DNA of 62,351 nucleotides, the filler included, from Bdellovibrionota bacterium (GTDB taxonomy: Bacteria > Bdellovibrionota > Bdellovibrionia > Bdellovibrionales > JAEYZS01), in assembly GCA_963169515.1 (NCBI GenBank). It is 5 parts of 5 records of this genome, joined end to end, with 100 filler letters (N's around TTAATTAATTAA, not from the genome) between each part and the next. Parts side by side here need not be neighbours in the genome. Positions count along the whole stretch, not along the records: positions 42,370 to 52,506 come from CAUJEF010000047.1; 4 more parts are not named here. The stretch is one strand, 5' to 3'. Below, one piece after another: positions 1 to 62,351 of this stretch. The position numbers were made by a program, and so were the translations under genes. The notes beneath the pieces were generated by a model that saw only the letters and a list, made by a program, of their open reading frames with translations, was not told the DNA's origin and searched no databases. Each line of letters opens with the position of its first letter. Position 1 is the first letter of the stretch.

Positions 1-803
1 TCAGCCCACATCTCGCGGGCCGCCCGAAACTTTGCTATTTCTTCAAAAAAATTATTATGAACATTAAAAAAGAAGCTTAGGCGGGGGGCAAAATGATCAA
101 CAGGAAGACCTTTGTCAAGGGCCGCTTGCACATAAGCAACCCCGTTTGCCAAGGTAAAGGCGATTTCCTGTGCGGCGGTCGATCCGGCTTCTCGAATATG
201 ATAGCCTGAAATACTGATGGTGTTCCAGTGAGGTACATTTTGGCCACAGTACTCAAAAATATCGGTAATGATTTTAAGCGAAGCCTCTGGGGGATAAATG
301 TAAGTTCCTCGCGCAATATATTCTTTCAAGATGTCATTTTGAATTGTCCCATTAAGCCGTTCAATAGGGACATCCTGTTTTTTTGCAACGGCGATATAAA
401 AGGCCAACAGAATGCTTGCGGTCGCGTTTATCGTCATCGAAGTTGAAACTCTATCAAGGGGAATTCCATTAAACAGCAACTCCATATCCTCTAGCGAGCT
501 TATTGCAACTCCAACTTTTCCAACCTCGCCGAGCGCCATGGCATGATCAGAATCATAGCCCATTTGTGTAGGCAGATCAAAAGCGACGCTAAGGCCTGTT
601 TGACCGTTTTTTAACAAAGAGTGATAGCGCCTGTTGCTCTCTTTTGCAGAACCAAATCCGGCATATTGGCGCATAGTCCACATTCGTCCGCGATACATAG
701 ACTCATAAACACCCCGAGTAAAGGGGAACTGTCCGGGAGGCGGATGCCCGTAGAAAGGTTTTATTTCTATGCCACTTGAAGTGGTGAAGTTTTTTTTACT
801 CAT
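1..803 (-). CDS. Methylmalonyl-CoA mutase, N-terminal substrate-binding subunit (runs off window start)
   Basis: Not in ORF track; manual translation from ATG at 803 gives [11 protein letters not shown]...[29 protein letters not shown]...[17 protein letters not shown]...[11 protein letters not shown]...[14 protein letters not shown] overlap with upstream gene. Confidence 0.95.
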
Positions 804-1333
804 ACGGTTGCCGAAGTGAAGGTGACAAGGGTTGCCCCTGACTCGACACTGTCACCCTTTTTTACAAGAATATCTTTTACAACGGCAGAATTTGATGCAC
901 GCATCTCATTTTCCATTTTCATGGCTTCCATTATAAGAACGGGGTCTCCTTCTTCTACGCGGTCGCCAATGTTAACAAGAATATCGACAATTTTCCCGGG
1001 CATTCCAGAAACAATTTTATCCCCGCCAGAAAGTGATTTCCCGCCCTTTAGGCTTTCGTGTAGCAGGCTTTCGTCGTTATAAATAGGAATATCACGAAAA
1101 GATCCACGCGTATAAACGGTGTAGTTTGTTCCGGAACCAACGACGTCGATCATGTAAGACGAATTTTCAAAAATAAAACTAATGGCACCGTCGAGAGACT
1201 TATAATGTTCTTTTGGTATATAATAAACGTCTTCCTTTTTATCTTTTTCTTGCAAGGTGACAACCCATTGATGTCTTTCGTCGAGGACATTAATAAAGTA
1301 AGTTAATCCTTTAAGCTTTGCTTCAAAATACAT
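800..1333 (-). CDS. Biotin carboxyl carrier protein of acyl-CoA (propionyl-CoA) carboxylase
   Basis: EAMKMENE biotinylation motif; operon context. Confidence 0.93.
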
Positions 1334-1336
1334 GAT

Positions 1337-2839
1337 TTATTCCCTTAAAGACATTTTTCTGCCTAAATTTTTCCAACGGCTTTCTTTGTCCAAATGCCAA
1401 ACGCCTTTTGTTTTGCGTTGACTGTAGGCTTCTATCGCGGCGGAAATAAGAAAAACTCGGTCATCCAAGTATTTAAAAATATCGCCAAGGTTTTTCATGT
1501 CCTTTTCGATAAACTGGGTTGTATAGCTTCCGTCCAAAAATTTGGGGTGGTTTAAAATCGATTTATGAAGAGGAATGTTTGTTTTAATTCCGGTTAAAGT
1601 GAACTCGTCAATTGCACGTTTCATCCGAATAATCGCTTCATTTCGGTCATGACCCCAAACAATAAGTTTTCCCACCATTGGGTCATAGTGAATTGGGACC
1701 TCATAAAAAGAATATGCGCAAGAATCCACGCGGATAAAGGGGCCCTGCGGATGGCGGCAGCGGCGAATTAATCCGGGACTCGGAATAAAGGTCACGGGGT
1801 CTTCCGCACAGATGCGTGCTTCGATAGCGTGTCCTTCTTGGTGGATCTGATTTTGTTTAAAGCTTAGCGCTCTTCCAAGGGAGACAAAAATTTGCTCTTG
1901 TACAAGATCTACGTTTGTTACCAACTCGGTTACCGGATGCTCGACTTGTAGACGAGTGTTCATTTCCATAAAGTAAAAATCTTTAGTCTCATTATCTAAA
2001 ATGAATTCAAATGTTCCTGCGCTGTAATACCCGATCGCTTTTGCCGCTTTTACAGCAATTGCTCCCATTTTTTCCCGAATGGTGGGAGGAACCGAGGGGC
2101 TAGGAGATTCTTCTATAACCTTTTGATGACGTCTCTGAACCGAACATTCTCTGTCATACAGGTGTACAATGTTTCCGTGCTTGTCCCCAAAAACTTGTAT
2201 TTCAATGTGTTTTGGACTTTGAATATACTTTTCAATATAAATAGTATCGTCAGAAAAAAAGTTTTTAGCCTCATTTTTTGCAGACCGAAGAGCTCCCTGA
2301 ATTTCACTTTCTTTGAAAACAAGGCGCATACCTTTTCCGCCGCCGCCAGCGGCGGCCTTTATCATTATAGGGTATCCGATTTTATTTGCGATTGCTTGAG
2401 CCTGCTCGGCGCTTTCAACCGGACCAGCGCCGGGAACGATGGGAACGCCGGCGCTTTCCATGGTTTGGCGAGCACGAAGTTTGTCACCCATCAGAGCAAT
2501 AGCATCTGGGGCCGGGCCAATAAAATCGATACCCTCGTCTTTCAATCTGGCGGCAAAATCTTCATTTTCACTCAAAAAACCGTATCCAGGATGGACGGCT
2601 TCGGCGCCGGATTTTTTGCAGGCAGCAATAATTTTATCTATGTTAAGGTAAGAGTCTTTGCTTGCGGCAGGGCCGATCTCGTAAGCTTCATCAGCCAGAA
2701 GAACGTGTAGCCCTTCGCGATCGGCCTCACTAAATACCGCAACCGAGTTTATCCCTAAGTCGCGGCAGGCGCGAATTATGCGCAAGGCAATTTCGCCTCT
2801 GTTTGCAATCAAAACTTTTTTGTACATTTGTCGTTCCAT
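1337..2839 (-). CDS. Biotin carboxylase subunit of acetyl/propionyl-CoA carboxylase
   Basis: KVLIANRGEIA, HPGYGFLSEN, GGGGKGMR, RECSVQRRHQK, EMNTRLQVEH. Confidence 0.95.
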   Translation of the reverse strand: MERQMYKKVLIANRGEIALRIIRACRDLGINSVAVFSEADREGLHVLLADEAYEIGPAASKDSYLNIDKIIAACKKSGAEAVHPGYGFLSENEDFAARLKDEGIDFIGPAPDAIALMGDKLRARQTMESAGVPIVPGAGPVESAEQAQAIANKIGYPIMIKAAAGGGGKGMRLVFKESEIQGALRSAKNEAKNFFSDDTIYIEKYIQSPKHIEIQVFGDKHGNIVHLYDRECSVQRRHQKVIEESPSPSVPPTIREKMGAIAVKAAKAIGYYSAGTFEFILDNETKDFYFMEMNTRLQVEHPVTELVTNVDLVQEQIFVSLGRALSFKQNQIHQEGHAIEARICAEDPVTFIPSPGLIRRCRHPQGPFIRVDSCAYSFYEVPIHYDPMVGKLIVWGHDRNEAIIRMKRAIDEFTLTGIKTNIPLHKSILNHPKFLDGSYTTQFIEKDMKNLGDIFKYLDDRVFLISAAIEAYSQRKTKGVWHLDKESRWKNLGRKMSLRE

Positions 2840-2875
2840 AATTAAAACCAGTGTGCTCCGAGCAAGGTTGTTACA

Positions 2876-4453
2876 TCACAGCGGTATGTTCCCGTGCTTT
2901 TTGGGTGGCATCCAATCGCGTTTATTTTTTAACATTTCAAGCGATTCTATGATGCGCTTTCGCGTTAAAGACGGCTCGATTACTTCGTCGATGTAACCAA
3001 GCTCAGCCGCCCGGTAAGGATTCGCGAAGGTTTTTTGGTAGTCTTCAGTCAAAGCGGCGCGCTCCTTGTTTGGATCTTTTGAGTTCTTAATTTTATCGCG
3101 GAAAATAATATTTACGGCCCCGTCTGCGCCCATAACGGCAATTTCTGCCGAAGGATATGCAAGATTAATATCGGCACGTAAATGTTTTGATGCCATGACG
3201 TCGTATGCCCCGCCATACGCTTTACGAGTAATGATTGTAATTTTGGGAACGGTCGCCTCGGCGTATGCATATAATAGCTTGGCGCCGTGAGTGATAATTC
3301 CATTCCACTCTTGATCTGTTCCTGGCAAAAATCCCGGAACGTCAACAAAGGTGATTAGAGGAATGTTGAAGGCATCACAAAAACGAACAAACCGCGCAGC
3401 TTTTTTGCTTGCATCGATATTTAAGCAACCGGCAAGCACACTGGGCTGGTTGGCAACTATTCCAACGGGGCGGCCGTTGAATCTTGAAAATCCAACAATT
3501 ACATTTTGTGCATAAAATTCGTGAATTTCTAAAAAATAACCCTCGTCAACCGTATACTTGATAATGTCTTTCATGTTGTAAGGTTTTTTGGGGCTGTCTG
3601 GAATAACGCTGTTTAATTTTTCTTCTATTCGATCTGGAGAATCGTTTGTTTCTATCGTGGGCGGATCATCGTTGTTATTTCCTGGCAAAAAATTTAACAG
3701 CTCCCGAATGAGCAGAAGACACTGTTTGTCTGTGTCGGCCGCGAAGTGCGCAACTCCTGATTTTGTTGCGTGTGTTAGCGCTCCCCCCAGGGTCTCTTTG
3801 GTTACGTCCTCGTGAGTTACGGCCTTAATGACGTCTGGGCCTGTTACAAACATATAGCTCGTGTCCTTTACCATGAAGATAAAGTCTGTAATGGATGGGC
3901 TGTAAACGGCCCCCCCTGCGCACGGGCCCATAATCGCGCTGATTTGCGGGACCACGCCAGACGCCAAGGTGTTTCTTAGAAAAATGTCTGCATATCCGCC
4001 AAGGGCCTCAACACCCTCTTGAATGCGGGCACCGCCGGAGTCGTTTAATCCGATAACGGGACATCCATTTTTAACAGCAAGATCTAATAATTTGCAAATT
4101 TTCTTTGCTTGTGTTCCAGAAAGGGATCCGCCAAACACGGTAAAATCTTGGCTGTAAACATAAACGACTTTTCCGTTAACGCGGCCGAAGCCAGTGATTA
4201 CGCCATCACCAGGGACCTTATTCTTTTCCATTTCGAAATTTGTACAACGATGTGTTGCAAATCTATCAAGCTCAACAAAGGTGCCAGGATCTAATAGTAC
4301 ATCGATGCGTTCGCGTGCCGTAAGGCGGCCGCCTTGTTTGTGCTTGGTGATCCTGTCTGCGCCACCGCCGCGATAAGCCGCCTCGTTTTTTTGCTGAAGC
4401 TCCAGGAGCTTTAGTTGGATATTTGGATTTGTCGTCTCGCCATTCATACTCAT
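2876..4453 (-). CDS. pccB: Propionyl-CoA carboxylase beta (carboxyltransferase) subunit
   Basis: [37 protein letters not shown]; start chosen at ATG 4453 behind AAGGAG. Confidence 0.93.
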
Positions 4454-4474
4454 AAGGGGTCGCACTCCTTCGTA

Positions 4475-5764
4475 TTAGGGATACAGTCGGCCATACAGGC
4501 GGGGGAACGGGATTGTTTCTCGTACGTGTTCTAGGCCACAGATCCACGCAACGGTTCTTTCAATTCCCAGGCCGAATCCCGCGTGTTGAAAGCTGCCGTA
4601 TCGGCGCAAGTCCAAGTACCATTCAAACGCGGATTGCGGAAGATTGTGTTCCTGTAGTTTTTTTAGCAATATATCCAAATTGTCTTCTCGTTGGCCGCCA
4701 CCAATAATTTCTCCATACCCCTCTGTTGCAAGCAAGTCGCAGCTCATGCTGTATTCCGGCTCGGTCGCATCTTCTTTCATGTAAAAAGCTTTGATCGCCG
4801 TTGGGAAGTGGTGAACAAAAACAGGTTTATCAAACTGGGAACTAATCAGCGTTTCATCAGGGGCGCCAAAATCTCCGCCAACCTCAAACTGCGGATTTCC
4901 TTTTAAAATTATTTCGACAGCTTCTTTGTAATGAAGGCGGGGAAATGGAGCGCGGACTTTCTTAAGAACTTCTGTGTTCCTCTCTATGACTTTGAACTCT
5001 TCTTCGCGCTCACGCAAAGTGTTTTGGACGACATACTCTACAAATTGTTCAGCCAACTCCATATTGTCATACAAATCGTTGAAAGCCACCTCGGGTTCAA
5101 CCATCCAAAACTCGATAAGATGTCTGCGCGTTTTCGATTTTTCTGCTCGAAAGGTTGGACCAAAGCAATAAACTTTCCCTAGGGCGGCGGCTCCGGCCTC
5201 GCTATAAAGCTGGCCAGATTGAGACAGGAACGCCTTGTCGTCGAAATATTGCGTTTGAAACAAGGTTGTCGTTCCTTCACACGCATTGGGCGTAAAGATT
5301 GGAGCGTCCATCAACGTAAATCCGCGACCATCAAAAAAGTCTCGAATGGATTTTATAATTGTGTGGCGGATGCGCATGATCGCATGCTGACGTTTGGACC
5401 GTAACCATAGATGACGGTTGTTCATCAAAAAATCTACGCCATGTTCTTTGGGGCTGATGGGGTAGTCTTGTGCAATTGAAATAATTTCGAAAGCTTCGGC
5501 GCTCAACTCAAAGCCGCCGGGACTTCTTTTTTCTTCCCGAACCTTGCCGCGAACAAGAACGGAGGTTTCTTGTGTGAGCTTTTCGAAGTTATCAAAAGAA
5601 GCTTCGCTGCATTCGCCCTTAAAAAAAACGCATTGGCACATTCCCGTTCCATCTCTAAGTAAAAGAAATTTGATTTTTCCGCTAGATCTTGAGTTGTAAA
5701 CCCAGCCCTGTAATTCAACGGTCTGCCCAACGTGATTTTTAAGATCAGAAATATAGGTTCTCAT
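4475..5764 (-). CDS. asnS: Asparagine--tRNA ligase
   Basis: OB fold, [32 protein letters not shown]. Confidence 0.95.
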
Positions 5765-5887
5765 AAAAATTCCCTAGGGATTATTAAATGACCTAAGTTG
5801 TTTAAAGTTAAACCAAATTTCTTAACACGCAGGGGTAATGCAAGACACCTATAACACCCAGCAACACGGGCCAAAAGGTCAAAACGA

Positions 5888-7087
5888 TTAGTTTAACAAA
5901 GACAGTGAGTTCGGGACATTCAATTGCCCCCGAGTTTGCACATCATAAAAACCTTGAATGACCCCGGACAAAATTGAGTTTTTGATCTCCATTGCGCTTG
6001 CGGTGGGTTTTGCACTCCACAATAAGGCAGCGACGCCAGAAACAAACGGAGTGGCCATGCTTGTCCCACTCATAGTTTGAAAGCCGTTTCCGTTATACGT
6101 ACTATACACGTCGCTCCCTGGAGCAACGAGATCTACTAGGGGGCCGTAATTCGAAAAAGCGGCGAGGTAATTGCTTGCCGTTGAGGCGCCGACGGTTAAT
6201 TGTTTTGGGAGATCAAAGGCCGCTGGAAATTCAGGATAATACGAAATATTGTGGGCAGAGTTTCCGGCCGCGGATATAAAAAGAATGTCCGAAGTTTCTA
6301 AGTCTTTTATTGCAGACAATAAGGAAGCAGAGCAAGTTTCTCCGCCCCAGCTTGCATTTATAATTTTTGCGCCCATCTGGGCGGCATACTGTAACGATTC
6401 AATTGCATCGCTCGCAGAACCACCATCAGTTCCCATAAAATCAAGGGGCAATATTCTTGCGGCGGGGGCTACGCCGAGAGACCGTGAGCTTGTGTGTTGA
6501 GAGGCAATAATCCCAGACACATGTGTGCCATGTCCAACTTCGTCGTTGTTGATGGGTGAATTATCAGCAAAGTTCCATCCGTTAATATCGTCTATATACC
6601 CGTTGTGGTCGTCGTCTACGCCTGGTTGCCCCGCCCGTTCGGGCTGATTTATGAAAATATTTTTGTTTAAAAGATAATGGTTTGTCTCAACCCCAGAATC
6701 AACGACAGCAACAATGATGTTTTGTCCTAAGATATTTCTGTCCCACGCGTACTTGGCATTTATTTTGTCTTGACCCCAATCTGTTGCGGAACCAGACGAG
6801 GCGATGCTTTGAGGCTCTATGGGGAGAGAAATGATTAGTTTTTGATCTTGTTCAACAAACTCGAGGTCATCAACATTGGGTCGGACAAAGTTTTCTATTA
6901 GCTCTTCGCGATCACGGGCAAAGACGGTTGAGAATTTTCCGGTCTTCCAGCGGACGAGGTACTGCCTTGGGATTGCTGTGCCCTCGCATTCAGGTTTTGT
7001 AATAAAAGTCTTCTGGTTCGCGCTGTCAATCTTCTGGTTACATGCCGTAAGCAGAAGCAAGGCCACGGGTAAAAATCCTTTTGTCAT
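5888..7087 (-). CDS. S8 subtilisin-family serine peptidase, probable lipoprotein
   Basis: VAVVDSG, HGTHVSG, SGTSMATP catalytic triad; LLLTAC lipobox when started at ATG 7087. Confidence 0.92.
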   Translation of the reverse strand: MTKGFLPVALLLLTACNQKIDSANQKTFITKPECEGTAIPRQYLVRWKTGKFSTVFARDREELIENFVRPNVDDLEFVEQDQKLIISLPIEPQSIASSGSATDWGQDKINAKYAWDRNILGQNIIVAVVDSGVETNHYLLNKNIFINQPERAGQPGVDDDHNGYIDDINGWNFADNSPINNDEVGHGTHVSGIIASQHTSSRSLGVAPAARILPLDFMGTDGGSASDAIESLQYAAQMGAKIINASWGGETCSASLLSAIKDLETSDILFISAAGNSAHNISYYPEFPAAFDLPKQLTVGASTASNYLAAFSNYGPLVDLVAPGSDVYSTYNGNGFQTMSGTSMATPFVSGVAALLWSAKPTASAMEIKNSILSGVIQGFYDVQTRGQLNVPNSLSLLN

Positions 7088-7282
7088 TGCAAGCCCCCCA
7101 ATCCATGGACACCCACACATACTGTTTCGGCAAAAATTGCCTATTTCTGAGACGAACAAGACTGTGCGAAGGTCTAGATTTTGTTTGCGCGGCAGGAGGG
7201 TAAAAAATTCATGGGACGGCGAAAGAGGTCGATATCTCACAGTCATTGTCCTATTGTCGGCAAAAAAAAAGAGGGTTTGGAT

Positions 7283-7651
7283 ATGAAAACAATTAGCATT
7301 ACGTTGCTGTTCTTATTTGTTGGCTCAGTTTCGCCTGCAAATGAACCGTTCAGCCTTGGAATGGCAATTCAGCATGGTTGCAATGTAAATGGCCCAGCAA
7401 AGGAATTTGCAGAATGCCAATTTAACGAAGCAAAGATGAGCGCTCCCGGGGTAGTCGTATTTGGACTTTATAAGGGGATCGTTTGGATTGGTGACAATTC
7501 GATTGTGCTTGTGAAAAGGATTGCGGGCTCAGACAAAATTGAAGCGAGAGAGATCGCCGAGGCAGAGGCCGAACAAGCGGCAAAACAGTATCCTGTGGGG
7601 ACCGCCCCCAGCGGCGTGTTTAGTCACATACTTCTGCAGTACTCCCCTTAG
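7283..7651 (+). CDS. Hypothetical secreted protein
   Basis: GAGG before ATG 7283; signal-peptide-like N-terminus. Confidence 0.6.
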   Translation: MKTISITLLFLFVGSVSPANEPFSLGMAIQHGCNVNGPAKEFAECQFNEAKMSAPGVVVFGLYKGIVWIGDNSIVLVKRIAGSDKIEAREIAEAEAEQAAKQYPVGTAPSGVFSHILLQYSP

Positions 7652-8478
7652 TTTTTGTAGGCTTTTGCAAACCCCTGAAGAGCGGCAATAAACTGCTTTT
7701 CAACAGCCCGTGCGTTCCCAGTTACTTCTTTGTGACTGAGTGGTGCTTTCTGAAGGCCCGCAGCGGCATTTGTAATGCAAGACATACCCACGCATTTTAC
7801 GCTCATGTGACGAAGGGCAATGACTTCATTTACGGTGCTCATCCCGGCGGCCCCGGCCCCAATTCGTTTCAAATATCTTACTTCAGCTGGAGTTTCGTAA
7901 GTTGGCCCAGAGAGGCCTGCGTACACGCCTTTTTTGTGGCTGATTTTGTTTTTGTCTAAAACTTGAGTGAGGAGTTTTGTGAGTTTTCTGTCATAGGCTT
8001 CAGACATATCTGGGAATCGCGGGCCAAGTTCGTCTGCGTTTGGCCCCGAGAGGGCATTTGTTCCAGATAAATTAATTTGATCAGTAATAACCATAAATCC
8101 AGGGACCTTCATTTTCAATATACCGCCAGCCGCATTGGTTAAAAAAACGGTCTCTACTCCGAGGCTTGCAAGCGCTCTAACGGGGTAAACGACCTGCTCA
8201 ACAGAGTGTCCTTCGTAAGCGTGAAGGCGACCTTTTAAAACAGCGACAGGGAGCCTTCCAATATTTCCTAAAACCAAAGCGCCGTGGTGGCCTGAGATCG
8301 AAGGAGAGTGAAAATAAGGAATATGCGAATAAGGAATGGCCACAGAATTTTCAATTGTATCTGCGAAATGTCCCAGGCCAGAGCCCAAAACAAATCCCAG
8401 GCGGGGTTTTATATCAGACACAGAGCGAATATATTTTTTTGTTTCACTTAATTTTTGTACTAATGAATTCGTTTCCAT
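7648..8478 (-). CDS. punA: Purine nucleoside phosphorylase (trimeric type)
   Basis: LGSGLG, GRLHAYEG, TNAAGG, GPTYETPAE, GMST. Confidence 0.93.
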   Translation of the reverse strand: METNSLVQKLSETKKYIRSVSDIKPRLGFVLGSGLGHFADTIENSVAIPYSHIPYFHSPSISGHHGALVLGNIGRLPVAVLKGRLHAYEGHSVEQVVYPVRALASLGVETVFLTNAAGGILKMKVPGFMVITDQINLSGTNALSGPNADELGPRFPDMSEAYDRKLTKLLTQVLDKNKISHKKGVYAGLSGPTYETPAEVRYLKRIGAGAAGMSTVNEVIALRHMSVKCVGMSCITNAAAGLQKAPLSHKEVTGNARAVEKQFIAALQGFAKAYKN

Positions 8479-9761
8479 AACAGAGTCTCCGGGGGCGGTG
8501 GGGTTGTCGTAATTTTAATAGAATTTAAAAGACGCTCTTTTGCCTCTGAGAAATTTTTTGTCTCATGGCTGTAAAGTGTCCAAAGAGGCTCGCCCTTTTC
8601 AATCGGGTCGCCAACTTTCTTGTGAACTTTAAATCCCGCAACGGGATTTACGACGTCAGTCGAGCGCCGCCTGCCAGCGCCAAGAACTACGTTTGCATTG
8701 CCCGCTTCTTTTGTATTTATTGCGGAAACATAGCCAGACGCAGGGCTGAGTACGTCTTGTGACTGTGGGGGAATAGGAAGATTTTTTATTTGGCCACCTT
8801 GGGCAAAAACCATTTCTTGGAACTTTTCATGGGCGGCGCCACTTTCGAGCATATTCGCCGCAAGCATTTTCCCCTCGGCAAATGTCTTTGTTCGATTGAC
8901 ATTAACGTACATTTCAGAGGCGAGTTCAAAGGTTAAATCAATTGTGTCCGAGTAGTCCTGGTGATTTTCATTTCTTAGAATTTCAAGACACTCTTGAATT
9001 TCAACAGAGTTGCCAGCATAACGACCTAAGGGTTGGTTCATGTTCGTTATTAAGGCCGTAACCTTTTTGTCAAACCGCCGCCCTACCAAAATTAATAACG
9101 AGGCAAGATCTTCTGCAAGATCAGTCGTTCCCATAAAGGCGCCACTACCGTATTTAATGTCCAAAACCAATGCTCCCATGCCCTCAGCAATTTTTTTTGA
9201 CATAATACTGGCACAGATAAGCGGGATGGAATCGATGGTGCCTGTCACATCGCGAAGGGCGTACATTTTTTTGTCCGCCGGACACAAATCACCTGTTTGG
9301 CCAATAATACAGAGCTTATTTTTTTTCACGACAGATTTAAATTCTTCCAAAGGAAGCTCGGCATTGAAGCCAGGGATACTTTCGAGTTTATCAACGGTGC
9401 CGCCAGTGTGGCCCAAACTTCGGCCAGCCATCATGGGGACACCGATGCCCGCGGCGGCAACAATCGGCCCTACGAGCAAGCTGGTTTTATCCCCAACGCC
9501 ACCCGTAGAATGTTTATCCACGGTTGGGAACGGGAGATCAGAAAAATCAATCGTCTTTCCGGAGCGCACAATTTCTTTTGTCAAAAGATAGGCCTCTTCA
9601 GAGTCAAGGCCATTTAAAAGCGAGGCCATTAACCAGGAGGCCATTTGATAGTCAGGAATATTCCCGGCGGTATATTCACTAATTAGAAATTGTATTTCTT
9701 CAGGAGTGTGAGTTTTTTTTTGTTTTTTGTTCGAAATAATATCTGTAGCAAGAAAATGCAT
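8460..9761 (-). CDS. pdp: Pyrimidine-nucleoside/thymidine phosphorylase
   Basis: DKHSTGGVGDK, GRSLGHTGGTVDKLESIPG, SIMSKK. Confidence 0.93.
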   Translation of the reverse strand: MHFLATDIISNKKQKKTHTPEEIQFLISEYTAGNIPDYQMASWLMASLLNGLDSEEAYLLTKEIVRSGKTIDFSDLPFPTVDKHSTGGVGDKTSLLVGPIVAAAGIGVPMMAGRSLGHTGGTVDKLESIPGFNAELPLEEFKSVVKKNKLCIIGQTGDLCPADKKMYALRDVTGTIDSIPLICASIMSKKIAEGMGALVLDIKYGSGAFMGTTDLAEDLASLLILVGRRFDKKVTALITNMNQPLGRYAGNSVEIQECLEILRNENHQDYSDTIDLTFELASEMYVNVNRTKTFAEGKMLAANMLESGAAHEKFQEMVFAQGGQIKNLPIPPQSQDVLSPASGYVSAINTKEAGNANVVLGAGRRRSTDVVNPVAGFKVHKKVGDPIEKGEPLWTLYSHETKNFSEAKERLLNSIKITTTPPPPETLLWKRIH

Positions 9762-9798
9762 ATGCTTTCGCTCCGGTAATCGTTTAACATGGCTTAAT

Positions 9799-10068
9799 AT
9801 GAAGGCAAAGCATATTTTGGTAACGGGAAGGGTTCAAGGAGTTGGATATCGGCAGTTTGTTCGCTCTGAAGCCATCGAATATGGCCTAGTCGGGTGGGTG
9901 CGCAATCTGTCTGACGGCCGGGTTGAGGTTGAGGTGGCGGGAGATGAGAATGATCTTGCGGAGTTTATAAAGGGTTTAAAGAAGGGCCCGACGCGTTCCC
10001 GTGTGGAAAAATTAGAAATCACAGAAAAAATTGAATCTGTTGATTCTAATGAATTTATTATTCTATGA
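9799..10068 (+). CDS. acyP: Acylphosphatase
   Basis: GRVQGVGYR, GWVRNLSDGRVE. Confidence 0.93.
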   Translation: MKAKHILVTGRVQGVGYRQFVRSEAIEYGLVGWVRNLSDGRVEVEVAGDENDLAEFIKGLKKGPTRSRVEKLEITEKIESVDSNEFIIL

Positions 10069-10099
10069 TTAATATAGTCCGAAAGAGCAGAGAGGATTT

Positions 10100-10474
10100 A
10101 TGAGGAAAATGTTTTTAATTTTGTGCTTAGTAAGCTCGCTTGCCACGCAATCATTTGCGCAAACAAATGTTGCTGAAGAAAGGCCAAAGATTGGTCCGCG
10201 GAAACAACTTGCGACAATTGTTTTTGCCGGCCTCGGCGGTGCGGTTTTGGGCTTGAGCACACTCAGTTTTTACGGACGCCCTCAGGATAGACTGGGAAAT
10301 ATTGCGGTTGGATTTGCGGTCGGAATTATTATTGGAACAATCTATACGACATACAGCACGGCGAAGCGTCCCCCGACTTATTCTTCAATTTTTCCGGAGT
10401 ACCTAACAAATCAAAGGAAAAACGAACAGGGCGCCCCTCGCATTACGGCGGATCTTTTTTCATATCAATTTTAA
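10100..10474 (+). CDS. Hypothetical membrane protein (signal peptide plus two Gly-rich hydrophobic helices)
   Basis: AGAGGA RBS; hydrophobicity pattern. Confidence 0.75.
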   Translation: MRKMFLILCLVSSLATQSFAQTNVAEERPKIGPRKQLATIVFAGLGGAVLGLSTLSFYGRPQDRLGNIAVGFAVGIIIGTIYTTYSTAKRPPTYSSIFPEYLTNQRKNEQGAPRITADLFSYQF

Positions 10475-10592
10475 GCACACAAAACATTTTAAATACCTGA
10501 AATTATTACCACAAGGCGCGCCCGGCTATACAATGACGCAACTTATACTATAAGTGTTCTGTTTTCTCTGTGATCATGCGAAAGGAACAGAC

Positions 10593-12638
10593 ATGAAGAG
10601 GGCGGTAATTTCTTTTCTTTTATTGTTTTTTACTGCGATAAATCTGACGGCAGCGGTTCAAGGAGACTTCAAAACAGACGACCGTCGTGGAGAGCCATCG
10701 GAATATGACCCAGGGCCAGATAAAGATTCTCAATGGGTGAAATTATTTGGAAGTATCCCAAACTACCGAGCTCTTGGGCAAGCAATCCTTGGCGGAACAG
10801 GCGAAAAATTTAGATGGCAAATGGGGCCGATGTGGTATCGAGGACGCCTTGGCGTAAATCAAGTTAAAGCGTTCATTGTTGGACAAGAAGGGGCACAAGA
10901 CGAAAACATATCAAATCGTGCATTTACTGGGTCGACAGGGACAAAGACACAAAAATTTCTTAATCATTTAGGTCTTTATCGCAGTTATCTTTTTTTAAAC
11001 ACGTTCGTTTATACAATCAACGGCCAACGGGATACGACAAATCCACGATATTTTTGGATGGAACAAAACATAAACAGTCCAATTGTAAAATACCGGCACT
11101 CTTTGTTTGATCAAATGTTAACAACAAATTTTAAATCCATCTCGTTGATGATGGGCGTGGGGGCAGGGGGAAAAGAATCTTTAGCAACGTGGATAAATGC
11201 TCGCGGCGGTAAATGTATGTCCGGCAATGATCTTGAAAAATGTGATGTAAGCGGAATTTACACGTGGTTCAAAAAAAACAAAAACGTAAAAATTGAAAAT
11301 AAAATTCTTGTTGTTGGCGTTCCGCACCCTGGAGGGGCAAATCCAAACCTCGGCGGTGATGCAGCCATGCAAAACATCATTCGCGGCTTTACAAATGCTG
11401 CAAAAAGGGTTGCGACATTCAAATCTCAAAATCCAGAATGGTTGCCTCTTGATCCAGACGAAAAGGCATCAGACAACGAATACATTGCGCGATTAAATTC
11501 AGACTACAAATATGGAAATGCTCCCGTACCTTTCCGTGACTTTGCATACGGAACGAATTGGCGAATGGGGTCGTCGGGCACTTCTTCAAACCGTTGGGGC
11601 GCAGATTCAATTCAGGTATTTTCCAAAGACGGTGAATATGCCTTTAAGGACCATAGCGCCTACGGGCCGCGCCCATCGGACAAAGAAGAGCTTCTTGATA
11701 TCATAAAAACAAAAAGTAAAAACAAATTGATTGTTGGAATGGAGCCGGCAGACGTTCCTTACGAACCCCCAAAGTGGTATGACAAAAGCCCGGACCATGC
11801 AAAACAGTACGACTATGGGCCATGTGAAGAAAGGGAAACTGCGTGTGATCTCGCAAAATTATTACAGTCTTGGCCGAACTTTTATTCAGACGTGGCCCCT
11901 GTAAGCGCGCCCGATTTTGGCCATGGACCGGTTTACAGAGGAAGACTGCAAAATGCGATTGTTCTCGTGATTGCAGATCAAACGTCACATGACGATTTCT
12001 TTTCAGCGCGAGCGCTGACCGGAGAGGTTGGGCAAAAGCTACAAACATGGTTGGGCACAATCAGGGTGGGGTCCGCATATGCAATTCTAAGGACTCTCCC
12101 CGTGGATACCCTGGGCATGAACCCCCAAGAGGTTAGGAAAATTGCATTGCGTAGCGATGTTTTAGCGGCGCGACAAAAAATCCTCGATTTCATACTGGGC
12201 AAGGGAAACACAAAGGTGATCGTGACGTTAGGGGCTGTGGCTCAAGAAACTGTTCAAAGCCAAAGCGTCGGCAATGTTAAGGTTGTAAGCCTTGATCTTT
12301 CTCAAAACACAAGCCAAATAAACCAAGTGGCCAAAGAAGTGGCCGCGATTCTTGGGGAAAAAATAAAAGACTCATATAACGGACGATTGACGGCAATCCC
12401 TCGAGAAGACCTTCCGGTCCACACGCGCTGGTGGATGGGGACGTCGGGCAATCGAGCGCAGCGCGGAGAAAACGCAGACACTTTGGGCATTTACTATCGA
12501 TTATATGCTCCTGGTTGGGTGCGCAGCTTTCGTGCGAATCCGCTTTCAAGCGCAGAAAGATACGAGCTTAAAAAGCTTTTAAAGGGTGTGGCGTTTGGGG
12601 TGTCTTCTTCTGACGCCCCAGAAGAGGAAGAAAACTAG
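10593..12638 (+). CDS. Secreted protein with two tandem uracil-DNA glycosylase-superfamily-like domains
   Basis: Signal peptide; GQEGAQDE..NRAFTGSTG...LN, GVPHPG; second copy ADQTSHDD...RALTGEVG. Confidence 0.7.
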   Translation: MKRAVISFLLLFFTAINLTAAVQGDFKTDDRRGEPSEYDPGPDKDSQWVKLFGSIPNYRALGQAILGGTGEKFRWQMGPMWYRGRLGVNQVKAFIVGQEGAQDENISNRAFTGSTGTKTQKFLNHLGLYRSYLFLNTFVYTINGQRDTTNPRYFWMEQNINSPIVKYRHSLFDQMLTTNFKSISLMMGVGAGGKESLATWINARGGKCMSGNDLEKCDVSGIYTWFKKNKNVKIENKILVVGVPHPGGANPNLGGDAAMQNIIRGFTNAAKRVATFKSQNPEWLPLDPDEKASDNEYIARLNSDYKYGNAPVPFRDFAYGTNWRMGSSGTSSNRWGADSIQVFSKDGEYAFKDHSAYGPRPSDKEELLDIIKTKSKNKLIVGMEPADVPYEPPKWYDKSPDHAKQYDYGPCEERETACDLAKLLQSWPNFYSDVAPVSAPDFGHGPVYRGRLQNAIVLVIADQTSHDDFFSARALTGEVGQKLQTWLGTIRVGSAYAILRTLPVDTLGMNPQEVRKIALRSDVLAARQKILDFILGKGNTKVIVTLGAVAQETVQSQSVGNVKVVSLDLSQNTSQINQVAKEVAAILGEKIKDSYNGRLTAIPREDLPVHTRWWMGTSGNRAQRGENADTLGIYYRLYAPGWVRSFRANPLSSAERYELKKLLKGVAFGVSSSDAPEEEEN

Positions 12639-13735
12639 GCTGGCTTTTTCGAGGATGGTGGCACAAGGGGCTTGCCCGGGGTGGCCGTCGGGGGCACCGG
12701 ATTTTGAATTTTCTTTGCTAAATATACAGAGGCTTCTTCATAGGAGACAATTTTTTTCTGGATCAGCTCTTGGATTGAATTTTCAAATGTCATCATGCCT
12801 TGTGCGCGCCCTGTTTGCATAATTGATGGAATTTGAAACGTCTTGCCCTCTCGAATTAAATTTGAAATGGCATTGTTGGTTACTAGTATTTCAAGCGCGG
12901 CGACACGGCCCGGAGAGATTGTTTTTAATAATGTTTGCGAAACAACGCCACGTAAACTTTCTGAAAGCATAACGCGAATTTGTTCTTGTTGGTCAGTCGG
13001 GAAAACGTCAATAATACGATCTACGGTCTTTGCTGCGCTGTTGGTGTGCAGGGTTCCGAACACCAAATGCCCCGTTTCTGCTGCGGAAATGGCAAGCTGT
13101 ATCGTTTCAAGGTCTCGCATTTCACCGACAAGAATAATGTCCGGGTCCTCGCGGAGAGCGGCCTTGAGTGCGTTTGCAAAATTTTTTGTGTGACTGCTGA
13201 CCTCGCGTTGATTTACGAGCGATTGTTTGTTTTCATGTACAAACTCAATAGGGTCTTCAACCGTTAGGATATGACAGTGTTGATTTGCGTTTATATAATC
13301 GATCATTGCCGCGAGCGTGGTTGATTTTCCTGAGCCCGTTGGACCCGTTACAAGAATTAGGCCCTTTGGCACGTCGACCAAATCCAGAACTTGCGGGGGA
13401 AGGTTTAGTTCTTGGACAGACTTGATCGTGGTTGGGATAAAGCGAAATACGGCGCCGACGCCTTTGCGTTGCATGAACACGTTTACGCGCACACGGCCCT
13501 GGTCGGGAACAGAGTAGGTGCAGTCCAACTCCCAATTTTCAACAAAAACTTTTTTTTGCCGCTCTGTTAGAATTTCAAAAATAAGGGCCTGAGCTTCTTC
13601 TGCGCTTAGCGCACGATAGTTTAACGCGGTCATGTCGCCATTGATGCGCAAGTATGGCGGGGCACAACTCGTAATGTGCAAATCCGAAGCGCCCTGTTCC
13701 TTCATGATCTTGAATAGGTCATCAAGTTTTGCCAT
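12635..13735 (-). CDS. pilT: Type IV pilus retraction ATPase
   Basis: ASDLH, GPTGSGKST, EDPIE, ALREDPD, GEMRD, TLHT. Confidence 0.95.
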   Translation of the reverse strand: MAKLDDLFKIMKEQGASDLHITSCAPPYLRINGDMTALNYRALSAEEAQALIFEILTERQKKVFVENWELDCTYSVPDQGRVRVNVFMQRKGVGAVFRFIPTTIKSVQELNLPPQVLDLVDVPKGLILVTGPTGSGKSTTLAAMIDYINANQHCHILTVEDPIEFVHENKQSLVNQREVSSHTKNFANALKAALREDPDIILVGEMRDLETIQLAISAAETGHLVFGTLHTNSAAKTVDRIIDVFPTDQQEQIRVMLSESLRGVVSQTLLKTISPGRVAALEILVTNNAISNLIREGKTFQIPSIMQTGRAQGMMTFENSIQELIQKKIVSYEEASVYLAKKIQNPVPPTATPGKPLVPPSSKKPA

Positions 13736-13816
13736 GCATATTTACTCGGTATTTCAGGTGAAATTCTAAATCTGGTCTTGAGTCTGAGACGACTTAGGTC
13801 TAGCCTGTAGAGCAAT

Positions 13817-15343
13817 ATGGCCTCTGAAATTCTCATACAGGTTCGCCCCAACGAAACGCGTGTCGCATTCATTCAGAATGGTGTTTTAAACGATTTAATG
13901 ATTGAACGAAATCGACAGAGAGGGCTCGTAGGATCGATATTTCGAGGGAAAGTGATTCGCGTCCTGCCGGGAATGCAGGCCGCATTTGTCGACGTGGGCC
14001 TGGACCGCGCTGCTTTTTTGTATGTTGGTGATGTAAAACAGGACGATAAAACGGAATTGCTGTGGGACGAACCTGAAGAAAAATCCAGCGATATTGAATT
14101 TGATGAAAAGAAGCAGGGGGAATTGCAACCAAGCGGCCCCCAGATTCAAGACCTTCTCAAAGAAGGGCAGGATATTTTGGTTCAAATTGCAAAAGACCCA
14201 ATCGGTACAAAAGGTGCTCGCATAACAACACACATTTCAATTCCAGGCCGGTTTGTGGTTTATATGCCGACATTGAGCCATCTGGGCGTTTCTAGAAAAA
14301 TTGAGAATGAAGAAGAGAGAAATCGCTTAAAAGAAATTATGGACCGACTTCGCGTCAACATTCCGGGTGGGTTTATAGTGCGAACAGCGGCTGAGGGGGC
14401 GACGGAAGAAAACTTACAAGCAGACATCAATTACTTGGCCTCAATTTATGATGAGGTTTCAAAATTTTACGAAACTCGGAAGAAGTTCGGTTTGATTCAC
14501 AGCGACCTGGATGTGGAGTTGCGCGCAGTACGTGATTTATTAAACGAAGACGTCTCTCGAGTTGTTGTCGACGACGAAGATGTCCAAAAACGCGTCGTAA
14601 AATTCATTTCTCAGTTCATGCCAAAGCTAAAAAACAGGGTTGAGTTTTTGCCCTCAGTTCAGCCGCTGTTTGATAAATATGAAATTGATATTGAAGTGTC
14701 GCGCTCGCTGGGGCGTAAGGTGTGGTTAAAATCTGGGGGTTACATTATTATAGACGAGGCGGAGGCCCTTGTCGTGATTGACGTCAATACGGGCAAGTTT
14801 GTGGGCAAAAAGGACCTAGAGGATACAATTTTAAAAACAAATTTGGAGTCGGTAAAAGAAATTGCGCATCAACTTCGCATTCGCAACTGCGGCGGTATCA
14901 TTATTATCGACTTTATTGATATGGCGCGAGAAGGGAATCGTGAAAAGGTCATGGCTGCCCTTAAGGAAGAGCTTAAAAAAGACCGAGCGCGCACAAGTGT
15001 CATGGGAATGTCGTCCCTTGGGCTGGTTGAGATGACCAGAAAGCGTGTTCGCCCAAGCCTTCTTAAAACGCTCTGTGAGCCTTGCAACTACTGTGACGGT
15101 AAGGGCTACATTAAGAATAAATACACAATGACGAGCGAGCTCTTCCGTGAAATAGAGCGCGAAGCAGCCACCCATCCAGGATCACAGTCTGTAGAGGTCC
15201 ATTGCCATAGTGCGCTTGCAGATTGGATTTATGAGGAAGAGGGCGTTCCTCTAGAGAAACTAGAAAAGAAAATTCAAAAGCGTATTACGTTTAAAATTGA
15301 GCCAGATTTTCACAATGAGCAGTACGAACTTTTTGTAGAATAA
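13817..15343 (+). CDS. rng: Ribonuclease E/G family (RNase G-length)
   Basis: VLPGMQAAFVDVG, IDVNTG, GGIIIIDFIDM, CxxC. Confidence 0.92.
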   Translation: MASEILIQVRPNETRVAFIQNGVLNDLMIERNRQRGLVGSIFRGKVIRVLPGMQAAFVDVGLDRAAFLYVGDVKQDDKTELLWDEPEEKSSDIEFDEKKQGELQPSGPQIQDLLKEGQDILVQIAKDPIGTKGARITTHISIPGRFVVYMPTLSHLGVSRKIENEEERNRLKEIMDRLRVNIPGGFIVRTAAEGATEENLQADINYLASIYDEVSKFYETRKKFGLIHSDLDVELRAVRDLLNEDVSRVVVDDEDVQKRVVKFISQFMPKLKNRVEFLPSVQPLFDKYEIDIEVSRSLGRKVWLKSGGYIIIDEAEALVVIDVNTGKFVGKKDLEDTILKTNLESVKEIAHQLRIRNCGGIIIIDFIDMAREGNREKVMAALKEELKKDRARTSVMGMSSLGLVEMTRKRVRPSLLKTLCEPCNYCDGKGYIKNKYTMTSELFREIEREAATHPGSQSVEVHCHSALADWIYEEEGVPLEKLEKKIQKRITFKIEPDFHNEQYELFVE

Positions 15344-15470
15344 AGCCCAAAAAAACAGTCCAGAGAAATGTTTGTAAAATTTTTTCAAGGAATTCTGGAG
15401 TCCAAGGAAAAACATTACATTGATGGGACTTTTATGCCAAACCATAAAGCCATAAAAGGAGGCTCGGGTT

Positions 15471-17099
15471 ATGAGGCACAAAAGGCTCGTTTTTGGCGTA
15501 CTTTTCATCGGCAGCGTGGGGCTTGCTCTGCCATACGAGGGCCCTCAAATTGTGGGGAAGTCCGATGTTTCATGGACTCAATACTGCAAAGAAGTGGATG
15601 GTCTTCCTTTTCCAAACTACAATGAAATGATCGTTGCTAAAGCGGCGGCAAAGCTTTCGAAGGTGGCGCCACTGAGTTTTTATTACTATGCGGGGCCGAT
15701 GAGAGCTTATGGTCTGAACAAAGCATCGCTTCCAACAAGCAACGAGATTCCTGCCGAAACAACCGTGACAGCTCACAACTTTCTGGTCATCTTGTGCGGT
15801 GAATTTAGGGATCGTCCAACGCTAATTGAAGCAAAGTTAAACTGGGTTTTAAATCTTCATAAGCTGTATACAGACGAACAACAACCGATAGATTACAGTC
15901 GGCCCTTGTGGGGGCAGATATCTGCACATAGCTACGGCCCGTATTTGCAGTATTCACAAGCGCTTTATTACAGTCGCCGAGAGGAAATTAAGAAATTTAA
16001 GTACGGGAAATATTCTTTGGAAGAGCCCGTTTCAGCACAAACCATTTGTGAAACAAAATATATAATGGGCGAAGTGATCGCAAAGATAGACGAAAAGGAT
16101 AAAAGAAAAATAAAGAAAGGTGCGAAAAATATTTTTCCTGGCTTAAGACGCCATAACAAAGCGCTTGCTAAATTTTCAAGGCAGAGCGAAAAAAACTGTT
16201 CATTGGACGATCTGAATTACTTTTATGATTTTCGTGGAGACTCTAACTTTAAACCCAATTCCCCAGAGTCAAACGGCATGATTTGGTATTCAAGCTCAAT
16301 CACAGGTCAATGCCAGTCGCCGACGACAGCGAAAACAGGAGCCAAGGGAATAAGCGATGAAATGTGTGCGACTTACTTTAAGTCGCCATTCCTATCCCGA
16401 TGGAATGCTGCGCGCGCAGGGCTGGCAACATGGATATTCAGGAATCAAGCCTATGACGATACGTTTGCCGCCGAAGGGGAGAGAGTGACCATTCTTCCTC
16501 AGGTCGGAAATTTGAGCGCACCATTTCCATTCAAAATAGGCGAAGAGATAATTGCAAAATATATGGACGGTTGGAACTATGTAGACCATTGGTATAAAGG
16601 TGATTTGGGGTTCAATGAGATAATGAACCCTGGGTCTGGAAACATCGACCAAATGAATCTTGCATATGAACGTATTCGCGACGCCGTAAATCGACACACA
16701 GATTGGTACGCCTCTGGTTACGATGATGGAATGGGCACAGTACGGGATCAGGCTTACTCACCATTTGTGGCAAGTAGTTATGAGATGAGCGCGTCAGATG
16801 AATTTACCGCCCCCGGAACAACAGTTCAATCTCCGAGCGACGGACGGAAACACTGGATGTTTGTGTTCCGCATTCCAATTAACAATTGGTACAACAGCAA
16901 AACATTGAAGCAAGGGGTGCCAGTTAATTTTGATACGATGTGGTTTGATGAGACAACATTTGGAACAAACAGCCTCGCGCGCTCTGAGCGAGCCTGGGAC
17001 CGCCTGGGAACGGCCCTTGAAAATGAGCTGGATTCGATCATCTATCTCCACAACATCACAGTTGATGGAGAGGTGTCTTCGGATGGAAGTTCATTTTAG
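15471..17099 (+). CDS. Hypothetical secreted protein, possible ADP-ribosyltransferase-like fold (see findings)
   Basis: 542-aa ORF, AAGGAGG RBS, signal peptide. Confidence 0.8.
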   Translation: MRHKRLVFGVLFIGSVGLALPYEGPQIVGKSDVSWTQYCKEVDGLPFPNYNEMIVAKAAAKLSKVAPLSFYYYAGPMRAYGLNKASLPTSNEIPAETTVTAHNFLVILCGEFRDRPTLIEAKLNWVLNLHKLYTDEQQPIDYSRPLWGQISAHSYGPYLQYSQALYYSRREEIKKFKYGKYSLEEPVSAQTICETKYIMGEVIAKIDEKDKRKIKKGAKNIFPGLRRHNKALAKFSRQSEKNCSLDDLNYFYDFRGDSNFKPNSPESNGMIWYSSSITGQCQSPTTAKTGAKGISDEMCATYFKSPFLSRWNAARAGLATWIFRNQAYDDTFAAEGERVTILPQVGNLSAPFPFKIGEEIIAKYMDGWNYVDHWYKGDLGFNEIMNPGSGNIDQMNLAYERIRDAVNRHTDWYASGYDDGMGTVRDQAYSPFVASSYEMSASDEFTAPGTTVQSPSDGRKHWMFVFRIPINNWYNSKTLKQGVPVNFDTMWFDETTFGTNSLARSERAWDRLGTALENELDSIIYLHNITVDGEVSSDGSSF

Positions 17100-17109
17100 A
17101 GGGTCAGCA

Positions 17110-17316
17110 TCACCGAACAAAGTAAGAAACTCCCAACAGAGTGATCCCGATGACCCAATTCCAAGTGAGATCGTAAACAAAATAGGGATAAATCATCAGG
17201 GCAAGGCCAGAAAAAACGAGGCCATAATTTATTTTCTTGCGGCCAGTTTGAAAAATGGCCCACCCGGCAACGCCAAAGACAAATCCGGGAATAAGGGTTA
17301 AAGGATTGAAATTCAT
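17110..17316 (-). CDS. Small hypothetical membrane protein
   Basis: 68 aa, three hydrophobic segments, L..YPYFV. Confidence 0.7.
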   Translation of the reverse strand: MNFNPLTLIPGFVFGVAGWAIFQTGRKKINYGLVFSGLALMIYPYFVYDLTWNWVIGITLLGVSYFVR

Positions 17317-17421
17317 AAGAAAAAACTACCGCGTTGCCCCTCAAAAGGACACTAAAAAGTGGACGTAACACATTGACAGAGCTAATGCTACGTGGCAGAT
17401 TGCGATGTTTCGGAGGACATT

Positions 17422-17976
17422 ATGTACGCAATCATTCGTTCTGGTGGAAATCAGTTTAAAGCAGAGCCAGGAAAAACTCTTCGTGTTAACAGCTTAGATA
17501 CAGAACTGGGAAAAGAATTCGATATAGATCAAGTATTGTTTGTTGGCGGTGAAAACGCAGTTGTTGGAACTCCTTTTGTTCCAAAAGCAAAAGTCCGCGT
17601 GATTGTAACTCAACACGGACGCGAAACAAAAGTTATCGTTTTCAAAAAGAAACGGCGCCAAGGCTATCGCCGGACCCGCGGCTTCCGTGCGGATTTTACA
17701 GATTTGTTTGTTCTTTCTGTGACAGGAGCAGACGGGAAAACCGCAAAGGCAGACAATAAGCCGAACATTTTAGACCCTGTGGCAATTGCAGAAAGAAAAG
17801 CAAAAGCGGCTGTGGCAAAACCAAAAGACATAGAGAAAAAAATGACAACAAAAGAGCCGGTTCGTAAGGCGGCATCAAAAAAGAAATCTGCTAAAAAGCG
17901 GGCTGGAGCAAAAAAATCTACAAAAAAAACAGCGGCGCCTAATAAAAAAACGACGGCAACCAAAAAGAAAGCGTAA
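17422..17976 (+). CDS. rplU: 50S ribosomal protein L21 with Lys/Ala-rich C-terminal extension
   Basis: [33 protein letters not shown]. Confidence 0.95.
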
Positions 17977-17986
17977 GGAGTTAGTC

Positions 17987-18253
17987 ATGGCATCAAAGAA
18001 AGCCGGTGGTAGCACAAGAAACGGCAGAGATAGTCAAAGCAAGCGGCTTGGGGTTAAAAGTTTTGGCGGTGAAATAATCAATGCAGGGACCATTATCGTT
18101 CGCCAACGAGGAACAAAATTTAAACCGGGATTAAATGTAGGCGTAGGACGTGACTTCACTTTGTATGCTTTGGTGACGGGAAGAGTCCAGTTCACTCGAG
18201 TGAGCAAAGAAAAAATGAAAGTCAGCGTTCTTGGAGCAACGAAGGCGTCGTAA
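17987..18253 (+). CDS. rpmA: 50S ribosomal protein L27
   Basis: [24 protein letters not shown]. Confidence 0.97.
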
Positions 18254-18284
18254 TTTAAATTTTGCGGCATTAAATTGCGGTTCT

Positions 18285-18312
18285 AAAATGGCAATCGAAA
18301 GATTGCCATTTT
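18285..18312 (+). terminator. Intrinsic terminator hairpin after rpmA
   Basis: AAAATGGCAATC-GAAA-GATTGCCATTTT perfect 12-bp inverted repeat. Confidence 0.8.
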
Positions 18313-18364
18313 CGTTTCAGCAGAGTTTTTATTTTGAATTGACGCGAAACAAGCGAAGTTTGGT

Positions 18365-19381
18365 ATGAAATTTATAGATGAAATTAAAATTACAGTCCAA
18401 TCTGGCAAAGGCGGCCCTGGTTGTGTGAGCTACCGTAGAGAGAAATGGGTTCCGCGAGGCGGCCCAGACGGCGGAGATGGCGGGCGTGGAGGCAATGTTA
18501 TTTTTCGAGTGGATATGCATGTAAACACTCTTCTAAAGCTTCGTTTTAGAAGCAAATACAAGGCCCAAGATGGTCAGCCAGGAATGGCCGAGCAACGTAC
18601 AGGCGCTGACGGGGAGGACCTTATTATTGATGTTCCCGCGGGGACGGTATTGACAAACATTGCCACTAACGAGCGCATTGATTTAAACGAAGAAAACCAA
18701 GAAATGTTGTTGCTTGAGGGGGGCCGTGGAGGGAAAGGGAATTTATTTTTTAAAACAAGCGTAAACCAAGCGCCCGACCGCGCACAGCCGGGCGAGCCGG
18801 GACAAGCGGCCGACGTCCACCTAGAGCTTAAGTTGATGGCTGACGTCGGCATTATTGGCTTTCCAAATGCGGGAAAATCGACGTTTATTTCTAAAATTTC
18901 AAAAGCAAAGCCAAAAATTGCAGACTATCCATTTACAACACTAACGCCAAATCTAGGGGTGGTCCAGGTCGGAGACGAATCTGATTTTGTCATTGCGGAC
19001 ATTCCGGGTCTAATTCCTGGCGCGCACAAAGGGGCGGGGCTTGGAATACAATTTCTAAGGCACATTGAGCGAACGAAATGCTTTGTCCACATTGTGGACG
19101 TGAGCCCAATGACAGAGGGTGATCCATTTGAGAATTACTTAGCAATCAATGCAGAGCTTTCCGCGTACGACAGGGAACACAATTTGGAAGACCCATTGGC
19201 AAGGCGACGTCAAATAGTTGTCTTGAATAAGATTGATCTTATAGACAAAGAAGAAGTGGAGCGAATAGAGCGAAAATTTTTAGCCCACAAAGTTGCGGTT
19301 GAAGTTATGTCTGGGTTGTCGGGGTATGGAATTAAAGACTTAATTTATAAAATATATTCGATGGTAAAAAAAAATGAATAA
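18365..19381 (+). CDS. obgE: GTPase ObgE/CgtA
   Basis: MKFIDE, GGPDGGDGG, GFPNAGKST, DIPG, NKID. Confidence 0.97.
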   Translation: MKFIDEIKITVQSGKGGPGCVSYRREKWVPRGGPDGGDGGRGGNVIFRVDMHVNTLLKLRFRSKYKAQDGQPGMAEQRTGADGEDLIIDVPAGTVLTNIATNERIDLNEENQEMLLLEGGRGGKGNLFFKTSVNQAPDRAQPGEPGQAADVHLELKLMADVGIIGFPNAGKSTFISKISKAKPKIADYPFTTLTPNLGVVQVGDESDFVIADIPGLIPGAHKGAGLGIQFLRHIERTKCFVHIVDVSPMTEGDPFENYLAINAELSAYDREHNLEDPLARRRQIVVLNKIDLIDKEEVERIERKFLAHKVAVEVMSGLSGYGIKDLIYKIYSMVKKNE

Positions 19382-20399
19382 GAAAATAGGAATTTTTGGC
19401 GGCACATTTAATCCTTTCCATGTGGGGCACTTGAATAGCATTCGAACAGTTATGAAACGGGCAGAATTAGATAAAGTTTATGTTGTCCCTGCCGCGCAAA
19501 ATCCACTGAAGCGAGGCGATGACGTTCCGAGCGCAGAGGATCGTTTGAAAATGGTCGAAATCGCGCTCAAGGGCGAAGGAGATAACATTGTTATCGACGA
19601 CCAGGAAATCCGTCGTGGAGAAATCAGCTATACAATTGAAACAATACGACATTATGGTTCCAAATTTGGAGCAGAAAACTTGTTTTTGATCATGGGAGCA
19701 GATGCGTTTGCAGACTTTGACCTTTGGAAAAGCTATGAAGATATTTTAAAGGAAGCGAATTTAATCGTAACGACTCGACCAAATACGACGCTACCTTTAA
19801 GTGTCTCCGAGTTTCCAAATGGAATTCAAAAATACGTAAAAGATTTTAATTATTCTGGGGTTGCAACCTTAAAAACAGGGCGAACGATTCGATTCCTTCA
19901 ATTAAAAGATTTAGATATTTCTTCCAGTGCGGTTCGAAAAAAATTGAAGCTTGGAAAGAGCGTGGACAAAGCTCTTTCTATAGAGGTAGAGCGATATATC
20001 AGAGAGAATGAAGTTTATCCTTTAATATCGGGAAAGATTCCGAGCTATGAAAAGTTCACTAATTTTTGTGCTCAGGTCATGTTTTCTAAAAAAGCCGTAA
20101 ATGTAAGGGGTTATGATTTAACAAAAATTCAAGCCCCATCTGAATACGCGTTGATTTGTTCGGGCACAAGCACTCGAACCACAAGCGCATTGGCTGAAAA
20201 CATTCGTCGCGCAGTTAAAGAAGAGTACGGAGTAAACCCAATTAGTCTCGAGGGACTGGATGAAGGGCGCTGGGTGTTGATGGACTATGGGGGGCTTATT
20301 ATTCATATTTTTTATGAACTTGTTCGTAACGAATACCGCTTGGAAGATTTGTGGAAAACGGCAAAGCCAATGGGGCTTGAAGACAAATCATTAAAATGA
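19374..20399 (+). CDS. nadD: Nicotinate-nucleotide adenylyltransferase fused to C-terminal ribosome silencing factor RsfS
   Basis: GGTFNPFHVGH and ISSSAVR, then KKA..V...DL, ICSGTS, WVLMDYGGLIIHIF...R..YRLEDLW in one frame. Confidence 0.9.
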   Translation: MNKKIGIFGGTFNPFHVGHLNSIRTVMKRAELDKVYVVPAAQNPLKRGDDVPSAEDRLKMVEIALKGEGDNIVIDDQEIRRGEISYTIETIRHYGSKFGAENLFLIMGADAFADFDLWKSYEDILKEANLIVTTRPNTTLPLSVSEFPNGIQKYVKDFNYSGVATLKTGRTIRFLQLKDLDISSSAVRKKLKLGKSVDKALSIEVERYIRENEVYPLISGKIPSYEKFTNFCAQVMFSKKAVNVRGYDLTKIQAPSEYALICSGTSTRTTSALAENIRRAVKEEYGVNPISLEGLDEGRWVLMDYGGLIIHIFYELVRNEYRLEDLWKTAKPMGLEDKSLK

Positions 20400-20866
20400 A
20401 ATTTGTATTGCTCACAGTGGAAACAAAAAAGGAGCTGTGGGCCACGGAGTCCCAAGATCTATACGCAAATAAAATAAAAAAATTTATTGATTTCGAAATG
20501 AAAAAAATTAAGAGCCCATCTTTAGAACGGCCAAATCAGAACGAAAAGAAACAAAAAGAATCAAAAGAGATGTTAGATTTTTTAAACCAGAACGATTACG
20601 TTGTGCTGCTTGATGTTGAGGGCGAGGAGCTAGACTCAAAGACCGTATCAAGGTCCCTGGTTAAGATTATTGAAAGCGCAAAAAAACGTTGCGTTTTTAT
20701 TGTCGGAGGGGCGTTTGGAGTTTCCGAAGACGTTAGGGCTAGATCAAACTTACGTTGGAGCTTATCAAAAATGACGATGAATCATCTTGTCGCACAATTG
20801 GTTTTGCTTGAACAAATTTATCGAGGCCTTACAATTTGGAAAGGGATCCCATATCACAATGAATAA
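20396..20866 (+). CDS. rlmH: 23S rRNA pseudouridine-1915 N3-methyltransferase
   Basis: FIVGGAFG, LLEQIYRG, PYHNE. Confidence 0.93.
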   Translation: MKFVLLTVETKKELWATESQDLYANKIKKFIDFEMKKIKSPSLERPNQNEKKQKESKEMLDFLNQNDYVVLLDVEGEELDSKTVSRSLVKIIESAKKRCVFIVGGAFGVSEDVRARSNLRWSLSKMTMNHLVAQLVLLEQIYRGLTIWKGIPYHNE

Positions 20867-22204
20867 AAAGGTTTGCTTGGTCATTTTAGATGGATTTGGG
20901 TACACGAAGGAAACTCGGCACAACGCCATTTACCTGTCGAAACACCCGACCTACGAACGTCTTTTAAAAGAGTATCCTCATTCCCTCATAAGAACGCATG
21001 GCGAAGCCGTGGGGCTTCCTGATGGCGTGATGGGAAATTCAGAGGTGGGGCACTTAAGCATCGGTTCCGGTCGAATTGTTTACATGGATTTGACGAAAAT
21101 TACAAAATTTGCGGAAGAAGGAGGATTCAGCACACACGCGGAAGTAAAAAGACTCGCAAAGGATCCGGTGGGCGCAGTACACTTGCTGGGTTTGGTTTCG
21201 GATGGCGGCGTCCATTCGCACATTGATCACGTAAAAGCGCTCATAAGTTCAATTTATAAAATTTCAAAAGAAAAGCCTGTTTTTATTCATGTCATTACAG
21301 ACGGCCGAGACACCCCGCCGAACAGTGGTTTACGATTTGTAAGAGATCTGCAAAAAACGGTAGATCAATATCCAAATACAACAATAGCAAGTATTTGTGG
21401 GCGTTATTATGCTATGGATCGTGACAAAAGATGGGATCGTACAGAGCGAGCATACAAAGCATATATCGGAACGTCAGACACACCAGAATTTGCAAGTGCC
21501 GAAGCCGCCATCCAGGACGCATATACTAAAAACGAAACGGACGAATTCATTACTCCGCGCTGGATTCAGGGGGGCGTACATTTTCAGTCAAATGATCAGG
21601 CAATATTTTTTAACTATCGCGCAGATCGCGCGCGACAAATTTCACAAGCCTTTGCAGATGAAGCATTTAGCGAATTTGTAGCGCCTGTAAAATTAAATCC
21701 GAAAAATTGGGTTACTTTCACGGTATATCAAAAAAACTTTCCATTTCCGGCGCTGTTTCCACCCCAAGCGCACAAGAAAATCTTGGCCGAAATTATTTCT
21801 GACCTTGGAAAGAAGCAATTACGGGTGGCGGAAACAGAAAAGTATGCGCACGTGACATATTTTTTTAACGGTGGCGTAGAGCAACCCTACCCGGGGGAAG
21901 AACGCGTGCTGGTTCCTTCGCCAAAAGATGTTAAAACCTATGATTTGAAGCCAGAGATGTCTGCCCGCGAAGTGACAAAAGAAGTCCTAAAGGGCCTTGA
22001 CAAGGACTATGCACTTATTGTCGTAAACTATGCGAATGGCGACATGATTGGACACACAGGAGTCGAGTCCGCGGCCATAAAAGCGGTTGAAACATTAGAC
22101 CTTTGTTTGAAGGAGGTCGTGGAAAAGGCGCTTGATAAAAGCTTCGACATTCTAATCACCGCCGATCACGGTAATTGCGAAGAAATGTATGACTTCAAGA
22201 ATAA
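20859..22204 (+). CDS. gpmI: 2,3-BPG-independent phosphoglycerate mutase (truncated by contig end)
   Basis: ILDGFG, MGNSEVGH, SDGGVHSH, DGRD, AETEKYAHVT, TADHGN. Confidence 0.95.
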
Positions 22205-22304
22205 NNNNNNNNNNNNNNNNNNNNNNNNNNNNNNNNNNNNNNNNNNNNTTAATTAATTAANNNNNNNNNNNNNNNNNNNNNNNNNNNNNNNNNNNNNNNN
22301 NNNN
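22205..22304. other. Artificial contig linker
   Basis: N44-TTAATTAATTAA-N44. Confidence 0.98.
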
Positions 22305-23095
22305 GTCGTCGGAAATGAAAACAATAAATACTGACTTTCAGAAGCCTCTTCCTCCAAGGTGGTAACGATGTACACCGCACCGTCTTCGTCCATGATTTGC
22401 TTAATGAATCTAACGATGACGTGGCCCTGGCTATCTGTAAATTTCCAAACCTCGTCAGGCTCTTCAATTGTCTTCTCTCGATGAACCAAATAACGTGAAA
22501 ATTCTTCCTCTGGAATATCCTTATTTGATCGAAGCTTTAACATGGCTTGATATAAACCGACTGCAAATTCGTCCCCTTCACTCAACGCATCTACTGTTTC
22601 TTCGTATTGAGTGGCCCCCCCCGTTGCGCGATCAAATATTTTTATTCCGCGCTTATACTTCTCAACAACAGCTGGGTCGAAAACCGGGAAATGCAAAAAT
22701 ACAAATTTAGGAACATCGCGAACAAAATACGTGAGAGCTATGTAGTGAAACTCAATGCTTTTTGCGGTTCCGTCGCCGGAAGTGCTTTCGTCATCATCCA
22801 ATTTGTATTTCCCCATGAACATTCCGATGGGAACGTCCGGAAATACTTCCGTGCTCACCCACACTTCTTCTGGGTCCTGGAGTACTTGTGTTAAGTAAAA
22901 CTCGTGCTTTGTAAAGGTAACGCCTTCTGGTTCTGAATCGAGAGCGATTTTTTCATATTCTTTTTCAAGCGCCTCAATTTGCGGCAAAAAGTGGTTGTAG
23001 ATTTCTTTTTCGTCAGAAAATATTAGTCCCTTGGCTTCATCTATGACGATTTTTTCATCTGGTTTTGAGTTTTTTTTCTTCGTTTTCTTCGCCAT
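22305..23095 (-). CDS. Acidic hypothetical protein with two PBECR2-like (BECR-fold) repeats, 3' truncated
   Basis: Repeated VLQDPEEVW / TIEEPDEVW motifs, each followed by F..FP. Confidence 0.55.
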
Positions 23096-23338
23096 GATGA
23101 TCTTTGAAAAGGGTTTTCTCGCACAGACGAGGGTTAGCATAAATTAAAGTATAAAACTTTACTTAAGTCATGAATAAGACGCAGGATTGAGCCCCAATGA
23201 CAAGTTAAGTCATTTTGAGAGTTTTTTCTTGCGTTCCACTTAGAATGTCTTTCAAATCAAATCAAGGGGAAATCACGGATTTACAAACCATCAGCTTTTA
23301 AAAAGACTTTTAGTGACGTTGCAAGGAGGCATAGTCAT

Positions 23339-23653
23339 ATGAATATAAGTCCAGAAAAGCTTGAGCAAATTGAGTATCTATTATCTCAATCTACTCAAGG
23401 CATACATCTTTTGTTCGACAACGTATCCATAGCCAAAATTCTTAAGAATCCAACCGAAAACTTGGATTTTTTCACAGTCGAAAACATTAAAAAAGTTCAA
23501 AGCATTCTCGCCGAATTCATCGAGCGTAAAACGCTCAGTGAAAAGCAAGACTACTTGAAACGAATCGACAAGACAACCTACGAACTCTTGGTTCGTACCT
23601 ATTTTAACATTGTCGACAATGCGGTCTTGGAATCTACCCCACACAAACACTAA
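23339..23653 (+). CDS. Hypothetical protein
   Basis: AAGGAGG RBS; 104-aa helical ORF. Confidence 0.8.
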   Translation: MNISPEKLEQIEYLLSQSTQGIHLLFDNVSIAKILKNPTENLDFFTVENIKKVQSILAEFIERKTLSEKQDYLKRIDKTTYELLVRTYFNIVDNAVLESTPHKH

Positions 23654-23792
23654 CTGCTTAAACTTCAATCAACCTGCGTTTCATTTTGATACAGCCCAAA
23701 ACGCAGGCCCTTTTAGTAGTTCTAATACATTTATTTAAGGTCATGGGCCTAGACTTCCGAATAGTTTTGAAGAACATTTTGAGGTCAAAACG

Positions 23793-24581
23793 GTGAAAGT
23801 AGATCGAAAATTTTTTAACAAAGCAGCTCCCTTGGCAATCACCCTTGTGCTCGTCATCGGCTACAACAATTGTGGCAAGGTGAACTTTCAAAAGGCCGCA
23901 AGCGATTCTATAGTTGACCCGCAAGGCAGTCCCAACCCATCCCCCACTCCCGACATAATCAACAACGCCTGTGACAATCCCAATATCCCCCATCAAACGC
24001 AAATCGTTGAAATTGAGTTTCCTGAGCAAACATCAAACTGCAATTGGGAAAACGACGGAAACATGAGCCGGCTTAATAATTATTTCCGAGCGCGATATGA
24101 ACAGACCGCAAACTTTAACCTGCCGCCACAGTCGAAAATATGTGACATGGATTTCAGTTTTGCTGGTCAATCTTTTAGATACGACGATGAATTCATTATG
24201 ACATTTAATAATATGATCATGGCTTCTTCTTACGTGTTCACAAGCTATCTCATTCATGAAAATGGAGCTCCCATATACGATTGGACCCGAATTGTCGGTG
24301 AACAGTGGATGGATGGGGTGGACAATGGTGAAATTGACTTGCAAGAGCCTTACTGCCTGGGTGAGGACCGAGGGCTATCGCAATGTAGTTGGCCGGAAAC
24401 GGATACTCAGGGCACAATCTCCATGAGTTTTGCACCGTCCATCATTCGTGATTTAATGTCGATTAGCCCAAGCCGAACAAGTCACGATTTTAAATTGATC
24501 ATCATTGGCGACAATGACTCTACGGATTGCAAACATGCTGATTCCATACAATTCACTGTCACAGTAGATTACGTTTTATGA
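23793..24581 (+). CDS. Putative lipoprotein (YNNC-type signal), Cys-rich beta domain
   Basis: Hydrophobic helix then GYNNCGKVNF; Pro linker. Confidence 0.8.
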   Translation: MKVDRKFFNKAAPLAITLVLVIGYNNCGKVNFQKAASDSIVDPQGSPNPSPTPDIINNACDNPNIPHQTQIVEIEFPEQTSNCNWENDGNMSRLNNYFRARYEQTANFNLPPQSKICDMDFSFAGQSFRYDDEFIMTFNNMIMASSYVFTSYLIHENGAPIYDWTRIVGEQWMDGVDNGEIDLQEPYCLGEDRGLSQCSWPETDTQGTISMSFAPSIIRDLMSISPSRTSHDFKLIIIGDNDSTDCKHADSIQFTVTVDYVL

Positions 24582-24714
24582 GAACTCATTTTAGGAGAAC
24601 CCAAAACCACTATTTAACTTTTAGATATATGTCGAACTCATGGTGTATAAAATTCGAACAAGTATCCACAGCTCGCACATATGTCAAATGGCAGTATCAG
24701 TGTAAGACACCCAG

Positions 24715-24730
24715 TGGAATGACAATTGCT
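24715..24730 (+). promoter_or_regulatory. Putative sigma54 -24/-12 promoter
   Basis: TGGAATGACAATTGCT (GG-N10-GC) just upstream of 24756. Confidence 0.65.
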
Positions 24731-24755
24731 TCTTCATAGGTAGTCGGGGGACGAA

Positions 24756-26027
24756 ATGAAATACTTCAAGAATGTCTTAAAACGATACACTTCAAAAGTT
24801 AACAACCAGTTCTGCGAACTTCTGGAAGCGATCAGAAAAAACAGAAAAAGTTTGCTGCCAATACTGATAGCGTCTTCTCTATTTATTTTGTTTCAAAACT
24901 GCGCAAAGGTTTCGTTTAACAAATCACTCACTGAAAGCGTAACTAGCCAACAAGTTGATCCGACACCCGTGCCTACGGCCACACCTGTTCCAACGCCAGA
25001 GCCGACCCCAGAACCCACAGCCACACCTACACCAACACCAGAGCCGACTCCAGAACCTACACCAACACCAGAGCCGACTCCAGTGCCTACACCAACACCA
25101 ACACCCGTTTGCCAAACAATCCAGTACACTCAGCCCGCAGCTTCAAAAAAACTTGATATCCTTCTCGTAATGGATACCTCTGGATCATTGGATGTCGAGC
25201 GCCAAAGTATCGTTGATAATATTGAAAATATGCTCACTCAACTCACAGGAATTGACTACCGTATCGGGGTTCTCTTGGCTCATGGTAGCAGCTCAAATGT
25301 TGGGAAACTTTTCCTAGGCCGAAACGTCACTCCAAACGAAAAACATTACCTAGACCCGGGGCTGACACAGTCACAGCTACATTCTGAACTTGCAGACCGC
25401 CTAATCAACCCCCCAGGCGATGGAAGTGGCGGTAGCAGTGGTGAGGCTGGCTTATACGCAATCAAAAAACTCTATGATAATTATGCTACTGTTCAAGGCC
25501 AAGGGTTTTTCCGATCCGATGCAGGCTTAACAATCGTGTTTATGTCCGATGAAAACGACGTTTGCTATGCAAATAGCACGGACCAAGCGTCTGAACGCAC
25601 TTTCCGTGACGGCGCATGTACAACTGAAAACACGTTTGCTCCAAACGTACTGTCAATTGTCCAAGCACATGGTAACGGAAATCCGCTGTTAATGTCGGGT
25701 ATTATCTATACCGGTCAAGGCACGATACCAAGCGGTGGCTACGACAGCATCGGCCGCGGTTACACAGATATTATTGCTTCTTCTCAGGGTCTTGCGATTG
25801 ACTTGGCTTCTAATAATATCGCTTTAGCGTTGACCCAAATTGGTCAAGCTTCAAGTGAGATTCTAAACCTCCGCACCGTATTTGACTTAACGCCACCGTT
25901 TAACGCAAGTTCAATTGTGGCTACAGTTGATGGGCAACCGGTCAACTTCACGCTCATCGGAAACCAAATACACCTCAGCTCAGGTGGCGGCGAACTCTCT
26001 GAAGTAGTAATCAACTACTGCCAATAA
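24756..26027 (+). CDS. VWA/MIDAS-domain putative adhesin lipoprotein with Pro-Thr-Glu stalk
   Basis: FQNC signal; [12 protein letters not shown] (DxSxS); VFMSDEND. Confidence 0.85.
24959..25107 (+). repeat. Pro-Thr/Glu coding tandem repeats (PTPEPT)
   Basis: Repeated CCAACACCAGAGCCGACTCCAG-like units. Confidence 0.85.
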
Positions 26028-26066
26028 AATTTTAAGTCGAAATCCATTAACACCGAAAAAGTAGAT

Positions 26067-26342
26067 ATGTTTATATACCTACTTTTTCTTGTTATAAATG
26101 CAAACGCTGAATACCGTGCTTTTGAACATGAAATTGTGAATATAGAAACCAATTCCAAACGATCTATTGCAAGCACCCTGGACCCAGACCAGTACCCAGG
26201 TTATTACCCTGTTGAAAAAAATGAAGTTGTCGTCATGAAAAATACATGGATATGTTATGGCGACACCAGCAAGGCGGAAAAAATTTGCCCGAACCCTCGT
26301 CTAGAAAAAACGGAAGATCTGCCCCTGAACGCAAATCCATAG
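26067..26342 (+). CDS. Small secreted hypothetical protein
   Basis: Signal peptide ANA-E; W.C.G.T...CP. Confidence 0.75.
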   Translation: MFIYLLFLVINANAEYRAFEHEIVNIETNSKRSIASTLDPDQYPGYYPVEKNEVVVMKNTWICYGDTSKAEKICPNPRLEKTEDLPLNANP

Positions 26343-26383
26343 CTATTTCATAGTATTATAAATAAGTCGCCGGAGGCGATTCT

Positions 26384-27919
26384 ATGGAAGTGAAAGATCG
26401 CGATCGGGAACAGGCATATATCACCGAACAAAATAATCGTCTGAAAGAGCAACAAAAAAAATTAATTGAAAAAGAAGAAAAGCGTCTTGTTCAATTGAAA
26501 AAACAATACGCTGAAAAGGCCAATGCTGTAATGTCCGATGGCGAAGCCGTCGTTAATCATATTCGCACACGCCAAAACAAAGAGGTCGCTACAACCAAAG
26601 AAAAAAATCAAGAACAAATCGAAACCTTGCAAGGCGAATATGATCGAAAGCTTGATTCTATTCGAAAAAATCAACGCCAACAAAGCGAGTACTTAAAGTT
26701 AACGCAAAAGCAGCATCAGGAAGAGCTCCATCGAGAGGCCGAACAAGCCAAAGCAGCCGTAAACGAAAACCGCTCAGAAAATCAGCGTGCCCTGAAACAA
26801 GAATCAGAGCTTTACAACGAGCGAATCCAAAAGGTTCATAGGGCTTACCGCGATGAAGTTTCAAGCGCCGCACGTGATGCAAACAAGGAACTCGAAGCAC
26901 TTCGCGGATACAATCGTGCTGAAACACAAAAACTTGCAGAAAACTATCGAAAAAACGTGGATCTTTTAAAAGAGGAAAATAGAAAAATAGCAGAGAAGGA
27001 AACAAAGGCAAACCAAGATCAAATCGAAACCAGTCGAAAAACTACCCAAGCACAACTTTCTGCGGACCAAAAAGAGAAAAACGAGGCCATGCGCCATGTC
27101 CAAGCAAAATTTGACGAAACAGTGACCAAAGAAAAAATAGAAAATAGAGAGCAACTTTCAGAGCTGGAAAAAAATCAAGCGTCAGCGCTAAATCGGCGCC
27201 GGATTGATTATGCAACCGCAACCGATCAGCAACGGCAAGAGTACAACAAACAAATCGCTCTCGTTCACAAAGAAGGTGATAAACGAATCGCAGAAGAACA
27301 GAACCGTGCCGTTGGCGTCCAAAACAAGCAGAAAGAGTCTAACAAAAAAGAGCTCGAAGAAATGTCTCAGCGTCATTTGCAAAAGAAAGCTGCCGTCCAC
27401 CAAGCTCAAGAAAAAGAGGTCGCTCGTAATGACGCACTTTACGAACAGAACCTTAAGCGACAACATAAGGAATACCAGGAGAAGTTCGATAACAATCAAA
27501 AAGTTTTCAGCCAATCTTATGATGACCAGCAAAAGAATTTTGATCGTGCGCTTGCCAGCCAGCGCACAGAAAATCTAGAGCATATGAAAAAATATACGGC
27601 AACCCAGCACGATCCATTCTATAGAATGAAGCATACGGGATCGACTTTTTCTGAAAATGAAAACTACTATGTAATCGAGACTGCCGTTCCAAAGCACGAA
27701 TATAAAAATGTAGATGTGCGGGTGCAAAAAGATCGCGTCGTGGTCTCAGGCGCGAGATCTTTCGAAGACAAATATAACGAAGGTCACCGAACAATCAGCA
27801 CCAACAAACAGGAAACTTTCAGAGAAGAATTCCCGATTACAAAAGCTATTCATGAAAAAGAGGTCGAAAAGTTTTATACCGACGGTATGTTGAAGGTTAT
27901 TATCCCAAAAGTGACTTGA
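26384..27919 (+). CDS. Long coiled-coil protein with C-terminal Hsp20/alpha-crystallin domain
   Basis: ~400 aa E/K/Q/R-rich helical region, then F.E....YVIETAVP...VDVRV....VVVSGAR...FREEF...YTDGMLKVIIPK. Confidence 0.8.
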   Translation: MEVKDRDREQAYITEQNNRLKEQQKKLIEKEEKRLVQLKKQYAEKANAVMSDGEAVVNHIRTRQNKEVATTKEKNQEQIETLQGEYDRKLDSIRKNQRQQSEYLKLTQKQHQEELHREAEQAKAAVNENRSENQRALKQESELYNERIQKVHRAYRDEVSSAARDANKELEALRGYNRAETQKLAENYRKNVDLLKEENRKIAEKETKANQDQIETSRKTTQAQLSADQKEKNEAMRHVQAKFDETVTKEKIENREQLSELEKNQASALNRRRIDYATATDQQRQEYNKQIALVHKEGDKRIAEEQNRAVGVQNKQKESNKKELEEMSQRHLQKKAAVHQAQEKEVARNDALYEQNLKRQHKEYQEKFDNNQKVFSQSYDDQQKNFDRALASQRTENLEHMKKYTATQHDPFYRMKHTGSTFSENENYYVIETAVPKHEYKNVDVRVQKDRVVVSGARSFEDKYNEGHRTISTNKQETFREEFPITKAIHEKEVEKFYTDGMLKVIIPKVT

Positions 27920-27921
27920 TT

Positions 27922-28161
27922 CTAGCGGCGACGAACGAGAGAAGAAACCTCATCCATCATAAACTCAAGACGCGAACACGCATCTTCTAACTTTCGAACA
28001 TTGATTTCTAATGAATCTGAAAGCGTCTTTGATTCTGTAGATAGCGGCTCGAAATGGGTTTCCTCTGAAACTGCATTTTTGTAGCCAAAAGCATACGCCT
28101 GGATACGGCGAAGTAAGCTTGAATTTTCTGAAGATACGCTTGGTGAAACTTTAACAGCCAT
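27922..28161 (-). CDS. Hypothetical protein
   Basis: AGAGG RBS before ATG 28161; short C-terminal coiled coil. Confidence 0.65.
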   Translation of the reverse strand: MAVKVSPSVSSENSSLLRRIQAYAFGYKNAVSEETHFEPLSTESKTLSDSLEINVRKLEDACSRLEFMMDEVSSLVRRR

Positions 28162-28341
28162 AAAGACCTCTAAGACTTGAACCTTGTTTTTTATCAATTT
28201 CGAGGATGCTTGACTTAAGTTGTGGTGGCAGGGATGGAACAGAAAACCTCGACTTCTGTATTAAGCTAACTACATTCTTTTTCGTAAAACAATAGACAAT
28301 TTCATTTTTTTTGACAGGTTCCAAATTGGTACCGCCAAATC

Positions 28342-28980
28342 TTAATATTCGCATTTTAAAGACTCCAGATCCACGTTGCCGGGAACTCGTCGCTCAGTTC
28401 CGTGGGCCAATTGGGCTTCCATTACACTACCCTTTCCAACTTCAACATGCTGTAGGCCAAGAACATGGCCAAGTTCATGAACAAGAAGGCTTTCAAAATC
28501 CACACGGCTTGGTTCCGCCACGTCGGTAACAGAGTATGCGAAGTCACGAGCGTTAATACGAATATCGGCTTCAGAAATAAATGTTCCTTTCCAAAAAATC
28601 GTCGTACGCGCTTGCTCTAATTCCTTTCCAGATTCCCAGTTATTTATCCAATATATAACAGACTGACCATCTTTTGCAGGAGATCCCCCAACATCACCAC
28701 CAGTACGGACATCAAACATGAAACGGCCCAACCGGTAGTTCCATTCGGAAGCTGCTAATCGAATTGATTCATGGAATTCCTCAGGCACAGAAGAACTTAT
28801 AGTTAACGTGACTGGAACGCGGCCTTTCCAAGAAACACGCTGCAATTGCCCGTTTTGCACAAAATTACAGGACTGTTCCGGTTCTAACTTTTGTGCGCAG
28901 GCGGCTATCAAAAAGAAAAGTAAAAGCAGTACTCTATTTATTTTATTTTTGTAGAACTGTGTCGTCATGACCCCATCCAT
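28342..28980 (-). CDS. Matrixin/M10-like zinc metalloprotease lipoprotein
   Basis: IAAC lipobox; EADI; HELGHVLGLQH; SVM Met-turn. Confidence 0.88.
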   Translation of the reverse strand: MDGVMTTQFYKNKINRVLLLLFFLIAACAQKLEPEQSCNFVQNGQLQRVSWKGRVPVTLTISSSVPEEFHESIRLAASEWNYRLGRFMFDVRTGGDVGGSPAKDGQSVIYWINNWESGKELEQARTTIFWKGTFISEADIRINARDFAYSVTDVAEPSRVDFESLLVHELGHVLGLQHVEVGKGSVMEAQLAHGTERRVPGNVDLESLKCEY

Positions 28981-29203
28981 CGCAAACAGCGGACCCCCGC
29001 TGAAATTGGCCTAAATTCGTAAGCTATTTATTTTACTAATGTTTTTTGAACTGAATTGGGATCAAAACAGGGAACAATTCGCTGCCCATTTTTGTAAATC
29101 ACGACCGGGCCATTCGCTTCTTTGGTAAGGCCTTGAAACTACGTTAATTTTTTAATGGCCATCGCTTTGACACTAAAGTGCCGAAAACGGGTATAATTTA
29201 AAT

Positions 29204-29575
29204 ATGAAAGTTATCGTGTTCGACGGCATCTGCAACCTCTGCAATGGTTTTGTGGACTTTGTAATAAAACGAGACAGGGGAACTTTTAAGTTCGCCGCCC
29301 TTCAAACCCAGGTTGGGCGCGCCCTTGTTCCGCAAGGGGACTCTGAAACCGTTTATTTGGTCGTTGGTACGCAGATCTATAACAGATCGACCGCCGCCCT
29401 CAAGGTCATGCAACGCCTACGTTTCCCGTGGCCGCTGTTGGCGGTATTGTTAATTATTCCCAAAATGATACGCGATCCGATTTACGACTGGGTCGCCCAC
29501 AACCGCTATAAGTGGTTCGGCAAGCGCGAGACCTGCCGACTACCAACTCCCGATGAGAAAGCACGGTTTCTTTAG
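29204..29575 (+). CDS. DCC1-like thiol-disulfide oxidoreductase (DUF393)
   Basis: FDGICNLC, FAALQ, YDWVAHNRYKWFG...C. Confidence 0.92.
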   Translation: MKVIVFDGICNLCNGFVDFVIKRDRGTFKFAALQTQVGRALVPQGDSETVYLVVGTQIYNRSTAALKVMQRLRFPWPLLAVLLIIPKMIRDPIYDWVAHNRYKWFGKRETCRLPTPDEKARFL

Positions 29576-29578
29576 CCT

Positions 29579-31825
29579 CTATTTGACTGGTTTATTAACC
29601 TTTACATAAAAGCGTTTTTTCGCAAACGGTTTTTCTGCGCCGGCGTTGAACACTTGCAAATGGATATAGTCTTTGCAACCGTCATCCTGCGTATTGATTC
29701 CGTCACACACCCCAGTCACAGTGAGCGGAATTTCTACCGAACCGCCGCTTTCCGATATTGTCCTTACAATCGACCCATTTTCTTCACCCTGATAGTGAAC
29801 ATTTCCCTGCAACGGGCTTCCTTTAAACGTCGCTTTAATTGTTACAGGGTATTTCATTTGGGTCTTTTCGCCATCTTTTACCTCTAGTTTCAGTTTATAT
29901 GACTGGGTTTGTTCTGCCGTTAGCCTTAACAAGATCGGATTATAGCGACTTCCTAAGCTCGAATAAGTTAATTCACCCAACTCACTTGAAACGATGTATT
30001 GAACAATATCCTTTGGATCCATTCCAAAATTACGTTTCATGAAGTTTTCTGTGATTATAGGTGCAAGCTCGCCTGGGTTACGCACACCAGGCGTTCCCAT
30101 TTCATCAACAAACAGCAGGTGATTATAAAGTTCCATAACCGTTGGGTTAGGGTGTTGACGCATATATCGCATCATTTCGATTGTTAAATCCGTCACTTTC
30201 AATAAGCCTTTTGAATCTGTTTTTGTAGCTTGCAAAAGGATGTCACGCAAAACTCCGCCGTAAGCCTCACCGTCGTCATGCTCTTCGTTTGTCACATTAA
30301 AAGCAATGCTATTATTGGATCGTCGGAATTCCATGCCTGGATATGGCTTGCCCTCTGTCACATCATTAATCACAAGTTCTGCCGCGAAATCAGCAAACCC
30401 TTCAGAGAATCCACCATTGTCAAATCCCCCGGCACCCATCAGACGATCCATCAAGCCATGGCCCAATTCGTGCCAAATCGTTGTATTGTCACGCGCAAAG
30501 TTTGCGCTGCCCGCAGAATACGTTGTGAAATTAATTGTGTCGTTCCAATAAAATGCATTGTCACGATATTCAATGTTGGGATCGAACAAAACCGCCTGAA
30601 ATGGACGCTCTGAAAGTTCTGGATCTATGAAACCTTTATCGTGGTAACTCTCAAAGAATTTTGTAACTGCATAGTAAACCTGAACTTCATCAAATCCCGC
30701 ATTAAGGTATGTTGCCGCATTGTGATTTGGATCGTAAATCAACGGACGATTGTAAATATCCATCTCTGACGAAAAGGTCTTTCCATAAAAACCTGTCATA
30801 TAATAAACAAGGTAATCGATAACATTCCCAGCACCATCTGTGATTAGCTTGGCCATCTCGGTTGGAAATATCGAATATTTTTTGGGAATATCTACACCCG
30901 GAAATGTATCGAAGGCGTTTGGATGTATTTGGATCGTTGCATATTTACCTGCAAGAACTGCATCTGAACCTAAATTATTTTCCGAATATCCAACTGCCGC
31001 TTTTAGATCGTTTATCTTTTGGAATACCTGCTTGTAAGACCAAAATCCTTGCGCTTGCCCATACGGAGTTTCCGCCAAAAGCTCATTATACTTGCTCATT
31101 AACCATTTCGGATCATTCAAATTTGTATAGGGATCATCGCTCGGCTTTTGAATGTTTTTAAAAATGTATTTTAGTTCTACAGGAAGTCGCGTTTGCATTT
31201 CATGGGTTTCTTCGACTTCTTCATAAATTGGGAAAACTTGGGCTGGAACCGAATACGTTCCGTCTTCCGTGGGATATGGTTTGAAGGTTGTGCGAATCAC
31301 CTTGCCTTTAGAATACGAATATTCAATCAAGTAGCGACCGTTTTGTGTGTTTACACTGTAGCTACGAATCAAATCATCCTTTGTCCATTCGTCAGATTTT
31401 GCAAAACTTGTTAGCGGCAGCTCGGCAGCCTTTAGGAATGCAGTCGCCGCCAGCGCATCGATATCCTTTTGACTTTTCAGCAAAGGCAGAATCTTATTCG
31501 CCAATTTCTTAACTTGGGCAGGGTCTTCAATCAATGCTTCGATTTGAATTAAACGATCGTCTTTTTTCCAAATACGGATCGACATTTTTTTAATCGGCAA
31601 ACCGCTTTGGACTTGTAAATGGCGGCTGTAGTGTGACGTTGCAAGATCACGGTCTTCATCCAAAACAAAATCATGGATGTTCAGTGTATATCCTGTTTGA
31701 GCCTCAATTTTTTGAACAATTTGTGTAAAATCAACATTCGTGTCCTCTTTATATGTCCAACGCACAAATTTTTCTGCCTGCGCATTCATACCAAAAAGCA
31801 CGATAACTAAGCTTAGAAATTTCAT
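29579..31825 (-). CDS. Secreted gluzincin metallopeptidase (M36/M4-like) with propeptide
   Basis: DNAFY, WHELGHG, GGFSEGFADF, EEHDDGEAY; signal peptide. Confidence 0.8.
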   Translation of the reverse strand: MKFLSLVIVLFGMNAQAEKFVRWTYKEDTNVDFTQIVQKIEAQTGYTLNIHDFVLDEDRDLATSHYSRHLQVQSGLPIKKMSIRIWKKDDRLIQIEALIEDPAQVKKLANKILPLLKSQKDIDALAATAFLKAAELPLTSFAKSDEWTKDDLIRSYSVNTQNGRYLIEYSYSKGKVIRTTFKPYPTEDGTYSVPAQVFPIYEEVEETHEMQTRLPVELKYIFKNIQKPSDDPYTNLNDPKWLMSKYNELLAETPYGQAQGFWSYKQVFQKINDLKAAVGYSENNLGSDAVLAGKYATIQIHPNAFDTFPGVDIPKKYSIFPTEMAKLITDGAGNVIDYLVYYMTGFYGKTFSSEMDIYNRPLIYDPNHNAATYLNAGFDEVQVYYAVTKFFESYHDKGFIDPELSERPFQAVLFDPNIEYRDNAFYWNDTINFTTYSAGSANFARDNTTIWHELGHGLMDRLMGAGGFDNGGFSEGFADFAAELVINDVTEGKPYPGMEFRRSNNSIAFNVTNEEHDDGEAYGGVLRDILLQATKTDSKGLLKVTDLTIEMMRYMRQHPNPTVMELYNHLLFVDEMGTPGVRNPGELAPIITENFMKRNFGMDPKDIVQYIVSSELGELTYSSLGSRYNPILLRLTAEQTQSYKLKLEVKDGEKTQMKYPVTIKATFKGSPLQGNVHYQGEENGSIVRTISESGGSVEIPLTVTGVCDGINTQDDGCKDYIHLQVFNAGAEKPFAKKRFYVKVNKPVK

Positions 31826-31983
31826 ATTGTTCGCCCCCCTAGCGATCGATCCGCCGGATAAAATCCGATGCCCGGATCAATTTTTATAAGAGCTAAAAGC
31901 TAGTACTGAACCATGACAATTACAACCACGGCAAACGCGTCAAAAACGGTTGATGTCCACAATGGCTTTGGTTAGGATCTGCT

Positions 31984-32391
31984 GTGGATAAAAAGAAAAA
32001 AGTTCTTTTGCTTCATACACTTGCCGCGACAGTTACGGTCTATTTTTGTTTTATGACATTTGATACCGCCAAGCTCTTGGTGTTTGGAAAGCCCACGAAA
32101 GCAAGGATTGTTGGTTTTGAACTCCTCGAAAGCGCATCAACCGAGGATCTGTACAGCGTCACATTGCGGGCTGAGGACGTTAACGCAAGTTTTGTGCTTC
32201 GTAAGTGGACCCCGAAGGGGCAGCTTCCAATTTCTAAAGAGAATACTGCCTTGCTCTACCTTCCAGATAATCCCAAGGCCGTAGCGTTTCGAACTGGGTA
32301 TGAAATGCTGAGCCTTTTTCCCTTTCTCATCTTCATCCTTCTTTTACTTAAAATAAGTATTTCTTATATATATTCAAAAAATCCTCAATAG
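31984..32391 (+). CDS. Membrane protein, DUF3592-like
   Basis: TM, beta region with Y.PDNP..., TM. Confidence 0.55.
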   Translation: MDKKKKVLLLHTLAATVTVYFCFMTFDTAKLLVFGKPTKARIVGFELLESASTEDLYSVTLRAEDVNASFVLRKWTPKGQLPISKENTALLYLPDNPKAVAFRTGYEMLSLFPFLIFILLLLKISISYIYSKNPQ

Positions 32392-32526
32392 TTTGGGCGC
32401 ATTTTGGGAGCTCAAATTGCCTATTTTTAGAATGAAAATATAAAAAACAAGTGTCAGAACGACACTGATGGAAAGTTATATTGATATTAGAATCATTTAT
32501 ACTCCGGCTTTTGTCGAGGCAGACCA

Positions 32527-32542
32527 TGGCACAGTGGTTGCT
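32527..32542 (+). promoter_or_regulatory. Putative sigma54 promoter, near consensus
   Basis: TGGCACAGTGGTTGCT. Confidence 0.75.
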
Positions 32543-32552
32543 ATATAAAATC

Positions 32553-32656
32553 AGTATATCGCTTGTCCTTCCCCGATCGGGGAGACCATAGGACGACGGG
32601 GCAATCAAAAAACAATCAAATAGTAAGGGGGGGAATGCAGACCCCCCGATCTTTTT
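32553..32656 (+). ncRNA. Candidate structured leader or small RNA ending in a terminator-like hairpin
   Basis: Follows sigma54 site; TCCCCGATCGGGGA palindrome; G7-N8-C6-GATC-T5. Confidence 0.35.
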
Positions 32657-32670
32657 CCGATACAGAATTG

Positions 32671-34299
32671 ATGAAGTTTAACAACAAGTTCCGACTTTTT
32701 AAATGGCTTCTTGCGATCTTGCTCAGCTTTTTTGCGATCATCGTTGTTCCGCTATTTATATACCATCGGTTTGTTTTAAAGCCTCAAAATCAAAAATGGA
32801 ATTTGCACCATTGTGAAAACGAATTGGTCAAAGCCTCTGGTCAGATTCGAACCTATCTCATGGATCAAGTCGATGCCGCAAAAAAAATCGTAGACGCTGG
32901 AGTCTCTTCTAATTTCCAAAATGGTCTCTCGCTTATGACCTATGAATACAATAACAATAAATGGAATGTTAAAAACATCATTATTCATCCTGATTTTTCA
33001 AAGCTCTACAAAATCAAAGTCGATGACATCCTAGATGCATACCGAAACCATGATCTACTTCATCCAGTTTCCCAGGAAATAAAACTCGAACATCGGACAA
33101 TTAAAGATTTTGATATGCTGAGCATTTACTTTGTCCATCGGAATCCACAACCCAAATTAGTTTTTATTCAAATGTTTCCGGAATTCCTTGAAAAAAGCTT
33201 AAAAACAGACCCCACTTGCAACTTGGCCCTCGTGGACAATGGCGGAAACACCATCGCAGGTTATATAGCTGACTCTACAGTAAAGGATTTTCTGCTTGAA
33301 TACCAATCCTACCGTCAAAATGCGACTAAAGCTGTTCAGAGTCTTCATGCCTCTGTCAATGAAACAGAAATTTTTCTCTACAATTCGGTGTTGAAAAATC
33401 TTCTGTTGGTTTCTACAGTATCACCAGAAGTCCATCCCCTCTTCGCTCAATACCTGGATCTATTTAACCTTAATTCGATTTTAATATTAATTTTAATTGC
33501 TGGAACCTGCTTTCTCGCATTGCAGTTTGTGTCTGAAAAGATGTTTATATTCAAAGAAGCCATGCAAGAAATGTCGAATGGTGTTTTTAAACCCCATCCA
33601 ACGCAATCCGAAGATCCGCTTTTCAGCGAACTCTTTGAAGATCTTGCCAAATTTGCAAATCATTTCCTTTACAGGATACGTACAATTTCTAAATATCAAA
33701 AACTTCTAAAACTGAAAGACGCACAATTAAAACGCCAGTTCGAGACAGAGGAGGCTGTTACAAAAAAAGTCGTATCCTTACACCTGGAGCTAAAAAATCA
33801 AGAGGCGGTCACCTACGACTTTAAAATATTTCAAGACATAGCCGAGCTCAGCAGTCTTTGGGCAAATATAGGTGAACTTATCGAAGACAGCGGGGGCATA
33901 ATTGATACTCTAACTGGCGGCACAATTCGCGCCCTGTGGTTTTTAAAAACAGTGGAACCTCGGCAAATTGATATAATTGTAAAGCTTGCGCTTGAAATCC
34001 AAGACCTTGTTAATTCAATTAACAAACATCGATTTATCAATAACTCAAGCCCATACAAAATTCATATTGGACTACACCGGGGGGAAATGATTATGACGTC
34101 ACTCGGGCCGCTCGAGCGCAAGGAATTCACTCCCATCGGGGCAGATCTCGAAACTACAATCAAAATCTGCGGCGTTGCTAAAGCGACCTTGGCCCCCATC
34201 GTTCTCAGCCACAGTGTTTTTGAATATGTAAACAAAAACTACCTTTTCACAGTCCTAGATCAAACCATCGGCGACGAAAAGCTCTACAGCCTAAGGTAG
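32671..34299 (+). CDS. Membrane sensor with degenerate class III adenylate/guanylate cyclase domain
   Basis: 2 TM, periplasmic domain, HAMP-like linker, IHIGLHRGE..G..ER.EFTPIG; start chosen at ATG 32671. Confidence 0.75.
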   Translation: MKFNNKFRLFKWLLAILLSFFAIIVVPLFIYHRFVLKPQNQKWNLHHCENELVKASGQIRTYLMDQVDAAKKIVDAGVSSNFQNGLSLMTYEYNNNKWNVKNIIIHPDFSKLYKIKVDDILDAYRNHDLLHPVSQEIKLEHRTIKDFDMLSIYFVHRNPQPKLVFIQMFPEFLEKSLKTDPTCNLALVDNGGNTIAGYIADSTVKDFLLEYQSYRQNATKAVQSLHASVNETEIFLYNSVLKNLLLVSTVSPEVHPLFAQYLDLFNLNSILILILIAGTCFLALQFVSEKMFIFKEAMQEMSNGVFKPHPTQSEDPLFSELFEDLAKFANHFLYRIRTISKYQKLLKLKDAQLKRQFETEEAVTKKVVSLHLELKNQEAVTYDFKIFQDIAELSSLWANIGELIEDSGGIIDTLTGGTIRALWFLKTVEPRQIDIIVKLALEIQDLVNSINKHRFINNSSPYKIHIGLHRGEMIMTSLGPLERKEFTPIGADLETTIKICGVAKATLAPIVLSHSVFEYVNKNYLFTVLDQTIGDEKLYSLR

Positions 34300-34328
34300 G
34301 CCGTACCTTTTTGATGTGCGGTGAGCCA

Positions 34329-35504
34329 TTATTGCTTTATGACAAGTCTTCGCGTGGGCCCGAGTATTAATTTCGAAGTTCGATACGGGAACCCGTTGAT
34401 ACGCCAATAAAATTGACCCGTATGCTCAAAATTAACAAAAAGAAAATTTGCCCCCTGAATTGTTTCGTGAAATGCGAGGTCTTTAAAACTAGAGGTTTTA
34501 GAAACCTCCAGAAATAGCTTTTCAAATTGAGAAGGATTGTCCCATTGAAACTTGACTTCAACACCTGCTTTCCCTAGCTCTAACTCCGCATTATCATGAG
34601 GAAGCAGAGGTTGAATCGTCGCCTGCGCTTGAACAAAAATCTTGTACAAATCTGAATATACATACCGTCGCTTGTCGCTCTTATCGAAAGCATATATTCG
34701 AAAATAATGAAACCCAGGATCTAATGAAATTAAAGTTTCATTCTTTTTAGGGTTATTTATTGATTGAGTCTCTCTTAATGTTTGAATCGATGGGCCAAAA
34801 TAAAATCTATACAAATCATAGGACGTTGGATTCTTCCACGCAAATCGAACACCAATCGGATCATCCGATAAAGTCGAAAATCGATCAAAATTCAAGGGCG
34901 TGAGCATTTTAATACCAGGCTCAAACACTGAGAATTCAGAGTTGTTTGAAAATTGAATGACTTGACCACTTGAAAACTCCAAGTCATTTTCGCCTTTTCT
35001 AATTTTTATAGAGCCATAAGGAATGCTCAAATTAATCTTGTTTTCTTCGTTTTGATAAATAAAAATATCCGAATCATGCATCTCAATGATGATATTTTTG
35101 AAGTTCACCTTTAGTCTTTCACGATCCTTGATTGAGTGATAACTCACATACATTTCGCCACGGTGAAAGTGAATCTGAGGGTTGCCTTCTTTAACTGCAA
35201 TATAAATTTGACTGTTTGGCCCCAATTCGACTCGGCCATCTGTATTAACAGACAATAAGCTCGTCTGACTATTTTCAAGCGTTTGAATCTCCGTTCCCGG
35301 GCGAAGACCGTCTTCCAGAATAATATCATCCCAACCACTTCGCAAATTTTCTCGGATAAATACCTTACCAAATATTTCCTGAACCTTCATTAAGGCTGGC
35401 TCAACAGGCCGCCGATTGGAAATTCGATTCGTGGCTCCCCACCAGAATCCAAAAACCAAAAGCAAACAAAAGGTAATTAAAATATGTTTAATTTTTATCA
35501 TCAA
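34329..35504 (-). CDS. FecR-domain protein with C-terminal Ig/FN3-like domains
   Basis: N-terminal TM; G..IQT..NS......GRVELGPNS; YYW-type beta repeats. Confidence 0.7.
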   Translation of the reverse strand: MMIKIKHILITFCLLLVFGFWWGATNRISNRRPVEPALMKVQEIFGKVFIRENLRSGWDDIILEDGLRPGTEIQTLENSQTSLLSVNTDGRVELGPNSQIYIAVKEGNPQIHFHRGEMYVSYHSIKDRERLKVNFKNIIIEMHDSDIFIYQNEENKINLSIPYGSIKIRKGENDLEFSSGQVIQFSNNSEFSVFEPGIKMLTPLNFDRFSTLSDDPIGVRFAWKNPTSYDLYRFYFGPSIQTLRETQSINNPKKNETLISLDPGFHYFRIYAFDKSDKRRYVYSDLYKIFVQAQATIQPLLPHDNAELELGKAGVEVKFQWDNPSQFEKLFLEVSKTSSFKDLAFHETIQGANFLFVNFEHTGQFYWRINGFPYRTSKLILGPTRRLVIKQ

Positions 35505-36403
35505 TTTAAAGTGTTTTTATAAGCCATGGACCTTAGTTTTTCTAACTCTCCTAGGCTTATATAATACTTTTTCCCGCAGAAATCGCAACTGAGCATGAGA
35601 CTTTCGTTGGTCTCTTGAATCATGCTATCGATTTCTTGATGTCCCAGCAAGATAAGCGCACGTTTTGCCCGATCCGTAGAACATCGGCACTGATACTGAA
35701 TAAAAGAATTATGTTCCAGTTCAACCATTTTGAAATCAGATAAAAATTCATTCAAAATTTCGGTCGCAGAAAGCCCCAAAGCAAGCAATTCTGAAAGATG
35801 TTTAGCCGCAGCAACTTTCTTCTCTATTTTTTGAATTGTATCTTCTTGAGCTCCGGGCATTAGTTCGATCAAAACTCCACCGGCAGAGGCAACATAGCCC
35901 TTCGGATTCAAATCAACAGTCAATGCAACGACAGACGGGATTTGATGACTCTGGTACAGATAAAACGCTATATCATCCCCGACCTCACCCGTCTGAATAT
36001 CGACAAGACCACGATGAACACTATCTGAGTTATGCGAGGTTCGTACAATTTCCAAAACACCGTTTCCAACCGCGCCACGAATGTCCAGTTTGCTGTTTTT
36101 AAGGGGAAGATCAACCTTCGGGTTATGAGTAAATGCGCGAACCGCGCCCTCATAGTTTCCTTCTGCATAAAAGTTCCCTAGAGCGCCATTCCCCTTCACA
36201 TACATTCCCACGCTATCGCCAAGTTTCAAATGGCTCGCCATGAGGGCACACCCCAGCATAGACCGACCAAGAACAACCGTTGCCAATGGCCCCGCATCCA
36301 GGACCTTACGCATTTCTTCAATGACCTCGGTGCCATAAACAACAGACGCACGCAATTCGCCGTTGTTATCTAGAAAGCGATGAATCTTTTTTTTATCCGC
36401 CAT
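35501..36403 (-). CDS. hslO: Hsp33 redox-regulated chaperone
   Basis: GEVGDDIAFY..QS.Q.PS, AGG, CRCS...CDFC. Confidence 0.93.
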   Translation of the reverse strand: MADKKKIHRFLDNNGELRASVVYGTEVIEEMRKVLDAGPLATVVLGRSMLGCALMASHLKLGDSVGMYVKGNGALGNFYAEGNYEGAVRAFTHNPKVDLPLKNSKLDIRGAVGNGVLEIVRTSHNSDSVHRGLVDIQTGEVGDDIAFYLYQSHQIPSVVALTVDLNPKGYVASAGGVLIELMPGAQEDTIQKIEKKVAAAKHLSELLALGLSATEILNEFLSDFKMVELEHNSFIQYQCRCSTDRAKRALILLGHQEIDSMIQETNESLMLSCDFCGKKYYISLGELEKLRSMAYKNTLN

Positions 36404-36412
36404 CGGGGTATC

Positions 36413-37390
36413 CTAAGCGACTTTTTTGTCCTTTGAAATTACAATTTTTTGTAAGGCGACAAATATTTCCTTGCTAAATGGCTTACCCATAATATTGTGC
36501 ATATGGTATACGGCATGGTCTGCAAATTTGGGATCCGGATTAGATGGCGATGCCATAATTAAATTACAAAACGTATCTGCTACACCAACCACTCGCGCAA
36601 GTGGATGGATTTTGGTGTCCCAAAGCTTACGCGGGAATCCCTGCCCAATTGCATTTTCGTGGTGCTCATAAGCGATCTTAATAATGTCTTCAGGCATATC
36701 ATGAATTGCCTGCAAAATCATCATTCCCCGGTATGGGTGGGACTCATATTCTCTGATCTCATTTGCAGTCATTTCAATCCGTGGTTTTTTTAATATCTCG
36801 GGAGCGATTTCCTTTTTTCCAATATCATGAAGGATTCCACCCAAGGCTAATTTTTCAAGAGTGTCTTTTCGAACCCACTGCAATTCTTTTGCAATTAATA
36901 TCGACGTATAGCCGACGGCAATCGAGTGTCGAACAAATTCATCGGTGATATCATTTAGCCCGACCAAAAGTTTCAAAAGATCCGGATGCGTTTCAATAAG
37001 ATTAATCACATTCAAAGATATCTCTTTTGCAGAGTTCAGATTTTGTGGATTAAGCCCTACGCGATCCAAGTCATCAAATACTGAGTTCATCACGCTCGAA
37101 AGTATGGCGGATTTTCGATAAACTTCGATCTTTTCATTTTTCATAATAATTCCAGCGACGCTCACCTGCTGCTTTAAAAATGTTGGATAGTCGCTTTGCC
37201 TGACGTAAAGGCTTTTTAGATTGTGCCCCTGGTACCGCTTCAATTGATCAAGCTCGAAAGACTCTCCACCCTTTGTCAGTAAAACAAAGTTCCCTTCGGA
37301 TAATTTGATAAATACGTCCACTTCGGTTTTAAGCCCCGAAATAAAGCGCTCCAATGGTATTGCAACTAGGTCGCGAGGGTCGAAATACAT
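36413..37390 (-). CDS. HD-GYP domain protein
   Basis: HS, LHDIGK, HP..G, HHE..GQGFP, VAD. Confidence 0.9.
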   Translation of the reverse strand: MYFDPRDLVAIPLERFISGLKTEVDVFIKLSEGNFVLLTKGGESFELDQLKRYQGHNLKSLYVRQSDYPTFLKQQVSVAGIIMKNEKIEVYRKSAILSSVMNSVFDDLDRVGLNPQNLNSAKEISLNVINLIETHPDLLKLLVGLNDITDEFVRHSIAVGYTSILIAKELQWVRKDTLEKLALGGILHDIGKKEIAPEILKKPRIEMTANEIREYESHPYRGMMILQAIHDMPEDIIKIAYEHHENAIGQGFPRKLWDTKIHPLARVVGVADTFCNLIMASPSNPDPKFADHAVYHMHNIMGKPFSKEIFVALQKIVISKDKKVA

Positions 37391-37532
37391 ACTATTTTAT
37401 CGGTTCAAATTCTCTAAAACTGTTTCGCTGACAAAGTTTTAGAGGATTGTATATCTTTTTGATACGCTAGATCGCATTTTAATCGCCAGCTAAACCAGGA
37501 CCGCTCTCCCTGTCTCATAATGGTATCACCCA

Positions 37533-37548
37533 TGGAACACGTATTGCT
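37533..37548 (+). promoter_or_regulatory. Putative sigma54 promoter
   Basis: TGGAACACGTATTGCT upstream of 37580. Confidence 0.65.
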
Positions 37549-37579
37549 TATTTAAGAGTGTAAATCCTCGGGGGGACTT

Positions 37580-38770
37580 GTGAAAAAGCATAACATCGCT
37601 ATAGCTATCGTGGCATCCCTAGTTCTATTTCAGAACTGTTCCAAGGTCTCATTTAAAAAAACGAGTGGGGATGGCATTGAAAATCCACAGTGTGTGGGTT
37701 CAGACTGCGGACCAAACCCGACTCCCTCGCCAGTCGGCTTGCAGTGTTTTGGACCACAAATCATCACTCAACCCGGCGATCAAAAAAAACTCGATCTTTT
37801 ATTTGTTATCGATACTTCGGACTCTTTAGATAACGAGCGCGCAGGTATCGCAGACAATATAAGCTCGTTTATTGATAGGTTGCCAGCAGATGTCGATTAT
37901 AATATCGCGGTTTTGCTTGCGCATGCTTATGATTCCAATTCCGGCAAACTTTACAGAGAATCAAGCTCGAATCCACTTATTTTAAAGAAAACCGATTATT
38001 CAAACAATCTTGCTCAGCTTAGATCAATTCTTAGGACTCGAATTGTCGATGCACCCACTGAAGGCAGGTACAATGGTGGTTCAAGCTTATCCAGTGGTGG
38101 CGAAGCCGGTATTTATGGTCTTAATCTACTTCTGAATGGAACAAATTTGACCACTGCAAAAAATCAAGGGTTTTTCCGTGATGATTCAGGGCTTGCAATT
38201 GTGTTCTTATCTGACGAGGACGACCTCTGCTTCCCTCACCCGCAAAAAATGCCGGCAGATCCAAGCATCGATTCAAACCGTAACAATATTCCTGACTATG
38301 AGGAGTCTTTTAAAACACAGTTCTGTTCAAACATATCAATCGCAGGCACACTCAGCGCAATCGGCGCCGCAGTTAACAATAAACCTTATTTCGTATCTGG
38401 AATTGTTCATGCAAGAGAAGACAATATTTCAACAAATGTCAGTAGCACAAACCAAGATGGATTGGGCACAGGTTACATCGAACTTGTCAACGCCGCTCAA
38501 AACAGGCTTCTTGTGGACATGGGCGAAACCAATATGGCAGACGCGCTTTCACAAATCGGTCAAGCTGCAAATTCTGTTCTTGCCGCACTTACAGAAGAAT
38601 ATAAAATCCGGGAACCAATTACAGTGGACCCAAGCACGGTTAAAGTTCGCGTTGACGGCACGGTTCTTCAGAACTCTCAATATACTCTTATTAATAACAT
38701 CATTAACTTTAATAACAATGCGGGGCACGCCAACTCGCGCATTGAGATTAGTTACTGCGGTCGATATTGA
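37580..38770 (+). CDS. VWA/MIDAS-domain putative adhesin lipoprotein (paralog of 24756..26027)
   Basis: FQNCSKVSF; KKLDLLFVIDTSDS; GEAG; QGFFR.D.GL.IVFLSDEDD.C. Confidence 0.85.
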   Translation: MKKHNIAIAIVASLVLFQNCSKVSFKKTSGDGIENPQCVGSDCGPNPTPSPVGLQCFGPQIITQPGDQKKLDLLFVIDTSDSLDNERAGIADNISSFIDRLPADVDYNIAVLLAHAYDSNSGKLYRESSSNPLILKKTDYSNNLAQLRSILRTRIVDAPTEGRYNGGSSLSSGGEAGIYGLNLLLNGTNLTTAKNQGFFRDDSGLAIVFLSDEDDLCFPHPQKMPADPSIDSNRNNIPDYEESFKTQFCSNISIAGTLSAIGAAVNNKPYFVSGIVHAREDNISTNVSSTNQDGLGTGYIELVNAAQNRLLVDMGETNMADALSQIGQAANSVLAALTEEYKIREPITVDPSTVKVRVDGTVLQNSQYTLINNIINFNNNAGHANSRIEISYCGRY

Positions 38771-38908
38771 TAGATTTATTTTTTAAATTCAACGAATGCC
38801 ATACGCGAGTGATTAGGCTCTCTCGTTGAGAGGTCTTTCTCGCACTTTTCATGGGCTTCGTCCGTCTCATTGAAAATGATGGTGGTGGATTGAAGGTTTG
38901 CATTTCTA

Positions 38909-40099
38909 TCACCTAATTCGCTTTAAGCGGGTCATAAAAAATCCATCATACCCAGTGTCCTCTGGAAAGCAACACCGTTCTTCAATTTGCTCCCAATTCG
39001 AATTTCCATTTAAAAATTTTTCAACAATTTGCTGATTTTCAATCGGCAAAATACTGCATGTTGAGTACACCAGCTCCCCCCCCACCTTGGTCATATTGGA
39101 ATATCTCTTCAAAATATCGGATTGAATAGCTTCCAGTTCTTGAATTTTCTCTGGCGTTAGCTTCCACTTCGTATCTGGATTTCGTCTCAATACTCCAAGA
39201 CCAGTGCAAGGCACATCGAGCAGCACACGATCTGCCGATGCTTCCAATCTTTTGATTACTTTTGTCGAATCAATGACCCGTGTCTCAATAATATCGATGT
39301 GGTTTCGGCGAGCACGCTTTTGCAAGTCATCTAGCTTGTGGCCGTGAATATCAAGGGCGACGACCTTGCCTTTATTGCCCATCAGGGTTGCCAAATGAAG
39401 AGCCTTTCCCCCGGCCCCAGCACAGGCATCAATCACCCGCATTCCTGCTTTTGGGTTCAAAAACGGCGCTACTAATTGCGAGTTGGCGTCTTGAACCTCA
39501 AACAATCCAGATTTGAATGCCTCGGTTACAAAAACATTTTTACGTTCCTTTAAAAGCAATCCTTCCGGATATTCTTCAAGCTCAGACGCCTCAATTCCTT
39601 CTTTTAGCAGACTTTCTCTAAGAACTTTTCGACTGACCTTAAGAGTATTTACTCTTAAAACCACTTCTGCCGGCTCATTGAGCTTTGTCAAGACCGCTGC
39701 CCATCGCCTACCGAGTTGATTTTGACCTAGTTCATCCAGCCAATCCGGAATTGAGTGTTCAACCGCCTGCGAAAAATCTGTGGGCAATTTTAAACTTTTT
39801 AAAAACTCGAACTCTTTTTCAGCAGGAATCTCTTTTTGTCGAAGTTTCCACAAAACGCCTAAAATTTTCCAATGGTCGTTGATATCTGTATTCGGGTTCT
39901 TGCCAACTATAAACCAAAGCTTGCGCCACCACCGAACCATGTCATAGACATTTTCAGCAAAAAATTTTCGATCCCGCGCACCCCATTTGCGATTCACTTT
40001 AAGATAGTGTTCAATGGTTTTATCGGCGTAGCCACCTTCAAAAAAGATGTCGTTTGCAGCCTTAAAAATCTCTAAAATTAAATGCCGATGTATTTTCAC
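38909..40099 (-). CDS. RsmB/NOP family RNA m5C methyltransferase
   Basis: FEVQD..SQ, DACAGAGGK, LLDVPCTG, YSTCS, DGFF. Confidence 0.92.
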   Translation of the reverse strand: MKIHRHLILEIFKAANDIFFEGGYADKTIEHYLKVNRKWGARDRKFFAENVYDMVRWWRKLWFIVGKNPNTDINDHWKILGVLWKLRQKEIPAEKEFEFLKSLKLPTDFSQAVEHSIPDWLDELGQNQLGRRWAAVLTKLNEPAEVVLRVNTLKVSRKVLRESLLKEGIEASELEEYPEGLLLKERKNVFVTEAFKSGLFEVQDANSQLVAPFLNPKAGMRVIDACAGAGGKALHLATLMGNKGKVVALDIHGHKLDDLQKRARRNHIDIIETRVIDSTKVIKRLEASADRVLLDVPCTGLGVLRRNPDTKWKLTPEKIQELEAIQSDILKRYSNMTKVGGELVYSTCSILPIENQQIVEKFLNGNSNWEQIEERCCFPEDTGYDGFFMTRLKRIR

Positions 40100-40137
40100 A
40101 GGAAAGATTTAGATCGCGATCGTTCATGAAGCAACGG

Positions 40138-40839
40138 TTAAAACGTAAATACTGATCCAACAGAAACAAATACACCGTTAAATTGGCCGTCACTCAATAG
40201 GTTGATGTGATTTTTCATGCCCGTCTCAAAAAAGAAACCCGTATTTTCAAAAACATCAAAAAACCGAACGCCGCCCAGAATTTGATAATCAAAGGACAGT
40301 GCGGACTCATCTTCAGCTTGCTTAAAAAACACTCCCAAGCCTACTGCCGCACCAAAATAGAGCGGGAATCCACTCGCAGCATCTGGAAAAATAATTGTCG
40401 GGAACAATAAAGACAATTTGACAAGACGCCCCTTGCTTCCGACAGCATAAGAATTGAAATCGCCGCGAAACAAAAGGTCCATCGAGTTTGTCCACTCACC
40501 GATTCGATAAGTGACACCAGCTGACAGTGACCCTACGTCATTTGCCTCTCCGCTTTGTGCCCAGTTGTATGCAGAATCATCAACAAAAGTACCTAGGTGA
40601 ACAGCTAAATAATGGGTATCCGCGCCAATGCTATTTGAAGAAGGCGATCGCCCATTGGGTTTTACGCCCATATATTTTTCGGCAGCGTTCCGGCCAACAG
40701 GCGCGGGTTGTTTATACGGCATTGTACTGCCGTCAGAGTTCACTTCGACTTGAGCAAACACTGCACTTGCCGTCAGTGTTGTTGCTGTGGTGAGCGCCAC
40801 AAGCCAAACAGTAACCATTTGATTGAACTTCCCCGCCAT
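40138..40839 (-). CDS. Putative outer-membrane beta-barrel protein
   Basis: Signal peptide, alternating beta strands, C-terminal Phe; start uncertain. Confidence 0.7.
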   Translation of the reverse strand: MAGKFNQMVTVWLVALTTATTLTASAVFAQVEVNSDGSTMPYKQPAPVGRNAAEKYMGVKPNGRSPSSNSIGADTHYLAVHLGTFVDDSAYNWAQSGEANDVGSLSAGVTYRIGEWTNSMDLLFRGDFNSYAVGSKGRLVKLSLLFPTIIFPDAASGFPLYFGAAVGLGVFFKQAEDESALSFDYQILGGVRFFDVFENTGFFFETGMKNHINLLSDGQFNGVFVSVGSVFTF

Positions 40840-40960
40840 AAGTGGGCCTATTAGACACAATAAATTATCTTTTGGCAATATGCAAAATATTCAACAGTCT
40901 TGACCCTTTAGCATGATCTACCCTAAAACTAGAACACCCAATCGAGGGGGGGATAAAAAT

Positions 40961-41425
40961 ATGAGATGTCCGTACTGCAAGCACTCTGATGATCGCGTCT
41001 TAGATACTCGCGTTCATAAAGATGGAGAAATTATCAAACGTCGCCGCGAATGTCTTAAATGCAAAGGCCGCTTTACCACTCAAGAAGTTTTGATTTTATC
41101 TTATCCTTCTGTTGTAAAAAAAGATGGCAGACGAGAGGCATTTGCAAAAGAAAAAGTTCTTCACGGAATACAAATGGCCTGCCAAAAAAGACCCGTTCCG
41201 TTGGCACAACTGGACCAACTGGTTGAACGTATGTCTGCATGGGCGTTGGAACAAAACGAGAAAGAAATTTCATCAAACAGCATCGGCCAGCGCGTTACCG
41301 TTGAGTTGAAAAAGCTCGATGATGTGGCCTATGTCCGTTTTGCGAGCGTTTATAAGACCTTCCGTGATGTAAACGAGTTTGTACAATCGCTGGATAAAAC
41401 AAAATCGAAAGACTTGGATATCTAA
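40961..41425 (+). CDS. nrdR: Transcriptional repressor NrdR
   Basis: MRCPYC, RRRECLKC..RFTT, VAYVRFASVY. Confidence 0.96.
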   Translation: MRCPYCKHSDDRVLDTRVHKDGEIIKRRRECLKCKGRFTTQEVLILSYPSVVKKDGRREAFAKEKVLHGIQMACQKRPVPLAQLDQLVERMSAWALEQNEKEISSNSIGQRVTVELKKLDDVAYVRFASVYKTFRDVNEFVQSLDKTKSKDLDI

Positions 41426-41429
41426 AAAT

Positions 41430-41846
41430 ATGTTGGCCCGCAGAAAAGCCCGTGAATTTGCGCTTCAGTTCTTATTTTCTGAAGAATTCAGAAATACGAA
41501 AGATTTAAATAAAGATCTCAATATTTTCAAAAAAAATTTTGAGATTGATAATGACGTGTTTTCATATACAGAAGAAATCGTCCACGGCGTATTCGAAAAT
41601 CAATCAACAATTGACAAACTAATCGAAGACAATTTGAAAAGCTGGAAGCTTGATCGAATTTCCCATGTCGAAAGAAATATTTTGCGTCTTTCCATTTATG
41701 AAATCATCTTCAAAAAAATCGATCCCGTTCCCTTTAAAGCATCAATTAACGAAGCCCTCGAAATCGCCAAAAAGTTTGGAAACACCGAATCCAGCCGATT
41801 TATAAATGGAATCCTTGACCAGATAGCAAAAACCGCTCACCCTTAG
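41430..41846 (+). CDS. nusB: Transcription antitermination factor NusB
   Basis: RRKARE.ALQ, INEALEIAKKFG, FINGILD. Confidence 0.95.
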   Translation: MLARRKAREFALQFLFSEEFRNTKDLNKDLNIFKKNFEIDNDVFSYTEEIVHGVFENQSTIDKLIEDNLKSWKLDRISHVERNILRLSIYEIIFKKIDPVPFKASINEALEIAKKFGNTESSRFINGILDQIAKTAHP

Positions 41847-41849
41847 GGG

Positions 41850-42245
41850 ATGGAACTGACTCACCTAACTCCTTTCACTGCACTTTCAACCGCCGCCGAT
41901 CTTTGGGTCGTGTCCGATATTCAAAAATCGAGGTGGACCCAAGAAATCGATTATTATATAAATTTTCAAATCACGCGAGCTCAAAACAGAACAAGACAAG
42001 CGATGGATCCCCAGCTGCAGAAAATTATGACAAAAGAATCCGTCGAAGGATCTATAGACGCAGTAGCGGGGCCTCTTATGATTGTTCCACATAGTAATAA
42101 CCTACCAGCAAAATGCATCCTCTATTTAAACGCAACTGATGATTGGTTTGAAAAAGCAAACGACGTTTGGAATAATCTAAAGCGTCCATCTGTAAAATTA
42201 TTTTTGCCCGCTTCTTTTGCCCACAAAAGTATTCGGGGCGACTGA
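41850..42245 (+). CDS. Hypothetical protein
   Basis: Coupled to nusB; ends near contig end. Confidence 0.7.
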   Translation: MELTHLTPFTALSTAADLWVVSDIQKSRWTQEIDYYINFQITRAQNRTRQAMDPQLQKIMTKESVEGSIDAVAGPLMIVPHSNNLPAKCILYLNATDDWFEKANDVWNNLKRPSVKLFLPASFAHKSIRGD

Positions 42246-42269
42246 GCAAGCGAGTGTCCAGTCTATTTT

Positions 42270-42369
42270 NNNNNNNNNNNNNNNNNNNNNNNNNNNNNNN
42301 NNNNNNNNNNNNNTTAATTAATTAANNNNNNNNNNNNNNNNNNNNNNNNNNNNNNNNNNNNNNNNNNNN
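42270..42369. other. Artificial contig linker
   Basis: N44-TTAATTAATTAA-N44. Confidence 0.98.
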
Positions 42370-42510
42370 CCCTTGCGATACCAAAACATCGAATTCTCGA
42401 AGTTTCATGATCGCTTGTTCTGTCGTATATTTAACTCTGGACATATTTCGCCTCCCTTTTCCTTGTATCACAGCCTTATTGGGCTGGACTAGTTTTTGGG
42501 GGGCAGGTCA
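42370..42510 (-). mobile_element. IS3-family (IS407-like) element, left end and start of OrfA, cut by contig end
   Basis: Minus-strand terminus TGACCTGCCCCCCAAAAACTAGTCCAG; GGGAGG RBS; ATG 42444 encodes MSRVKYTTEQAIMKLREFDVLVSQG. Confidence 0.85.
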
Positions 42511-42511
42511 G

Positions 42512-42607
42512 TTGGCCTTCGCAATCACCCCTGATTACCTCCGTGACTACTCTCCCCCGACATACGGTGGAAAGTAGTCACGGAGACGGGGTGAAAGCTA
42601 CGGCCAA
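42512..42607. repeat. Long imperfect inverted repeat (extended hairpin)
   Basis: TTGGCC..TCACCCC..CTCCGTGACTAC...GTAGTCACGGAG..GGGGTGA..GGCCAA. Confidence 0.85.
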
Positions 42608-42706
42608 AAAGATAAAAGATCGGAGGAATATCAAATGAAGTAGTTAGTTGAAGGATAGGAAAAGTCGGAGGGGAAAAGAATAAAAATTTTAAACGGAGCA
42701 ATAGAA

Positions 42707-42847
42707 ATGGATATTGAAATCAATCCTATTGCGATCCAGCTAAAACACTATAATCAAAATATCGCAAATTTAATTGAACACCTGCTGACGCTTGACCAAG
42801 AAATGTTCGGAGCCGATAAGGACCATGATCCGAAGGGGGCCGCATGA
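42707..42847 (+). CDS. 46-aa ORF translationally coupled to the recombinase
   Basis: GGAG RBS; MDIEINPIAIQLKHYNQNIANLIEHLLTLDQEMFGADKDHDPKGAA; ATGA overlap at 42844-42847. Confidence 0.6.
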   Translation: MDIEINPIAIQLKHYNQNIANLIEHLLTLDQEMFGADKDHDPKGAA

Positions 42848-44535
42848 AGAAAATTGCCTTATACATTCGCGTATCGACTGAAGAGCAAGCCAGAGTTCAA
42901 GATGGTTCGCTTGTTTCACAGCGAAAGCGCTTAGAAGAATATGTCGACGGACAAAACCGCCGGGACCACGGGTGGGGCCAGATCGTCGATGTTTATGTTG
43001 ACGAGGGGCGGTCTGCCAAAGACATGAATCGCCCTGAGTTCCAAAGACTCCTAAGCGACGTTCGCACAGGCAAGATCAATTTGATTCTTTCAACTGAGCT
43101 TTCTCGTATGTCGCGTTCGATCCGTGATTTTTGTGACATCTGGGATTTATTTAAAAAACATAACGCTAACTTCATCACGCTCCGTGAGCAGTTTGATACG
43201 ACCAGTGCCGCTGGAGAGATGATGGTCTTTAACCTTATCAACTTTGCGCAGTTTGAGCGCAAGCAAACGGGTGAAAGAATTGCTGCCAATTTCAAGTCGC
43301 GTGCCGAGCGAGGGCTTTGGAATGGTGGGCAAATCCCGCTTGGGTACAAGCGGGATTCTAGTCATGCAGGGCGCTTGGCCGTTCACCAGAGAGAATCAAA
43401 AATAGTAAAACTCATTTTTAAGCAGTTCTTGAAGACAAGGAATTTGCGAGACACCTGCATCAAGCTTAGTGAACAGGGTTTTAGGACAAAGAAATACACC
43501 AACTCCAAAGGTAAGGAAGTTGGTGGCAACTATTTCACTGTTCAAAGCCTTCATCATCTTTTAACCAATGCCACTTTTGTCGGGCAACGTGAGATCAATA
43601 AAAAGCGGGGCGACTTGAGACTTGTAAAAGCCTCTTGGCCTGGGATCATCACAAAGTCTGAGTTCGACAGTGTTCAAAAGCAGCTTCTTAAAAACAAGCG
43701 CCGCTTTAAACCTGATGACTGGAAAACATATTCTTACCCACTAACGGGCCTCGCCGTATGTGGCGAGTGCGGCAAAACCCTTAACGGCAAGTCTGCTCAC
43801 GGTAAAACGCAAAAGCATCACTACTACGATCATCCACGCACATTGCGCGGTGATGGCCTTGGGCACACTCATAAGTGTCGCATTCAGCGATTGCGCGCGC
43901 CTAGAGTTGAAGAAATGGTGCTCACCCAACTTAAAACACTTCTATCTGATCCTGCTAAAATCAACGAAGCTGTGGCGATCTACCACAGGGCTAGAAGTAA
44001 AAATAAACCCATTGAGCTTCATGGCTTAAGAGTCGTAACTGATGAATTGAAATCTCTTGAAACAAAGCAGTCAAACCTCATCGCTCGAATTTCTGAGCTG
44101 CCTGCGAAAGTTTCAGCTGAACCTTTTTATAAACAGCTCTCGCTCGTTCAAGAGCAAATCAATGAGCGCGCACGCCTTAAAGAAAATCTACTGACCCAAT
44201 CAAGAGAAGCTGAAAATGCTAAAGTGTTACCTGCTAACATCACCCTTAGAATTCAGCGCACAGTTGAGGCGCTAGAAAAAGTTCCAGTCGCCAAACAACG
44301 TAGTATTTTCGAAAACCTGATCCAATTTGCTGAATTTCATCCGAATAAACTAAGACTTGGCGTCTATACAACTGCGGGGGCTGCGAAAAGCAGCTCTCGA
44401 TTTCAAACAATCGTGGGTTCGCATACTATCAAAGTTGGCGGAGAGGGTGGGATTCGAACCCACGTTACGCTTTCACGTAAACACGCGTTCCAGGCGTGCG
44501 CCATCAACCACTCGGCCACCTCTCCCCGGACATAG
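42844..44535 (+). CDS. Large serine recombinase (integrase); 3' end reads through tRNA-Ser antisense
   Basis: YIRVSTEEQ catalytic Ser, RPEFQRLL, LSRMSR, PLGY recombinase domain, CGECG Zn ribbon, coiled coil. Confidence 0.93.
   Translation: MKKIALYIRVSTEEQARVQDGSLVSQRKRLEEYVDGQNRRDHGWGQIVDVYVDEGRSAKDMNRPEFQRLLSDVRTGKINLILSTELSRMSRSIRDFCDIWDLFKKHNANFITLREQFDTTSAAGEMMVFNLINFAQFERKQTGERIAANFKSRAERGLWNGGQIPLGYKRDSSHAGRLAVHQRESKIVKLIFKQFLKTRNLRDTCIKLSEQGFRTKKYTNSKGKEVGGNYFTVQSLHHLLTNATFVGQREINKKRGDLRLVKASWPGIITKSEFDSVQKQLLKNKRRFKPDDWKTYSYPLTGLAVCGECGKTLNGKSAHGKTQKHHYYDHPRTLRGDGLGHTHKCRIQRLRAPRVEEMVLTQLKTLLSDPAKINEAVAIYHRARSKNKPIELHGLRVVTDELKSLETKQSNLIARISELPAKVSAEPFYKQLSLVQEQINERARLKENLLTQSREAENAKVLPANITLRIQRTVEALEKVPVAKQRSIFENLIQFAEFHPNKLRLGVYTTAGAAKSSSRFQTIVGSHTIKVGGEGGIRTHVTLSRKHAFQACAINHSATSPRT
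44412..44464. mobile_element. Putative hybrid att junction at tRNA 3' end
   Basis: CGTGGGTTCG (44412-21) and CGAACCCACG (44455-64) inverted, centred at 44438 in the CCA. Confidence 0.65.
44436..44525 (-). tRNA. tRNA-Ser(GGA)
   Basis: GGAGAGGTGGCCGAGTGG...CACGC-CTGGAAC-GCGTG, long variable arm, GTTCGAATCC, CCTCTCCGCCA. Confidence 0.97.
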
Positions 44536-44633
44536 AGCGCAAATAATTTTCAATAGTTATAGTGCAATTGATTGACTATTGGAATTAAAAAATGGACAGG
44601 CGGAGAACAAAATATCAGAGCCCATGCTTTCGA

Positions 44634-45392
44634 TTACTGTTTTTTTAAGAGCCGTCTAAGAAGAAAATAGTAATTATGAGGCATGAGCTCTCCGTACGAG
44701 GAATTACACATTAACGAATGCATTAGGCAGTCCATTTTTCCTGAAATGGTTTGATATTCATCCCCCAAACCGAGCATATGCCCAAGCTCGTGTGCAAAAG
44801 CGATAGAAGACCAATCCCTTCCCCAATTTGTATCATAAGGGCCGCGAGTTGAATCCAGTACGTTTACAGAATAGTGCGCTTCCGCCTTGTTTCTGACAAA
44901 CTCAAACTTAAAGCTGTAAGAAAAGTCTGTAGGGATACGGCGTAAGTTCCATAGATCTTCGGCCTGTTTGATTCGGTTGTTGAAATTCCACCAGTCCACC
45001 TCGGTTGCATTTTTGAGATGGATTTTAATCGAAAACACGCGGCGGCCGTCCTTCAACATTAAAATATCATGAATATACTTCCTGGGGAAAAAACCAGCAT
45101 AAGTAATCTTGCCTTCGATTCTAGTGATTGTAGAAAGATTTTGGTTCTTAATCATATCCGGGTGTGGAAAAGTTTTGTAAGAGTCTTTGGTATGCACTGA
45201 AAAACTTTTTTCGGCTCGAGAGGGATTTTCTTGCTGGTCCGCCACCGGCATAATTATTTCATATAACCAACGCAGATCTTCGGGGAATCGTTCTACAGAC
45301 TCGAATTCAGTTGATGAAGGTTGAGCATAATCTTCTACCAATGGTTCCGCTTGTACAAAAACAGTTAAAAATGCCAGAAGTAACAGCACCAA
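44634..45392 (-). CDS. Secreted zinc metalloprotease-like protein
   Basis: Signal peptide; AHELGHMLGLGDEY, SLM Met-turn; GGAGG before TTG. Confidence 0.8.
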   Translation of the reverse strand: MVLLLLAFLTVFVQAEPLVEDYAQPSSTEFESVERFPEDLRWLYEIIMPVADQQENPSRAEKSFSVHTKDSYKTFPHPDMIKNQNLSTITRIEGKITYAGFFPRKYIHDILMLKDGRRVFSIKIHLKNATEVDWWNFNNRIKQAEDLWNLRRIPTDFSYSFKFEFVRNKAEAHYSVNVLDSTRGPYDTNWGRDWSSIAFAHELGHMLGLGDEYQTISGKMDCLMHSLMCNSSYGELMPHNYYFLLRRLLKKQ

Positions 45393-45558
45393 TTGCCCTC
45401 CCCCAAGTGTAAACTGTATGGCGAGCTTTAATTAAAGGGCAAGGAGTAAGTGTTAATTAAAATTATCGAATACTTTTACAGTTGTTTAAAAAGAATTAAC
45501 CGCGTCTCAATGTGATGCGGTTTAAATGCTTTAAATCTATGAAATAACAAGTGAAATC

Positions 45559-45574
45559 TGGATCCCGGTTTGCA
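45559..45574 (+). promoter_or_regulatory. Putative sigma54 promoter
   Basis: TGGATCCCGGTTTGCA; implies the real start is 45587 or 45614, not 45551. Confidence 0.55.
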
Positions 45575-45586
45575 TATTTTAAAGCT

Positions 45587-46543
45587 ATGCATAAACCGAT
45601 TTATTTGAATATCATGGCCCTGCTCAGAAGATATGTTCCCAGGGGAGCTCTCGCGCTTTTATGCATTTCCGTCCTTGTAATCCCATTCCAAAATTGTTCG
45701 AATAAAGGACAATTGGACCTATCAGGCATCGGGAAGCAAGCGGTACCATCGGTTCCTGCCCCTGCGTACATCGATCCCGAATCTCCAGACGGTGCGACCC
45801 AACTCGGATACGATAATATCGTGCAAGATTCAGAACGAGGCTCTGTCTTTCAGGTTACGGGTGCTAGCACCATCATTTCGGATATGCGGATCAAAGTTGA
45901 TATGCAAACACACTATCGCTTGAGCGGTCGATTTAAGTCCATCGGCACAACTCCTTCGAAAATATATTTTGGTGTTACAACTTTCAGGTCGGACGGAGCC
46001 CACATCGAATCATGGGAGGGTACTCGAACCGGCTTTCCTGCTATGATCGACTCGGTTACGCCAACGACAATCAATACCAGAACAGACCTTATAGGTTGGT
46101 ACACGGGATCGGTTTCGTCATATTACAAAGCCATTGGATTTTACTTTAACGGCGATACGAATCGTCTCCCAGACTATGTTCTCACAAATTGGGGAACGGG
46201 TGCGATCGCGAATGAAGCCGGAGTATATAGTACGGCAACCGGTCGAGCGGTCATTTTGAATATTCCGGTCCCCGCTTCTGTTCAAGCGCAAATCACTCCA
46301 AACACACGAATATATAACCACTATGCCGGGGGTACTTACGTTTATACGGCGGCAGGAAATGACACGGTGAGCACGACATGGCAGGAATTTTCTGGATCTA
46401 TATCAGGATTTGATATGCAAAATTCGATTAATCGATTCCGGGTAGGTACGGACAACATTGGCTTTTTAATTCTGGCAAATTATTCACAAGATAATACCGC
46501 AATACTGCTGGTTGATGACCTGAGGTTTGAAGTTGTCCCATAA
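45587..46543 (+). CDS. FQNC-type lipoprotein with carbohydrate-binding/jelly-roll-like domain
   Basis: PFQNC; IKVD...YRLSGRFKS.G....IYFG; W.EFSG.I.G; VDDLRFE. Confidence 0.7.
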   Translation: MHKPIYLNIMALLRRYVPRGALALLCISVLVIPFQNCSNKGQLDLSGIGKQAVPSVPAPAYIDPESPDGATQLGYDNIVQDSERGSVFQVTGASTIISDMRIKVDMQTHYRLSGRFKSIGTTPSKIYFGVTTFRSDGAHIESWEGTRTGFPAMIDSVTPTTINTRTDLIGWYTGSVSSYYKAIGFYFNGDTNRLPDYVLTNWGTGAIANEAGVYSTATGRAVILNIPVPASVQAQITPNTRIYNHYAGGTYVYTAAGNDTVSTTWQEFSGSISGFDMQNSINRFRVGTDNIGFLILANYSQDNTAILLVDDLRFEVVP

Positions 46544-46550
46544 GGAGCTT

Positions 46551-47249
46551 ATGGTTTTATTTTCAATTATATTTGCGTCTATAAATTCAATGGCCAATCC
46601 GGCAATGGACATTGTCATGGCACATCCGACCAGGAATTCGATCACGTTTGATCAGACACTGATAGAGCTATTAGGGAAGCCTTATAACGAAGAGAAAGTA
46701 ATGTTATTAAAAAAATATGAGCTTCAGGGGGCACAGGAAAAAACAGGCGAACAGTACAGCAATATTCGAAATAAATATAATTCCATTGTTGTGGAAAGGG
46801 ACCCACAAGGCAATTTGCGAAACATTATTCATAACTTTCCAACCAAGGATGGATTACAAAGCGAAAATTTAAGTATTCCGAACAAAGCAGTGACTTACTG
46901 CGGTTTTAATCTTCAGGGGAGAGCCACGGGTTGTCTAACGCAGTCACAGTATGTGTGCGATATTATGAATTTAAGGAATCGAGACCAGTATATGTTGGAT
47001 CAGGTTTCGACAGCCCATCGGCAAGGAGTTTTAGCCATACAGAAATCACTTCCGGGCTTTTATCGAAGAAAACTCGGCAAACACCGTTATGCATTTTCTA
47101 AAATAAAAAATTCGCTTGATCCAAAAAACAAAGGCGCCTTGATGCAGGTGTGTGACACCAACATCGCATATATAAATCAAATTTTTACGGCGCAACCGAT
47201 GTCTACGCCTGCGGCAGCAGTAAATCCTGTTGTGGACGGAACAAAATAG
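46551..47249 (+). CDS. Hypothetical secreted protein
   Basis: TAAGGAG RBS before ATG 46551; signal peptide. Confidence 0.7.
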   Translation: MVLFSIIFASINSMANPAMDIVMAHPTRNSITFDQTLIELLGKPYNEEKVMLLKKYELQGAQEKTGEQYSNIRNKYNSIVVERDPQGNLRNIIHNFPTKDGLQSENLSIPNKAVTYCGFNLQGRATGCLTQSQYVCDIMNLRNRDQYMLDQVSTAHRQGVLAIQKSLPGFYRRKLGKHRYAFSKIKNSLDPKNKGALMQVCDTNIAYINQIFTAQPMSTPAAAVNPVVDGTK

Positions 47250-47320
47250 TAAAATCCAGGACGAAAGCACAGTTTTGTGCACGTAAGAAATGCGTTACCA
47301 TGAAGTAACTGGAGTACAGA

Positions 47321-48010
47321 ATGAAATCTTTAATAGTTGCCGTTGTGGTATTGGTCCCCTTGTCCTCGTATGCAATTTTTGGTTTTGGAGAAGACACGCT
47401 GTCAGAAAAGCGAGCAAAAGTTTGCACTCGGGCATTGAGTGAGCGGGGCAGAAGCATTGGGCGTGAAAAAATTAGCGAACTTAAAGCCGAGCATAAATAC
47501 ACATCTAATGGGAAAGAAATTGAAAGCGAAGGGTTTGCCACTATTGCTGTAAATGTAGCAAAAAATCTTCAACCAGGGAGATGCAAAACCTTTGAAATTA
47601 GAGGTTGGGACGTTGATTTGAACAGCGTTATGCAAAGCATCCCAGGAGAATTTACTAAAGATTCCGTCACAATGGATGATAACTGTGAAGCTCAGGCGAT
47701 CATAGCGTGCCTAAACATCCTTACACAAAATCGACTGAGCGCGGTTAAAAAAGAAAATAAAAATGCTACCATCGCGAGCGGCTTTGTGAAGGCCGAATCT
47801 CCAATTCAATATATGTATCCCAATATAAAGTTTAACCCCAATGCGGCCACACCGCCCATAGTAAAGGCTGATGGATCTAATTACACAAAGCTAAGCGAAC
47901 AATGCATATATGAATCCGATCCTGTAACAAGGCAGGCGGCCTGTGATGCAAGGGACAGGTTAAGATCAAGCTCAAAGCAGGCTGCGCCAAATACGGGCGG
48001 TCGTCGTTAG
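47321..48010 (+). CDS. Hypothetical secreted Cys-containing protein
   Basis: GGAG RBS; signal peptide SYA. Confidence 0.75.
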   Translation: MKSLIVAVVVLVPLSSYAIFGFGEDTLSEKRAKVCTRALSERGRSIGREKISELKAEHKYTSNGKEIESEGFATIAVNVAKNLQPGRCKTFEIRGWDVDLNSVMQSIPGEFTKDSVTMDDNCEAQAIIACLNILTQNRLSAVKKENKNATIASGFVKAESPIQYMYPNIKFNPNAATPPIVKADGSNYTKLSEQCIYESDPVTRQAACDARDRLRSSSKQAAPNTGGRR

Positions 48011-48052
48011 CCGTTGCTCGCCCCCCCGGACTATTGCTAATCTAGTGATTCC

Positions 48053-49042
48053 ATGATTCATGCCTCAGCTTTGTCCAAAACATTTCAAGTTCACAAAAAA
48101 TCGGCCGGATTTGCGGCATCATTCAAGTCCCTTTTCAGACGGGAATGGCTGAATAAACAGGCTTTGCAGAATGTGTCCATTGATGTTGAGCCTGGTGAGA
48201 TCGTTGGCCTTGTTGGCGCAAATGGCGCCGGCAAAACAACGCTCGTAAAAATTCTTGCTGGAATTATTCATCCCACGTCTGGCGAAGCAAGGGTTTTGGG
48301 TTATAAACCATTTGATCGACACAATGATTTTCGCAGACAAATTTCTTTGATTATGGGACAGAAGGCCCAGTTGTGGTGGGATTTGCCGGCTGAAGATTGT
48401 TTTTTACTTTTGCGGGAAATTTACCAAATTCCACACCCAGAATATAGACGAAGTCTGGATTATTTAATTGAAGCTATGGGGGTAAAAGATCAGCTGAACA
48501 TTCAAATTCGAAGGCTTTCCCTGGGCGAACGCATGAAAATGGAGCTGATTGCAGCGCTTTTGCACAAACCCCGCGTGGTTTTCTTGGACGAGCCCACAAT
48601 AGGTTTGGATTTAAGCGCGCAAATGGCGATTAGAAAATTTATTTCCGATTATAGAAAAGAAAATAAACCGGCAATGATTTTGACGTCCCACTATATGGAG
48701 GACATTGAGAAGCTCTGCAAGAGAATTGCAATCATCAAAGAGGGCCAGATTGTTTATGATGGGGGGCTATCAAAGGTAATCGATAAATATGCAACACAAA
48801 AAATTTTATCGGTCGCAATAGATGTCGAAGGCCAACCCATGCCATCTGAAAAAGACCTAAAGCTGGCTCATGTTCAGGGTGTTGCCATCGACGGTAATAT
48901 CGTAAAGCTAAACGTAGAGCGGAAAAATACAACGACAGTGGCAAGCAGTATTTTAAAAAATTTTAAGATCAAAGATCTCAGCATCGAAGAGGAAGAAATC
49001 GGAAATATAATCGAAGCTTTAATTCGCAAGGATAAAAAGTAA
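48053..49042 (+). CDS. ABC transporter ATP-binding protein
   Basis: GANGAGKTT, LSLGERMK, FLDEPTIGLD, TSH. Confidence 0.95.
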   Translation: MIHASALSKTFQVHKKSAGFAASFKSLFRREWLNKQALQNVSIDVEPGEIVGLVGANGAGKTTLVKILAGIIHPTSGEARVLGYKPFDRHNDFRRQISLIMGQKAQLWWDLPAEDCFLLLREIYQIPHPEYRRSLDYLIEAMGVKDQLNIQIRRLSLGERMKMELIAALLHKPRVVFLDEPTIGLDLSAQMAIRKFISDYRKENKPAMILTSHYMEDIEKLCKRIAIIKEGQIVYDGGLSKVIDKYATQKILSVAIDVEGQPMPSEKDLKLAHVQGVAIDGNIVKLNVERKNTTTVASSILKNFKIKDLSIEEEEIGNIIEALIRKDKK

Positions 49043-49845
49043 TGTCTTGGTTCCGGGCCATATATTCCATGGAGTTTCGGCGTATTTTTTCGTATCGCGT
49101 GGATTTTTGGATTTCATTCCTAGGATCTGTCGCAGGGGAAATCGCCGTTGCCTATTTTTTATGGGATGCTATTTACAAAAAAAACCAAGCCACTGAAATT
49201 GCCGGATATTCTTTTACAATGATGATCCTCTATTACGTTTTCGCAGCTTTTGGCGGCCGAATTATTCGCGGCAACGAGCGCATGATTGTTGCGACAGATA
49301 TATATGATGGTGGGCTTACAAAATACTTAATGTACCCCATTAGCTACGTTCTCGTAAATTTTGCACAAGCTTTGGCATACAACACGTTGACGCTTGTGCA
49401 GTTTGCATTGGGTATTGCGGCTATGTTTTTGTTATTTGGAAAGCCCGCCGAGCTTGACCTTGAAGTTTCTAATTTTATTATGGGAATTTCGACGTGCTTG
49501 GTGGCGTCTTGTTTTTATTTTGTTCTTTATGTGACCATAGATTACATCGCGTTTTGGGCGGATACCGTCTGGAGCTTAAGTGTGATGTATCGTTTTGTCG
49601 CACAGTTTTTAAGTGGAATTTACGTTCCTATTGAAATGTTTCCGGCATCATTTGTGAAGCTCGTTTATTTTACGCCGTTCCCATACATAGGCGCGGAACC
49701 AATAAAAATGTTTTTAGGCAGATCGTCCTGGCAACAATGGGTGCATGTGAACATCATGATTGTCCTTTGGATTGTTCCAGCGATGTTTGCCCTTCATATT
49801 GTTTGGAAGCGCGGACTTAAAACTTATACCGGTGTTGGAATATGA
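49042..49845 (+). CDS. ABC-2 family permease (DUF990-type)
   Basis: YR..F, DI..G.L..YL..P, six TM. Confidence 0.88.
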   Translation: MSWFRAIYSMEFRRIFSYRVDFWISFLGSVAGEIAVAYFLWDAIYKKNQATEIAGYSFTMMILYYVFAAFGGRIIRGNERMIVATDIYDGGLTKYLMYPISYVLVNFAQALAYNTLTLVQFALGIAAMFLLFGKPAELDLEVSNFIMGISTCLVASCFYFVLYVTIDYIAFWADTVWSLSVMYRFVAQFLSGIYVPIEMFPASFVKLVYFTPFPYIGAEPIKMFLGRSSWQQWVHVNIMIVLWIVPAMFALHIVWKRGLKTYTGVGI

Positions 49846-50630
49846 TTCGTTATATACGTCTTTATGCGAATTTTCTAAGATTTTCATTTAGTAAGGCATT
49901 CGAGTTTCGAATAGATTTTTATTTTCGTATTTTAATGGATATAATTTATTACGCCGTTAATATTTTGTTTTTCAAGGTCATATTCTTACATTCAAACATA
50001 CTTGCGGGATGGACCGAAGCTCAAGTGATGGTATTTGTCGGAGCGTTCATAGTGATTGACGCCTTAAACATGACAGTTTTTGCAAATAATTTTTGGGCTA
50101 TGCCGAGTCTTATCAACAAAGGGAATTTGGATTACTATTTGCTTCGTCCCGTTTCGACATTGTTTTTTATTTCTTTTCAAGATTTTGCGGCAAACTCGTT
50201 TGTAAATCTACTTATAGCCGGTGGAATCTTGGTCTGGACCATGATTCAGTATCCAGATCCGATTTCAATATTGAACCTTGTTTTGTTTTTATTTCTTATT
50301 TTAAACGGGACCCTTCTGTACGCTTTTGTTCGATTACTGTTTGTTTTGCCAGTATTTTGGACCCATTCCTCTCGAGGGTTAGATATGATGTTTTGGGGCT
50401 TTGCTCGTTTTATGGAACGGCCGCATCAAATATTTTACGGTGCAGTGAGAATTATTTTGCTTACGGTACTGCCTTTTGCACTCATGGCTTCGCTCCCAAC
50501 AGAGGTATTGTTCAGTAGCAGCCCGTGGCCAACTGTTGGGTATTGCGTGCTTTTATCCTGTGTATTTTTCATCTCGGTGCTTGGGCTGTGGCGGTTAGGA
50601 CTGCGGTCCTATTCATCGGCCTCTTCTTAA
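49842..50630 (+). CDS. ABC-2 family permease (DUF990-type)
   Basis: GNLDYYLLRP, GLRSYSSASS C-terminus. Confidence 0.88.
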   Translation: MIRYIRLYANFLRFSFSKAFEFRIDFYFRILMDIIYYAVNILFFKVIFLHSNILAGWTEAQVMVFVGAFIVIDALNMTVFANNFWAMPSLINKGNLDYYLLRPVSTLFFISFQDFAANSFVNLLIAGGILVWTMIQYPDPISILNLVLFLFLILNGTLLYAFVRLLFVLPVFWTHSSRGLDMMFWGFARFMERPHQIFYGAVRIILLTVLPFALMASLPTEVLFSSSPWPTVGYCVLLSCVFFISVLGLWRLGLRSYSSASS

Positions 50631-50742
50631 TAGAGATAATGCGTTTGCCCTGTATATTTTGTATTCACAGACTACAAAATTTTCGCCCCACCAACCAAAC
50701 TTTATAAACAGTTATGAGAACAGGCGGCGCTCCATTATAATT

Positions 50743-51339
50743 ATGAGCTTTGAGGGTAAATTGGGAATATTAGGAACTATTTTAGCAGTTTTGATGATAT
50801 CTTCGGATGCAACGGCTTATTATCACTCTCGTTGTGAGCAGTTTTTTTCAGAAAACCAATACATTACAACAGAGGATATTAAAAATGTGTTGCCTGAAAA
50901 AGCTTTGACTATTCAACTAGAAGACACGTTTTTTTACAACAATCGCGAAAAACTAGTTAATCATTACATTCGTTTTCCAACTGAAAAGTCACACCATGTT
51001 TTTTGGGGGCTCCTAACTTCAGAAGAAGAGATTTTGGACATCGTTACAAAAGGGATTGGTCCACTTTTTGAGTTAAACGGACATGATTTTAATCAAGAAA
51101 TTAAAGAAGCTGCTCTAAAATCTTTGTATATGGCGTCGACAGAGACCCAAGGTTTCAGCATTATTGTCGAGGTCAATCAGTTAAAATGCACGGGCTGTTT
51201 TATCAGAATGCGCGATGGTATGATGCGAGTCGACCGTCGAGTTCCCTTAAACGCGATCGAGAATATTTATATTTTAACTGGCGGGATACGCCCGGCGTAT
51301 GTGCCTATTGACTTAAGCGCATTTCGCGCAAGGCCTTAA
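50743..51339 (+). CDS. Hypothetical secreted protein
   Basis: Signal peptide from ATG 50743. Confidence 0.65.
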   Translation: MSFEGKLGILGTILAVLMISSDATAYYHSRCEQFFSENQYITTEDIKNVLPEKALTIQLEDTFFYNNREKLVNHYIRFPTEKSHHVFWGLLTSEEEILDIVTKGIGPLFELNGHDFNQEIKEAALKSLYMASTETQGFSIIVEVNQLKCTGCFIRMRDGMMRVDRRVPLNAIENIYILTGGIRPAYVPIDLSAFRARP

Positions 51340-51778
51340 AAAAACTTTTTAATAAAACAGCAGATTCGTTTTCTAATACTCCAGATTCAATGGTCGGTGT
51401 GTGGTTTAATTTTTTATCTTTAAAAATTTGATAAACAGATTCGATCGCGCCGGCCTTAGGGTCCTTTGCGCCATATACGACTCGGCCGACCCGAGCCTGT
51501 ATGATTGCCCCAACACAAAGTATACAGGGCTCAAGGGTCACATAGAGCGTGCAGTCGCTTAGCCGCCAATTGCTTTTTAATAGAGAGGCCTCTTGGATCG
51601 CTAGAATTTCGGCGTGTCCTATGGGGTTTTGGGTCGATTCTTTTAAATTAAATGCTTCCGCTACTACGACGTTGTTGCATGTAATGACTGCGCCGATGGG
51701 AACTTCGTTCAGTTTAGCGGCCTTGCGGGCGAGAGCAAGTGCTTGCCTCATAAAAATAGAGTCTAATTCATTAGTCAT
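51305..51778 (-). CDS. tadA: tRNA adenosine(34) deaminase
   Basis: EVPIGAV, HAE, TLEPC..C, DPKAGA. Confidence 0.92.
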   Translation of the reverse strand: MTNELDSIFMRQALALARKAAKLNEVPIGAVITCNNVVVAEAFNLKESTQNPIGHAEILAIQEASLLKSNWRLSDCTLYVTLEPCILCVGAIIQARVGRVVYGAKDPKAGAIESVYQIFKDKKLNHTPTIESGVLENESAVLLKSFFKALREMRLSQ

Positions 51779-51902
51779 TTAGGGGGAGTCCTATCAAAAA
51801 TTGACATAACGCACAAGTACTTGTTTGACTGGTATACGGGCAAACTATAAACCTTTGTATTCAGCCAATCATATACCATACGTAAAGGCAGGTGATTCCC
51901 AC

Positions 51903-52103
51903 GTGGCATTAGTTAAGTCTCGAGAAGGTGAAGGCTTTGAGCAGCTGCTAAAGCGCTTCAAAAAACAGTGCGAAAAATCAGGTGTTTTGTCGGAAATTAA
52001 AAAACGCGAACACTATGAAAAACCAAGCGTTCGTTTGAAAAAGAAGTCAATTGCTGCACGCAAAAGACTATTGAAAAAAACAAGAAGAGGCAGTTGGGAA
52101 TGA
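51903..52103 (+). CDS. rpsU: 30S ribosomal protein S21
   Basis: [18 protein letters not shown] start. Confidence 0.95.
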
Positions 52104-52506
52104 GCTTAAAAGATAAAATCATGGACGATATCAAAACGGCCATGAAGGAAAAAGATACCGCGAGATTGGAAACGCTTCGCTTTCTTCATTCTGCAATAAA
52201 GAACAAAGAAATTGAAATTCGTCCAAGCGCTGTAACTGATGCGGACGTCATACAAGTGATCGTCAAATCCGTGAAACAGCGTAAAGAATCCGTGGATCAA
52301 TACCAAAAGGCGAATCGGCAAGACTTGGCAGATAAAGAGACTTCTGAAATTAAAATTTTAGAAACCTATATGCCAAAGCAAATGACCGAAGAGGAAATTA
52401 AGTCCACGGTTTTATCTGCTATCAAAGCTCTGAACGCAACTTCAATGAAAGACATGGGGGCAGTAATGAAGGAAGTTACTGCCAAAACCCAAGGTCGCGC
52501 TGATGG
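52100..52506 (+). CDS. GatB/YqeY domain protein (truncated by contig end)
   Basis: MSLKDKI..D.K.AMK, KQR.ES, Y.P.Q, MKDMG.VM, GRADG. Confidence 0.92.
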
Positions 52507-52606
52507 NNNNNNNNNNNNNNNNNNNNNNNNNNNNNNNNNNNNNNNNNNNNTTAATTAATTAANNNNNNNNNNNNNNNNNNNNNNNNNNNNNNNNNNNNNN
52601 NNNNNN
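52507..52606. other. Artificial contig linker
   Basis: N44-TTAATTAATTAA-N44. Confidence 0.98.
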
Positions 52607-52608
52607 AC

Positions 52609-52887
52609 CCGTACGCAACGGCGAGCAGCTTTACCACGGCCTTCATCATTGCAAAAAAAGATCAAAAGACAGCGCTTCGAAAAGGTTTTGTGGTGTTAAA
52701 AAAAGAGATCTACTGCGTTCCGCGCCATAACCTGTATGGGTTATTTAATGATTTCCTTACAGAGCTAATTTATCCAATGGCAGATCAAATGCGGCGACAG
52801 CCACAGTCCGCAAAAATCTATCTTAGTGGCATGTCCAGCGAGATCTGGAATTTTTTGCGTCAGTCATTCGCAGATTTTGGAAACTGA
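52609..52887 (+). CDS. 3' end of a hypothetical protein
   Basis: Frame open from contig start to TGA at 52887. Confidence 0.45.
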   Translation, partial: PYATASSFTTAFIIAKKDQKTALRKGFVVLKKEIYCVPRHNLYGLFNDFLTELIYPMADQMRRQPQSAKIYLSGMSSEIWNFLRQSFADFGN

Positions 52888-52888
52888 A

Positions 52889-53596
52889 TTAGTAATAAAT
52901 TTCTTGATGTATGTGTTCTTTTGCAACACCTTTGGTGTCCATTAAAATCATCTTTACTTCTTTAATCATGTCGCCGTTGCCACACAAATAGAATTCTGTG
53001 TTTAAATAATCTAAATCCGAAAGCCCCCGGATATAATCTGTTACGCGCCCCTTGAAGCCTTTCCACCGTTCTGTGGGCTGTGAAACACATGGAATCCACA
53101 CCACGTTTGGTTGGGTTCCCATTTTATCGTAATACAGAATTTCGTCTTCAGTGCGTGCACCGATGGCAATAAATATCTTTTGTGGTGGGGTCTTTTTAAA
53201 GCCTTGCGAAAACATCATCGAATGGAATGGTGAAATTCCAGTGCCAGTGGCAATGAAAAATACATTTTTAGATGGGGGTGTTTTGTATGTAAAACGCCCA
53301 AAAGGCCCTGCGGTTTTGAGTTGATCCCCTGGTTTTAAATCTTTAAAAAAGGGTGTACCCCGTCCAAAAGCCAAGCGTTTAATGCATAGGCAAATCAAAT
53401 CGGCCTCAGGGGGTGAGGCCACAGAATAGGACCGCTTTAGTGGCTTTTCTGGATTTTCAGAGTTAGGGGCATCGATCATCAGGAACTGCCCGGCCTCAAA
53501 AGGGAAGGGAATCGATGGCTTCAAATAAAGCTCGAAAACCGTTGGAGTAATGTTGATATTTTTAACAACTTCGCTTACAAATTTCTGTACAGCCAT
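52889..53596 (-). CDS. FAD/NAD(P)-binding oxidoreductase (ferredoxin-NADP reductase family)
   Basis: RSYSVAS, GPFG, IATGTGISP, YLCG..M, EIYY. Confidence 0.9.
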   Translation of the reverse strand: MAVQKFVSEVVKNINITPTVFELYLKPSIPFPFEAGQFLMIDAPNSENPEKPLKRSYSVASPPEADLICLCIKRLAFGRGTPFFKDLKPGDQLKTAGPFGRFTYKTPPSKNVFFIATGTGISPFHSMMFSQGFKKTPPQKIFIAIGARTEDEILYYDKMGTQPNVVWIPCVSQPTERWKGFKGRVTDYIRGLSDLDYLNTEFYLCGNGDMIKEVKMILMDTKGVAKEHIHQEIYY

Positions 53597-53667
53597 AATT
53601 GAAATCTCTTTTACCCGTTAAGCTTAAAATAAATGAACTTTATGGGGCAACTGGATAGTGGGTCAAT

Positions 53668-55245
53668 ATGAGTGTTGAATCTGAAATCTTAAGACGCAGG
53701 ACGTTTGCGATTATCTCTCATCCAGACGCGGGGAAGACAACAATTACAGAGAAAATCCTGTACTTGGGCGGAGTCATTAAAGAGGCTGGCGAAGTGAAGG
53801 GCAAGGTGGGGACCAAGGCGGCAACATCGGATTGGATGAAGATGGAGCAAGAGCGCGGAATTTCAATCACATCCAGTTCCATGAATTTTGATTATCAAGG
53901 GCTGCGTATAAATCTGCTCGATACCCCTGGGCACAAAGATTTTGGTGAAGATACTTATCGAACCCTGATTGCAGCCGATTGCGCGGCCATGTTAATCGAT
54001 GCCGCAAAAGGGGTGGAAACCCAAACTCGAAAGCTGTATGAAGTTTGTCGGCTTCGAAAAATGCCTATTTTCACTTTTTGCAATAAAGTGGATCGCGAGG
54101 GTAAAACTGGCTTGGAATTGATCGACGACGTTGAAAACACCCTGCAAATGAAATGCTATCCAGTGACATGGCCAATAGGCATGGGGGGGCGATTTAAGGG
54201 GCTGTATCACAGGCTTCAGAATAAAGTATACTTTTTTGATAGGGACAGGGACGCACCTGAAATCGTTGACGTTTCGGGTCCAATGGATTCAAAAATTTCA
54301 ATGCGCGTGGATGAAGATATATTTCTACAATTTAATGAAGAGCTAGAGTTGCTTGAAGGCGTGATTGGCGACTTTAGCCAAGAAGAATTTTTGAGTGGCA
54401 ACGTAAGCCCCATGACGTTTGGTAGTGCCAAATATGTCTGGGGGATTGATATTTTCCTGGATCTTTTTTGTCAACACGCCCCCAAGCCTCAGGCGAGAGC
54501 AACGCGTGATGGGTCTGTGGATCCCCTCTACAAAGACTTCACTGGGTTTGTTTTTAAAATTCAAGCAAACATGGATAAAAAGCATCGTGATAGGGTCGCT
54601 TTTTTAAGAATTTGCAGTGGTAAGTTTGAGCGGGGGATGAAGGTAAAACATATGCGCCTGGGGCGTGAAATTCGATTATCCTATGCGAACCAATTGACGG
54701 CCCAGGAGCGTGAGACCGTTGATACGGCGTATGCGGGTGATATCGTCGGTATTACGGACACTGGAAATTTTCAAATTGGGGATTCGATTTCTGACGGCAA
54801 AGATGTTCATTTTACTGGAATACCACGGTTTTCGCCGGAGCATTTCGGACGGGTTGTGATCAAAGAAGCTTTAAAAAAGAAACAGCTAGAAAAGGGGATT
54901 AAGCAGCTCGTTGATGAGGGTTCGATTCAGTTATTTTATGATCCTGCAGTGGGATGGCAGGATCCAATTCTGGGCGTGGTCGGATTGTTACAGTTTGAGG
55001 TTCTGCTCTACCGATTAAAGGATGAATATGGATTGGATGCGCGCTTGGATAGAATGAATTATGCGCTGGCACGGTGGCCGTTTGACTCTAATGGGAAGCC
55101 TACACGTACTATAAAAACTAGCCAAAGAATCTGGAACGATGCCCATGATAACCCAGTCCTGTTGTTGGAGCAGGAATGGGATTTAAAGTGGCTCACAAAA
55201 GACAATCCTGATATCGATTTTAAAATGAATAGCTCCGCGGACTAG
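53668..55245 (+). CDS. prfC: Peptide chain release factor 3
   Basis: RRTFAIISHPDAGKTT, SDWM.MEQERGIS, DTPGH, FKIQANMD. Confidence 0.97.
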   Translation: MSVESEILRRRTFAIISHPDAGKTTITEKILYLGGVIKEAGEVKGKVGTKAATSDWMKMEQERGISITSSSMNFDYQGLRINLLDTPGHKDFGEDTYRTLIAADCAAMLIDAAKGVETQTRKLYEVCRLRKMPIFTFCNKVDREGKTGLELIDDVENTLQMKCYPVTWPIGMGGRFKGLYHRLQNKVYFFDRDRDAPEIVDVSGPMDSKISMRVDEDIFLQFNEELELLEGVIGDFSQEEFLSGNVSPMTFGSAKYVWGIDIFLDLFCQHAPKPQARATRDGSVDPLYKDFTGFVFKIQANMDKKHRDRVAFLRICSGKFERGMKVKHMRLGREIRLSYANQLTAQERETVDTAYAGDIVGITDTGNFQIGDSISDGKDVHFTGIPRFSPEHFGRVVIKEALKKKQLEKGIKQLVDEGSIQLFYDPAVGWQDPILGVVGLLQFEVLLYRLKDEYGLDARLDRMNYALARWPFDSNGKPTRTIKTSQRIWNDAHDNPVLLLEQEWDLKWLTKDNPDIDFKMNSSAD

Positions 55246-55342
55246 ATCCATTCAAAAAATTATTTATAGACACAATAACCTTAAAAAATAGATATGGGAT
55301 ATTTTTCACAGTAACTCCTAACGACGATCAAAACAATATATA

Positions 55343-56050
55343 TTGATTGCCATGGTTGGGGCGTTATTGGCGGGTTTAATCAGCATTTTTGCAAATGCTG
55401 AAGCTACAAAATTCGAAGTGTTCGCAGGTGAAGTGCCATCGGAAAAGGTTCAGATCTTTCTTATGGGCGAGGTACACACAGAAATCGATCATATTCTTTT
55501 GCAAGAAGAGATTTTAAACCGCTTTGCAAGCGACGGGGACCTTTTGTTTGTGGAGGGCTATTCGGCGTTACCAACAGTTGAAAATTGGAACGATTATCAA
55601 GGGCGGCTGCGAATCCACAGTCTTCCTCTTTTGGGTGGTTGGGACGACATATCTGCATACCACGACACGGTCTACTCTTATGGTATGCAACTTAAGCGGC
55701 TGGATTGTTTGAATGACTCAAAAGTTTCTAAATCTGAAAAGCTACGGATTAATTCAGATATAATCTCAACCCGAGGCCAATTGAATAAATATTTCCTTCA
55801 AAGGAACGCAAATATGATGAACATCGTTCGAACCTATGGCGGGGGGGCAAGAAAATTGTTTTTAATTGCCGGGATGAGGCATTTGACGGGGGACCAAACT
55901 GTCGTGGAAACTCTTGAAAACTTAAAAGTGCGCTATTCAATTTTAATACCCACTGCGACAGCGTCGTCACTTGCGGCATTAAAAAGCAATGACTATGCAA
56001 GGAAGCTAACAAAAGTTTCTAAATCTGAAGTTTGCCAGCTTGTAAATTAA
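55343..56050 (+). CDS. Secreted TIKI/TraB/ChaN/EreA-superfamily-like protein
   Basis: GEVH, FVEG, RNANM, IAGMRHL; start uncertain. Confidence 0.6.
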   Translation: MIAMVGALLAGLISIFANAEATKFEVFAGEVPSEKVQIFLMGEVHTEIDHILLQEEILNRFASDGDLLFVEGYSALPTVENWNDYQGRLRIHSLPLLGGWDDISAYHDTVYSYGMQLKRLDCLNDSKVSKSEKLRINSDIISTRGQLNKYFLQRNANMMNIVRTYGGGARKLFLIAGMRHLTGDQTVVETLENLKVRYSILIPTATASSLAALKSNDYARKLTKVSKSEVCQLVN

Positions 56051-56093
56051 CGAGCAGTGCTATAGCCTTGGCACAATTCACAAAAGAGGAACC

Positions 56094-56756
56094 ATGAAAA
56101 CTGTCGTAATCACCGGTGCTAGTGGAGGAATTGGTTATCAATTCGCAAAACAATACAAAGATAAAAACTTTCACGTTATTGGATTAGTCCGGAAATCAAC
56201 GCCGGAACTAAACAATCTTGATATAGAGGTGATTGAAAATTTCGACGTCACCAAAGAAGATGCCATTCAAAAATTTAAAGACGTGATGGCAGGTAGGTCG
56301 ATTGATTTGCTTATCAACAATGCGGGTATTTTTAAAGACAACGTCATAGATAATTTAGATATGGACACGGTTCGTGAGCAGATGGAAACCAACGCCTATG
56401 GTCCCTTGCGTTTGACGATTGCCCTTCGTAACAATTTGAAGAAGGGCTCTACAGTTGCCATGATAACCAGTCGCATGGGATCGATCGCAGATAATACAAG
56501 CGGTTCTTACTACGGTTACCGAATGTCAAAGGCAGCGCTCAATATGGCGGCAATGTCTTTGTCCAGAGATTTGGTCTCGCAAGGCGTGGCAATTGTGGTT
56601 TTGCATCCAGGATATGTCCAAACTAAAATGAACAGGGGTAAGGGAGATACGAAGCCAGAGAACAGTGTAAGTGGCATGATTAAACAAATTGAAAATGTAA
56701 AGCGCGACACGCCAGTCCAATTTAAGCATTACAATGGATCAGAATTGCTCTGGTAG
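56094..56756 (+). CDS. Short-chain dehydrogenase/reductase (CsgA-like)
   Basis: TGASGGIG, NNAG, SRMGSI.DN, YRMSKAALN, HPGYVQT. Confidence 0.92.
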   Translation: MKTVVITGASGGIGYQFAKQYKDKNFHVIGLVRKSTPELNNLDIEVIENFDVTKEDAIQKFKDVMAGRSIDLLINNAGIFKDNVIDNLDMDTVREQMETNAYGPLRLTIALRNNLKKGSTVAMITSRMGSIADNTSGSYYGYRMSKAALNMAAMSLSRDLVSQGVAIVVLHPGYVQTKMNRGKGDTKPENSVSGMIKQIENVKRDTPVQFKHYNGSELLW

Positions 56757-56774
56757 CTCAAGAAAGGAAAATTA

Positions 56775-57260
56775 ATGCCGTCGTTTGATATTGTGTCTGA
56801 AGTAAATATGCAAGAAGTGGATAATGCCGTAAATCAAGCGCAAAAAGAAATCGCCGGGCGCTATGATTTTAAAGGTTCAAAAGCAGCGTTAGAGTGGGAC
56901 AAAAAAGAAATCAAGTTTTCCGCAGAGGATGATTACAAAATTGGAGCAATGAAGCAGATATTACAATCAAAAATGGTAAAACGCGGAGTTGATATTTTGG
57001 CATTAAAATACACAGATCTTGAGCCGACGGGCCACCAAATGTTCAAATTAACTTGTACTATTCAGCAGGGAATAGAAAAAGAGATTGCAAAAAAGATAAC
57101 GACAGCAATCCGCGATTCCAAATTAAAAGTCCAGGCTCAAATCAATGATGATAAAATCAAAGTGACTTCAAAAAGCATCGATGAGCTGCAAGCAACAATC
57201 CAGTACATCAAAGGGAAAAGCTTTGGGGTCCCGTTGCAGTTTAATAATATGCGATCTTAG
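56775..57260 (+). CDS. yajQ: YajQ family cyclic di-GMP/nucleotide-binding protein
   Basis: MPSFDIVSEV, RYDFKG, PLQFNN.R. Confidence 0.95.
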   Translation: MPSFDIVSEVNMQEVDNAVNQAQKEIAGRYDFKGSKAALEWDKKEIKFSAEDDYKIGAMKQILQSKMVKRGVDILALKYTDLEPTGHQMFKLTCTIQQGIEKEIAKKITTAIRDSKLKVQAQINDDKIKVTSKSIDELQATIQYIKGKSFGVPLQFNNMRS

Positions 57261-57286
57261 CACTCGATCTTAGATCCCAATACTTA

Positions 57287-57724
57287 TTATAACCGTGTGC
57301 AGGTTCCGAAATATGCTTCCGTCTCTGTTTGACCGTCGCTAGACTTAATTTCGTATTTTGTATCAACGGACAAATTTTTTGACGCATCGATCGAAATATT
57401 AGTTTCTTGAATTAGCGTTGCAACAATTTTATCGTCTTCGGTCTCATAGCCTGTCAGCCAAAAGTACAGGGCCGCATCGGTGCAAGTTGCAAAATACACT
57501 CGATCCGAGAGCTGATCTGGCTCATTTGGGATAGAATGTTTCATCCCATCAGCAACAAGATTCAGTCCTTCAATGTGGTAAGTGGTGATGCCATTTGCCT
57601 CTGTTTGTGCGATTTCAATAGTATAGGTTTCATTTTCTTCTTTACATTCAAATTTCCCTGAAAGATTTGGACATGCGAACGCTGAAACGCTGCTCAATAG
57701 AATAATGGTTAAAAAATACTTCAT
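57287..57724 (-). CDS. Hypothetical secreted protein
   Basis: SAFA-CPNLSGKFEC N-terminus; terminal C.RL. Confidence 0.75.
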   Translation of the reverse strand: MKYFLTIILLSSVSAFACPNLSGKFECKEENETYTIEIAQTEANGITTYHIEGLNLVADGMKHSIPNEPDQLSDRVYFATCTDAALYFWLTGYETEDDKIVATLIQETNISIDASKNLSVDTKYEIKSSDGQTETEAYFGTCTRL

Positions 57725-57750
57725 GATTCATCCCTCTTTTTGCAGGCTAA

Positions 57751-58380
57751 TTAGATTTTTTTGAAATCACTTTGGCAAGTATTATTCATATTAGGCCGCA
57801 GCGCAATGGTGCGCTCAACCATAAGTGTGAAAATTCGTTCCATTTCGGTTTGAACATGGGGGCCATCGATAATCCCCAGGGCGCGCCCAATGGCTTCGTG
57901 GGTGGCAAGTCCTCCGAGCTTGTGTTCTTTGCGCAGGCGATAATTTGATGGGGTGGAGAGCGGCAGGCGAACTTTGGGTAGACATTTGAGGATCGCCTCG
58001 CGCTTATGCATTTTGCTTGCTTGGCGCCAATTCCCATCAGGGACAATTAAATTATATGGTCCTGGGAATTTTTGTATAAAATCAGTATTCAATTCATAAG
58101 CCTCATCACATAATTGTAGCACCATATTTTGTCGATCAGGTTTTAGTATGCCTTCGGTGTTAAGCATATTTTGTGGGGAACCTCGCAATCGAATTTCGCT
58201 ATTTTTGAGGGCGAGATTAGCGAGCCTTCCTGTATTTGAGGTAGTTTTGATTTCTCGAAAATGCATAATGATTGTTACATAAGTTTTGTTGTCGATCTTG
58301 GGCATTTCAGAGCAAATGCAAAGCTTCAAAAGCATCATGCATGTTTGGCAACGATTGGACTTATCTGGGTTGAACCTCAC
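57751..58380 (-). CDS. DTW-domain tRNA-uridine aminocarboxypropyltransferase (TapT-like)
   Basis: RC..C.....LCIC, H..E...SNTG, DGNW.QA, Y.LR, LAT.EA. Confidence 0.88.
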   Translation of the reverse strand: MRFNPDKSNRCQTCMMLLKLCICSEMPKIDNKTYVTIIMHFREIKTTSNTGRLANLALKNSEIRLRGSPQNMLNTEGILKPDRQNMVLQLCDEAYELNTDFIQKFPGPYNLIVPDGNWRQASKMHKREAILKCLPKVRLPLSTPSNYRLRKEHKLGGLATHEAIGRALGIIDGPHVQTEMERIFTLMVERTIALRPNMNNTCQSDFKKI

Positions 58381-58622
58381 AGTTTACGGTGTTCCTTTAA
58401 AATACATCTATTTGATATTACATGAATACCGGCTTTGCGGGCCTCTTCTTCTGCGGTGGGGTTGGATATGCCCTCTTGAAGCCATAAAACCTTGGCCTTC
58501 AGGCGAATCACGTCTTTAACAATTTCAGGTATGAATTCGCTTGCCCTGAAGACATCCACAATTTCTAGCGGGCCCGGTACATCCTGCAGCTTTTCATAGA
58601 CGGGACGACCCAGGATTTCTTT
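58377..58622 (-). CDS. CoA-binding protein (YccU-like), 5' truncated
   Basis: EILG..VY..L.DVP...EIVDVFR, WLQEGI, NRCI. Confidence 0.88.
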   Translation of the reverse strand, partial: KEILGRPVYEKLQDVPGPLEIVDVFRASEFIPEIVKDVIRLKAKVLWLQEGISNPTAEEEARKAGIHVISNRCILKEHRKL

Positions 58623-58722
58623 NNNNNNNNNNNNNNNNNNNNNNNNNNNNNNNNNNNNNNNNNNNNTTAATTAATTAANNNNNNNNNNNNNNNNNNNNNN
58701 NNNNNNNNNNNNNNNNNNNNNN
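58623..58722. other. Artificial contig linker
   Basis: N44-TTAATTAATTAA-N44. Confidence 0.98.
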
Positions 58723-58724
58723 CG

Positions 58725-58877
58725 CCGCGAGTAGTTCAGGATCAAGATGAAATTAAGGGAGAAGAAATTGTATTTTTGAATAATGGAAAGGAAATTCAAG
58801 TTCGAAAAGCTAAGGCAAAGTTTGAAAAGGAAAATTCAGAACCCGATATAAAATCAAACACGAGGTTAATTCGATGA
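58725..58877 (+). CDS. C-terminus of LptA/OstA-family LPS transport protein
   Basis: [21 protein letters not shown] overlap with lptB. Confidence 0.75.
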
Positions 58878-59596
58878 GCCAGCTGGTTGCAAAAAATCTA
58901 TCAAAATCTTTCAAGAGCAGACACGTAGTTAAAAATGTTTCGTTCCGCGTGAAATCAGGAGAAGTGGTTGGAATTTTGGGGCCAAATGGAGCCGGAAAGA
59001 CCACTAGTTTCTACATGGTCGCGGGATTAGTAAAGCACGACGAAGGTGAAGTGTTCATCGATCAAGAATCAATACAGAATATGCCCCTTTTCCAAAGGGC
59101 TAGACTTGGGTTGTGTTATTTGGCTCAAGAACCAAGTATATTTAGACGATTAACAGTAGAGGAAAACATTCTGGTGGCATTGGAATCACAAGGTTTTGCT
59201 GGACCAGAAAAAATCAAAAGATTAGAGGCTTTATTGGATACTTTCAAAATCGGACATATCAGACATAGCTTTGGCCAATCGCTTTCGGGCGGTGAGCGAC
59301 GCCGCGTAGAAATTGCGCGAGCTCTCGCGTGTCAGCCAAAATTTTTGCTTTTAGATGAACCCTTTGCAGGTATCGATCCGATTGCAGTGGGGGAAATTCA
59401 AAAAATTGTCGGCGATCTCAAGAGCCGAGGAATTGGAATTTTGATTACAGACCACAATGTTCGAGAGACTTTGAGAATTTGTGATTTCGCTTATCTTCTG
59501 AAAGATGGTGAGGTTCAGGTTGAAGGTACGAGCGAAGATATCGCAAATTCCCAAATCGCACGACGCTATTATTTAGGCGAAAATTTTACCTTGTAA
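58874..59596 (+). CDS. lptB: LPS export ABC ATPase
   Basis: [43 protein letters not shown]. Confidence 0.96.
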
Positions 59597-59620
59597 AGAA
59601 CTTGGTTATAGGAATTTAAA

Positions 59621-61042
59621 ATGGCAATGTATCAAAAAATGGGTTTAAGACAATCGATGGAGTTGAGGATGACGCCTCAACTGCAACAGGCAATTAAGCT
59701 GTTGCAGCTATCCAGATTGGAGCTTGAAAAAGCCATTCAAAAAGAAATCGAAGAAAACCCTGTATTGGAAGAAGTTGTCGATCAACAGGGCGATGACCCT
59801 GCAAAAAATATGGAAACTGACAGTGCTGCTCCGCCTGAATCTGGAGACGTCCAAGACCCCCGTAAGCAGGACGAGTTTGAATGGGAAAATTTTGTTGAAA
59901 GCCAGTATAAGCCACCATCTGGCACCGGCATGAACACCGATGAAATCATGAACTATGAGAATGTGATTACATCAAAACAGACATTGTACGATCATTTGAT
60001 GTGGCAGTTGAATCTTAACGGCTTTAATGATGAAGAATTTAAGCTCGCTTCGATTTTGATTAGCTACATCGATGACGAAGGGTACATCAAAACTCCTTTG
60101 GAGCAAATCGCCGAAGAAGAGGGTGTTGACGCAAAGGAACTGGAAGAGATCCTGCCATTTGTTCAGGAATTTGATCCTGCGGGAATTGGTGCCAGGACAC
60201 TGCAAGAATGTCTTTTGATTCAAGCAAGGCATCTTCAGGAAGACACAAACGACCTTGTTCAAATCATCACAAATCATATTAAAGATTTGGAAAAAAAGAA
60301 CTATGATCGTGTGGCAAAAGAAATGAATGTCCCTCTGGAGCAAGTGATTGACCTTTGTAAAATCATTACAGACATGGACCCAAAGCCGGGCCGCGCATTT
60401 TCAACTCAAGAAGTTCAATACGTAACGCCAGATGTTTACGTTTATAAAGTTGCCGATGAATATGCGATTTCGTTGAATGAAGACGGCCTGCCGCGATTAC
60501 GTGTTTCAAATCTATATAAGAATATTTTGAGCGGCAAAGACAACAATATGACCCAAGATTATATCAAGGAAAAGTTAAAATCGGCAGTATGGTTGATCAA
60601 GTCCATTCATCAGCGTCAGCGCACGATTTACAAAGTAACCGAAGCGATAGTAAAATACCAAAGAGAGTTTTTTGATAAAGGTGCGGCCTTTATCCGGCCT
60701 ATGATTTTACGAGATATTGCAAACGACGTTGGAATTCATGAATCTACAGTAAGCCGCGTGACCACGAACAAATATGTTCATTCGCCACAAGGTATTTTTG
60801 AGCTAAAATACTTTTTTAACTCTGGCGTTTCTAAGACCAACGGTGACTCACTGGCCAGCGAGTCTGTAAAACTCAAAATTAAAGATCTTATAGGCAAAGA
60901 AAACCCAAAAAAACCGCTTTCTGATCAAGAAATCGTAAATATGCTTAAAGCAGACGGCATCCAAATCGCCCGCCGTACGGTTGCCAAATACCGCGATGCT
61001 TTGGGAGTGCTTCCGTCCTCTAGGCGAAAGAAAATGTTTTAG
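59621..61042 (+). CDS. rpoN: RNA polymerase sigma-54 factor
   Basis: MTPQLQQAIKLLQL, HESTVSR, ARRTVAKYR RpoN box. Confidence 0.98.
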   Translation: MAMYQKMGLRQSMELRMTPQLQQAIKLLQLSRLELEKAIQKEIEENPVLEEVVDQQGDDPAKNMETDSAAPPESGDVQDPRKQDEFEWENFVESQYKPPSGTGMNTDEIMNYENVITSKQTLYDHLMWQLNLNGFNDEEFKLASILISYIDDEGYIKTPLEQIAEEEGVDAKELEEILPFVQEFDPAGIGARTLQECLLIQARHLQEDTNDLVQIITNHIKDLEKKNYDRVAKEMNVPLEQVIDLCKIITDMDPKPGRAFSTQEVQYVTPDVYVYKVADEYAISLNEDGLPRLRVSNLYKNILSGKDNNMTQDYIKEKLKSAVWLIKSIHQRQRTIYKVTEAIVKYQREFFDKGAAFIRPMILRDIANDVGIHESTVSRVTTNKYVHSPQGIFELKYFFNSGVSKTNGDSLASESVKLKIKDLIGKENPKKPLSDQEIVNMLKADGIQIARRTVAKYRDALGVLPSSRRKKMF

Positions 61043-61142
61043 GTTTTTAAAAAGACTGCTCAATAATTTTGCAACATTCAATTCGAGACACAAAATCACT
61101 TCAAATTTCAAAATGAGACACCTTTAAACAGCGCATCAGACT

Positions 61143-61169
61143 TAGGTCTAGGTTAGTTTTACCCGATAA
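61143..61169 (+). promoter_or_regulatory. Putative sigma28 (FliA)-type promoter of hpf
   Basis: TAGG-N15-CCCGATAA. Confidence 0.55.
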
Positions 61170-61194
61170 GTATTAACGCGGAAGGGAGCTACAG

Positions 61195-61563
61195 ATGAAG
61201 CTGGAATGTACTTACAAAAGAATTACGCCGAAGGAAGAAATTTACCTGTATTGCCGTCAAAGGCTGAACAAGATTGAGACCTTTTTTAATAATTCCCTTC
61301 ATTGCAGAGTGACCCTAATTGCCCAGCGTTACGATGTGAGGGTGGAAATTCGGGTTGACGGCAACCACACTCACTATAACGCCATGGCAGAACACGATTC
61401 TATCTATGGCGCCATAGATCAAGCCGTTGAAAAAATGCATAAGCAGCTCAATAGAAAGAAAGCTAAAATGAGCGATCGCCGGAACAAAAGAAAGAAAAAG
61501 GACAATCTTGTCTACTTAGACGAAATCCGAGAAGCGCAGTTCAGCTTACGCAAGGTAAATTGA
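61195..61563 (+). CDS. hpf: Ribosome hibernation promoting factor (HPF/RaiA)
   Basis: Follows rpoN; IYGAIDQAVEKM.KQL. Confidence 0.85.
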   Translation: MKLECTYKRITPKEEIYLYCRQRLNKIETFFNNSLHCRVTLIAQRYDVRVEIRVDGNHTHYNAMAEHDSIYGAIDQAVEKMHKQLNRKKAKMSDRRNKRKKKDNLVYLDEIREAQFSLRKVN

Positions 61564-61631
61564 GCTCGCTTTTATTGACGCAGAAACGAATTTGCTGTTA
61601 GTCTTCTCGAAATAAAATTCGGGAGGATTTT

Positions 61632-62351
61632 GTGAAAGACTATTTGTTCACGAGTGAGTCTGTATCAGAGGGCCATCCAGATAAAGTTGCGGATCAGATC
61701 AGTGATTCTGTTTTAGATTTTTGCTTAGACAATGACCCCAAGAGCCGAGTCGCCTGCGAAACGATGGTTTCTAAGGGTCTTTGTGTAATTGCGGGTGAAA
61801 TTACTACGCACGCTAACCCAAACTTTGAGGAGCTTGCGCGAAACACAGTTCGTGAAATTGGATATGATAATCCACTAGAAGGCTTCGACGCTAGCAGCAT
61901 GAAAGTGCTTCTGAACGTCACAAAGCAGAGTCCAGATATTGCGATGGGTGTGGACGCAGCAGAACAAGGTGCCGGCGACCAAGGGATCATGTTTGGTTAT
62001 GCAGTTAACGAAACTTCGGAGCTGATGCCGCTCACATTGAGTTATTCCCATAAGCTGTTAAAAAAACTGTCAGACGCTCGAAAAAAGGAAGGCGTAGCGT
62101 TTGTTCGTCCAGATTCAAAAAGTCAAATTACGGTCGAATACCAAGATGGAAGCCCCAAGCGGATCGATTCAATTGTTGTATCCACCCAGCACACGGAAGA
62201 CGTTTCGTTGGGGCAATTGCGCGAATACTTAATTGATGCCGTTATAAAGAAAACTATCGAAAGCAAATGGATCGACAACAAAACAAAAATTTATGTAAAT
62301 CCCACAGGCCGTTTTGTGTTTGGTGGTCCAGCTGCAGATTGTGGACTGACT
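61632..62351 (+). CDS. metK: S-adenosylmethionine synthase (runs off window end)
   Basis: GTG start; FTSESVSEGHPDK.ADQISD, GAGDQG, NPTGRFVFGGP..DCGLT. Confidence 0.97.
   Translation, partial: MKDYLFTSESVSEGHPDKVADQISDSVLDFCLDNDPKSRVACETMVSKGLCVIAGEITTHANPNFEELARNTVREIGYDNPLEGFDASSMKVLLNVTKQSPDIAMGVDAAEQGAGDQGIMFGYAVNETSELMPLTLSYSHKLLKKLSDARKKEGVAFVRPDSKSQITVEYQDGSPKRIDSIVVSTQHTEDVSLGQLREYLIDAVIKKTIESKWIDNKTKIYVNPTGRFVFGGPAADCGLT

Follow-up and report, generated by a model that had tools for sequence, protein, structure and literature searches.

Large serine recombinases such as the A118/LI, TP901-1, SPbeta SprA, phiC31 and Bxb1 integrases share a common domain order, in which a Resolvase domain is followed by a Recombinase domain and by a zinc ribbon with a coiled coil, and the sites that they are known to target lie in protein-coding genes. 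Rewriting of a coding sequence by integration has been described for elements that employ tyrosine recombinases. In the integration-dependent immunity of mycobacteriophages, attP lies within the repressor gene, and integration at a tRNA by a tyrosine recombinase alters the C-terminus of the repressor, which loses a degradation tag. The integrase gene itself can also be the one affected: in Mx8, attP lies inside int and the integrase is altered by integration (PMC6070905), and two reports describe, for Mx8 IntP/IntX and for fuselloviruses of the SSV type, an int ORF that crosses attP and receives a new 3' end upon integration (PMC4383910, PMC6070905). As stated by Hudson et al. (2015; PMC4383910), only tyrosine-family integrases were known to target tRNA and tmRNA genes. 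A search of a literature that lay mostly outside subscription journals yielded no description of serine integrases with a tRNA attB or with attP inside int; large island databases (TIGER/Islander, ProBord) may hold such elements unnamed.

The locus analyzed here belongs to a window of 62,351 nucleotides, the whole stretch of DNA that was studied, which consists of five contigs joined by linkers and taken from a draft assembly of 173 contigs. The explanation that we favor, with a probability of about 0.8, is that positions 42370 to 44535 represent the attR-side right end of an integrative element, that the 3' end of a tRNA gene is its attB, that attP overlaps the integrase gene (int), and that the tail which int acquires from the tRNA is passive. 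Its integrase would belong to a clade, spread throughout the Bdellovibrionota, whose attB is the 3' end of a tRNA or tmRNA gene. The junction, the clade-wide occurrence of the trait, the restoration of the tRNA and the context-dependent change of the tail are established at the level of sequence comparison.

The element departs from the known serine integrases in its target, the 3' end of a tRNA or tmRNA gene rather than a protein-coding gene, in the T-loop sequence that is copied in both attP arms, in an int ORF that crosses attP and has a context-dependent C-terminus, and in a disordered extension of ~50 residues past the last folded strand. As in Mx8 and SSV, attP lies within the integrase coding sequence and integration changes the 3' end of the gene; however, those enzymes are tyrosine recombinases that use long identity segments, while here a serine recombinase acts on a shared core of at most 7 nt, and SSV integration splits int in two, whereas here the unstructured tail alone would be exchanged. 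Like Islander islands, elements of this clade rebuild their target tRNA or tmRNA gene and form tandem arrays at one tRNA, but no sizeable displaced tRNA fragment, the signature required by that method, is seen here. A large and widespread clade of serine integrases that lands on at least 11 tRNA specificities and on tmRNA contradicts the rule by which the field has worked, as worded by Hudson et al. (2015).

The integrase gene and the tRNA-Ser gene that it crosses

The ORF at positions 42844 to 44535 (plus strand) encodes 563 residues, and its product is a large serine recombinase with a zinc ribbon and an inserted coiled coil, as indicated by Pfam, PHROG and AF2. The Pfam domains are Resolvase (the N-terminal catalytic domain, PF00239, residues 5-158, E 8.9e-33), Recombinase (PF07508, 183-284) and Zn_ribbon_recom (PF13408, 299-364), and Pfam detected no Phage_integrase domain, as would be associated with tyrosine recombinase chemistry. 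The match to the integrase family PHROG 95 covers residues 1-506, the nearest solved chains are those of the TP901-1 and SPbeta integrases, and R9 and S11, both invariant in an alignment of 37 sequences, are kept. The AF2 model displays a coiled coil at 370-458, formed by long paired helices (370-418 and 426-458), and final strands at 493-507; order is predicted up to approximately residue 512, and residues 513-563 are predicted to be disordered, with pLDDT values below 50.

On the opposite strand, ARAGORN identifies a tRNA-Ser(GGA) gene at 44436 to 44525; it is single-copy in the assembly, encodes its CCA and keeps an intact, perfect 7-bp acceptor stem. The two genes converge, and the integrase ORF reads the whole tRNA in antisense before it meets its first in-frame stop, a TAG at 44533-44535, 10 nt past the 5' end of the tRNA; the protein ends in the tail GGEGGIRTHVTLSRKHAFQACAINHSATSPRT. 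By our mapping, residues 525-533 are contributed by the P arm of the element, while residues 534-563 (EGGIRTH...SPRT; 44443 to 44535, plus strand, TAG included) are encoded purely by the host tRNA. The earlier note on this DNA had described an ORF without a stop before the junction, a C-terminus written by the complement of the tRNA, head-on transcription of the two genes and approximately 32 tRNA-derived residues; this description holds, the mapping giving 30 residues.

A Logan contig that stems from a run of a different study matches positions 43746-44461 with 0 differences, which indicates that the open int frame is not peculiar to this assembly. The same contig enters the tRNA by ~21-25 nt, below the 31-nt rule used for bridging, and among the listed pieces from the contigs of four runs none extended 31 nt past the junction in both directions. 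In these four runs, tRNA-like contigs from many organisms stack at 44410-44543. An antisense frame that stays open across a single tRNA is not rare, being found for 9 of the 29 tRNAs of this genome.

Architecture of the attachment site and evidence from other junctions

The attR P arm, which derives from the element, would occupy 24 bp at 44416 to 44439 (plus strand) and would serve both as coding sequence, attP overlapping the last int codons, and as recognition DNA. It opens with GGTTCGA, a look-alike of the T-loop (GGTTCG at 44416-44421), encodes residues G525 to G532 (G-S-H-T-I-K-V-G, which includes the family motif G-S-x-T-I-x-x-G), and supplies the CCA and the discriminator of the tRNA. 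Bringing a CCA, a discriminator and first acceptor bases of its own, the element would rebuild the tRNA upon integration, a way of restoring the target that requires a crossover in the last few bases but no long identity segment. Comparison of junctions bounds the crossover to 44436-44442, the 7 nt TGGCGGA, and strand exchange would fall within these final nucleotides of the tRNA gene, its most probable position being the GG in codon G533 (44440 to 44441), which the symmetry of P-O-P' junctions predicts as the central dinucleotide. A center at nucleotides 5-6 implies a palindromic GC core at Leu-type sites, which is unusual among serine integrases, and the exact crossover pair is therefore proposed tentatively. 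Beyond it, the acceptor and T arm of the host tRNA form the putative B' half-site (44442 to 44460, plus strand).

The arrangement of motifs around this center appears to follow the spacing rule of serine-integrase attP and attB sites. Within B', TTCGAACC (44453-44460) is 5 bp nearer to the predicted center than the same motif in P' arms: TTCGAA is found at offset 22 in four distinct P-O-P' junctions versus offset 17 in tRNA junctions, and GGTTCG begins 20 nt ahead of the tRNA end in the junctions listed. The attP-type junction measures ~50 bp, a length that, like the outer motif lying 5 bp nearer the center in attB, is shared with known large serine recombinases. Rutherford 2013 (PMC3783163) describes such a shift of 5 bp between the two sites, the rule being that attP exceeds attB in length by ~10 bp and that the outer (zinc-ribbon) motif is placed 5 bp further inward in attB half-sites. 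These features suggest a recognition logic in which the zinc ribbon would read the T-loop sequence, copied 5 bp further out in both attP arms.

Support for attP within the 3' end of int, and for replacement of the C-terminal tail by integration, both proposed in the earlier note, comes from junctions in other genomes. Sites devoid of the element exist in relatives: identical tRNA-Ser(gga) genes with the same right flank but without the G028-type element were found in three genomes of the same genus, the left flank of the empty site being recovered upstream in the occupied genomes at 6.2 kb (G028) and ~14 kb (G023), and in 6 of 6 other genomes of the family to which the window belongs, tRNA-Ser(gga) is followed by unrelated 3' flanks that lack the P arm. 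One genome, G054, provides an entire trio of attL, attR and attB around an element of 13.1 kb; its attL begins with a B arm that shows homology to the flank of the empty site and continues with TGGCGGA and then a P' arm, and shares at most 7 nt with the tRNA end. A scan of metagenomes with a degenerate P-arm pattern returned three loci, and two contigs (L179 and L181), which show one element in two contexts, have a common int 3' end and P arm but diverge after TGGCGGA; a metagenome scan with the exact 23-nt P arm of the present element gave 0 matches. Different contexts give different tails, as evidenced both by L179 and L181 and by the P-O-P' junctions, which encode other tails. At the attL sites of G028 and G023, which were located through flank homology, the match to the tRNA end is reduced to TGG or GG, and the P' motif is either degenerate or shifted from its register, so that the model fits poorly and the crossover cannot be fixed from them. 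A candidate attL in G267 was not accepted, since its core deviates at 2 of 6 positions and matches to the pattern often arise by chance.

The opposite junction of the present element, which the earlier note had proposed to locate, did not turn up in this assembly. Blastn of positions 44300-44620 against the whole assembly returned only other tRNAs and short chance matches, and thus no further copy of the tRNA portion. A scan of this genome for the P'-type site pattern gave 52 loose matches, the closest of which (contig C145) was inspected and rejected, as it falls within an ORF of 509 aa and its contig terminates in a topoisomerase-like gene.

Two other explanations bear on these data. The tRNA gene could belong to the element, in which case its overlap with int would say nothing about the integration site. 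Some phages and islands do carry tRNA genes, and the boundary of the element is invisible in the window alone; however, for the G028-type element, the same tRNA and right flank exist without the integrase in genomes of the same genus, the six family relatives have the tRNA without the P arm, this is the sole tRNA-Ser(gga) in the assembly, and targets extend over many specificities and tmRNA, which together make this idea very improbable. Considerably more plausible, albeit still unlikely, is that the copy in the window is an immobilized remnant, perhaps decaying or domesticated, whose integrase no longer moves the element. Upstream of int, the contig breaks off after 474 nt, within a truncated ORF that we presume to resemble an insertion-sequence gene; of 47 ORFs from the int neighborhood of G283, the closest species-level relative, tblastn found int alone in this genome; and the G028 and G023 elements at the same site, 82% identical in their shared part, have degenerate attL sites, as is the case in old insertions. 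Nevertheless, the 563-codon ORF is intact and retains the alignment-invariant residues, the micro-ORF (see below) and the P arm are both intact as well, and the missing part may reflect a mere assembly break in the fragmented draft. A remnant would concern the present activity of the element, and is compatible with the favored account of how the arrangement arose, namely integration at the tRNA 3' end.

Run-through across the clade and the role of the tail

Run-through of int into a tRNA is a trait of a large Bdellovibrionota clade, shared by many related integrases of predatory bacteria, and not a singular oddity of one gene. The ORF reaches the P-arm motif in 116 of 120 homologues (103 by regular expression, 13 by eye), and the 3' end of int lies over an opposite-strand tRNA at 21 of the 30 best loci, as well as at 11 of 20 loci of more distant recombinases (34-46% identity). 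In the survey of homologues for tRNA-derived tails that the earlier note had suggested, int stops inside an opposite-strand tRNA (45) or tmRNA (3) at 48 of 79 species-level loci, the sets of 30, 20 and 79 loci overlapping in part. The targets cover at least 11 amino-acid specificities plus tmRNA, and tandem arrays were seen at one tRNA. Chance would not produce such a pattern: 45 of the 48 overlapping loci employ one common frame, a fixed overlap across the family that is far beyond random expectation.

How far int extends would depend on the target. As the element provides int with no stop ahead of the crossover, the integrated gene is read into host DNA, antisense to the tRNA; with tRNAs whose T-loop is TTCAA, the frame would close at a TGA 22 nt in, whereas the T-loop of tRNA-Ser is TTCGA, which leaves the frame open for 30 codons. 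Across homologues, the tail past the motif measures from 0 to 75 residues, and tails are unrelated between loci, with no peptide conserved past the crossover in either the integrated or the excised state; likewise, in contrast to the mycobacteriophage repressors, no conserved tag was seen in them. Stops at the T-loop TGA (offset 22) occur in 26 of 48 targets, as compared to 15 of 29 among all tRNAs of this genome. These observations lead us to consider residues 534-563 as a tolerated, disordered appendage, and not as a tuned device. For its part, the linker that joins the final folded strand to the P arm is variable but contains 0 stops in 773 codons, compared with 21 and 45 in the two alternative frames, which indicates selection for translation as far as the att site; this selection on the linker frame is a fact that a passive tail leaves unexplained.

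The earlier note had proposed instead a built-in switch, in which the exchange of a P'-encoded tail for a tRNA-encoded one, together with head-on transcription of the tRNA, would alter the activity, stability or directionality of the integrase according to its state of integration. The tail does vary with context, the frame is held open up to att, and the disordered region that starts at residue 513 directly follows residues 501-512, a modeled contact of the micro-protein described below. There are also precedents, in Mx8, with its attP within int and with IntP/IntX reported to behave differently in the prophage and in the free element, and in SprA, an extreme C-terminal element of which affects directionality according to Abe 2021, as cited in a later article (PMC11722253). 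Conversely, Mx8 employs a tyrosine recombinase, whose mechanism differs, and the tail is predicted to be disordered, is unconserved, varies widely in length and is as long as expected from random tRNAs. We thus regard the switch as improbable, although less so than a tRNA borne by the element. A stronger form of the idea, to which we would give slightly less credit still, is that the clade keeps the frame open across attP on purpose and that the disordered extension senses the context and thereby tips the enzyme toward integration or excision. If this were true, the end of the tail would be rewritten by each integration, excision or tandem insertion, at a landing site, the T-arm and acceptor end of tRNAs, that has been adopted by the whole clade. 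The extension exits the protein next to where the micro-protein, a candidate directionality factor, is modeled to bind.

Whichever role the tail plays, the clade could offer a natural system in which to study the far C-terminus in the control of serine-integrase directionality. Every genome has tRNA genes, and serine integrases need no host factors; enzymes of this type may therefore be suited for DNA insertion without a pre-installed landing pad.

The micro-ORF and the left end of the contig

Immediately upstream of int, there is a micro-ORF of 46 codons (42707 to 42847, plus strand), whose stop and the start of int share the sequence ATGA. At 30 of 30 related loci an ORF of at least 44 codons ends at the int start, and the product of the micro-ORF matches no Pfam or PHROG family. 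The complex between micro-protein and integrase was predicted with a score of 0.82, against 0.00 for the best control. Of 157 solved complexes, 116 attain this mark, as do 2 of 215 mismatched pairs; at least 93% of the contacts are common to the runs, and the pLDDT of the partner is 76 or higher. In this model, integrase residues 501-512 touch the micro-protein, which is predicted to bind at the base of the coiled coil, and a small neighboring protein predicted at this location is a further feature in common with known large serine recombinases. Known directionality factors are described as binding the coiled-coil base (PMC11722253), and the conserved, translationally coupled micro-protein is probably a recombination directionality factor, a candidacy that stems from the model.

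To the left, the integrase contig begins at 42370, directly after an artificial linker (N44-TTAATTAATTAA-N44, 42270 to 42369), and nusB and the genes left of the linker, which lie on another contig, are therefore not neighbors of the integrase. At this end, an ORF on the minus strand (42370 to 42471) retains its N-terminal 34 codons before being cut by the contig end; it has no Pfam match, and we take it to resemble OrfA of the IS3 family. No second copy of the contig end was found by blastn or tblastn, and a promoter scan of 42370-44900 gave 0 sites, versus 3.3 expected, an outcome that carries little information. Between this ORF and the micro-ORF lies an inverted repeat (hairpin, 42539 to 42585), and a peptide-level reading of the same stretch is seen again upstream of the micro-ORF in a second locus, L014.

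The integrase ORF and its setting

The large serine recombinase (integrase) Int is encoded at 42844-44535 on the + strand by an ORF of 563 residues that ends in GGEGGIRTHVTLSRKHAFQACAINHSATSPRT, and carries the Pfam domains Resolvase (residues 5-158), Recombinase (183-284) and Zn_ribbon_recom (299-364). Its frame is open across the entire tRNA-Ser(gga) gene that ARAGORN places on the opposite strand at 44436-44525, and closes with a TAG (44533-44535) that lies 10 nt outside the 5' end of the tRNA. ORF, ARAGORN call, sequence and Pfam domains all agree with the earlier note, which had described Int as reading through tRNA-Ser antisense. A contig from another study's run matches 43746-44461 without difference, covering too little of the tRNA to count as bridging.

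The Int contig (10,137 bp) starts at 42370, leaving just 474 bp upstream of int. It is one of five draft contigs (C44, C46, C47, C51 and C60) joined by N44-TTAATTAATTAA-N44 linkers at 22205-22304, 42270-42369, 52507-52606 and 58623-58722; genes to the left of 42270 are therefore not neighbours of int, and gene neighbourhoods across linkers are artificial. A truncated ORF start (MSRVKYTTEQAIMKLREFDVLVSQG…) lies at the contig end (42370-42471, - strand), with neither a Pfam match nor a second copy in the assembly; we take it to resemble an IS3-family OrfA. The host gene adjoining the tRNA (44634-45392, - strand) weakly matches the catalytic HExxH region of immune inhibitor A (M6) peptidases, with an E value of 5e-4 that does not reach the Pfam cut-off.

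A clade of integrases ending in tRNA and tmRNA genes

The main interest of this system lies in a clade of serine integrases that land on the ends of tRNA and tmRNA genes. The 120 best homologues of Int are 47-86% identical to it, and the few named by source carry the label Bdellovibrio or Bdellovibrionales. A survey for tRNA-derived tails, as the earlier note had proposed, finds them in almost all of the 120, where the C-terminal peptides are antisense tRNA readings in one fixed frame; the motif G-S-x-T-[IV]-x-x-G-[GA] is reached in 116 (103 by regular expression and 13 by eye).

Int-like matches (E <= 1e-30) occur in 159 of 384 genomes of the order. Among the 30 best loci, the int 3' end overlaps an opposite-strand tRNA in 21 (Ser-gga 5, Ser-gct 1, Met 1, Asp 1 and Leu 13), while 3 run off the contig and 6 are without a tRNA call; 11 of 20 more distant recombinases (34-46% identity) also end at a tRNA, for Arg, Leu, Met, Gln, Val, Gly or Asp. 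A wider scan, with one genome per species, returned 79 loci, labelled as Bdellovibrionota types except for a few (Bacillus, Paenibacillaceae, Tumebacillus, an archaeal bin and an Obscuribacterales bin). The integrase stop lies within an opposite-strand tRNA (45) or tmRNA (3) in 48 of these, in one common frame in 45 of the 48 and exactly 22 nt inside the tRNA in 26; the remainder comprises 8 loci off the contig and 23 without a tRNA or tmRNA call, several of which still have tRNA-like tails. The three sets partly overlap and the genomes are related, so that these counts describe spread, not independent events. Three recombinases of the wider family, at L116, L151 and L153, end in tmRNA genes in the same frame.

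Judged by its sequence, Int belongs to the large serine recombinases, having every domain feature tested and a similar site geometry, but it differs from them in its target class, in the copies of T-loop sequence within both attP arms, and in an ORF that itself spans attP. The last trait is known from the Mx8 and SSV integrases, in passages of PMC4383910 and PMC6070905, but these are tyrosine recombinases. A passage in Hudson et al. (2015, PMC4383910) states that serine-family integrases are not known to target tRNA genes; no later description of such enzymes was found in the literature searched, whose coverage is incomplete, and large island databases may contain unnamed ones.

Element boundary and C-terminal tail

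In G026, G042 and G038, all of the same genus, the tRNA-Ser(gga) gene and its right flank are identical, with unrelated DNA straight after the tRNA 3' end. In the occupied genomes G028 and G023, int stands at that 3' end, and the empty-site left flank recurs 6.2 kb and about 14 kb away, respectively. At a G054 site lying 13.1 kb upstream of attR, the left side shows homology to the G042 empty-site flank, TGGCGGA comes next and a new arm follows, which gives an attL/attR/attB trio. In the metagenome contigs L179 and L181 the int 3' end and P arm (the element-side half of attR) are letter-identical and diverge after TGGCGGA. Together these place the exchange within 44436-44442. The other six genomes in the family of the window's own genome all contain tRNA-Ser(gga), its CCA encoded and its 3' flanks unrelated. 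The proposal that attP lies inside int and that integration rewrites its tail is thus supported: the ORF crosses the exchange point, its tail being set by the DNA beyond. The tRNA at 44436-44525 is the sole copy in the assembly and has a perfect acceptor stem, which indicates that the element rebuilds it. One element adjoins, at L181:621-660, a tRNA-like minihelix of acceptor stem and T arm, without D or anticodon arm, which hints that these two alone may suffice as a target.

The DNA is conserved, third codon positions included, over the 20 nt preceding the tRNA end (cgtGnGGTTCGnnnACTnTnnnnAnT running into TGG), a stretch that contains the T-loop sequence GGTTCGA(A). In four tRNA-less junctions (L010, L027, L035 and L123) an inverted TTCGAAC follows 22 nt after the T of TGG, implying a 50-bp site with symmetric ends, whose centre is nt 5-6 counted from the tRNA 3' end. 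Where a tRNA forms the junction, the TTCGAA of its own T-loop lies at offset 17, 5 bp closer to the predicted centre, which matches the half-site relation reported by Rutherford et al. (2013, PMC3783163), where the zinc-ribbon motif occupies positions 16-24 in attP and is moved 5 bp centreward in attB. We infer that the clade's integrases read T-loop sequence. Here the P arm spans 44416-44439 and the host-side B' half-site 44442-44460, with crossover probably at the pair 44440-44441 (codon G533) and residues 534-563 encoded by the host. At Leu-type sites the pair so placed would be a palindromic GC, which is unusual, and in G028 and G023 the old attL sequences fit the model poorly.

The further suggestion that the tail swap acts as an integration-state switch is unproven; as the evidence stands, a tolerated appendage is the likelier reading. 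In favour of a switch, translation up to the att site is under selection, since the variable linker from the last folded strand to the P arm (with a KATGTDG motif common to Leu types) holds no stops in 773 codons taken from 23 loci, while its two other frames hold 21 and 45, and the extension is predicted to leave the fold beside residues 501-512, part of the modelled micro-protein contact. Against it, the AF2 model, confident through the last strands (493-498 and 503-507), drops to pLDDT < 50 at residues 513-563, the match to the PHROG integrase profile stops at residue 506, and no peptide past the crossover is shared among the loci compared, in either state. Tail length also follows from the tRNAs alone: in the family's frame, the T-loop TGA would end the reading in 15 of the 29 tRNAs of this genome (all 29 with encoded CCA), another 9 stay open from end to end, and that TGA is the integrase stop in 26 of 48 targets. 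The tail is long here because the tRNA-Ser T-loop has TTCGA, not TTCAA.

The micro-ORF and associated elements

Each of 30 related loci has an ORF of 44-104 codons that terminates where int begins; here it occupies 42707-42847 (+) and overlaps int as ATGA. The pattern IEI..I.I...EYN......LLEID is common to 27 aligned copies, and the product belongs to no Pfam or PHROG family. Complex prediction with Int residues 295-512 scored 0.82, against 0.00 for the best control. Of 157 solved complexes 116 attained the former mark, as did 2 of 215 mismatched pairs; contact agreement between runs was at least 93% and partner pLDDT at least 76. The modelling thus supports binding of the micro-protein to Int, with predicted contacts at 358-384, 466-494 and 501-512. 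This surface corresponds to the coiled-coil base, said in PMC11722253 to be the binding place of known directionality factors, making the micro-protein a candidate for such a factor. A 47-nt inverted repeat lies upstream (42539-42585); an ORF-like reading across it (…SSHGDGVKATAKK…) is found again in front of the L014 micro-ORF, which makes this stretch a possible conserved control region.

Junctions of the P-O-P' (attP) type reflect tandem arrays, at least in part. In L069 (G215:C117, reverse strand, about 15606 and 19840) one lies 4.2 kb upstream of a tRNA-Leu(gag) attR, which would make for a tandem arrangement involving a very small element. In G283 the integrase most closely related to Int at species level (73% identity) has a further element after it, encoding a tyrosine integrase, a helicase, a VapE-like protein and another serine recombinase, which reads into tRNA-Ser(tga) (about 36641-36730 of the joined L067+L068 region), adjoining serS. 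This distant recombinase (L068:15086-16753, +) uses a different frame (…WRRGRDSNSR…), the two elements standing in tandem. In G028 (L057:4136-4960) and G283 (L067:18664-19440) a Replic_Relax-family gene immediately precedes the micro-ORF and int, which gives these elements the look of small integrative replicating or mobilisable ones and not of phages; a BrnT/BrnA pair is also present in G283.

Follow-up and report, generated by a model that had tools for sequence, protein, structure and literature searches.

Genomic islands land at tRNA genes more often than anywhere else, and these sites have been held to be the province of tyrosine integrases, serine integrases not being known at tRNA genes in the Islander work (PMC4383910). 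The closest published precedent for the element reported here is DsiB at the Dehalococcoides tmRNA gene (ssrA). As described in the accessible part of the 2011 study (PMC3146451), DsiB is a CcrB-like serine recombinase of ~540 amino acids found at the 3' end of ssrA, and its gene always overlaps the att site at its own 3' end and, as the authors suggest, may be complete only in circular form or after a neighbouring island. Attachment-site geometry has been described for the A118/LI phage-type integrases; the accessible sections of Rutherford et al. 2013 (PMC3783163) place the zinc-ribbon-domain (ZD) motif at positions 16–24 in attP and 11–19 in attB, with the crossover base as 0, and describe a P-specific linker segment and a 2-bp centre. 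Additionally, the parts available to us of reports on streptococcal IMEs (PMC5357655), Mycobacterium prophages (PMC10654092) and IOD (PMC12884075), of tycheposon work, of TIGER/Islander 2025, of PMC9897764 and of the EDEN preprint contain no serine integrase at a tRNA gene, and the corresponding part of Durrant 2022 (PMC10083194) neither mentions tRNA nor contains such an integrase. In the literature covered, which lies mostly outside subscription papers, no reading of the T-loop as a ZD motif, no centre at tRNA positions 71–72 and no HTH tail was found.

The stretch of DNA analysed here (the window; 62,351 nucleotides, filler included) comes from a Bdellovibrionota bacterium (genome G000) and consists of five unrelated contigs, C44, C46, C47, C51 and C60, separated by N linkers at 22205–22304, 42270–42369, 52507–52606 and 58623–58722. 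The contigs are merely joined by these linkers, and the element, on contig C47 (CAUJEF010000047.1; window 42370–52506), has no neighbours among the genes to the left of 42370. The plus strand of C47 carries at 42844–44535 an ORF for a large serine recombinase (LSR) with the Pfam domains Resolvase (residues 5–158), Recombinase (183–284) and zinc ribbon (299–364). The features of LSR membership are present, namely these three domains, a catalytic serine and zinc ligands, and residues S11, C306, C309, H330 and C345 are invariant in 20 relatives. The ORF has 563 amino acids as integrated; ~530 codons are encoded by the element, and the remainder runs antisense through tRNA-Ser(GGA). Its closest relatives are found in Bdellovibrionota genomes, and its closest solved relative is the SPbeta integrase (E 4.5e-31). 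The best-scoring named profiles are SCCmec CcrB and CcrC (NCBIfam NF047343 and NF047347; 157 and 129 bits), but the equivalog cut-offs for CcrA/B/C are far from being reached (157/900, 129/900 and 67/700 bits) and the target differs. Judged from sequence, the place where this gene meets the tRNA gene is very likely the tRNA-proximal hybrid junction, made of a P arm and a B arm, of a small integrative element whose LSR recombines at tRNA positions 71–72.

The target gene, tRNA-Ser(GGA), lies on the minus strand at 44436–44525 (ARAGORN; Rfam RF00005). It is intact, as had been proposed in a preliminary description of this DNA, and its cloverleaf is kept with the 3' trailer attached. That description had also noticed a 53-bp dyad about 44438, which is confirmed: 44412–44421 pair with 44455–44464 at 10/10 positions and then at 5/9 further in, and the 10-nt exact match to the tRNA 3' end occurs in 0 of ~3000 random 60-mers from the same contig. 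From the ARAGORN placement of the tRNA, the centre of the dyad falls on C74 of the CCA. In the core numbering used below, position 1 is the T of the plus-strand TGG encoding CCA (44436, tRNA A76), positions 4, 5 and 6 are tRNA positions 73, 72 and 71, and the T-loop motif CGAAC lies at 20–24.

For comparison, a family sample of 194 sequences, window included, was examined, among which 48 have a tRNA or tmRNA gene (tDNA) facing the 3' end of the integrase gene. The removal of one duplicate and the addition of two loci with partial tRNAs gave a set of 49 junctions, all from L001–L097 or the window; the 96 distant LSR loci (L098–L193) have no adjacent tDNA in any case. Ample flank without a junction was found in L042, and junctions that are degenerate at most in L057, L059 and L062. 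The motif GTTCG stands at −18 to −14 exactly in 42/49 junctions and with at least 4/5 matches in 47/49, a fixed spacing which, as a matter of geometry, supports the earlier suggestion that the integrase reads the T-loop GGTTCG. The targets are ten kinds of tDNA: tmRNA and nine kinds of tRNA, namely Leu (five anticodons), Ser (three), Met, Pro, Arg, Val, Ala, His and Asp. Moreover, the arm had been expected not to pre-exist beside the tRNA, and it is present at 4/5 in only 1/17 scored tRNA-Ser(GGA) genes of relatives and exactly in none of the 17.

The other end of these elements reveals where attP is centred. Inverted copies of the P arm were sought upstream, without an assumed offset, and 16 far-end candidates with at least 5/6 of the core were obtained. 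Thirteen, including all those with 6/6, lie at +5 from the T-loop spacing, the other three having 5/6; the motif of the true partner arm is 5 bp further out than the tRNA T-loop in 13/13 full-core far ends. The far end of L016 came from a search assuming +5, and a profile of the tail protein discussed below led to four more, all at +5 (L002, L020, L034 and L038). Seventeen two-ended elements of 3.3–9.0 kb were compared further, without L038, in which the contig stops at the core. GTTCG at −18 to −14 and the partner motif at 25–29 place the attP centre between positions 5 and 6. Over 14 elements, the attP symmetry sum is 173 at centre 5.5 and 59–85 elsewhere, a comparison that is partly circular as the ends were picked by motif; this centre is the best in 13 elements and tied in the fourteenth. 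The pairs at attP positions 23–20 are complementary in 16–17 of the 17 elements, and the arms form a pseudo-palindrome of ~50 bp with ZD motifs in the 16–24 window. The earlier recognition of an LSR att junction is supported. Two stand-alone attP-like sites (L379 at 7430 in G365 and L380 at 7340 in G364) are near-perfect palindromes about a GC centre, with the core palindromic about the same centre and no integrase in 14–15 kb. An attP pattern was also tried as a phylum-wide family survey and rejected, with 71 match rows against ~43 for the reversed control in a hand count; single cases alone were used.

Core positions 1–6 are identical between the two ends in 17/17 elements, position 7 in 9/17 and position 0 in 11/17, so that both ends share six bases and the long duplication whose absence had been proposed is indeed missing. 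This identity brackets the crossover to positions 1–6, CCA included, the positions 71–72 and 73–76 being equally shared (17/17). Within this bracket, the attP symmetry points to the GG at 44440–44441 on the plus strand (tRNA positions 72 and 71) as the predicted central crossover dinucleotide. The preliminary description had placed the crossover at the CCA, the centre of the visible dyad, with the element arm as a mimic of the T-arm, and this placement is very unlikely to hold. The dyad is real and centred on C74, and the CCA is common to both ends in 17/17 elements; however, a dyad of odd length has no central dinucleotide and cannot arise from a 2-bp LSR overlap, and the far-end arm centres attP between 72 and 71. 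A centre at the CCA would make attP asymmetric by ~5–6 bp (symmetry sums of 67–81 against 173 at 71–72) and would not account for the sharing of positions 73, 72 and 71 in 17/17 elements but of position 70 in only 9/17. Furthermore, a tRNA-Val junction without CCA (L074) keeps the spacing unchanged. When a P arm is joined to a B arm with the ZD motif 5 bp apart, the apparent symmetry comes to lie 2.5 bp off the true centre, at C74; the CCA-centred symmetry would thus be a by-product of the known 5-bp attP/attB shift (PMC3783163). As for the empty site, 40 relatives match the tRNA alone and do not share the flank, a search of 6 family genomes with the flank on contig C96 yielded just two matches, both short and unrelated, and the contigs of four public runs contain no joint and no empty form, none of them spanning the junction by a 31-base rule.

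With the crossover predicted at 71–72, the parts of the hybrid site can be assigned on the plus strand. The P arm (attP positions 24 to 1) covers 44416–44439, and its inverted partner is the far-end arm on contig C96, with which it forms 13/20 pairs at centre 5.5 and 1–7 at other centres. It includes the discriminator and CCA at 44436–44439, which from the position of the centre would be of element origin. Its ZD motif, GGTTCG, at 44416–44421 (attP positions 24–19) lies within the ZD window 16–24 of PMC3783163 and, by analogy, is presumably bound by that domain. An inner motif specific to attP (44425–44427, positions 15–13) is symmetric between P and P', with complementary pairs in 16, 14 and 16 of the 17 elements, and is absent from the tRNA arm; it is probably a contact of the RD–ZD linker. 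The B arm at 44442–44460 is made of tRNA-gene sequence, from the 3' strand of the acceptor stem through the T-stem to the T-loop, and its T-loop motif at 44455–44460 (attB positions 14–19) fits the attB window 11–19 of the same study. In the opposite attB arm, B', a ZD motif at attB spacing reaches 3/5 in 0/17 elements (best 2/5), some flanks being possibly decayed, and two of the 17 B' arms have the motif at attP spacing and are read as tandem junctions.

The mimicry of the T-arm and its proposed covariation with the target tRNA survive in part. In the shuffle comparisons, whose significance is overstated because the junctions are kin, an outer segment of the P arm (44409–44415, plus strand) tracks the variable loop and T-stem start of its own tRNA (4.61 of 8, against 3.27 for shuffled tRNAs) and has no counterpart in P' (2.43 against 2.34 shuffled). 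The inner 5/9 match of the dyad is no family feature, own tRNAs scoring 2.76 of 9 and shuffled partners 2.87 over the 49 junctions, and the ZD motif, being universal, matches own and shuffled tRNAs alike (4.27 and 4.25 of 5). The arm makes better sense as the P arm of attP, with the element's own far end as its symmetry partner. The outer tracking also bears on the idea that the inverted arm acts as RNA, by pairing of the trailer with the T-arm in pre-tRNA or as a hairpin of the integrase mRNA, or is the relic of an old inverted duplication, the recombination motifs being secondary. The outer P arm does track its own tRNA past the ZD window where P' does not, and the dyad can fold in the plus-strand transcript (−22 kcal/mol, z −3.1). 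Against this, the tracking, which lies outside the known ZD window, is mostly an amino-acid-class effect (4.33 when shuffled within the class; p 0.013, from related samples), attachment of the trailer leaves the cloverleaf intact in the window and in L009 but not in L013, and the same motif stands at the far end, kilobases from any tRNA. A role as RNA or a relic is therefore very unlikely.

A crossover in the T-loop with a repeat of ~20 bp, as for DsiB, would make the short core a decayed repeat. In the accessible part of PMC3146451, a 20-bp repeat does lead the authors to infer that insertion takes place mid-way in the ssrA T-loop, and the arms on contig C96 share 12 bases with the tRNA end. 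Nevertheless, such a crossover is highly improbable for this clade, since the shared run between the two ends is 6–15 bp, the identity stopping at position 6 in 8/17 elements and being down to 1/17 by position 15, and the motif at the far end shows no erosion but a displacement of exactly 5 bp. The ORF crosses the tDNA in 44/47 junctions with a called tDNA, the other three ORFs ending far upstream, and the motif occurs in three reading phases (39, 4 and 1 of the 44), which indicates a constraint kept at the DNA level. That the motif arose by chance, or is kept because it encodes Gly-Ser in the integrase tail, is scarcely credible: one phase does dominate, but the motif is kept in two others and at scars without an integrase, the encoded linker is modelled as disordered (pLDDT under 50), and no chance match was found in ~3000 random sequences.

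The position of attP has a consequence for the integrase gene itself. At the far end, the integrase frame stays open for 62–164 codons in 17/17 elements and in both copies on contig C96, against a background of 26% of 3479. The encoded tail is conserved and modelled as three helices with pLDDT 86–91 over residues 31–60, and the att-encoded linker falls under 50 at residues 346–390 of P0126. Matches of the tail to HTH families all lie under the Pfam cut-offs, and a Foldseek search gave no match at E 0.001 or better. Fusions of integrase and tail occur naturally, in 8 or 9 of 17 proteins, these fusions all lacking the N-terminal or an internal part, and unbroken integrase–tail frames are found in L378 and L071. 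The tail is found in none of the best 120 full-length homologues, as is expected of tRNA-proximal copies. In L002/L035 and L089, the P'-spaced arms have no conserved tail, and certain tandem junctions are without it. It would follow that attP lies inside the integrase gene, that on the free circle the enzyme is followed by a linker and an HTH-like tail of ~60–165 residues, and that integration shifts the tail to the far end, the shortened enzyme reading on antisense into the tRNA. A role of the tail in directionality or autoregulation is a guess. In myxophage Mx8, as Tojo et al. are said to have described in 1996, attP likewise lies within the integrase gene intP, so that integration alters the C-terminus; IntP is reportedly a tyrosine recombinase with an att geometry unrelated to that of the window LSR. 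As a separate observation, longer tails of 157–169 residues are seen in L097, L095, L378 and the phylum loci L359–L362, where the HTH-like part is followed by what appears by eye to be a second Recombinase-type segment.

Compared with the systems described so far, the window system has a canonical geometry and is unusual in its target, its one-armed attB and its self-splitting gene. With the A118/LI integrases, as far as the accessible text describes them, it shares the domain order, the pseudo-palindromic attP, the ZD motif at 16–24, the linker segment and the 5-bp attB shift. However, the A118/LI model in that text has the ZD motif in both attB arms and not in one only, and in the present family the target is a structural RNA gene that is restored by the element and attP lies inside an integrase gene with an HTH-like tail. 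The DsiB islands, likened here by description from the available part of that paper, are similar in their tDNA 3'-end target, tandem islands and an integrase gene whose 3' end overlaps att. They differ in having a 20-bp repeat with a cut in the T-loop instead of a six-base core with a predicted centre at 71–72, and in being targeted to tmRNA where the window family uses nine kinds of tRNA as well. They also carry a second small recombinase, DsiA, and a six-gene module, whereas a second resolvase-type gene is found in 2/17 two-ended relatives; the window's own element is split by the assembly, and its gene content is incomplete. A search for the DsiB locus gave 19 viral loci without tDNA or LSR with the motif of the paper and 0 with its primer. 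The known tRNA-gene islands (PMC4383910) are alike in target class, restoration of the gene by the element, tandem arrays and frequent target switching.

Contig C96 of the same genome carries two P' arms (at 33862 and 35943), one or the other of which is most likely the far end of the window's element; each shares 12 bases with the window tRNA end and forms 13/20 pairs at centre 5.5. A single full integrase of this kind and two copies of the tail are present in the genome. The arm at 33862 is preceded by a P-spaced motif and that at 35943 by a decayed integrase end, which indicates a tandem array; tandem junctions are also seen in L002, L008, L018 and L055. The cargo of the array is small, with antitoxin-like and SLT-like genes, and the assembly does not connect contig C96, at whose end lies an IS3-like repeat, with C47. 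A third, inverted copy of the P' motif is present in L194 at ~8871–8884 (C96:35870–35883), just before the decayed integrase end, and suggests a local inversion or deletion.

Retargeting to other tRNAs, which had been raised as a possibility, is supported by sequence comparison, as relatives occupy different tRNA genes. For instance, integrases 74–83% identical are found at Leu CAG, GAG and TAA, integrases 94% identical over 105 amino acids at Ser TGA and GGA, and integrases 72% identical at Leu CAA and Met with the 71–72 pair unchanged. Among five hand-picked pairs that cross amino acids, Leu/Met, Arg/Leu and tmRNA/Ala (twice) keep the 71–72 pair, and the Met/Pro pair (L026/L091) changes it. 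Along a tree of 55 rows, 17 changes were counted for the 71–72 pair (27.8 when shuffled), 21 for the amino acid (31.1) and 30 for positions 70–69 (35.7), counts that are suggestive only. In the FastTree tree, which carries SH-like support, rows adjacent to a tDNA are found in several branches, and many unlabelled rows are cut-off contigs; a single origin of the tDNA-adjacent integrases is not shown by it. In the window's own genome, 11/29 tDNAs have GG at 71–72 and 5 of these also have the element-supplied G73; these GG/G73 genes are predicted to be usable targets.

We propose that the ZD would read GGTTCG at 24–19 in each arm of attP and, in attB, the tRNA-gene T-loop at 19–14, with the canonical 5-bp shift, and that strand exchange would need a match at the 71–72 dinucleotide alone. 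The P arm would bring a new discriminator and CCA, by which the gene is restored without a long repeat. The other attB arm, whether it consists of host DNA past the tRNA or of a resident element's P arm, would be motif-less, so that the choice of target rests on the tRNA side alone; this would explain switching between tRNAs sharing the 71–72 pair as well as tandem stacking. A wider generalisation is possible, though we hold it tentatively: in a broad serine integrase lineage, the universal T-loop of tRNA and tmRNA may serve as a one-armed attB, with specificity residing almost wholly in 71–72 and in the discriminator and CCA brought by attP. A few base changes in attP might then redirect the enzyme with the tRNA unharmed, and the HTH tail encoded only on the circle might be a directionality or autoregulatory switch that integration removes.

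An integrase that reads the T-loop, with a six-base core and repair of the gene, would escape island finders based on repeats and could account for the tandem islands and scars seen at many tRNAs within a single genome (4/29 tDNAs here have the exact motif). If so, it would be a host-factor-free enzyme with a natural and non-disruptive site in almost any bacterium. Moreover, an att-library assay could draw on exact and inexpensive predictions from the centre, motif and tail as mapped here.

In genome G000, the arm motif is present with at least 4/5 matches at 5/29 tDNAs and exactly at four (Ser, Arg-CCT, Ala and Glu), and these genes are read as scars of the same integrase family. P-arm-like scars without an intact integrase are seen at tRNA-Arg(CCT) (C62:17849), tRNA-Ala(GGC) (C90:2365) and tRNA-Glu(TTC) (C169:7137), and a weak remnant of an integrase C-terminus (E 0.41) lies alongside the first. 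In the tRNA 3' flanks at four further places (C94:19450, C107:8962, C149:8141 and C125:4494), a P'-like motif runs directly into a P-like inner arm, which looks like the outcome of a deletion of an element between its own arms. Among viral sequences, the junction pattern occurs at 56 distinct loci with 1.7 kb upstream, of which 13 have an adjacent LSR, 3 an LSR elsewhere and 40 none; 42 further loci had too little flank. Many of these matches are scars or chance. The viral pattern without CCA has an LSR match at 2/60 distinct loci with enough flank, one of which (L397) is convincing but lies beside a tRNA fragment.

Two features lie upstream of the integrase gene. A promoter scan found nothing. 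An ORF of 46 amino acids (42707–42847, plus strand) has a stop overlapping the integrase start (ATGA), and similar coupled ORFs are present in 12/16 close relatives checked, window included. A Pfam search with this ORF gave no match, and its role as a candidate directionality factor or regulator is a guess. About 300 bp upstream of the integrase gene, a conserved hairpin (42539–42585, plus strand) has 13-bp arms and a z of −6.7 for 42500–42620. It matches no Rfam family at threshold and could be a regulatory RNA, an origin or a tail-binding site; similar hairpins precede 13 other close integrases.
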